A DNA stretch of 20,871 nucleotides from Promethearchaeota archaeon. Its GTDB lineage: Archaea; Asgardarchaeota; Lokiarchaeia; Sigyniarchaeales; SOKP01. The notes beneath the pieces were generated by a model that saw only the letters and a program-made list of their open reading frames with translations, was not told the DNA's origin and did not search any database. The translations under genes were made by a program, and so were the position numbers. The DNA is taken from assembly GCA_019058295.1 (NCBI GenBank), contig JAHPZI010000013.1:1-20871 (forward strand), read 5' to 3'. Numbering within the stretch: position 1 is the first letter of the stretch; every line of letters starts with the position of its first letter. Positions 1 to 20,871 of the stretch are shown piece after piece.

Positions 1-65
1 TTTCTTTAGCAATGTTTATTACTGCTTGAATTTTCAATTGATCGGTTTTTTGAAAATCTAAAAAT

Positions 66-3000
66 TTACTCACTTTTGCCCTTCCCCTCATCGAAATAGT
101 TATCATTATTAAGAACATATTCCGATTTTTCTAACTCTTTTATAGATTTATCATACGATTTTTTAAATTTCGTAAAAAATCCTTCTGGAAGACTAGTCAG
201 CTTGTATAGTATTAGATCCCTATCTTCTTTATTCCTAAATATTTTTTCTAAAACCATCTTAATTTCTTCTGGATTTTGACCAGATAGCTTTAGATTATTT
301 ATTGTTAAATGTTTATTTAAAAATTTTTCCTTCGCTTGCAACTTAATTTTTTCTGGAAGTTTTTTCTTCAGTTTAGGTTGTTCCTTTTTTTTACGGATAG
401 TAACATAAGTAGAACCAGCAGCAATACCACTTACAGAAGCGATACCTATGAATATTATGATTATGATTATTATTATTCCATTTTTGTCATCGTTATCATC
501 ATCATCGTCATCATCATCAACAGGTGTTATATCAGGACCTGTGTCTATATCCACCAATTCTACTATAAGTGATTTTGTGTTCATAATATTCCCTGCAAAA
601 TCAAATGTATAAAATGAGATATTGTATTGACCAGGATCATAGTCACATAAGTTAAAAGGCATAGTATAGACAGTCCAATCTGAATCGTTAATTTTATACA
701 TAATTGCAAATACCCCAGAGCCAAATCCATCATCAGCTATTAGTATAAAAATAGTTGTAATGTTTACTTTATTAAATTCAAAATATGCTATAAAAATAAT
801 CCAAGAGATTGGGGCTTCGATATCCAACAATTCTACTATAATTGAGTTAATTTTCTCAAAATGTCCTAATAAATCGAATGCATAAAACGAGATATTGTAT
901 TGACCTGGAGCATACCCAGATAAGTCAAAAGGTGCATTATATTCAATCCAACCTGAATCATTAATTTTATACATAATTGCAGATACCCCAGAGCCGAGTC
1001 CATCATCAGCTGATAATGTAAAAAGAGTAGTACTATTTACTTTATTATCTTCTTTATGTGGTGTAAATGAAATGGATGAGTTTGGCGAATTAATGTCTAT
1101 TGAAAAATGTCTCATATCAGATTGATACATCGTTCCAAGCGAATCGTTACCAAAGACTTGTATTGTATGAGCTCCCTCCGCTGGCATAGGAATATATTTA
1201 TTTCCTGAGATTGTTTTATTTTCTTGCCCATCCAATGAATATCCTATCCAATCAAGAGTAATCTCACTATTAAAGCTGAGCAGTAAGCCTTCTTCTTTGT
1301 TATCTCCAATATTGTAATCTGGATCCCAGGAATATCCAAGAGCATCAATATACATATTCATACCACTCGATGAAAGACAATTCTTTACATGAATTTGATT
1401 AACTGATGGATATGCACCTCTACATCCAAATGTACCTTTATCTACATCATCGAGATAGACTCTCATTGTATCCTCAGCCAATCCAAGATAAGGATCAGCA
1501 CCAGTCATCCTAAAATCTACTCTTACATGATACCATCTATCGCTCTCAGCACCAGTTAAAATAGTATAGTGAGTACCATTGTTAACTTTTATGTCACCCT
1601 CATAAAATCTAATCATTAATGGCCATGAATACGTACCGGGGGGATTAAAATCATAATAAAGCTCATAATTGGCGTATTGGGTTGCATCATCGGTTCTCAT
1701 ATAAAATTCTACCGTTCCCGTTGGTTGCCCCCCATCGGTAAAAGTTTGTATGCTTCTTCTCTCTAAACTATCTGCTTTATACATACCATAGACTTTTTTA
1801 TGCCCTCCAATATTTTCATATACTCCATATTGACTAGGTTGCCAATGAGTCCACCCCGAGGGAGTCACACCAGAACCAGTGGGATCATTTTCAAATCCAT
1901 AAGTAGCAGGATAATACCCCATTCCTGTGTAGGTTTTATTTTCTGGAGTTATTATATTTAGGAATGGATTAGAACTTTTATTAATAGTAAAATACCTCAC
2001 ATCAGATTGAACCATTGTTCCAAGAGTGTCTTCTCCAAAGACTTGGATTGTATGAAGTCCATCTGCTGGCATAGGAATTGTTTTATTTCCTGAGATTGTT
2101 TTATTTTCTTGCCCGTCCAATGAATATCCTATCCAATCAAGAGCAGTATCACTATTAAAGCTGACCAATAATCCTTTCTCTTTGTTATCTCCTATATTGT
2201 AATTTGGATCCCATGAATATCCAATAGCATCAACCCAGTAATAGTATCCAATATCATTGTATGCTGATTTAATGCGTAATGTGTTAATATTAGATTGATT
2301 ACTACTAAAACGATAATCTCCATAATACTCATTATCTATATACAAATGATATTTATATTGAGAAAGCCCCTGATACCCACCGGCTGCTCTGCATTCAAAA
2401 TCTATTCTTATATGATACCACGTATTAATCTCAATAGATCTAGTATTGTTATATGATGATGGCCCATCATAAGCTTCAATATAGTTTTGATAAGCATAAA
2501 TATGAATAACGTTAGTATCTCCTTGTCTTAAACGAATAATTGAATTCTTTGATGTATCTGAATATCTTGCCCATAATTCAATTGTTCCATATGTTTGAGC
2601 AGTAAATACGTTATCTGCAACTGCTGAGCCAGAAGTAGTACCATCATAAAGTTGCATCACCTTGTTGTGCCCATCTTGTGAGGCAATAACTTTCGATTCA
2701 CATGAAGAATGCCCAACATCGATCCAACCATCTGGGAATGAATCATCATTATCGTTTTCAAATCCAAAAGAGGCGGGATAATAGCCGCTCATCGGTGCCG
2801 TATATGTTTTGTTTTCAGGAGTTATTATATTTAGGAATGGATTAGAACTTGTAGAACTTGTATTAATTGTAAAATACCTCACATCAGATTGAACCATCGC
2901 TCCAAGAGTGTCTTCTCCAAAGACTTGGATTGTATGAAGTCCATCTGCTGGCATAGGAATTGTTTTATTTCCTGAGATTGTTTTATTTTCTTGCCCGTCC

Positions 3001-3986
3001 AATGAATATCCCATCCAATCAAGAGCAGTATCACTATTAAAGCTGAGCAGTAAGCCTTCTTCTTTGTTATCGCCAATTTGATAATTATCTTCTAAGCCCG
3101 TAATACCAATTGCATCCACGTATTCCCTAATTGTATATTGACTTTCTGATGAGGTCATTCTATAAAAACATGGACCACCTGTAGGATGATCGTCTTCAAA
3201 ATTTAAAATCGCTGAGGTATAAACTAAGATACCATCTTCATCGTAAACCCTAAATCTCCACTGATTTGCACCTAAACCCGCATAGCCTCCATCGCACGAA
3301 ATATCTATTGAATATCGATACCATCGATTGTATGTTTGGTCAATTCCTGAATCATAATCCGTTGCCCCATCCCAATATCGTATATCAGGGTTACCACTTG
3401 CGGACCATTTATACCATTGAAAGCGAGCAATCCATCCTAAGTCACCCTTTATTCCAAAGAAACTCCTATAAAATGCTCCAGAATCTTTATTAATTAAATT
3501 ATAGAATTCAATCGTACAATTTCTTGCATCAGTTGCTCCAGATTGTAGAAAGTATGCTGAAATCCAAGTTGTTGAACTACTTGAGTAATCTTTTAATTCA
3601 ATAACTTTATCGTGTCTATTTCCAACGGCATCTGTTTTATAAGAAACAACCTGTGCCCCGCATTTTGAAGGTTCCGGGGAAGTTCCACCTAGTTTATATA
3701 TATAATCAGAACGTAGGCTGCCATCAGCAACATCTTCAAATCCGTGGCTTCCAAGATAATAGCCGCTCATAGGTGCTGTGTAGGTATCATTCTCAGGAGT
3801 AGTAATATTGATCTCTGTACCGCTCGTTTTTGGCAATTTAAATACATCCGTATTAATTTCATCAAAGTCATCGCCATTAGAGTTAAGATCAATCGGAGTC
3901 ATTGAATTAAAGATAATAGTTGTTAAGAATAATCCTATGAGCACCGAAATTAAGATAAAGTCTCGTTTTCTAATGTTTTTTTTCAT
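66..3986 (-). CDS. Large type-I membrane/cell-surface protein: 3 x (Ig-like frame + inserted beta-rich lectin/ConA-like domain), 2 x OmpL47-type Ig-like domains, poly-Asp linker, TM helix, basic cytoplasmic tail
   Basis: Basic N-terminus plus hydrophobic signal/anchor (FILISVLIGLFLTTIIF). Three ~294-aa units (xPENxTY...YY...GFE...LDWxGYSLDGQENKTISGN). Two repeats of ADDGxGSGVxAIMYKINDSxW...PGQYNISFY. D-rich run, then a GIIIIIIIIFIG TM helix. Many N-x-S/T sequons. ATG at 3986 is preferred over GTG 3998 because GTGA fits as the SD. Fold names are inferred. Confidence 0.85.
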   Translation of the reverse strand: MKKNIRKRDFILISVLIGLFLTTIIFNSMTPIDLNSNGDDFDEINTDVFKLPKTSGTEINITTPENDTYTAPMSGYYLGSHGFEDVADGSLRSDYIYKLGGTSPEPSKCGAQVVSYKTDAVGNRHDKVIELKDYSSSSTTWISAYFLQSGATDARNCTIEFYNLINKDSGAFYRSFFGIKGDLGWIARFQWYKWSASGNPDIRYWDGATDYDSGIDQTYNRWYRYSIDISCDGGYAGLGANQWRFRVYDEDGILVYTSAILNFEDDHPTGGPCFYRMTSSESQYTIREYVDAIGITGLEDNYQIGDNKEEGLLLSFNSDTALDWMGYSLDGQENKTISGNKTIPMPADGLHTIQVFGEDTLGAMVQSDVRYFTINTSSTSSNPFLNIITPENKTYTAPMSGYYPASFGFENDNDDSFPDGWIDVGHSSCESKVIASQDGHNKVMQLYDGTTSGSAVADNVFTAQTYGTIELWARYSDTSKNSIIRLRQGDTNVIHIYAYQNYIEAYDGPSSYNNTRSIEINTWYHIRIDFECRAAGGYQGLSQYKYHLYIDNEYYGDYRFSSNQSNINTLRIKSAYNDIGYYYWVDAIGYSWDPNYNIGDNKEKGLLVSFNSDTALDWIGYSLDGQENKTISGNKTIPMPADGLHTIQVFGEDTLGTMVQSDVRYFTINKSSNPFLNIITPENKTYTGMGYYPATYGFENDPTGSGVTPSGWTHWQPSQYGVYENIGGHKKVYGMYKADSLERRSIQTFTDGGQPTGTVEFYMRTDDATQYANYELYYDFNPPGTYSWPLMIRFYEGDIKVNNGTHYTILTGAESDRWYHVRVDFRMTGADPYLGLAEDTMRVYLDDVDKGTFGCRGAYPSVNQIHVKNCLSSSGMNMYIDALGYSWDPDYNIGDNKEEGLLLSFNSEITLDWIGYSLDGQENKTISGNKYIPMPAEGAHTIQVFGNDSLGTMYQSDMRHFSIDINSPNSSISFTPHKEDNKVNSTTLFTLSADDGLGSGVSAIMYKINDSGWIEYNAPFDLSGYAPGQYNISFYAFDLLGHFEKINSIIVELLDIEAPISWIIFIAYFEFNKVNITTIFILIADDGFGSGVFAIMYKINDSDWTVYTMPFNLCDYDPGQYNISFYTFDFAGNIMNTKSLIVELVDIDTGPDITPVDDDDDDDDNDDKNGIIIIIIIIFIGIASVSGIAAGSTYVTIRKKKEQPKLKKKLPEKIKLQAKEKFLNKHLTINNLKLSGQNPEEIKMVLEKIFRNKEDRDLILYKLTSLPEGFFTKFKKSYDKSIKELEKSEYVLNNDNYFDEGKGKSE
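450..520. repeat. Imperfect trinucleotide tracts encoding poly-Ile (TM) and poly-Asp
   Basis: (TCA/TCG)n and (TTA/TGA)n runs on the + strand, translating on - as DDDDDDDDNDD and IIIIIIII. Confidence 0.85.
1100..3075. repeat. Three intragenic direct repeats of the constant segment (~1100-1305, ~1948-2190, ~2821-3075), period ~882 bp
   Basis: 1987-2164 and 2869-3046 match over 178 bp with 3 mismatches by manual comparison. 1264-1304 is identical to 3031-3071. Confidence 0.95.
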
Positions 3987-4130
3987 TTTTTTAATCACAT
4001 TTTTGTATAGTAAATTTTTATCTATTCAACAATAAAGTGATCATTTCATTTAAAATAGTAAGGTAGGATTTTTTACTACTAAAAATATAGTAATATTTAT
4101 TAAATAAATTTTGTACAAAATCATAAAGAT

Positions 4131-5066
4131 TTATTCAACCATTTCGGGATATAATTTCGCAAAATAATTAGGTACATGACTTGAGGCAAAAATTCCAGCT
4201 TCGGTAATTAATCCATCAATATACCTTCTACTTACTGTTTCGAATGCTGGATTCAATATTTGTATTCCCTCTGGTGGTTTTTCCCATATTTCGTTTGGAT
4301 CTCGCATTTCAATAGTTTCTAAAATTCCAAGATTAGTTTCAGGGTTATATTTTAGCAGTGGTGAACAGACATAGAACGGTATGTTTTCCTCGTGAGCTAC
4401 TAGAGCTAATAATCTTGAACCAATTTTATTTAATACAGTACCTTCTGAGGTAATCGAGTCTGCTCCGATTAATATTATATCAACTTGATAATGTCTTACT
4501 GCCCATCTCATTGCACTATCAACGACATGAATAACTTCTATACCAGCTTCCAATAATTCGTCTGCTGTTTTCCTACCCTGTAATCTAGGTTGCGTTTCAG
4601 TATTAATCACCTTAAAATTCTTTTTTTGCTTTTTAGCTTCTAATAGAATAGCTGTAACTAGTGTTGAGTGGCAATGAGTCATTACGATAAATTTTTCTTC
4701 AGTATCAGGAAAACGGCGAGCACCAATTTCAGCTATTTTTTTCTTCGATTCTTGAAGCATTTTATTATATTGATTTTTATACCTTTCAATAATATCAGGA
4801 ATATCTTCTAAACAGCAATTTTCCTTCTCTTTTTCTAATTTACTCATTAAAAAAGTTAATCCATTTTTCATTGCTGGCTCTGTTGGTCTTGTATCAATCA
4901 AAATCTCTCTTGCTTTGTATAAATTATCAATACAACTTTCGATATCAGGACACTCTAATCTTTTAGCATAATTACTTAAAAAATCTATGGCATTTAGAGC
5001 TACATTTGTTGCTCCTTGAATTTCTAAAGATTTTATTCTTTCAGCATCTTTTAACAATTGTTCCAT
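4131..5066 (-). CDS. Ribose-1,5-bisphosphate isomerase / eIF-2B alpha-beta-delta family protein
   Basis: Motifs IQGA, TRPT, THCHS (catalytic-Cys position of R15Pi), ETQPRLQG, GADS, NKIGS, NPAFE, ITEAG. Confidence 0.85.
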   Translation of the reverse strand: MEQLLKDAERIKSLEIQGATNVALNAIDFLSNYAKRLECPDIESCIDNLYKAREILIDTRPTEPAMKNGLTFLMSKLEKEKENCCLEDIPDIIERYKNQYNKMLQESKKKIAEIGARRFPDTEEKFIVMTHCHSTLVTAILLEAKKQKKNFKVINTETQPRLQGRKTADELLEAGIEVIHVVDSAMRWAVRHYQVDIILIGADSITSEGTVLNKIGSRLLALVAHEENIPFYVCSPLLKYNPETNLGILETIEMRDPNEIWEKPPEGIQILNPAFETVSRRYIDGLITEAGIFASSHVPNYFAKLYPEMVE

Positions 5067-5140
5067 ATCAATTCACAAAAATTTTTTTCTGTTATGATAA
5101 TAGTAATTAATTAATAAAAAGAATGTCAGATTTGAACAAT

Positions 5141-5332
5141 TTATTCTTCATCAAATTCGATTTCATCGTCTTGTTTAAACTCGTTCGGATCAACTTCAAT
5201 ATAAACCCGACCTATATAGCCACAATCTTGATCACTGCATTCATATAAATCTGGGGCTAGCCACCCACTAACGTTCGTAGCGTTTCTTAACGTGGGTTTT
5301 TTGCATTTTGGACATAACATAATTTTAGTCAT
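5141..5332 (-). CDS. Small zinc-ribbon protein
   Basis: CPKC...CSDQDCGY motif and acidic tail. GTGA SD-like motif 7 nt upstream of the ATG. Confidence 0.75.
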   Translation of the reverse strand: MTKIMLCPKCKKPTLRNATNVSGWLAPDLYECSDQDCGYIGRVYIEVDPNEFKQDDEIEFDEE

Positions 5333-5476
5333 CTATATGTCACGAAATTTTGCGTCAATACAATTATCTCTTTTTATAAAATTATTCGGTATAACAATTA
5401 AATATTAATCTACTTTATAATAAAAATGTATTAGAGATAATCTTATAAATTCTACTTTTTAATTATTGCTTAAAAT

Positions 5477-7300
5477 ATGACTGATTTGGAATTACAGAGG
5501 AAAAGTTTACCAAACGAACCAGGGGTTTATTTTTTTAAAGATTCAAATGAAGATATTATTTATATAGGAAAGGCTCGCAATCTTAGAAAAAGAGTATCAC
5601 AATATTTTGTAAAAACCAGCTATACTGATCCTTATTATGAAGAAAAAATTAAAGATTTAATAAAGAAGATAAACTCGATTGAATTTATCGTTACTGATAA
5701 TGAAAAAGAAGCTTCAATACTGGAAAATATTCAAATAAAAACGCATTTACCTCGTTATAATGTGATTATGCGAGATTCTAAATCATATCCATGGATTGCA
5801 ATTTTCTACTCGGAAGAATTTCCACGAATTCGAATAATTAGAAATCCGCAGTGGTTTTCTCAAGAAAACCTTTTTTTAGGTCCATATACAGATAAAAAAG
5901 AAATTAGGAGAATATTGAGAGATTTAAGAAAAATATTTCCATATTGTTCTTGCAAAAATAAGGTAAGGAAAAAAGAAAGACCATGCTTATATTATCAGTT
6001 AAAACTTTGTCCTGGTCCATGTATTGATGCGATAAGTAAAGAAGATTATTTAGCAAATGTAAAAAAAATTGAACTCTTTTTAAAAGGTGAAACTGAAGAA
6101 TTAATGAACCAGATAAAAAAAAAAATGGAGATTTCTGCCGAGGCACAGAATTATGAGATAGCTGCTCATTGGAGAGATAAGCTCGAAGCTATTGAGCACT
6201 CAACTATGAGTCAACATGTATTATTAGATCATGAAGTTAACAAGGACATTATTAGTTATTTTTATGAAAAAAATTATGCTGCTTTAGTAATTATTCATAT
6301 TCATGAAGGAAAAATTACAAATAAAAGTTCATTTAAGTTAGATTTAAGAGATAAAGTAATTCAAAAACCAGACATACTTGCTTCTTTTTTAGAACAATAT
6401 TATCATGATTTTAAATTTAATCTACCTGATAATATTGTAGTTCCAGAATTATATCATGGAGTTAATATTTTAAATGAAATTCTAAAAGATACCAAAATTG
6501 ATCTCCAAATTAGAACCCCCTTAGATGATGAAATACCGTTAATGCGTATAGCGAAAAAGAATGCAAGGGTTATGGTCAATCAACAAATAGAAATGGAAAA
6601 AATTAAACAGAAAGAAGAAGACCAAATTAAAAAGACGTTAGAATTGGCAAAAGAAATTTTAAGACTACCGAACATACCAAGAATCATTGAAGGATTTGAT
6701 ATTTCCAACATTGAAGGAACCGATGCAACTGGTTCGTTGGTATACTTTCTTGAAGGAAGCCCTTATAATAAAAATTATCGCTACTTTAAAATTCGTTCGA
6801 AATCAACGCCTGACGATGTTGCGATGATGAAAGAAGTTATTAAAAGGAGATATACTAAAGTTTTGGAGAGAGGTTGGGAATTACCTGATTTAATATTAGT
6901 TGATGGAGGCAAAGGTCAATTAAATGCCGCAGTTGGTGTTTTAGAAGATCTAAGTATTAAAAATCTTCCTATTATTGGTTTAGCAAAAAAATATGAAGAA
7001 ATATTCTTACCAGATGAGAAAGAACCAATAGTTCTACCTAAAACATCTCCAGTATTGAAATTACTTCAAAGAGTCAGAGATGAGGCCCATAGATTTGCTG
7101 TAAAGTTACATAAAAAGCAAAGAGAAAAGCGAATGAGGGATTCTATTTTAGACGATATTAAGGGCATTGGTCCAGCTACAAGAAATAAGTTATTAAAACA
7201 TTTTGGAAGTGTTGCGGGTTTAAAGAGAGCATCATACGACGAAATAGTAGGAGTTGTTGGTAGTAAAATCGCTGAAATCTTAGTCAAAAATTTAAAATGA
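5477..7300 (+). CDS. uvrC: Excinuclease ABC subunit C
   Basis: GIY-YIG domain (PGVY...IYIGKARNLRKRV), Cys cluster (CSC...RPCLYYQLKLCPGPC), UVR domain, RNase H-like domain (IEGFDISN, DD, PDLILVDGGKGQL, RDEAHRFA) and HhH (GIGP). Confidence 0.98.
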   Translation: MTDLELQRKSLPNEPGVYFFKDSNEDIIYIGKARNLRKRVSQYFVKTSYTDPYYEEKIKDLIKKINSIEFIVTDNEKEASILENIQIKTHLPRYNVIMRDSKSYPWIAIFYSEEFPRIRIIRNPQWFSQENLFLGPYTDKKEIRRILRDLRKIFPYCSCKNKVRKKERPCLYYQLKLCPGPCIDAISKEDYLANVKKIELFLKGETEELMNQIKKKMEISAEAQNYEIAAHWRDKLEAIEHSTMSQHVLLDHEVNKDIISYFYEKNYAALVIIHIHEGKITNKSSFKLDLRDKVIQKPDILASFLEQYYHDFKFNLPDNIVVPELYHGVNILNEILKDTKIDLQIRTPLDDEIPLMRIAKKNARVMVNQQIEMEKIKQKEEDQIKKTLELAKEILRLPNIPRIIEGFDISNIEGTDATGSLVYFLEGSPYNKNYRYFKIRSKSTPDDVAMMKEVIKRRYTKVLERGWELPDLILVDGGKGQLNAAVGVLEDLSIKNLPIIGLAKKYEEIFLPDEKEPIVLPKTSPVLKLLQRVRDEAHRFAVKLHKKQREKRMRDSILDDIKGIGPATRNKLLKHFGSVAGLKRASYDEIVGVVGSKIAEILVKNLK

Positions 7301-7352
7301 TTTAAGAATCTAATATAAATAAATAGTTAAATTAAATATGCGTTATTAATCG

Positions 7353-8438
7353 ATGCCAGAAAACCGAAAAAAACCGCTTTTGTTTGAAAAATACCCAGAC
7401 CTTGAAGCGGATATTCCTTGGATAAAACTTGCTCCCTTAAGAACTCCTGTTAAAAAGTTAACCATCTTAGAAAAAAAATTAGGGATTAACTCACTCTGGG
7501 TAAAATGCGACAACTTATCATCACCTTTATATGGAGGAAATAAGGTTCGAAAACTTGAGTTTCTTCTAGCAGACGCTACAGATAAAGGTTATAAAAAGGT
7601 TATGACAGCAGGGGGTCTTGGTTCCAACCATTGTGTAGCAACCGCAACATTTTGCAATCAATTGAACTTGAAACCTTCTGCAGTCTTGGCTGATCAACCC
7701 ATAACTAGTCATGTGAGAAATAACTTATTACTTGATTTATATTTCAAAAATAAAATTATCTATACAGATGAATATGATAAAGTTCCAAGAGATCCCGATG
7801 TTTATTACATGGTTCCCGGAGGAAGCACTCCTCTTGGAAATCTAGGTTTTGTAAATGCAGCACTTGAACTAAAAAATCAAATAAATAATGGAGATATACC
7901 AGAACCAGATTATTTATTTGTTGCGAGTGGATCCTCAGGTACAGCAGCAGGCCTATTGTTAGGATTTAAAATTGCTGAATTAAAAACAAAACTACACTCT
8001 GTACAGACGTCTTTCGCACCTTATTGTAGCTTTAATGCGGTGCGTAGATTGGCAAAAAAAACATGGAAACTTCTAGCTAAATCCTATAACTCAATTCCTA
8101 AGGCACCTATCGAGCAATTAAATTTTAACAAGGATTATTTTGGAGGTGAATACGGCTTACCAACGCAAGAAGGCATTGATGCTGTTAAGCTAATAAAAGA
8201 AGCAGAGGATATTACCCTTGAAACAACTTATACAGGAAAAACTTTCGCCGCATTATTGGGATTTGTCCGAGCTAATGAGAAGAAGAAAATCAAAGATAAA
8301 ACAATATTATTCTGGAATACATATAATAGCCGAGATTTTTTGGATATTTTAACGAAATTAGATTATCATGACTTACCACAAGAAATCCATTGGGTTTTTG
8401 AAAATCCATTAACAGATTTTGGATTAGAAAAAAATTAA
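7353..8438 (+). CDS. PLP-dependent D-cysteine desulfhydrase / ACC deaminase family enzyme
   Basis: GGNKVRKLEF (PLP lysine), SNH, PGG, ASGSSGTAAG and LETTYTGK motifs. Confidence 0.92.
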   Translation: MPENRKKPLLFEKYPDLEADIPWIKLAPLRTPVKKLTILEKKLGINSLWVKCDNLSSPLYGGNKVRKLEFLLADATDKGYKKVMTAGGLGSNHCVATATFCNQLNLKPSAVLADQPITSHVRNNLLLDLYFKNKIIYTDEYDKVPRDPDVYYMVPGGSTPLGNLGFVNAALELKNQINNGDIPEPDYLFVASGSSGTAAGLLLGFKIAELKTKLHSVQTSFAPYCSFNAVRRLAKKTWKLLAKSYNSIPKAPIEQLNFNKDYFGGEYGLPTQEGIDAVKLIKEAEDITLETTYTGKTFAALLGFVRANEKKKIKDKTILFWNTYNSRDFLDILTKLDYHDLPQEIHWVFENPLTDFGLEKN

Positions 8439-8537
8439 TAAATAAGGTTATAATTTTAAATAGTATTAAAATTAAATATTAACAACATCTATTAAAAAAA
8501 TAAAAATTTAGAAAATAATAAAATGAGGTCGATTTAA

Positions 8538-8990
8538 ATGGCTATGGGAAAAACAGGCGGTATTTTAATGCTTGTATCAGTTTTTCTGCCCGTATGGATG
8601 GTTTATATTTCAATTGAAATCTTGGGTATTGAAATTTCATTCAATTTGCTCTATTGGCTCTTTGGATTTTATATGATAACGGGTCTATTTGCGGGCACGA
8701 GTGTGATGACAATAGGATTCCAAATTGAAATAATTTCATTAGTAGTTTTTGGAGCATTATTAGCAATTTCAATTGTAGCTATTATAAAAGAGGGAACAAC
8801 CCAGATGGTATTGGGGTTTGTAGCTTTAGGCGTAATCAGTGCATATTTAATATTTTTTGATCTAGGATACGGATTTGGCTTTTTGTTGGGAATATGGGAT
8901 TTAGAGGTTCAGGTAATACCAATTGGGGGTGCTGTTTGTATAATTGGAGCTATTCTAGCAGCTTGGGGAGGAGCAAAAACTAGAATGTAA
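8538..8990 (+). CDS. Integral membrane protein, ~4-5 TM, unknown function
   Basis: Almost entirely hydrophobic and Gly-rich. GAGGT SD upstream and oligo-T downstream. Confidence 0.8.
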   Translation: MAMGKTGGILMLVSVFLPVWMVYISIEILGIEISFNLLYWLFGFYMITGLFAGTSVMTIGFQIEIISLVVFGALLAISIVAIIKEGTTQMVLGFVALGVISAYLIFFDLGYGFGFLLGIWDLEVQVIPIGGAVCIIGAILAAWGGAKTRM

Positions 8991-9010
8991 TTTTAAAAGA
9001 ATTTAATAAA

Positions 9011-9036
9011 TATTTTTTTTTATTTTTTTTTTTTCT
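9011..9036 (+). terminator. Oligo-T archaeal-type terminator
   Basis: T9-A-T12 run ~20 nt after the stop codon at 8990. Confidence 0.6.
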
Positions 9037-9158
9037 ACACATTTTCTTTTAAACTCATGAACGAACTATAAAAAAAACAGAAAGCTATATTTATGTAGAA
9101 TTTTTAGCTCCAATCTTATTCTACGATTTCGTCTATTTCGGCGGTGTTATTTTCCCTT

Positions 9159-9959
9159 TTAATAATAGTTAATTTTGATGTCTTCATTCTTAATTATTTC
9201 TTTAAATTTTTCAACAATCTCTTTCTTTCTATCTTGATCTATAGCAAAAACGAAATACTGTGCCGGTATTCTTGCGATAGAGTAAACTTGTACGAAGTCT
9301 GGTTTAATTTTTTTAATCGTATAAGCTAATTTCTCAATATTTTCTGGATTATTGTTAGATACGAATTCTTTTTTATAAGAATTATAAATAAGACATTGTA
9401 TTGCTAATTTATGATCAATAGGCATTTCTTTTCTTAATTTTATAATAGAATTGATAATCGTTTTGAGGTTAGGAGTGTCTTTATGTGGACAATTTGTTCT
9501 TTTAAAATCTTCCTCAGTTGCAGCATCTAATTTCGCTAAAACTAATTCAAATTGCTTAACCCTTTCTCTCACTTCATCTAGATATAATTTACTAGAATTT
9601 GTAAATAATGTTAATTTTGGTTTACTTTCGGTCCAATTTAATCGATTTCTTACTTTAATAGCTATTTTAAGAAAATCTAACAGATTTATATTAAGAGTAG
9701 GCTCACCATTATACCCAAAAGTAATTGAATTTAAATGTGGCACATATTTTAATATAGAGAGTAGTTCTTTTTGAAAATTGATTGTTGGCTTTATATTTAT
9801 TCTATGTTCCGGAGAAACCAACTGATCTTTACTAGTAATTCCTAATTCACAGTATGCGCAATTATATGTACAGATTTTGATCTTTGATAAAACGTCAACT
9901 CCAAGTGAAAGTTTTAAACGCCTAGATTGAAATGGTCCATAAGTATATTCTCTTGGCAT
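9159..9959 (-). CDS. Radical SAM Fe-S protein (COG0731-like)
   Basis: YGPFQSRRLKLSLGVD N-terminal motif, CTYNCAYC (CxxxCxxC), NGEPTL and KLDA motifs. Confidence 0.9.
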   Translation of the reverse strand: MPREYTYGPFQSRRLKLSLGVDVLSKIKICTYNCAYCELGITSKDQLVSPEHRINIKPTINFQKELLSILKYVPHLNSITFGYNGEPTLNINLLDFLKIAIKVRNRLNWTESKPKLTLFTNSSKLYLDEVRERVKQFELVLAKLDAATEEDFKRTNCPHKDTPNLKTIINSIIKLRKEMPIDHKLAIQCLIYNSYKKEFVSNNNPENIEKLAYTIKKIKPDFVQVYSIARIPAQYFVFAIDQDRKKEIVEKFKEIIKNEDIKINYY

Positions 9960-9967
9960 AATTTTAT

Positions 9968-10741
9968 TTATTTAATTTCCAAATTATTCTCAATAAACTC
10001 CTCTATCGCTTTATTTAACTCTTTAGGCTTTTCAAGCATGACCATATGTCCAGCATCCTTGATAACAACTAATTTTGAATCTTTTACTTTATCTTTAAAA
10101 TATTGCGAGTATTTTGTTGGTGTTAATTTATCTTCATTTCCACAAATTATTAAACAAGGCACATTAATCGAAGCTATTTTATCCAAAACATCAAAATTGT
10201 CACAAATTTTAAAATCTGCATATGTTACTTCAGGTTTAGTCTTTGCGATCTCAATTAAAAGAGCTTCTTTTATTTCTTTTGAAGTTTTTCTATAAAATGC
10301 TCCCATAGGTAATCCAATTAAAAATTCTTGATAATTATTTTTTAAAGAATTGAGGATCATAGGACTTACACGTAATCTTGCGCCTGTGCCACAAAGAATT
10401 AAAGCAGAAACCTCCTTTTGGTTCTTAAAAAAATATTCTTGGACTATTGCGCCTCCTAACGAATGCCCACACAAGACTACTTTTCTAAGTTTTAAGAAAT
10501 CAACAAGCTTTTTAATGACATCTACATATAACTCGAGGGATAATTCTGGAAAATCATCTGATTCTGCATGAGAAGGCAAATCAATCGCTATAAGGTTATA
10601 ATTAATATTTAGGTCATTAAGTTGTCCTTTCCAAACAATTGAGTTTTCTCCAGAACCATGTATAAAAATAACCGCTTTTTTTTCCTCCTTTTCCTTAAAT
10701 TGATAATAAATCTTTTTTCCATTATATTCGAAGAGGGGCAT
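9968..10741 (-). CDS. Alpha/beta hydrolase
   Basis: FIHG, GHSLGG nucleophile elbow, GNEDKLTP and AGH complete a Ser-Asp-His triad. It ends 8 nt before the radical SAM gene, so they are likely co-transcribed. Confidence 0.95.
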   Translation of the reverse strand: MPLFEYNGKKIYYQFKEKEEKKAVIFIHGSGENSIVWKGQLNDLNINYNLIAIDLPSHAESDDFPELSLELYVDVIKKLVDFLKLRKVVLCGHSLGGAIVQEYFFKNQKEVSALILCGTGARLRVSPMILNSLKNNYQEFLIGLPMGAFYRKTSKEIKEALLIEIAKTKPEVTYADFKICDNFDVLDKIASINVPCLIICGNEDKLTPTKYSQYFKDKVKDSKLVVIKDAGHMVMLEKPKELNKAIEEFIENNLEIK

Positions 10742-10846
10742 GACTCACACTAATTATTAATTTAATTTTAATTTCGATTAAATAAAAAGAAATATTGAAA
10801 ATATTATTTATCATTACGTATTAGATAAAAACAAGGTGAATAAATA

Positions 10847-12175
10847 ATGACAGAAGTATTTATTGTTGATACCACACAAGGATTAAAATCCGCTGTAAAC
10901 CAATTATTTTCAAACATCGAGAAATCTGGTCCTATTTTAAAAAGTTCTAAAGAAGTTTATATTAAAGTCAATGGAATCGATTTCAAGAAACATGCTTATA
11001 CTTCTCCAGAAGTTTTAGAAGCTGTAATTGATTATCTTAAAAATATTGGGGGAAACGTTTATGTGATGGAAAACTCTACTCAAGCAAACATGACTAGGGT
11101 TGTTTTTGCTATTAATGGTGTTAAAGAGGTATGTAAGAAGATGGGAGCAGAAATCATATATTTGGACGAAGAAGATACTAAAACATTTGATTTTAAAGGA
11201 AAACCTTCATCGAAAGATGACCCTAAAGGATACAATTTAAAGACATTTAGAATGCCAATAACAATCGCCAAAATTATAGAAAATAGAGATAAATATACTT
11301 ACATCAATTTGCCAAAACTTAAAACTCATTCAATGGCAGGAGTGACACTTGGTATAAAGAATCAATGGGGTTATCCCCAACATGAAGACCGAGGTAAGGA
11401 CCATAACTATAATTTACATTCAAAATTAGTTGATGTATACGAATATATTAAGCCGGATATAACAATTATTGATGGAATTGAAGGGACAATTCATGGGCAT
11501 TACCCCCCTACAGCATGGGAAGATCGCCTCGTTAAACAATTTAATATCTTAATTGGAGGAAGGGATACATTAGCCGTTGATGTTGTTGGAGCAAGAGTTT
11601 TTGGTTTAACTATAGATGAAATTCCCCATTTAAAAATAGCCTACGAGCGGGAATTAGGTGAAGGAGATTTGAATAAGATCGATGTTATTGGAAAAAATTT
11701 GGAGGAATATAAAGAAAAATATGAATGGGATCTATTACAGAAATTTCCTGAAAACGTCAAAATCGTAAAAGGTAAAGATCTATTGTGTAGAGAAGGGTGT
11801 CAAAATAATCCATTAGCGTTCTTACAAATTCTCGCATACGATTATCCCGAAAAGTTTAAGGGAGGATGGTTTATTATAATGGGGAAAGGATTTGATGAGG
11901 ATCTTGCAGATCAATTAAAAGCTGAAGGCTATAAGAAAGGTCTCGTGGCAGGGTATTGTGCTATAAATGAAGTTGGTGAAAAACTTAAAAGTGAATTTGG
12001 TAAAAGAAAGGTATTTTTTTCTGGAGATTGTAATAATTTGGCAGAAACTGCAAATGCAGAATTTAAATTATCGGGTGTAAGTGTATTTGATTTAGTTCCA
12101 ATTCCAATTCAAGAATTAATGAAACTCCTTGAGGCTGCCCGAGATCATGGTAGTAAAGCGTTAGTTCCATTGTAA
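10847..12175 (+). CDS. DUF362 domain protein with Cys-containing C-terminal domain
   Basis: INLPKLKTH...GVTLGIKN, IIDGI and DxLAVD motifs. C-terminal CREGC / GYCA / GDC. AGGTGA SD upstream. Confidence 0.88.
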   Translation: MTEVFIVDTTQGLKSAVNQLFSNIEKSGPILKSSKEVYIKVNGIDFKKHAYTSPEVLEAVIDYLKNIGGNVYVMENSTQANMTRVVFAINGVKEVCKKMGAEIIYLDEEDTKTFDFKGKPSSKDDPKGYNLKTFRMPITIAKIIENRDKYTYINLPKLKTHSMAGVTLGIKNQWGYPQHEDRGKDHNYNLHSKLVDVYEYIKPDITIIDGIEGTIHGHYPPTAWEDRLVKQFNILIGGRDTLAVDVVGARVFGLTIDEIPHLKIAYERELGEGDLNKIDVIGKNLEEYKEKYEWDLLQKFPENVKIVKGKDLLCREGCQNNPLAFLQILAYDYPEKFKGGWFIIMGKGFDEDLADQLKAEGYKKGLVAGYCAINEVGEKLKSEFGKRKVFFSGDCNNLAETANAEFKLSGVSVFDLVPIPIQELMKLLEAARDHGSKALVPL

Positions 12176-12283
12176 GATCATCAAATTGATGTGATTGGTG
12201 CGAGAAATCTAATTATTAAAATGAATTCATAATAGTTTTAAAAAAAAAATTATATAATAGTTTACACTATTAATTAAATTGTA

Positions 12284-13036
12284 ATGACTGACCTTGGATC
12301 TAAATATTCCGAGATTAAAAGCTTTTTATCAATCCCCGACGACCGATTTGATTTGGAGGAAACTATAAACGCAACATTTGAATCGGAATCGGAGGATAAA
12401 AAATTATATGTCCTAGGTAAAGTTATAAATTTTATAACACATTTTGCTATGTTTAAAGAAATAAAACCTTTCATGAATTCTGTTTTTATTTGTATTAAAA
12501 AGACTTTAGAAATAAAAACGCAAAATTTAGGAGACTATGATGAATTATTAATAAAAAATTCACTTATGAGATTTGTCCAAGAGTATATAACATATTCTAA
12601 TTTATCACAAAAAGAGGAAATCCTTAATTTCATTGCCCGCTCATTTGAGAAATTGCAACTACAACCTTTAATCATCAATCTTGGTTTATTACTTAAGCCA
12701 ATGTATTCAGATAATGATTATCTCAACAAAATAAAGGATTATGAAGAAATTGAAGTCACATATATCTTAAACGATGAAAATGAGGTAAAAATAAAGAAAG
12801 AAATTGATAAATGGCTTGAAACTCAAGAACTTACTTTAGAGAATCAAAACGCTACAAGGGAACGGTTACTAGAAAAATATGATCAACTAGTTGGTGAATA
12901 TAACCTTTCAAAAGAGTCCAAATCATATCAGAAATTAATGAAGGAAGTTGAGGAAATGCTTGCAATGCGACTTACTGTTATGAGTTTAATGGAGTCTATA
13001 GATGAGTCATTTGAACCTATTCCAATTAATAAATAA
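12284..13036 (+). CDS. Hypothetical acidic, largely alpha-helical protein
   Basis: 250-aa ORF with normal codon usage. TATA-like TTATATAA at ~12250. No recognised motif. Confidence 0.8.
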   Translation: MTDLGSKYSEIKSFLSIPDDRFDLEETINATFESESEDKKLYVLGKVINFITHFAMFKEIKPFMNSVFICIKKTLEIKTQNLGDYDELLIKNSLMRFVQEYITYSNLSQKEEILNFIARSFEKLQLQPLIINLGLLLKPMYSDNDYLNKIKDYEEIEVTYILNDENEVKIKKEIDKWLETQELTLENQNATRERLLEKYDQLVGEYNLSKESKSYQKLMKEVEEMLAMRLTVMSLMESIDESFEPIPINK

Positions 13037-13163
13037 GCATTTGGAAAGATATATTGCTTTACTCTATTTTTTATAAAATTCTTTGTTTATAAGAAAATTA
13101 AAATATCTAAAGTTTTATAATTATCTTTAGAAAAAAATTAATATTTTTTTAAAAGTGATTATT

Positions 13164-14381
13164 ATGGAAGAAAAAGAAAAACCATTAGATCCAGAAGAAA
13201 TCGAAAAACAAAAGAAAATTGTAGAAGATCTATACAAGCGAAAAAAAGAAGAGACAGAACAATATTTAAAAACTACTGAAGAACAAAGAAAGAAAACTTT
13301 TGAAGAAAGTAAATCACAAATAGAAAAATCTGTTGGTGAGAAGGCATTCTTAAGTTTAAAACAAAAAGAGAAAACTGCTGAATTGAAAAAACTGAAACCC
13401 GATATGGAAAAATCTGCCGAGGCAATTAACCCTACTATTTCCGAAAGAGCTTATCTCACTGAAAGAAAAAAAGAGAAAGATGCTGAACGTATGGGTTTAA
13501 AACCAAAGATATTGGGAACAGGGCAAACTATAAGTAAATCAGTAAGTGAGAAGGCTTTTTTGATTGAGCAACGAAGATTAAGTGAAAAACAGCGAAAAGA
13601 ATTGAAGCCAGATAGAGAAAAATCAGCACAAGCTATACAAGGTTCTATTTCAGAAAAAGCATTCATGATTGAAAAACAGAAAGAAAGATCCGCTCAACTA
13701 AAAGGATTAAAGCCAGATATGAGTAAATCGGCGGAATCCATAAGTAAATCAATCGGAGAAAAAGCTTATCTTATTGAGAAGAAAAAAGAGAAAGATATTG
13801 AACGAATGAGCTTGAAACCGAGGATAATGGCTACTGGGCATACTATAAGTAAATCAGTGAATGAGAAGGCTTTTTTGATAGAGCAAAGAAAATTAAGTGA
13901 AAAACAACGAAAGGAATTGAAGCCAGATATAGAAAAATCGGCACAAGCTATACAAGGTTCTATTTCAGAAAAAGCATTCATGATTGAAAAGCAGAAAGAA
14001 AGATCCGCTCAACTAAAAGAATTAAAACCAGATATAGGAAAATCAACTGAGGCAATCAGCAAATCTATAAGTGATAAAGCGTTTTTTATTGAGAAACAGA
14101 AGGAGAAAGACGCTCAATTGAAAGGAATAAAACCTGATAAAGAGAAATCAGCACAAGCTATACAAGGTTCTATTTCAGAAAAAGCTTTCATGATCGAAAA
14201 GCAAAGAGAGAAGAACGCTCAAATAAAAGAATTAAAACCAAATATCGAAGGAATAGGTGAAAAACTCGAATCTGAAATTGAAAAAATTGAACAGAAGAAA
14301 ATCGGAAGTTCATCTGATGAGAGTAAAACTGATACAGAAAAATGGTTGGAACAACAAAAAAAAATCAGGAAAGATAATTAA
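13164..14381 (+). CDS. Lys/Glu-rich protein of nine tandem 35-aa repeats (nebulin-module-like)
   Basis: Consensus KPDxEKSAxAIxxSISEKAFxIEKQKEKxAQxKEL, with no indels between units. ATG 13164 is preceded by a GTGA SD-like motif. Confidence 0.9.
   Translation: MEEKEKPLDPEEIEKQKKIVEDLYKRKKEETEQYLKTTEEQRKKTFEESKSQIEKSVGEKAFLSLKQKEKTAELKKLKPDMEKSAEAINPTISERAYLTERKKEKDAERMGLKPKILGTGQTISKSVSEKAFLIEQRRLSEKQRKELKPDREKSAQAIQGSISEKAFMIEKQKERSAQLKGLKPDMSKSAESISKSIGEKAYLIEKKKEKDIERMSLKPRIMATGHTISKSVNEKAFLIEQRKLSEKQRKELKPDIEKSAQAIQGSISEKAFMIEKQKERSAQLKELKPDIGKSTEAISKSISDKAFFIEKQKEKDAQLKGIKPDKEKSAQAIQGSISEKAFMIEKQREKNAQIKELKPNIEGIGEKLESEIEKIEQKKIGSSSDESKTDTEKWLEQQKKIRKDN
13290..14234 (+). repeat. 9 x 105-bp tandem coding repeat with 315-bp higher-order duplication
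   Basis: KP dipeptides recur every 35 codons from 13395. The block aaatc(a/g)gcacaagctatacaaggttctatttcagaaaaagc occurs at ~13620, ~13935 and ~14145. Antisense shadow ORFs are duplicated at a 315-bp offset. Confidence 0.95.
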
Positions 14382-14446
14382 TTAAATCAAAATTAACAGA
14401 CAAATTTTTAAAACTCTATTATTTGACAAGGTTTTATTGTTTTTTT

Positions 14447-14962
14447 TTACATATCCTTGTTGAATGAAATTAAGGAATTTAAGTTTAGATTTCTTAAACG
14501 AGTTTTATATTCTAAAATTTTTGGTTCAATATATCCCTTGAAACCGTTTATTTCGTTTTCAAATCTTTCATAAAAATCTTTCATAATTTCTTGGATTATT
14601 TCTCTTTCAATTTGGAGATTTGTTTTTTTAGAAATTCCTATACAAAGTAATCTTCCCCTCTTTTCATAAAGTATTCTTGTTTTTTTAAAATTTACTTCTT
14701 GAATTTCTTCGTCGTTATTGTTTTTTATTTCTTTTATAAACATATTTAATGCGTTTAAAAAACCACTAATTAAATCTTCCCTATTTTTATATATCCCTGA
14801 GTTTATACCCGCGCTTTCTGAATATCTATTACTTAAAAGTAAGGATCCTGATTGGCTATCTACAAAATAAATCGCATGAAATCTATTTTGATTGAACTCT
14901 AATCCTTCCAAATTAAATCCAAAATTCCGTTTTATTGAACCATTTTTCCATTTTAAAGACAT
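14447..14962 (-). CDS. Stand-alone longin-like domain protein (Asgard eukaryotic-signature type)
   Basis: Beta-beta-alpha-beta-beta-beta-alpha pattern: HAIYFVDSQSGSLLL, DLISGFLNALNMFIKEI, IQEVNF, ILYEK, LLCIGIS, IIQEIMKDFYERF. Confidence 0.75.
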   Translation of the reverse strand: MSLKWKNGSIKRNFGFNLEGLEFNQNRFHAIYFVDSQSGSLLLSNRYSESAGINSGIYKNREDLISGFLNALNMFIKEIKNNNDEEIQEVNFKKTRILYEKRGRLLCIGISKKTNLQIEREIIQEIMKDFYERFENEINGFKGYIEPKILEYKTRLRNLNLNSLISFNKDM

Positions 14963-15160
14963 AATTTTCAGCTTATTTTTATAAACTCTCCATTAAAAGA
15001 AAAACATTCAATTTTCATTAAAAATACATAAAATATCTCTGTGATATTTCAATAACATAAGGACATTATTTTTCTCTATCAAACCAAATACAAAAAAATA
15101 AAAATTAATATAATTTATTTAAAAATTAGCTTTAAAGCACAATGAAAAATATTGATTATT

Positions 15161-15619
15161 ATGGGAACTGAAAGTGATAAAGGCAATGTAAAGAATAAAA
15201 TCTCTTTAGGTTTGATAGTGACAAAAGATAAATTAAACAATTCTATTTTCCCTTCAGAAATTTTAAAGGAAATTTTAGATGCTCCTTATTATTTGTTAAT
15301 TTTCATTTCTCGCGAAGATTTGGTTAAAGTGAGCTGTTTTCCTACAAAAAGTAAGGATATAAAAAAGGTTTTAATAAAATTAACCGAATTTTCACCGGAA
15401 CCCGTGAAAGGCATACCTACTGTTTTAAGAGAACTTGATTTAAGTAAGAGTATTTTACATACTACAGGATTATGCTACGAAATGGAAAAATGTTGTTATG
15501 AGACTTATATTAATTGCGAAGATTTAGATAGTAATAAAATTGAAATTCTTAAAGAGAGGCTCAAGGCTGTTGCGAAAGTAATTGATGTAGAGGTTGAAGA
15601 TATTCGTGTTCATAACTAA
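15161..15619 (+). CDS. Hypothetical protein with ACT-like (ferredoxin-fold) C-terminal domain
   Basis: C-terminal beta-alpha-beta-beta-alpha-beta pattern ending LKERLKAVAKVIDVEVEDI. Fold is inferred by eye. Confidence 0.65.
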   Translation: MGTESDKGNVKNKISLGLIVTKDKLNNSIFPSEILKEILDAPYYLLIFISREDLVKVSCFPTKSKDIKKVLIKLTEFSPEPVKGIPTVLRELDLSKSILHTTGLCYEMEKCCYETYINCEDLDSNKIEILKERLKAVAKVIDVEVEDIRVHN

Positions 15620-15649
15620 TAAATTTAACACAAATTAATCTTGATAATT

Positions 15650-15859
15650 ATGGCCGATAAAAAAAAACCACCTCCTCCAATAATGCCTCCTAGCAGCGTT
15701 AAAATTACAGAGAATTTTTGTCTTTTCCATAAAGGAGATATTGAAGGGGATATTTATCAATGCAACACTTGTAAGACAAAATATTGTCTTGAATGCGCAA
15801 AAAAGGCGAAAGCAGAAGGAAAAAAATGCATTAAATGCAAGCAGTTAATTTTTATTTAA
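15650..15859 (+). CDS. Small RING-like zinc finger protein with N-terminal polyproline
   Basis: KKKPPPPIMPP followed by C-x2-H-x10-C-x2-C-x4-C-x2-C-x10-C-x2-C (8 ligands). Confidence 0.8.
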   Translation: MADKKKPPPPIMPPSSVKITENFCLFHKGDIEGDIYQCNTCKTKYCLECAKKAKAEGKKCIKCKQLIFI

Positions 15860-15873
15860 ATATAGTTCAAAAA

Positions 15874-16269
15874 TTATTCATTTTCTCTTTTGATTGTTGA
15901 TAAAGATCGCCACGTTTTCCAAAAAAGCAACAACATTATTATAAAAATGAATAATGCCGTAGCAAAAATATACCCTCCTATAAATGGGTCTACAAAAATC
16001 ATAAATGGAATCCCTGCCATAGAAAATCCGAACATGAATCCATACCCCCAATACCTGTTTTTACAACCAATAATTACACCAGGGATACTAGAAATAAAAA
16101 TAATTGATAAAAAAGACCAAATTTCCATAAAAGCTAAAATTAATAACATATTGAACCAAGAAATAACTCCTCCAATAAAAAAAAATACAACTGTTCCTAT
16201 ATCTAATTTAAATTCAGGTTCAATCTTGCCTAAAGGGCTTATTGATTTTTCTTTTTTCTTATCTTGCAT
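15874..16269 (-). CDS. Small integral membrane protein, ~4 TM
   Basis: Four hydrophobic Gly/Phe-rich segments with charged termini. Confidence 0.8.
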   Translation of the reverse strand: MQDKKKEKSISPLGKIEPEFKLDIGTVVFFFIGGVISWFNMLLILAFMEIWSFLSIIFISSIPGVIIGCKNRYWGYGFMFGFSMAGIPFMIFVDPFIGGYIFATALFIFIIMLLLFWKTWRSLSTIKRENE

Positions 16270-16499
16270 AAGAATCTAATTATTTTTAAATTTATATTTC
16301 TCTATTTTACAATTTACAACCAAATTTTTAACCGCTTTGTATAAATTTATACTTTTCTCTTATATTTTTATAATAAAGAATTTATATAATGGGAATTATA
16401 TATACTATAATGAGATAAAAATTTAAGTTTTTTATACCATAAAATTTGAGTTGAACACGTAACAAATTAAATAAATTTAAATAACAAATCTAAAAAAAT

Positions 16500-16662
16500 G
16501 ACTCCTGCCGCACCCTGGATTTTTGTCTTTTGGTTAGCGTATTTCGGTACGCTATGATTTTGCCCTCCTCCCCCTATTTAATTTATGACCTTATCATTAG
16601 GTCTCGCTGGCAGGAGTCTCCTTTTCCAAATTATTTTACCTGTTATTAATTTGAAGGGGAGA
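16500..16662 (+). ncRNA. Putative structured non-coding RNA or regulatory leader of unknown family
   Basis: Perfect 10-bp closing stem GACTCCTGCC (16500-16509) / GGCAGGAGTC (16609-16618). Internal hairpins TAGCGTA-tTTCGg-TACGCTA (16535-16554) and GACCT-7nt-AGGTC (16587-16603). Adjacent hairpin 16617-16662. GC-rich island in a very AT-rich spacer. Strand is inferred from the UUCG loop and G-U pairs. Confidence 0.6.
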
Positions 16663-16801
16663 TAAAAAAATGAAAAGTAATAATTGTTTCTATTTTCGTC
16701 CCTTTTATTAAAAAAATAAAAATTTTTTTATACATATTTTTAATAGTATGTTTCCTAAGATTATCATTAAATATCATTTTGTTTATTTTATCAAATAATC
16801 T

Positions 16802-16810
16802 TTTATATAA
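16802..16810 (+). promoter_or_regulatory. Candidate TATA box for tes
   Basis: TTTATATAA ~35-43 nt upstream of ATG 16845. Weak evidence in AT-rich DNA. Confidence 0.4.
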
Positions 16811-16844
16811 AATAACTAGTTAATAATTTTCAAAGTTGAATTTA

Positions 16845-18551
16845 ATGACAGAGTATGAGATTGTACGGGAGACTATGTCGCTGTGTCCAGAATGCTTGAC
16901 CCAAATACCCGCTCAATTCTATGTAGATCCCTCAAATAACTGGGTAATGCTTCGAAAAACATGTCCAGATCATGGTGAGTTCAAAGATAAAATTTCAATT
17001 GATGCCGATGAATATAAGTGGCATATGAACTTCACGGAAGAAATCGGTTCGATGTCAGGTGAAAGTATCTCAACTAAACCTTGTGAAGTGTCTTCAGGGA
17101 TTAAGAAAACCGAGAAAGGGTGCCCTTATGATTGTGGTATTTGTGAGAATCATAAAAGTGCCCCCTGTATATGTTTAATAGATGTTACTAATCGGTGTAA
17201 TCTTGCTTGTCCAATTTGTTTCGCAAACGCTTCGGCAAAAGGATATGTTGTAGAACCCTCCTTTGATGAAATCATACGAATTATGGAACATTTTAGATCT
17301 ATGAAACCAACTCCTGCTGTTTTGCTTCAATTTGCCGGTGGAGAGCCAACACTTCGAGACGATCTTCCTGATATAACCAGAAAAGGTAAAGAGATGGGAT
17401 TTCTTGATATTATGGTCTCAACAAATGGGATAAGAATTGCTAAAAATATTGATTATCTTCAACAACTGAAAGATGCGGGACTTGACACGGTATATTTGCA
17501 GTTTGATGCTACTGACGCTCCTGAAGTATGGAAAAAAGTAAGAGGAGTTAACCTATGGCCAATCAAAAAAAAAGCAGTTGAAAACATTCGAAAAGTTGGC
17601 GGAATTACTCTTATGTTAGTCCCAGTTATAGCAAAAGGAGTAAATGACAGTCAAGTTGGTCCTATTATGGAATTTGCGAAGGAAAATAAAGATATATGCG
17701 GTGGCGTTGTTTTCCAACCAGTTTCTCTGTGTGGTCGTATTAGTTTCGAAGAATTAATGGATTTGAGATATACCACATCAGATTTAAAAGTTGATATTAA
17801 TAAAGCAACAAATAATATGATTACAAAATTTTATCCGCTTGCAACATCTGCTAAATTCACGGGATTACTAGCATGGTTTGATGACGTACCGAATTGGTCA
17901 AGTACAAGCCACCACGATTGTGGCTTTGCTACCATAGGTATCATAAATAAAAATAACGAGTGGGAGCCCATCGAAAATTATGTTGAGGTAGAAGGACTGC
18001 TCAGATGGTCTAATAAAGTCTATGATATGGTTCAATCAAGACAAGTACCTAAGCCTACAGGTCTCTTAGGCAATATTGACTTATCACAATACGGGAAGTT
18101 GGCTGAAACAGTTGGAAATTTTATCGACGACATAACTAGTCTCGGATATAGGCAGATGATGAAAGCATACTTTTTTGCTGGTCTTGTTAAATATGTTAAA
18201 ATAAAAAAGGTCTTAGATAGTACATTTGCAAAGTCCTTAAGCCAATTAATATTAGCCCCAAATATGAGAACTGCGGGGAACTTTCTGCTTTCGGGCAATA
18301 TTTTAGTTTCTGCGATGCATTTTCAAGACGCCTATAATTTTGACCTTAATAGGATAAAATCATGTCTTGTACACTACGGTATTATTGACCCAGACAACCC
18401 AAACAAAGTTTTGGAGGTTCCATTTTGTGCAATGAACACCGTGCATCGTGAAAGATTGGAGCTTGCTCATGTAAAGAAAGGGCTTCAAACAGAGAAACCA
18501 GAAGTAATTACCGAGCGAATTTCAAAATATATAGAAACTATCGAAAAATAA
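16845..18551 (+). CDS. tes: Tetraether lipid synthase Tes / GDGT-MAS (MJ0619 family radical SAM)
   Basis: N-terminal SLCPEC...CPDHG metal site, GCPYDCGICENH cluster, DVTNRCNLACPICFANA, GGEPT, VYLQFD, FQPVS, HDCG, MHFQDAYNFD...CLVHY and PFC motifs. Confidence 0.9.
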   Translation: MTEYEIVRETMSLCPECLTQIPAQFYVDPSNNWVMLRKTCPDHGEFKDKISIDADEYKWHMNFTEEIGSMSGESISTKPCEVSSGIKKTEKGCPYDCGICENHKSAPCICLIDVTNRCNLACPICFANASAKGYVVEPSFDEIIRIMEHFRSMKPTPAVLLQFAGGEPTLRDDLPDITRKGKEMGFLDIMVSTNGIRIAKNIDYLQQLKDAGLDTVYLQFDATDAPEVWKKVRGVNLWPIKKKAVENIRKVGGITLMLVPVIAKGVNDSQVGPIMEFAKENKDICGGVVFQPVSLCGRISFEELMDLRYTTSDLKVDINKATNNMITKFYPLATSAKFTGLLAWFDDVPNWSSTSHHDCGFATIGIINKNNEWEPIENYVEVEGLLRWSNKVYDMVQSRQVPKPTGLLGNIDLSQYGKLAETVGNFIDDITSLGYRQMMKAYFFAGLVKYVKIKKVLDSTFAKSLSQLILAPNMRTAGNFLLSGNILVSAMHFQDAYNFDLNRIKSCLVHYGIIDPDNPNKVLEVPFCAMNTVHRERLELAHVKKGLQTEKPEVITERISKYIETIEK

Positions 18552-18590
18552 TTTTTTTTTAAAATTTTTTTATCTACTTTATTTTTTCCT
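18552..18590 (+). terminator. Oligo-T terminator after tes
   Basis: T9, T7 and T6 runs immediately after the stop codon. Confidence 0.55.
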
Positions 18591-18658
18591 CTAAATATAT
18601 CCTTTTTGTGATAATTGAAGAGAATTCCTTTCTATGCGATAAACATAGGTCTTCGTGA

Positions 18659-20650
18659 TCATTTATTCAAGAAGATGTAATTATGTGCGACTTTTCTTTT
18701 ATCCTTCCCGGCAAGGATATGAATATGTTTAATAGTTTTAAGTGATTCATGGGAAAAATTATCTATTGGGATATAAATAATGTCTCTATTCTTGACTCCT
18801 GCCAACGAATAGAAGTATTTTCTTGGTGGTTTTTCAGCTATATATGCTATATATCGTTGCTTAGAATAAAGGATAGCTGCTTTCAAGAGCCTTTCAGCCT
18901 TATTAATTGTATCTCGATATTCATAATCCATATAGGAACTAAAAACCTCTCTTAATCTAGGAGGAGGAAATATGGACAAAACCCCTCCAATTTCTACGTG
19001 TGAAATTCCTGGGCCAACTAAATAATCTCCTGGAAATGTTGAGTAGAAAGCCATATCGCTTTCTTTGTCGTGCTCTGCCCACCAGGTTAATTTAAAAGGA
19101 TATTTTTCTGCTTGACCATCATCCTCGTCGAAAATAACAACGAGAGTATCAATTTTTCCTTGAATTTGCTGCTCATTTCTTACGAAAATTTTTTTCTTAA
19201 AAGCCCAATTTCTAATCGTTTCTTTTATTGCAATTCCGTCCATTAAGCTGGCTTTGAATTCCTCTATTTTAACTCGTTGATTTTTTAAATTCTTTATTGC
19301 CTTTTTTCGAATAAACGCAAAGTAATCTTCTTCGATTATGTCCTCTGGAGGCCATGATACAGTATTCCATTTGCCTTCTTCCCATTCATCCCTCCATTGT
19401 CCTTGATATTCTTCTTCCTCTTTTTTCTTCAATGGAACATCTCGTTCTTCTCCATAATCATAAGGGTGGCGTCGTCTCAATTTTATATAACGACCATTAG
19501 GGTCATATCCCCCTTCCATGCTTAATTTCATAGTTTCATACTTATCGCTTTTGTCGTCATATGGGTATTTTGTTGCTTTTTTCAGAACTTTCCAAGCATA
19601 ATCATCATCAACAACATTTTTGGAGGAAATAAGTAAATGGGTAAGGTTAGGCAAAAGTCTTTGTTCTACTAGCGAAAGATTTCTTGAATATTGAAATAGC
19701 GTTTTTAATTTGTGAAGATCTACAAACTCTTTAAATTCTTCTTCATATTCGTATTTTGCTTTTAAAAAGATCTTTCTTATATGGTCAATTTTATTATAAG
19801 ACTCAAGGATCTCATATAAATCGTCTGGAGAAGCAATATCTTCTAGAATCTCCTTTGAATATTTATCTTTAAACTTTAACCATCTATGAGTGTTATAAGG
19901 TAATTCTCTTAAGAGGAATCTAGCATCTTTACTTTTAACATTATAGAGATGAACAACTTTATGAGGGATAAGATCTAAATCAACATCTTGAATTTTTTCT
20001 GGGTTTTCTAAATAATATTTGATGTTCTCCCAATGAGCCATACCTACGATAAATAAAATTCTATGATATAAAGGCATCATTTTTAAAAGATGAGAGGCCA
20101 TATAGCGTTCGCGCAACACATCTTTTTCTATAAAATCATATTCTTTTTCCCGTTTTTCTTGATTTTTCAAATATTCTTCTAAACTTAATTTATCTCTCAG
20201 TTTAATTTTCTTTGACTTATATTCCTTTTCGAAATATTTCGAAATTTTTTGATAAAATAAAGGCAATCCTATTTTATTTAAAGAATAGTCGTCTGGAAGT
20301 TTAAAGCCTGGTGGTAAGTAATCTGTTATAGACAAATCGATAAACTCAATTGGAATGCCAAATTCTAAACCTATAGTAATAGCTTCAATAATTGAATCGC
20401 TTGGATCGATGGGAATAAAATTCATCTTCTCTGGATTGAGTGTATCAGCATAAGCAATCAAGGAAAGAAAGGGTAATCTTTCTATACCTTCCATTATTTC
20501 ATCTCTTATATTATCCGGTAGTTCAACTGCAATTACATCTGGAAATACCATAAAATATGCAGTACGGACTAGTTTAGTAAATTCTATTCTCGAATGGAAA
20601 GTTGGGATTATATATATGTTTTTATACTTAATATATGGAGTATAGTTCAT
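18659..20650 (-). CDS. Conserved hypothetical protein with N-terminal TraB/TIKI/ChaN-superfamily-like domain
   Basis: IYIIPTFH, PDVIAVELP, RERYMA and ILFIVGMAH motifs. The C-terminal half (WWAEH...ESDMAF...VGPGI) is of unknown function. Confidence 0.7.
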   Translation of the reverse strand: MNYTPYIKYKNIYIIPTFHSRIEFTKLVRTAYFMVFPDVIAVELPDNIRDEIMEGIERLPFLSLIAYADTLNPEKMNFIPIDPSDSIIEAITIGLEFGIPIEFIDLSITDYLPPGFKLPDDYSLNKIGLPLFYQKISKYFEKEYKSKKIKLRDKLSLEEYLKNQEKREKEYDFIEKDVLRERYMASHLLKMMPLYHRILFIVGMAHWENIKYYLENPEKIQDVDLDLIPHKVVHLYNVKSKDARFLLRELPYNTHRWLKFKDKYSKEILEDIASPDDLYEILESYNKIDHIRKIFLKAKYEYEEEFKEFVDLHKLKTLFQYSRNLSLVEQRLLPNLTHLLISSKNVVDDDYAWKVLKKATKYPYDDKSDKYETMKLSMEGGYDPNGRYIKLRRRHPYDYGEERDVPLKKKEEEEYQGQWRDEWEEGKWNTVSWPPEDIIEEDYFAFIRKKAIKNLKNQRVKIEEFKASLMDGIAIKETIRNWAFKKKIFVRNEQQIQGKIDTLVVIFDEDDGQAEKYPFKLTWWAEHDKESDMAFYSTFPGDYLVGPGISHVEIGGVLSIFPPPRLREVFSSYMDYEYRDTINKAERLLKAAILYSKQRYIAYIAEKPPRKYFYSLAGVKNRDIIYIPIDNFSHESLKTIKHIHILAGKDKRKVAHNYIFLNK

Positions 20651-20871
20651 TCGATTTTGTTCTCATGAGTTTATAATTCTTAGCTTCTAAGCTTAGATTA
20701 AGTTATCATTCTTTAGAGTTATTATAATAATAAAAATATTTAATTTAATATTTAAATACATATTCGATTGATTATGATTAAATCATCGAGTCATCACTGA
20801 ATTCGACACCCAATCGATTTTTGGGTAGGTACTAAACCCAGTTATGGGGTTTAAATCTTTCGCTAGCTTCT

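Follow-up and report, generated by a model that had tools for sequence, protein, structure and literature searches.

Genes and Features of the Locus

The window, by which we mean the whole 20,871-nt stretch of Promethearchaeota DNA analyzed here, carries a gene for a tandem-repeat protein (P0001) and several neighboring genes, which are listed with their coordinates in Table 1. The genome that it comes from amounts to 3.2 Mb in 30 contigs and is 79% complete. The closest public record to the P0001 locus is a Promethearchaeota (Lokiarchaeota) MAG with 99% identity.

Table 1. Features of the window, with positions counted from its first nucleotide
Feature	Positions	Strand	Basis or remark
1310-aa ORF, weak Big_13 (bacterial Ig-like) match only	66-3998	-	overlaps tandem repeat
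250-aa protein, weak DUF445 match	12284-13036	+	upstream of repeat gene
AT-rich intergenic spacer with TATA-like runs	13037-13163	+	sequence only
Repeat-protein CDS (P0001, 405 aa, stop codon included)	13164-14381	+	open frame, no internal stops
Conserved N-terminal helical domain, aa 1-42, continuing into unit 0	13164-13289	+	conservation, AlphaFold2
Nine indel-free 35-aa units, aa 43-357	13290-14234	+	register, consensus, AlphaFold2
Recent 315-nt (three-unit) duplication within the array	13443-14110	+	TRF, unit identities
C-terminal tail: degenerate tenth unit (KPNIEGIGEK...EKIEQKK) and short conserved W-containing motif	14235-14378	+	homolog conservation
171-aa protein	14447-14962	-	weak match to first longin domain of FUZ/MON1/HPS1, E 0.001, below cut-off
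155-aa protein, no known family	15152-15619	+	paralog-rich across the order
72-aa Cys-rich zinc-finger protein, PPPPIMPP leader, no Pfam family	15641-15859	+	conserved in 34 fetched loci
571-aa radical SAM protein with N-terminal zinc ribbon	16836-18551	+	NCBIfam Tes model

The start of the repeat gene was fixed at 13164 because the ATG at this position coincides with the conserved N-terminus of the homologs. P0001 and a 99%-identical relative differ by 17 synonymous and 6 non-synonymous codon changes, and the gene is under purifying selection. Conservation in >100 genomes, the synonymous bias of the codon changes and the conserved start together show that the gene is real. The spacer upstream may contain the repeat gene's own promoter. 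The protein begins with MEEKEKP, which is acidic and unlike a signal peptide (by inspection), and its low hydrophobic content would leave little room for a membrane span.

Several of the neighboring genes showed features of their own. The 250-aa protein has a 46% identical paralog on another contig (G000:C2:169931-170644, minus strand), ∼6.5 kb from the Lokiactin gene; a functional tie of this paralog to Lokiactin was considered and rejected, with MutL, POR subunits and other unrelated metabolic genes lying between the two. The 171-aa protein looks like a longin/roadblock-type protein of Asgard archaea, and its gene stays beside those for the 250-aa and 155-aa proteins even where the repeat gene is absent. 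The 155-aa protein was found as one ortholog plus several paralogs in 40/41 genomes of the order sampled, and some paralogs sit inside ∼300-aa proteins; judged by these matches, it belongs to an unnamed, order-wide small-domain family. The 571-aa protein scored 424.5 bits against the NCBIfam model of the tetraether lipid synthase Tes, below the 450-bit cut-off, and its gene is syntenic across the family. The 1310-aa ORF, which overlaps a 273-nt tandem repeat at 547-1047 (81% matches), probably encodes a repetitive surface protein.

In the taxonomic family of the window (f1), the gene order is DUF362, 250-aa gene, repeat gene, longin-like gene, 155-aa gene, zinc-finger gene, transmembrane gene and Tes-like radical SAM gene. 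This block persists in genomes without the repeat gene, and relatives of the repeat gene in two sister families (f2 and f4) lie in unrelated neighborhoods; synteny therefore gives no partner for the repeat protein. As operon partners, the 250-aa gene upstream of the repeat gene and the longin-like and 155-aa genes on its downstream side were rejected, since their arrangement is kept where the repeat gene is absent. The repeat gene showed no linkage to actin, profilin or gelsolin genes.

Architecture of the Repeat Array

P0001 was cut into 35-residue pieces starting at position 13290, and the nine units so obtained are exactly in register. The first two residues are KK in unit 0 and KP in units 1-8, and the central motif [IV]-x-[ED]-[KR]-A-[FY] is present in 9/9 units. 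A preliminary description of the locus, made from the sequence alone, had reported nine indel-free 35-residue units, eight of them starting with KP and all with a motif of the ISERAY/VSEKAF type, and each of these observations was confirmed. BLOSUM62 self-scores of the protein were 1.62, 1.63, and 2.07 at lags of 35, 70, and 105 residues and ∼0 at other lags; the repeat is far beyond chance. TRF detected a 315-nt period within the array with 84-89% matches and 0% indels, and we concluded from it that three units were recently duplicated. The identities between P0001 units were 83% for the pair 2/5, 94% for 3/6, and 69% for 1/4.

In the members of the family the array lies between an N-terminal segment of ∼55 aa, which is conserved, and a short tail at the C-terminus. 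The N-terminal segment is the best-conserved part across family f1 and links the relatives in f2 and f4. The tail motif K-P-D-I-K-G-I-x-E-K-I-E is kept in homologs, and an EKWL motif in the tail is common to genus-level relatives and the protein P0002.

To obtain spacing statistics for the family, homologous ORFs were taken from fetched loci (54 distinct proteins). The motif-to-motif spacing was exactly 35 residues in 428/454 cases and 70 in 16/454; deviant spacings were few, with 32 occurring five times and 38 twice. Copy number ranged from 7 to 12 units, and the lengths of the homologs fell mostly into classes ∼35 aa apart (∼385, 405, 419, 442, 455, and 490 aa). The consensus of 487 distinct units was K-P-D-I-E-K-T-G-E-A-I-E-K-S-I-G-E-K-A-F-R-I-E-K-Q-R-E-x-D-E-Q-R-K-E-L. 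Conservation reached 99% for I11 and K18, 96% for F20, and 89% for E17 and E27, of which only the I11 and E27 figures are independent, because the motif used to pick units constrained positions 15 and 17-20 (K/R at 18, F/Y at 20, and a restricted set at 17). Pro2 occurs in 73% of the units. At position 16 the residues are G, S, D and A, Ser making up 23%; Phe accounts for 96% of position 20 and Tyr for the other 4%; position 21 carries R, M or L and has Lys in ≤2%. In the unit alignment the conserved signature is thus I-x3-[IV]-x-E-K-A-F followed by a charged stretch. The P...S[ED]xx[YF] signature given in the preliminary description stood in part: the aromatic residue at position 20 is general (as Phe, with Tyr at 4%), and the low frequency of Ser16 (23%) and the 73% of Pro2 across the family make the rest partly particular to this window.

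Units resemble each other more within one protein than between orthologs. It follows that units are duplicated and lost within the array and are interchangeable, with neither positional orthology nor a conserved super-repeat. Recent duplication alone partly explains the uniformity of the period within one protein; the exclusion of indels, which extends to the K-P-D linker, points to a constraint on length over mere recent descent.

Phyletic Distribution and Sister Relatives

The repeat family is confined to one Lokiarchaeial (Promethearchaeia) family, with rare relatives in two sister families. The gene was detected in 109/134 genomes of f1, 1/14 of f2, and 2/4 of f4, and a sample of 225 other Asgard genomes from across the phylum yielded none. 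Two genera of f1 lack it, g3 (0/7 genomes) and g9 (0/2). In the g3 genome G011 the flanking genes adjoin at the syntenic site, leaving no room for the repeat gene, and coordinates suggest the same arrangement in G023 (g3) and G017 (g9). The repeat gene is thus dispensable in two genera of its own family.

The relative in f2 has a strict period of 37 aa and is without the Pro, the relatives in f4 have a period of ∼40-41 aa, and a 37-aa period also occurs in some metagenomic representatives. These sister periods indicate that the period is fixed within the lineage and is not universal. The expectation that homologs keep the 35-aa period accordingly holds inside the family (428/454 spacings) and fails in the sister relatives (37 and 40-41 aa). 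Variable repeat length among homologs, which had been named beforehand as a finding that would speak against a nebulin-like ruler, is seen in these sister families.

Among 54 related loci from a species-level genome collection, 53 carry Asgard or 'uncultured archaeon' MAG titles and one lies on a contig labeled as bacterial. This contig (L028, DATKTW010000179.1, 'Candidatus Nanopelagicaceae bacterium') contains the full Lokiarchaeial synteny block including the repeat gene, and was probably mis-binned in the public MAG. Two short metagenomic representatives carry the N-terminal head and two units, followed by TPR repeats in P0012 and by unrelated sequence in P0009; they may be rare fusions or chimeric assemblies, and no conclusion drawn here rests on them.

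Database and Literature Searches

Searches of P0001 with hmmscan against Pfam-A at E≤10 gave no Nebulin, Thymosin, WH2, TPR or PPR match, and a search against NCBIfam gave nothing meaningful. A sequence profile search of the PDB returned a chance match only (E 0.44). Foldseek found no match in the PDB for a 4-unit model, and the ESM Atlas yielded no usable match for either the full-length protein or the N-terminus. A word-indexed protein search with P0001 or a 4-unit alignment returned nothing, the known family included, and we suspect that K/E-rich words swamped the index. We found no family, structure or paper describing the repeat protein in the literature and databases searched, and the Pfam, NCBIfam and PDB profile searches matched it to no named family.

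Predicted Structure and Composition

AlphaFold2 prediction of the full-length protein (29-row alignment) gave an all-helical model with a mean pLDDT of 61 and a pTM of 0.19. Four units predicted with a 120-row alignment (pLDDT 71, pTM 0.22) formed long helices without packing. Most units formed a single helix of ∼30 residues, as a rule with a break at K-P-D, and the N-terminal helix (residues 10-77) was predicted with a pLDDT of ∼90. The AlphaFold2 confidence being modest, the protein may still adopt an oligomeric or partner-induced fold. A two-copy complex prediction for residues 1-217 scored 0.00; it was run without controls, gives no verdict and counts neither way on self-association.

The protein consists of 47% charged and 24% strongly hydrophobic residues. 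An α-solenoid of the TPR, PPR or TALE type was rejected, as there was no Pfam match, about one helix per unit and a pTM of 0.19-0.22; the preliminary description had likewise judged the hydrophobic content too low for a TPR/PPR solenoid. It had also stated that a confident solenoid or coiled-coil model would speak against the filament-ruler reading, and AlphaFold2 returned no compact fold (pTM ∼0.2). We regard a cytoplasmic, lineage-specific, elongated, all-α tandem-repeat protein as the best explanation of what the gene encodes.

A Multivalent Helical Rod as the Proposed Mechanism

To the observed architecture, strict period, unit turnover, lack of a compact predicted fold and phyletic range we add a reading that we favor tentatively, with somewhat less than even confidence: a multivalent helical rod showing the same binding patch every ∼5 nm to a putative repetitive partner. 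What we infer from the features above is that the protein is rod-shaped, that it binds multivalently and what kind of partner it has. The conserved N-terminal helix of ∼55 aa would form a fixed head, which probably anchors the rod, and behind it would follow 7-12 interchangeable 35-aa modules. Each module would be a ∼30-residue helix with a hydrophobic/invariant patch (I4, I11, I15, E17, K18, A19, F20, and I22). After the patch (positions 4-22) would come an E/K/R spacer at positions 23-34 with the fixed polar residues E23, K24, R26, E27, D29, and R32, and most modules would end at the K-P-D break.

Such a protein would not be folded on itself and would make a stiff rod of ∼5 nm per module and ∼50-60 nm in total, offering an identical, regularly spaced patch to a candidate partner such as an oligomeric array or a polymer lattice. 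Copy number would set the reach of the rod, and unequal recombination would alter this number between species. Lokiactin would be one candidate partner and is not the favored one. A conserved, abundant-looking rod with a rigid ∼5-nm module would be the kind of molecule that decorates or spaces periodic polymers, and knowing its partner could bring to light a cytoskeletal or scaffolding system specific to the lineage. Work on Asgard archaea addresses the origin of the eukaryote-like cytoskeleton. Whether or not actin is the partner, the family offers a clean natural example of a length-quantized helical repeat, in which species differ by whole 35-aa steps, and should be useful for studying the constancy of repeat length and the evolution of molecular rulers.

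Alternative Explanations

The main rival of the rod reading is self-assembly in the form of a non-canonical coiled coil, a reading that we consider rather unlikely. The protein would be rich in coiled coil, its helices pairing into dimers or filaments, and would form a cytoskeletal element of its own like crescentin, FilP and Scy. Thirty-five residues equal five heptads and would keep the units in phase in a left-handed coiled coil; the deviant spacings of 32 and 38 are steps of -3/+3, like stutters and stammers; and the predicted long helices partly run through the K-P boundaries. The hydrophobicity spectrum shows a strong harmonic at 3.5 residues, which would suit heptads, yet the strongest harmonic is at 3.89 residues. 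Canonical coiled coils are mostly apolar at the a/d positions, whereas the best of the seven registers of P0001 had only 46% apolar and 30% charged residues there, and a canonical heptad coiled coil was rejected. In each of the two best registers the invariant K18 falls in the core, and in one of them so do the conserved D29 and R32. Pro at 73% of the unit starts and the 37-aa period of the f2 relative, which is not a multiple of 7, also speak against pairing of this kind.

The preliminary description proposed that the protein is a nebulin-like ruler on actin filaments, homologous to or convergent with nebulin, and listed a HMMER comparison with the Pfam Nebulin profile as a check. The homology found no support: the Nebulin profile PF00880, searched at E≤10 against the whole genome in six frames, gave two chance-level matches on other contigs and none at the ORF, and residues like those of SDxxYK are not conserved. 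P0001 is therefore not a member of the nebulin family. The Thymosin profile (PF01290) had no match in the genome at E≤10, and the one match of the WH2 profile (PF02205) was at chance level and lay away from the ORF, on a different contig. Thymosin β-4 carries K-P-D-M, recalling the K-P-D-M start of a unit; a β-thymosin/WH2 assignment was rejected, as the two profiles gave no match and the aromatic residue lies at a different distance.

A convergent Lokiactin side-binder is a separate matter. In such a protein one 35-aa helix would bind each actin subunit of a long-pitch strand, and would stabilize or measure the filament. We judge this unlikely, and slightly less likely still in its specific form, an independently evolved nebulin-like side-binder whose copy number sets the length of the stabilized segment. 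That the host encodes actin was correctly anticipated: the actin search, which covered the window's own genome only, found a 367-aa Lokiactin, encoded on the minus strand at L065:1483-2586, and one actin-related protein. The strict period, the same motif in every unit and the lack of a compact fold would also suit a side-binder. The α-helix rises by 1.5 Å per residue, giving 35 × 1.5 Å = 52.5 Å for one unit. The geometry fits the Lokiactin filament, in which subunits rise by 27.9 Å, or 2 × 27.9 Å = 55.8 Å along one strand (PMC9834061). Nebulin repeats bind actin 1:1 through SDxxYK (PMC9140763).

Against a Lokiactin side-binder stand the Nebulin, Thymosin and WH2 profiles without a match, and the sister-family periods of 37 and 40-41 aa. 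Lokiactin is reported to be highly conserved in Asgard archaea, whereas the repeat family was not found in the 225 other Asgard genomes. The repeat gene is unlinked to the actin gene, and two genera of f1 lack it at the syntenic site. Nebulin is uniformly basic, whereas the net charge of the orthologs extends from -24 to +24. The known Asgard actin regulators so far are profilins and gelsolins, and co-immunoprecipitation of Lokiactin in L. ossiferum, which may or may not carry the repeat family, brought down profilin, gelsolins and an ARF GTPase (PMC13716822). The balance of the indirect evidence is against a specific actin ruler. If true, the Lokiactin side-binder would be the first such filament ruler or stabilizer in a prokaryote, and one Lokiarchaeial lineage would have elaborated its actin cytoskeleton with proteins lacking a eukaryotic counterpart.

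It seems improbable that the units act as surface-active or protective hydrophilic helices, that is, in membrane or lipid binding or as a stress protectant, in the manner of exchangeable apolipoproteins, perilipins and LEA proteins. Tandem helices punctuated by Pro, a very hydrophilic K/E/S/Q-rich composition and a variable copy number are all compatible with this role. A Tes-like tetraether lipid synthase gene is located 2.5 kb downstream, but it is syntenic whether or not the repeat gene is present. At 100 degrees the unit had a hydrophobic moment of 0.138, the same as the mean of shuffled units (0.14), 10% of shuffles reached the observed moment in the N-terminal half of the unit, and there was no 11-residue periodicity (lag-11 BLOSUM62 self-score ∼0); amphipathic repeats of the apolipoprotein, perilipin or LEA type were rejected on the moment and the period. 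Invariant polar residues at fixed positions would also be unexpected for non-specific surface binding.

A basic repeat protein that binds nucleic acids is very improbable: the window's protein has a pI of 9.46 and a net charge of +20 (+24 in the repeat region), but orthologs range in pI from 5.3 to 9.5 and down to a net charge of -24, and no nucleic-acid-binding family matched in Pfam or NCBIfam. With the solenoid, the canonical coiled coil and the amphipathic helix all fitting poorly, the extended helical rod remains.

Comparison With Known Systems

We compared the lokiarchaeal units with five kinds of helical repeat or filament proteins. Exchangeable apolipoproteins, built of Pro-punctuated 11/22-mer amphipathic helices, share with them tandem helices that each begin with Pro. 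Unlike these, the lokiarchaeal units have no significant amphipathic moment, and their period is 35, not 11 or 22. Crescentin, FilP and Scy are long helical prokaryotic proteins as well, some with unusual long sequence periods; the lokiarchaeal protein differs in its a/d positions (46% apolar), in the Pro at most unit boundaries and in having no homology to them.

The ER/K single α-helix (SAH) spacers of myosin VI/X and caldesmon recall residues 23-34 of the unit, which are E/K/R-rich with many opposite-charge pairs at i/i+3 and i/i+4, and AlphaFold2 gave lone helices without tertiary contacts in the lokiarchaeal units. To our knowledge, neither fixed positions nor a strict period occur in SAH domains, whereas the lokiarchaeal units conserve their charged positions one by one, in alternation with a hydrophobic patch.

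In gas vesicles, GvpC spans the lattice of GvpA with helical repeats of 33 residues. Like the lokiarchaeal protein, it is a prokaryotic protein of non-globular helical tandem repeats whose copy number varies between species, and its repeat length matches a periodic protein lattice; the likeness lies in this design. A search for gas-vesicle protein families gave no match in the window's genome, and none in any control genome either.

The simple repeats of nebulin (PF00880; nebulin, nebulette, LASP and N-RAP) are likewise tandem modules of ∼35 residues, each essentially one helix without a globular fold. Further parallels are a higher-order repeat, of three units in P0001, and a module length near the subunit spacing along one actin strand. 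The differences lie in the sequence and its history. SDxxYK is absent from the lokiarchaeal units, in which I-x3-[IV]-x-E-K-A-F is conserved instead; the three-unit super-repeat of P0001 is a recent lineage-specific duplication (84-89% DNA identity) and not a conserved feature; charge is not conserved in the lokiarchaeal family; and the sister clades have periods of 37 and ∼40-41 residues. Overall, the likeness of the protein to nebulin is one of design and not of ancestry.

What the first reader, a model, noticed from the sequence alone, without database searches (positions are those of the whole stretch)
16500..16618. Unassigned 119-nt structured RNA candidate with UUCG hairpin and Sm-site-like U tracts
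Seen: a perfect 10-bp GC-rich closing stem, extendable by 2 bp across a bulge, and two internal hairpins, one capped u(UUCG)g. Apparently unpaired AUUUUUG (16519-16525) and AUUUUG (16557-16562) flank that hairpin, followed by a pyrimidine tract CCCUCCUCCCCCU. TTAAATA at 16467-16473 lies at TATA distance on +. A - strand reading (TTAATA upstream, T7 just after the stem) is also possible. Known: AU4-6G next to hairpins is the Sm-site layout of snRNAs, and archaeal Sm proteins bind U tracts. Inference: a novel small RNA, possibly SmAP-bound. I cannot match it to tRNA, 5S, SRP or C/D RNA. A MITE with 10-bp TIRs is an alternative, but no target-site duplication is visible.
Basis: partly seen in the sequence, partly recalled or inferred. 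Interest (0 to 1): 0.78.

Follow-up and report, generated by a model that had tools for sequence, protein, structure and literature searches.

The report
New structured small RNA of Lokiarchaeia
The GC-rich island is a real gene for a folded, non-coding RNA of about 128 nt that nearly every genome of one Loki-type Asgard family keeps in 1-12 copies. Its only invariant part is a U-rich stretch that looks like an Sm-protein binding site, its function is unknown, and no RNA database or paper I searched describes it.

Summary
Window 16498-16625 (+) folds as described: a 10+2 bp closing stem, two hairpins, U tracts and a C-rich tract (MFE -40 kcal/mol, z -5.1).

It is not a chance fold. A covariance model finds it in 96-98 of 101 genomes of the same GTDB family, and in 36 of 36 high-quality ones, at 1-12 copies per genome. 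There is one copy in this genome.

All 22 pairs of P1, P3 and P4 covary (95% of cells paired, against 31-51% when the partners are slid). The strand is +: it is more stable in 76 of 81 copies, and G-U pairs far outnumber A-C.

The pyrimidine tract is also kept.

It has no Rfam hit and is not a tRNA, 5S, RNase P or SRP RNA. No Ro60 gene was found. It is not a MITE: there are no duplications at its borders, no transposase nearby, its end stems covary, and one copy keeps the same gene neighbours across at least six genera. It is not a leader of the gene downstream.

My best guess, which is inferred, is a stand-alone RNP RNA, probably bound by Sm-like proteins, that presents an anti-SD-like tract for pairing.

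This scan met the same family before in other genomes (e1-2392788).

The parts
16413..16427 (+). BRE/TATA-like promoter box AGATAAAAATTTAAG. It would place the transcription start near 16450.
   Evidence: It differs by 1 base from the genome's generic promoter-like word AGATAAAAATTTAAA, which has 373 hits at <=2 mismatches in G000. It is conserved in sequence and in rough position in the orthologues that share the gene neighbourhood. AGATAAA lies upstream of 23 of 81 copies, against 2 of 81 downstream. That it works as a promoter is inferred.
16450..16497 (+). Possible 5' leader. It exists only if the 16413 box is the promoter.
   Evidence: Inferred from the promoter's position. AAAUUAAAUA (16466-16475) is complementary to UAUUUAAUUU in the linker, but these are only 10 A-U pairs. 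In other genera the leader carries AAAAUAGGGA, which is complementary to CCCCUAUUUU in the linker.
16467..16474 (+). It would start the RNA at A16498 with no leader.
   Evidence: It is centred about 27 nt before A16498. It is not conserved in the orthologues.
16498..16625 (+). The conserved RNA unit, a full-length match to the covariance model.
   Evidence: R1 scores 152 bits, E 2.3e-40. R2 scores 134 bits.
16500..16511 (+). P1, 5' strand (GACUCCUGCC + GC).
   Evidence: It pairs with 16606-16618. All 10 modelled pairs covary.
16515..16534 (+). Family-wide invariant motif CUGGAUUUUUGUCUUUUGGU. It is Sm-site-like (GAUUUUUGU, then UCUUUUGG) and is the probable protein-binding site.
   Evidence: It is invariant in 23 of 23 best copies and nearly so in the 81 copies collected. 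It occurs once in G000 at <=3 mismatches, and no complement exists at <=2 mismatches. The small P2 hairpin predicted within it shows no covariation.
16536..16553 (+). P3 hairpin (7 bp, loop UUCG in this copy).
   Evidence: All 7 pairs show changes on both sides. The loop sequence varies.
16554..16586 (+). Unpaired linker. It holds UGAUUUUG and the anti-SD-like pyrimidine tract CCCUCCUCCCCCU (16563-16575).
   Evidence: GAUUUYGCCCUCCUCCCCCUAUUU is conserved in most copies, and the linker is pyrimidine-rich in all of them. It is unpaired in the MFE and consensus folds.
16587..16603 (+). P4 hairpin (5 bp, 7-nt loop).
   Evidence: All 5 pairs covary, e.g. GACCU/AGGUC becomes ACGCG/UGCGU. P4 is absent from the ~108-nt short forms of one genus.
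16606..16618 (+). P1, 3' strand (GC, bulged U, GGCAGGAGUC).
16619..16625 (+). Conserved tail UCCUUUU. The U tract is the probable archaeal terminator and 3' end.
   Evidence: The consensus (U/A)CC(U/C)UUU directly follows P1 in nearly all copies. Homology between duplicated copies ends exactly here.

Best explanation
SHOWN: window 16498-16625 (+) is a stand-alone gene for a structured non-coding RNA of about 128 nt, possibly made with a leader of up to about 48 nt. It belongs to a family found in nearly every genome of one Lokiarchaeia family.

Its architecture is as follows. A long closing helix P1 comes first. It is followed by an unpaired, invariant U-rich segment (CUGGAUUUUUGUCUUUUGGU) and then by hairpin P3. 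Next comes an unpaired pyrimidine-rich, anti-Shine-Dalgarno-like linker (GAUUUUGCCCUCCUCCCCCUAUUU), followed by hairpin P4. The return strand of P1 closes the fold, and a CCUUUU tail ends it.

INFERRED: the RNA works in trans as the RNA part of a ribonucleoprotein. The invariant U-rich segment is the protein-binding site, most likely for a ring of Sm-like archaeal proteins. These rings bind U-rich single strands next to stems, and the genome encodes three LSM-domain proteins. The helices hold the C-rich linker open, so that it can pair with G-rich, Shine-Dalgarno-like sequences in other RNAs. In some copies the partner would be the RNA's own leader. The outcome would be control of translation or stability. 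The extra copies in relatives would serve as gene dosage or as differently regulated siblings.

My confidence that this is a real + strand ncRNA gene is about 0.95. My confidence in the Sm-bound, pairing-regulator mechanism is about 0.35-0.4.
For: Gene and structure:
- MFE z-score is -5.1.
- R1 matches 96 of 101 genomes of the family at E<=0.001, including 36 of 36 high-quality ones. It matches 98 of 101 at E<=0.01.
- On 61 diverse copies, 95.4% of cells are paired, against 31-51% when the partners are slid. 23 of 28 pairs and 284 cells show changes on both sides, and 0 of 500 shuffles reach this.

Strand:
- The + strand fold is more stable in 76 of 81 copies, mean -37.7 against -32.9 kcal/mol.
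- G-U pairs far outnumber A-C in the stems.
- A U tract directly follows P1.

Stand-alone and vertically inherited:
- One copy per genome sits in the conserved block [~157 aa][~133-aa membrane protein, opposite strand][RNA][radical SAM gene] in 15-17 genomes of at least 6 genera.
- Every copy examined is intergenic.

Protein site rather than antisense guide:
- The 20-nt motif is invariant while all stems drift.
- It has no complement in the genome, even allowing G-U pairs.
- It contains GAUUUUUGU, close to the Sm-site consensus AAUUUUUGG quoted in PMC5587771. It lies unpaired between two helices.
- LSM genes are present, 3 in G000.

Pairing tract:
- The C-rich tract is conserved and unpaired.
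- A share of genes in this genome use GGAGG-type Shine-Dalgarno sequences at -14 to -8.
- Leaders of many copies carry purine segments complementary to the tract. These covary: AAAAUAGGG with CCCUAUUUU becomes AAAAUAGGA with UCCUAUUUU.
- In sister-family relatives the tract is closed by a local CCCC/GGGG hairpin.
Against: - There are no expression data.
- Sm-like proteins occur in all archaea, so their presence proves nothing.
- An Sm ring needs only about 7-9 nt. Twenty invariant nucleotides suggest a more specific partner.
- The motif lacks the final purine of the eukaryotic consensus.
- No convincing extended target of the C-rich tract was found in G000. The hits are mostly Gly-rich coding DNA.
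- Leader-linker complementarity is strong in only about 15-20% of copies. In this window it is weak, 10 A-U pairs.
- An internal U5 run could itself act as an archaeal termination signal.
Confidence: 0.4

Rival explanations
1. It is the RNA subunit or scaffold of a dedicated, lineage-specific RNP that does not involve Sm proteins. The invariant 20-nt motif would be read by a specific protein, or would form a tertiary contact. The function would be housekeeping, such as RNA processing or modification, rather than antisense regulation.
For: Twenty invariant nucleotides is more than an Sm ring needs. The RNA is near-universal in the family and one copy is vertically inherited. The motif occurs only in this RNA. 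No clear mRNA target was found.
Against: No protein gene is consistently linked to the copies. The conserved neighbours are a membrane protein, an unknown 155-aa protein and a radical SAM enzyme, and the duplicated copies share no neighbour. The conserved open C-rich tract is typical of pairing seeds.
Confidence: 0.3
2. It is a cis-acting leader, such as a riboswitch or attenuator, of the downstream radical SAM gene (16836-18551). P1 plus the U tract would act as the regulated terminator.
For: In the copies that share the gene neighbourhood, the RNA is always upstream of the radical SAM gene and in the same direction. A multi-stem junction with conserved unpaired bases resembles an aptamer.
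Against: In 19 other loci the downstream genes are unrelated, and 7 of 20 point towards the RNA. The spacer to the gene is 190-420 nt, AT-rich and not conserved. Duplicated units end exactly at the U tract.
Confidence: 0.05
3. It is a miniature mobile element (MITE or PATE) or its relic. The 10-bp arms would be terminal inverted repeats.
For: Relatives carry up to 12 dispersed copies. Some copies lie at contig ends. Copies in the same genus lie in regions that have no counterpart with the same neighbours in G000.
Against: There is a single copy in G000. The arms differ in sequence between copies but stay complementary, which is not how transposase-bound ends behave. There are no target-site duplications, and the left border is not sharp. 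No transposase or integrase was found among 121 neighbouring proteins. The primary copy keeps its position across genera. The duplicated unit is promoter plus gene and ends at the terminator.
Confidence: 0.04
4. The functional transcript is read from the - strand. It would run from TTAATA upstream, through a purine-rich GGGGGAGGAGGG tract, to the U7 run after the stem.
For: A T run also follows the stem on the - strand. The - strand fold is also significant, z -4.05.
Against: The + strand is more stable in 76 of 81 copies. The many G-U pairs would become A-C mismatches on the - strand. The conserved promoter-like box is on the + strand.
Confidence: 0.04

Closest known systems
GC-rich structured small RNAs of AT-rich archaea (HgcC, HgcE, HgcF, HgcG; found by composition, Klein, Misulovin & Eddy 2002, from my own knowledge)
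   Same: A GC island in AT-rich intergenic DNA. A stand-alone gene with a U-tract end. A conserved fold of unknown function.
   Different: There is no sequence or model match to any Rfam family. It occurs in a different lineage, Lokiarchaeia. It is multi-copy and carries a 20-nt invariant U-rich motif.
Sm-class RNAs: eukaryotic snRNAs with an Sm site (AAUUUUUGG; PMC5587771, PMC4756616), and archaeal or bacterial sRNAs bound by SmAP, Lsm or Hfq (PMC3710371, PMC4500138, PMC10779274)
   Same: An unpaired AU5G-type segment between helices and a 3' U tail. Sm-family proteins are encoded in the genome.
   Different: Binding is untested. The motif is GAUUUUUGU, without the closing purine, and it sits inside a longer 20-nt invariant block. 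There is no homology to any snRNA.
Multi-copy sibling sRNAs with C-rich seeds that pair with Shine-Dalgarno regions (LhrC1-5 of Listeria, RsaE/RoxS of Firmicutes; from my own knowledge)
   Same: Several paralogous copies, each with its own promoter and terminator. An unpaired C-rich, CCUCC-like tract. The genome uses GGAGG-type SDs.
   Different: This is an archaeal RNA with a different fold. The tract sits in a junction linker, not in hairpin loops. No target has been identified.
Y RNAs (Ro60 partners)
   Same: About 100-130 nt. The ends pair into a long, bulged stem. There is a pyrimidine-rich internal region and a 3' oligo-U.
   Different: No Ro60/TROVE gene was found in 5 genomes of the family. 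There is no Rfam Y RNA hit.

Membership tests
Any Rfam 15 family | A covariance-model score at or above the family's gathering threshold | tested here: not met
   There are 0 hits in the whole window at the gathering threshold. At E<=10 only chance hits appear, 12-22 bits against gathering thresholds of 48-80.
tRNA / tmRNA | A cloverleaf detectable by ARAGORN | tested here: not met
   0 genes in the window.
5S rRNA | A three-way junction with the loop C motif (CCCAUCCGAAC) and an RF00001 match | tested here: not met
   There is no RF00001 hit here. A separate 5S-like gene with loop C exists elsewhere, at G000 C2:~12395-12580 and in G114 and G116.
RNase P RNA / SRP RNA | A match to RF00373 or RF01857 | tested here: not met
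   Both are found at other loci of G000: C7:12632-12958 and C10:19378-19615.
Sm-site RNA (snRNA-like or SmAP-bound) | An unpaired RAU4-6GR segment flanked by helices | tested here: inconclusive
   GAUUUUUGU lies between P1 and P3 and is invariant. It matches 7 of 9 positions of AAUUUUUGG (consensus quoted). The last position is U, not a purine. A weak local hairpin P2 with no covariation is predicted over it.
Sm-site RNA (snRNA-like or SmAP-bound) | Physical binding by an Sm or SmAP ring | not testable with these tools
   LSM-domain genes are present, 3 in G000 and 3-4 per genome of the family. They are equally present in relatives that lack the RNA.
MITE / PATE | Terminal inverted repeats of conserved sequence, target-site duplications, and many dispersed copies | tested here: not met
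   There is one copy in G000. The arms covary instead of being conserved. There are no duplications at the borders. No transposase was found among 121 neighbouring proteins. The primary copy keeps its gene neighbours.
Riboswitch / cis-leader | Always 5' of and co-oriented with genes of one functional theme | tested here: not met
   The downstream genes of 19 other loci are unrelated, and 7 of 20 are convergent.
Y RNA | Co-occurrence with Ro60 (TROVE), and a conserved Ro-binding bulged helix | tested here: not met
   PF05731 was not found in 5 genomes of the family, while the controls were positive.
C/D box sRNA | Conserved C (RUGAUGA) and D (CUGA) boxes near the ends | tested here: not met
   No such boxes appear in alignment A1. 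The internal CUGAUU varies (UAUGAUU, CUAAUU, CUCAUU).
Small protein gene (ATG at 16498, 19 codons) | A conserved reading frame | tested here: not met
   Indels of 1-3 nt between P1 and the invariant motif shift the frame. About a quarter of copies lack a start codon.

The most novel reading that the evidence does not exclude
The RNA is the core of a true Sm-ring RNP in Asgard archaea. It would be a prokaryotic counterpart of Sm-class snRNPs: an Sm site between helices plus a pyrimidine-rich antisense element, a layout reminiscent of U7. It would act on other RNAs in processing or in 3'-end or translation control. That would give the first RNA partner that links archaeal Sm proteins to snRNP-like particles in the closest relatives of eukaryotes.
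Probability: 0.12. Interest if true: 0.9.

Novelty: new member of a known kind. Interest (0 to 1): 0.58.

Why it matters
Almost nothing is known about non-coding RNAs in Asgard archaea, the closest known relatives of eukaryotes. This is a well-supported RNA family with very strong covariation. It is kept by essentially every member of one Lokiarchaeia family and is often amplified. No database or paper I could search describes it.

Its single invariant element resembles the binding site of Sm proteins, the protein family that builds eukaryotic snRNPs. That makes one question directly testable: do Asgard Sm proteins already have dedicated structured RNA partners? Even if the answer is no, the covariance models built here allow the RNA to be annotated in Asgard genomes and looked for in metatranscriptomes.

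Tried and rejected
- Expression: the look-up of sequencing runs listed only DNA (metagenome) holders, so no RNA holder is listed. Read laying was not used because contigs of DNA runs cannot show a transcript.
- Literature: four searches found no description of this RNA or of Sm-site RNAs in Asgard archaea. One search was badly phrased and was wasted.
- Antisense target of the invariant motif: none in G000, with or without G-U pairs. The assembly holds almost no rRNA, so rRNA targets remain untested.
- Targets of the C-rich tract: only Gly-codon repeats and scattered sites, which is inconclusive.
- Empty-site test for mobility: the flanks of 9 same-genus copies do not map next to each other in G000, so no empty site could be examined.
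- Viral link: the exact 20-mer occurs in 3 IMG/VR contigs. Two lie in coding-like DNA without the fold (19 bits). One is a weak copy (41-48 bits) at the very end of a 224-kb contig. I draw no viral association from this.
- The 17-mer core also hits bacteria in genome contigs. None of the 9 bacterial loci tested, nor the 2 loci labelled Bathyarchaeota and Nitrososphaeraceae, matches the model, so these are chance hits.
- Leader-linker pairing as a general rule: mean duplex energy is -14.5, against -11.8 for shuffled leaders and -12.3 for downstream flanks. It is clear only in a subset. I keep it as a subfamily feature, not as part of the family definition.
- The downstream G tract AAGGGGAGA (16654-16662) as a partner of the C tract: it is lost in the 98%-identical orthologue L010, so I treat it as chance.
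- BHB (tRNA-splicing type) motif at P1: reading the sequence shows only a 1-nt bulge, so none is present.
- The count of LSM paralogues (3-4 in the family, 3 in the sister family) is too weak to argue for a dedicated partner. No tree was made.

Full report
**1. The observation**

The sequence at 16500-16618 is exactly as described. It has a perfect 10-bp GC-rich stem, extended by 2 bp across a bulged U. It has a 7-bp hairpin with a UUCG loop and a 5-bp hairpin. It also carries AUUUUUG, AUUUUG and CCCUCCUCCCCCU.

As RNA, the + strand folds to -40.0 kcal/mol, against -23.5 +/- 3.2 for shuffles (z -5.1). The - strand folds to -36.5 kcal/mol (z -4.05). The element is a 43% GC island in a 13-18% GC spacer between a 131-aa gene on the - strand and a radical SAM gene on the + strand. 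Rfam gives nothing at gathering thresholds and only noise at E<=10. ARAGORN finds no tRNA.

**2. It is a conserved gene family**

BLAST finds one copy in the window's own assembly, which is 79% complete. It finds matches in 34 of 36 other genomes of the same GTDB family, often several per genome.

I aligned the best copy of each of 23 genomes (A1) and built covariance model R1. R1 matches 96 of 101 genomes of the family at E<=0.001, including all 36 high-quality ones, with 1-12 copies per genome. At E<=0.01 it matches 98 of 101 in the family. It matches only 2 of 14, 1 of 1 and 0 of 4 genomes in the three other families of the order.

A broader model R2, built from 61 diverse copies, finds 30 of 30 genomes of the family. 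It finds 0 of 10 genomes from the other families of the class.

Weak, recognisably related RNAs exist in two genera of the sister family and in a third family. They have the same order of elements, a variant AUUUUGUCUUUUUGG motif, and a C tract closed into a local CCCC/GGGG hairpin. By NCBI record titles the carriers are almost all Promethearchaeota (Asgard) MAGs.

**3. Structure**

On the 61-copy alignment, every pair of P1 (10), P3 (7) and P4 (5) shows changes on both sides. Overall, 95.4% of cells are paired, against 31-51% when the partners are slid. There are 284 double-change cells against 62 expected, and 0 of 500 shuffles reach this. The caveat is that this alignment was fitted to the model. 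However, the independent MAFFT alignment A1 gives the same picture on a smaller scale.

P1 sequences differ completely between subfamilies, for example GGCUCUCAG/CUGAGAGCC, GAUUUCCCCC/GGGGGAAAUC and GGUCCUUAUCC/GGAUAAGGACC.

The small hairpin P2 predicted inside the U-rich segment never covaries, because the segment is invariant. Its pairing is therefore unproven. Two copies carry an extra hairpin inserted within GGAU^UUUU.

The only family-wide invariant is CUGGAUUUUUGUCUUUUGGU (window 16515-16534). The linker after P3 is always pyrimidine-rich, and in most copies it reads GAUUUYGCCCUCCUCCCCCUAUUU. One genus has ~108-nt forms that lack P4.

**4. Strand and ends**

The + strand fold is more stable in 76 of 81 copies (mean -37.7 against -32.9 kcal/mol). 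G-U pairs outnumber A-C juxtapositions many-fold in the variable stems. P1 is followed directly by the conserved tail (U/A)CC(U/C)UUU. In three recently duplicated copies of one genome, homology stops exactly at this U tract. The 3' end is therefore well defined by sequence.

The 5' end is not well defined. A better-conserved box, AGATAAAAATTTAAG at 16413-16427, matches the generic promoter-like word of this genome, which has 373 hits at <=2 mismatches. It recurs 58-103 nt upstream of many copies: AGATAAA lies upstream of 23 of 81 copies and downstream of 2 of 81. That box implies a leader of about 45 nt in those copies. Other copies have the box at -35, which implies no leader, and the triplicated copies have a TATA box at -46 to -37. 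The leader length is therefore variable.

**5. Leader-linker complementarity (a subfamily feature, unexplained)**

In about 15-20% of copies, from three or more genera, the region 10-40 nt upstream of P1 carries AAAAUAAAAUAGGGA. This is a 12-16 bp complement of CCCCUAUUUUAUUU in the linker. Matched changes occur: AUAGGA with UCCUAU, and a G-U pair that fits the + strand only. Other copies carry GAGGAGGCAAA or GGCAAAAUUUU..., which are complementary to their own linkers.

Over all copies the effect is modest: mean duplex energy -14.5, against -11.8 for shuffled leaders and -12.3 for downstream flanks. In this window only 10 A-U pairs are available. Together with the local CCCC/GGGG hairpin of the sister-family forms, this suggests that the C-rich tract is a pairing surface for G-rich partners, which in some copies is masked in cis.

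**6. What it is not**

- It is not 5S rRNA, RNase P RNA or SRP RNA. All three are found elsewhere in the genome or in relatives.
- It is not a Y RNA, because no TROVE/Ro60 gene was found in five genomes of the family.
- It has no conserved C/D boxes.
- It does not code for protein, because indels shift the frame and many copies lack a start codon.
- It is not a cis-leader. The primary copy is always upstream of the radical SAM gene, but 19 other loci have unrelated downstream genes and 7 of 20 are convergent.
- It is not a MITE. There is a single copy here. The arms covary rather than being conserved. There are no target-site duplications. No transposase or integrase was found among 121 neighbouring proteins. 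One copy per genome is fixed in the block [~157 aa][~133-aa membrane protein][RNA][radical SAM gene] in 15-17 genomes of at least six genera.
- The duplicated unit is promoter plus gene, as expected for ordinary gene duplication.

**7. Mechanism (inferred)**

An invariant, unpaired U-rich block between helices points to protein recognition, because it has no complement anywhere in the genome. Its first half, GAUUUUUGU, is close to the Sm-site consensus AAUUUUUGG (quoted in PMC5587771).

Archaeal Sm-like proteins bind U-rich RNA and sRNAs (PMC3710371, PMC4500138, PMC10779274). The genome encodes three LSM-domain proteins.

The conserved open CCUCC-rich tract is the same sense as the anti-Shine-Dalgarno sequence. 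A share of this genome's genes use GGAGG-type SDs.

The most economical model is therefore a trans-acting RNP RNA, chaperoned by Sm-like proteins, whose C-rich tract pairs with G-rich sequences. I put this at about 0.35-0.4.

The main rival, at about 0.3, is a dedicated RNP without Sm proteins, because 20 invariant nucleotides exceed what an Sm ring needs. No step beyond gene, fold and strand is shown.

**8. Novelty**

No Rfam family and no paper in the searchable library describes this RNA. This scan has met the same family before in other genomes. One follow-up (e1-2392788) reached the same basic verdict: a new multi-copy structured sRNA of Lokiarchaeia with unknown function.

- the distribution across the family and the order;
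- the conserved gene neighbourhood of the primary copy;
- the definition of the single invariant motif;
- the evidence for the strand;
- the leader complementarity;
- the divergent forms in the sister family;
- explicit rejection of the MITE, leader, 5S and Y RNA readings.

I class it as a new member of a known kind, namely stand-alone archaeal structured sRNAs. Interest is 0.58. It is well supported and sits in an important lineage, with a testable Sm hypothesis, but the function is still unknown.

Noticed in passing
Own genome G000, contig C2:~12395-12580 (+), outside the window; also L072 (G116) and L073 (G114): The only 5S-like sequence is circularly permuted. The order is 3' half, then helix I closed by a linker hairpin, then 5' half ending in loop C, with CCGGAAG repeated at both ends. 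This explains why RF00001 scores only 25-28 bits in this family, while the sister family has colinear 5S genes at 54-67 bits. The scan has already reported permuted 5S genes in many Asgard genomes.
   Followed up: partly
window 16654-16711: A GGGGAG tract lies 8 nt before an ATG (16671) that opens a 13-codon ORF just after the RNA. The G tract is lost in the 98%-identical orthologue L010, so it is probably chance.
   Followed up: partly
window 15152-18551 and loci L009-L032: A conserved block of gene neighbours, [~155-aa protein of unknown function][~131-aa hydrophobic membrane protein, opposite strand][RNA][571-aa radical SAM protein with an N-terminal Zn ribbon], is kept across at least six genera.
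   Followed up: partly
L046:4653-5066, L048:3292-4035, L049:1676-2584: Three of the 19 other RNA loci have a TFIIB/TFB paralogue within about 1.5 kb. In L048 it is only 25 nt away and divergent. This may be chance.
   Followed up: no
L115:1501-1622(-), L118:1501-1625(-) (closed 6.0-Mb genome G055 of the sister family): These are divergent homologues. They have the same order of elements, a variant AUUUUGUCUUUUUGG motif, and a C tract closed into a local CCCC/GGGG hairpin.
   Followed up: partly
L100:424-575(-), L093:367-525(+): Two copies carry an extra hairpin of about 25-30 nt inserted inside the otherwise invariant motif, between GGAU and UUUUGUC.
   Followed up: no
whole genome G000; window 16413-16427 and 16285-16299(-): AGATAAAAATTTAAA is a generic promoter-like word (BRE plus TATA) with 373 hits at <=2 mismatches. 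One copy points at the RNA, and another on the - strand points at the divergent 131-aa gene.
   Followed up: partly
L123:7-135(-) (IMG/VR contig of 224,826 bp); L122, L124: A weak copy (41-48 bits) sits at the very end of a 224-kb contig filed as viral. Two other 'viral' contigs hold the exact 20-mer inside coding-like DNA without the fold.
   Followed up: partly
L125, L150, L162, L172, L201, L204: Contigs whose NCBI titles say Hermod-, Hod-, Thor- or Odinarchaeota carry high-scoring copies (up to 133 bits). The NCBI labels and the GTDB placement therefore seem to disagree.
   Followed up: no
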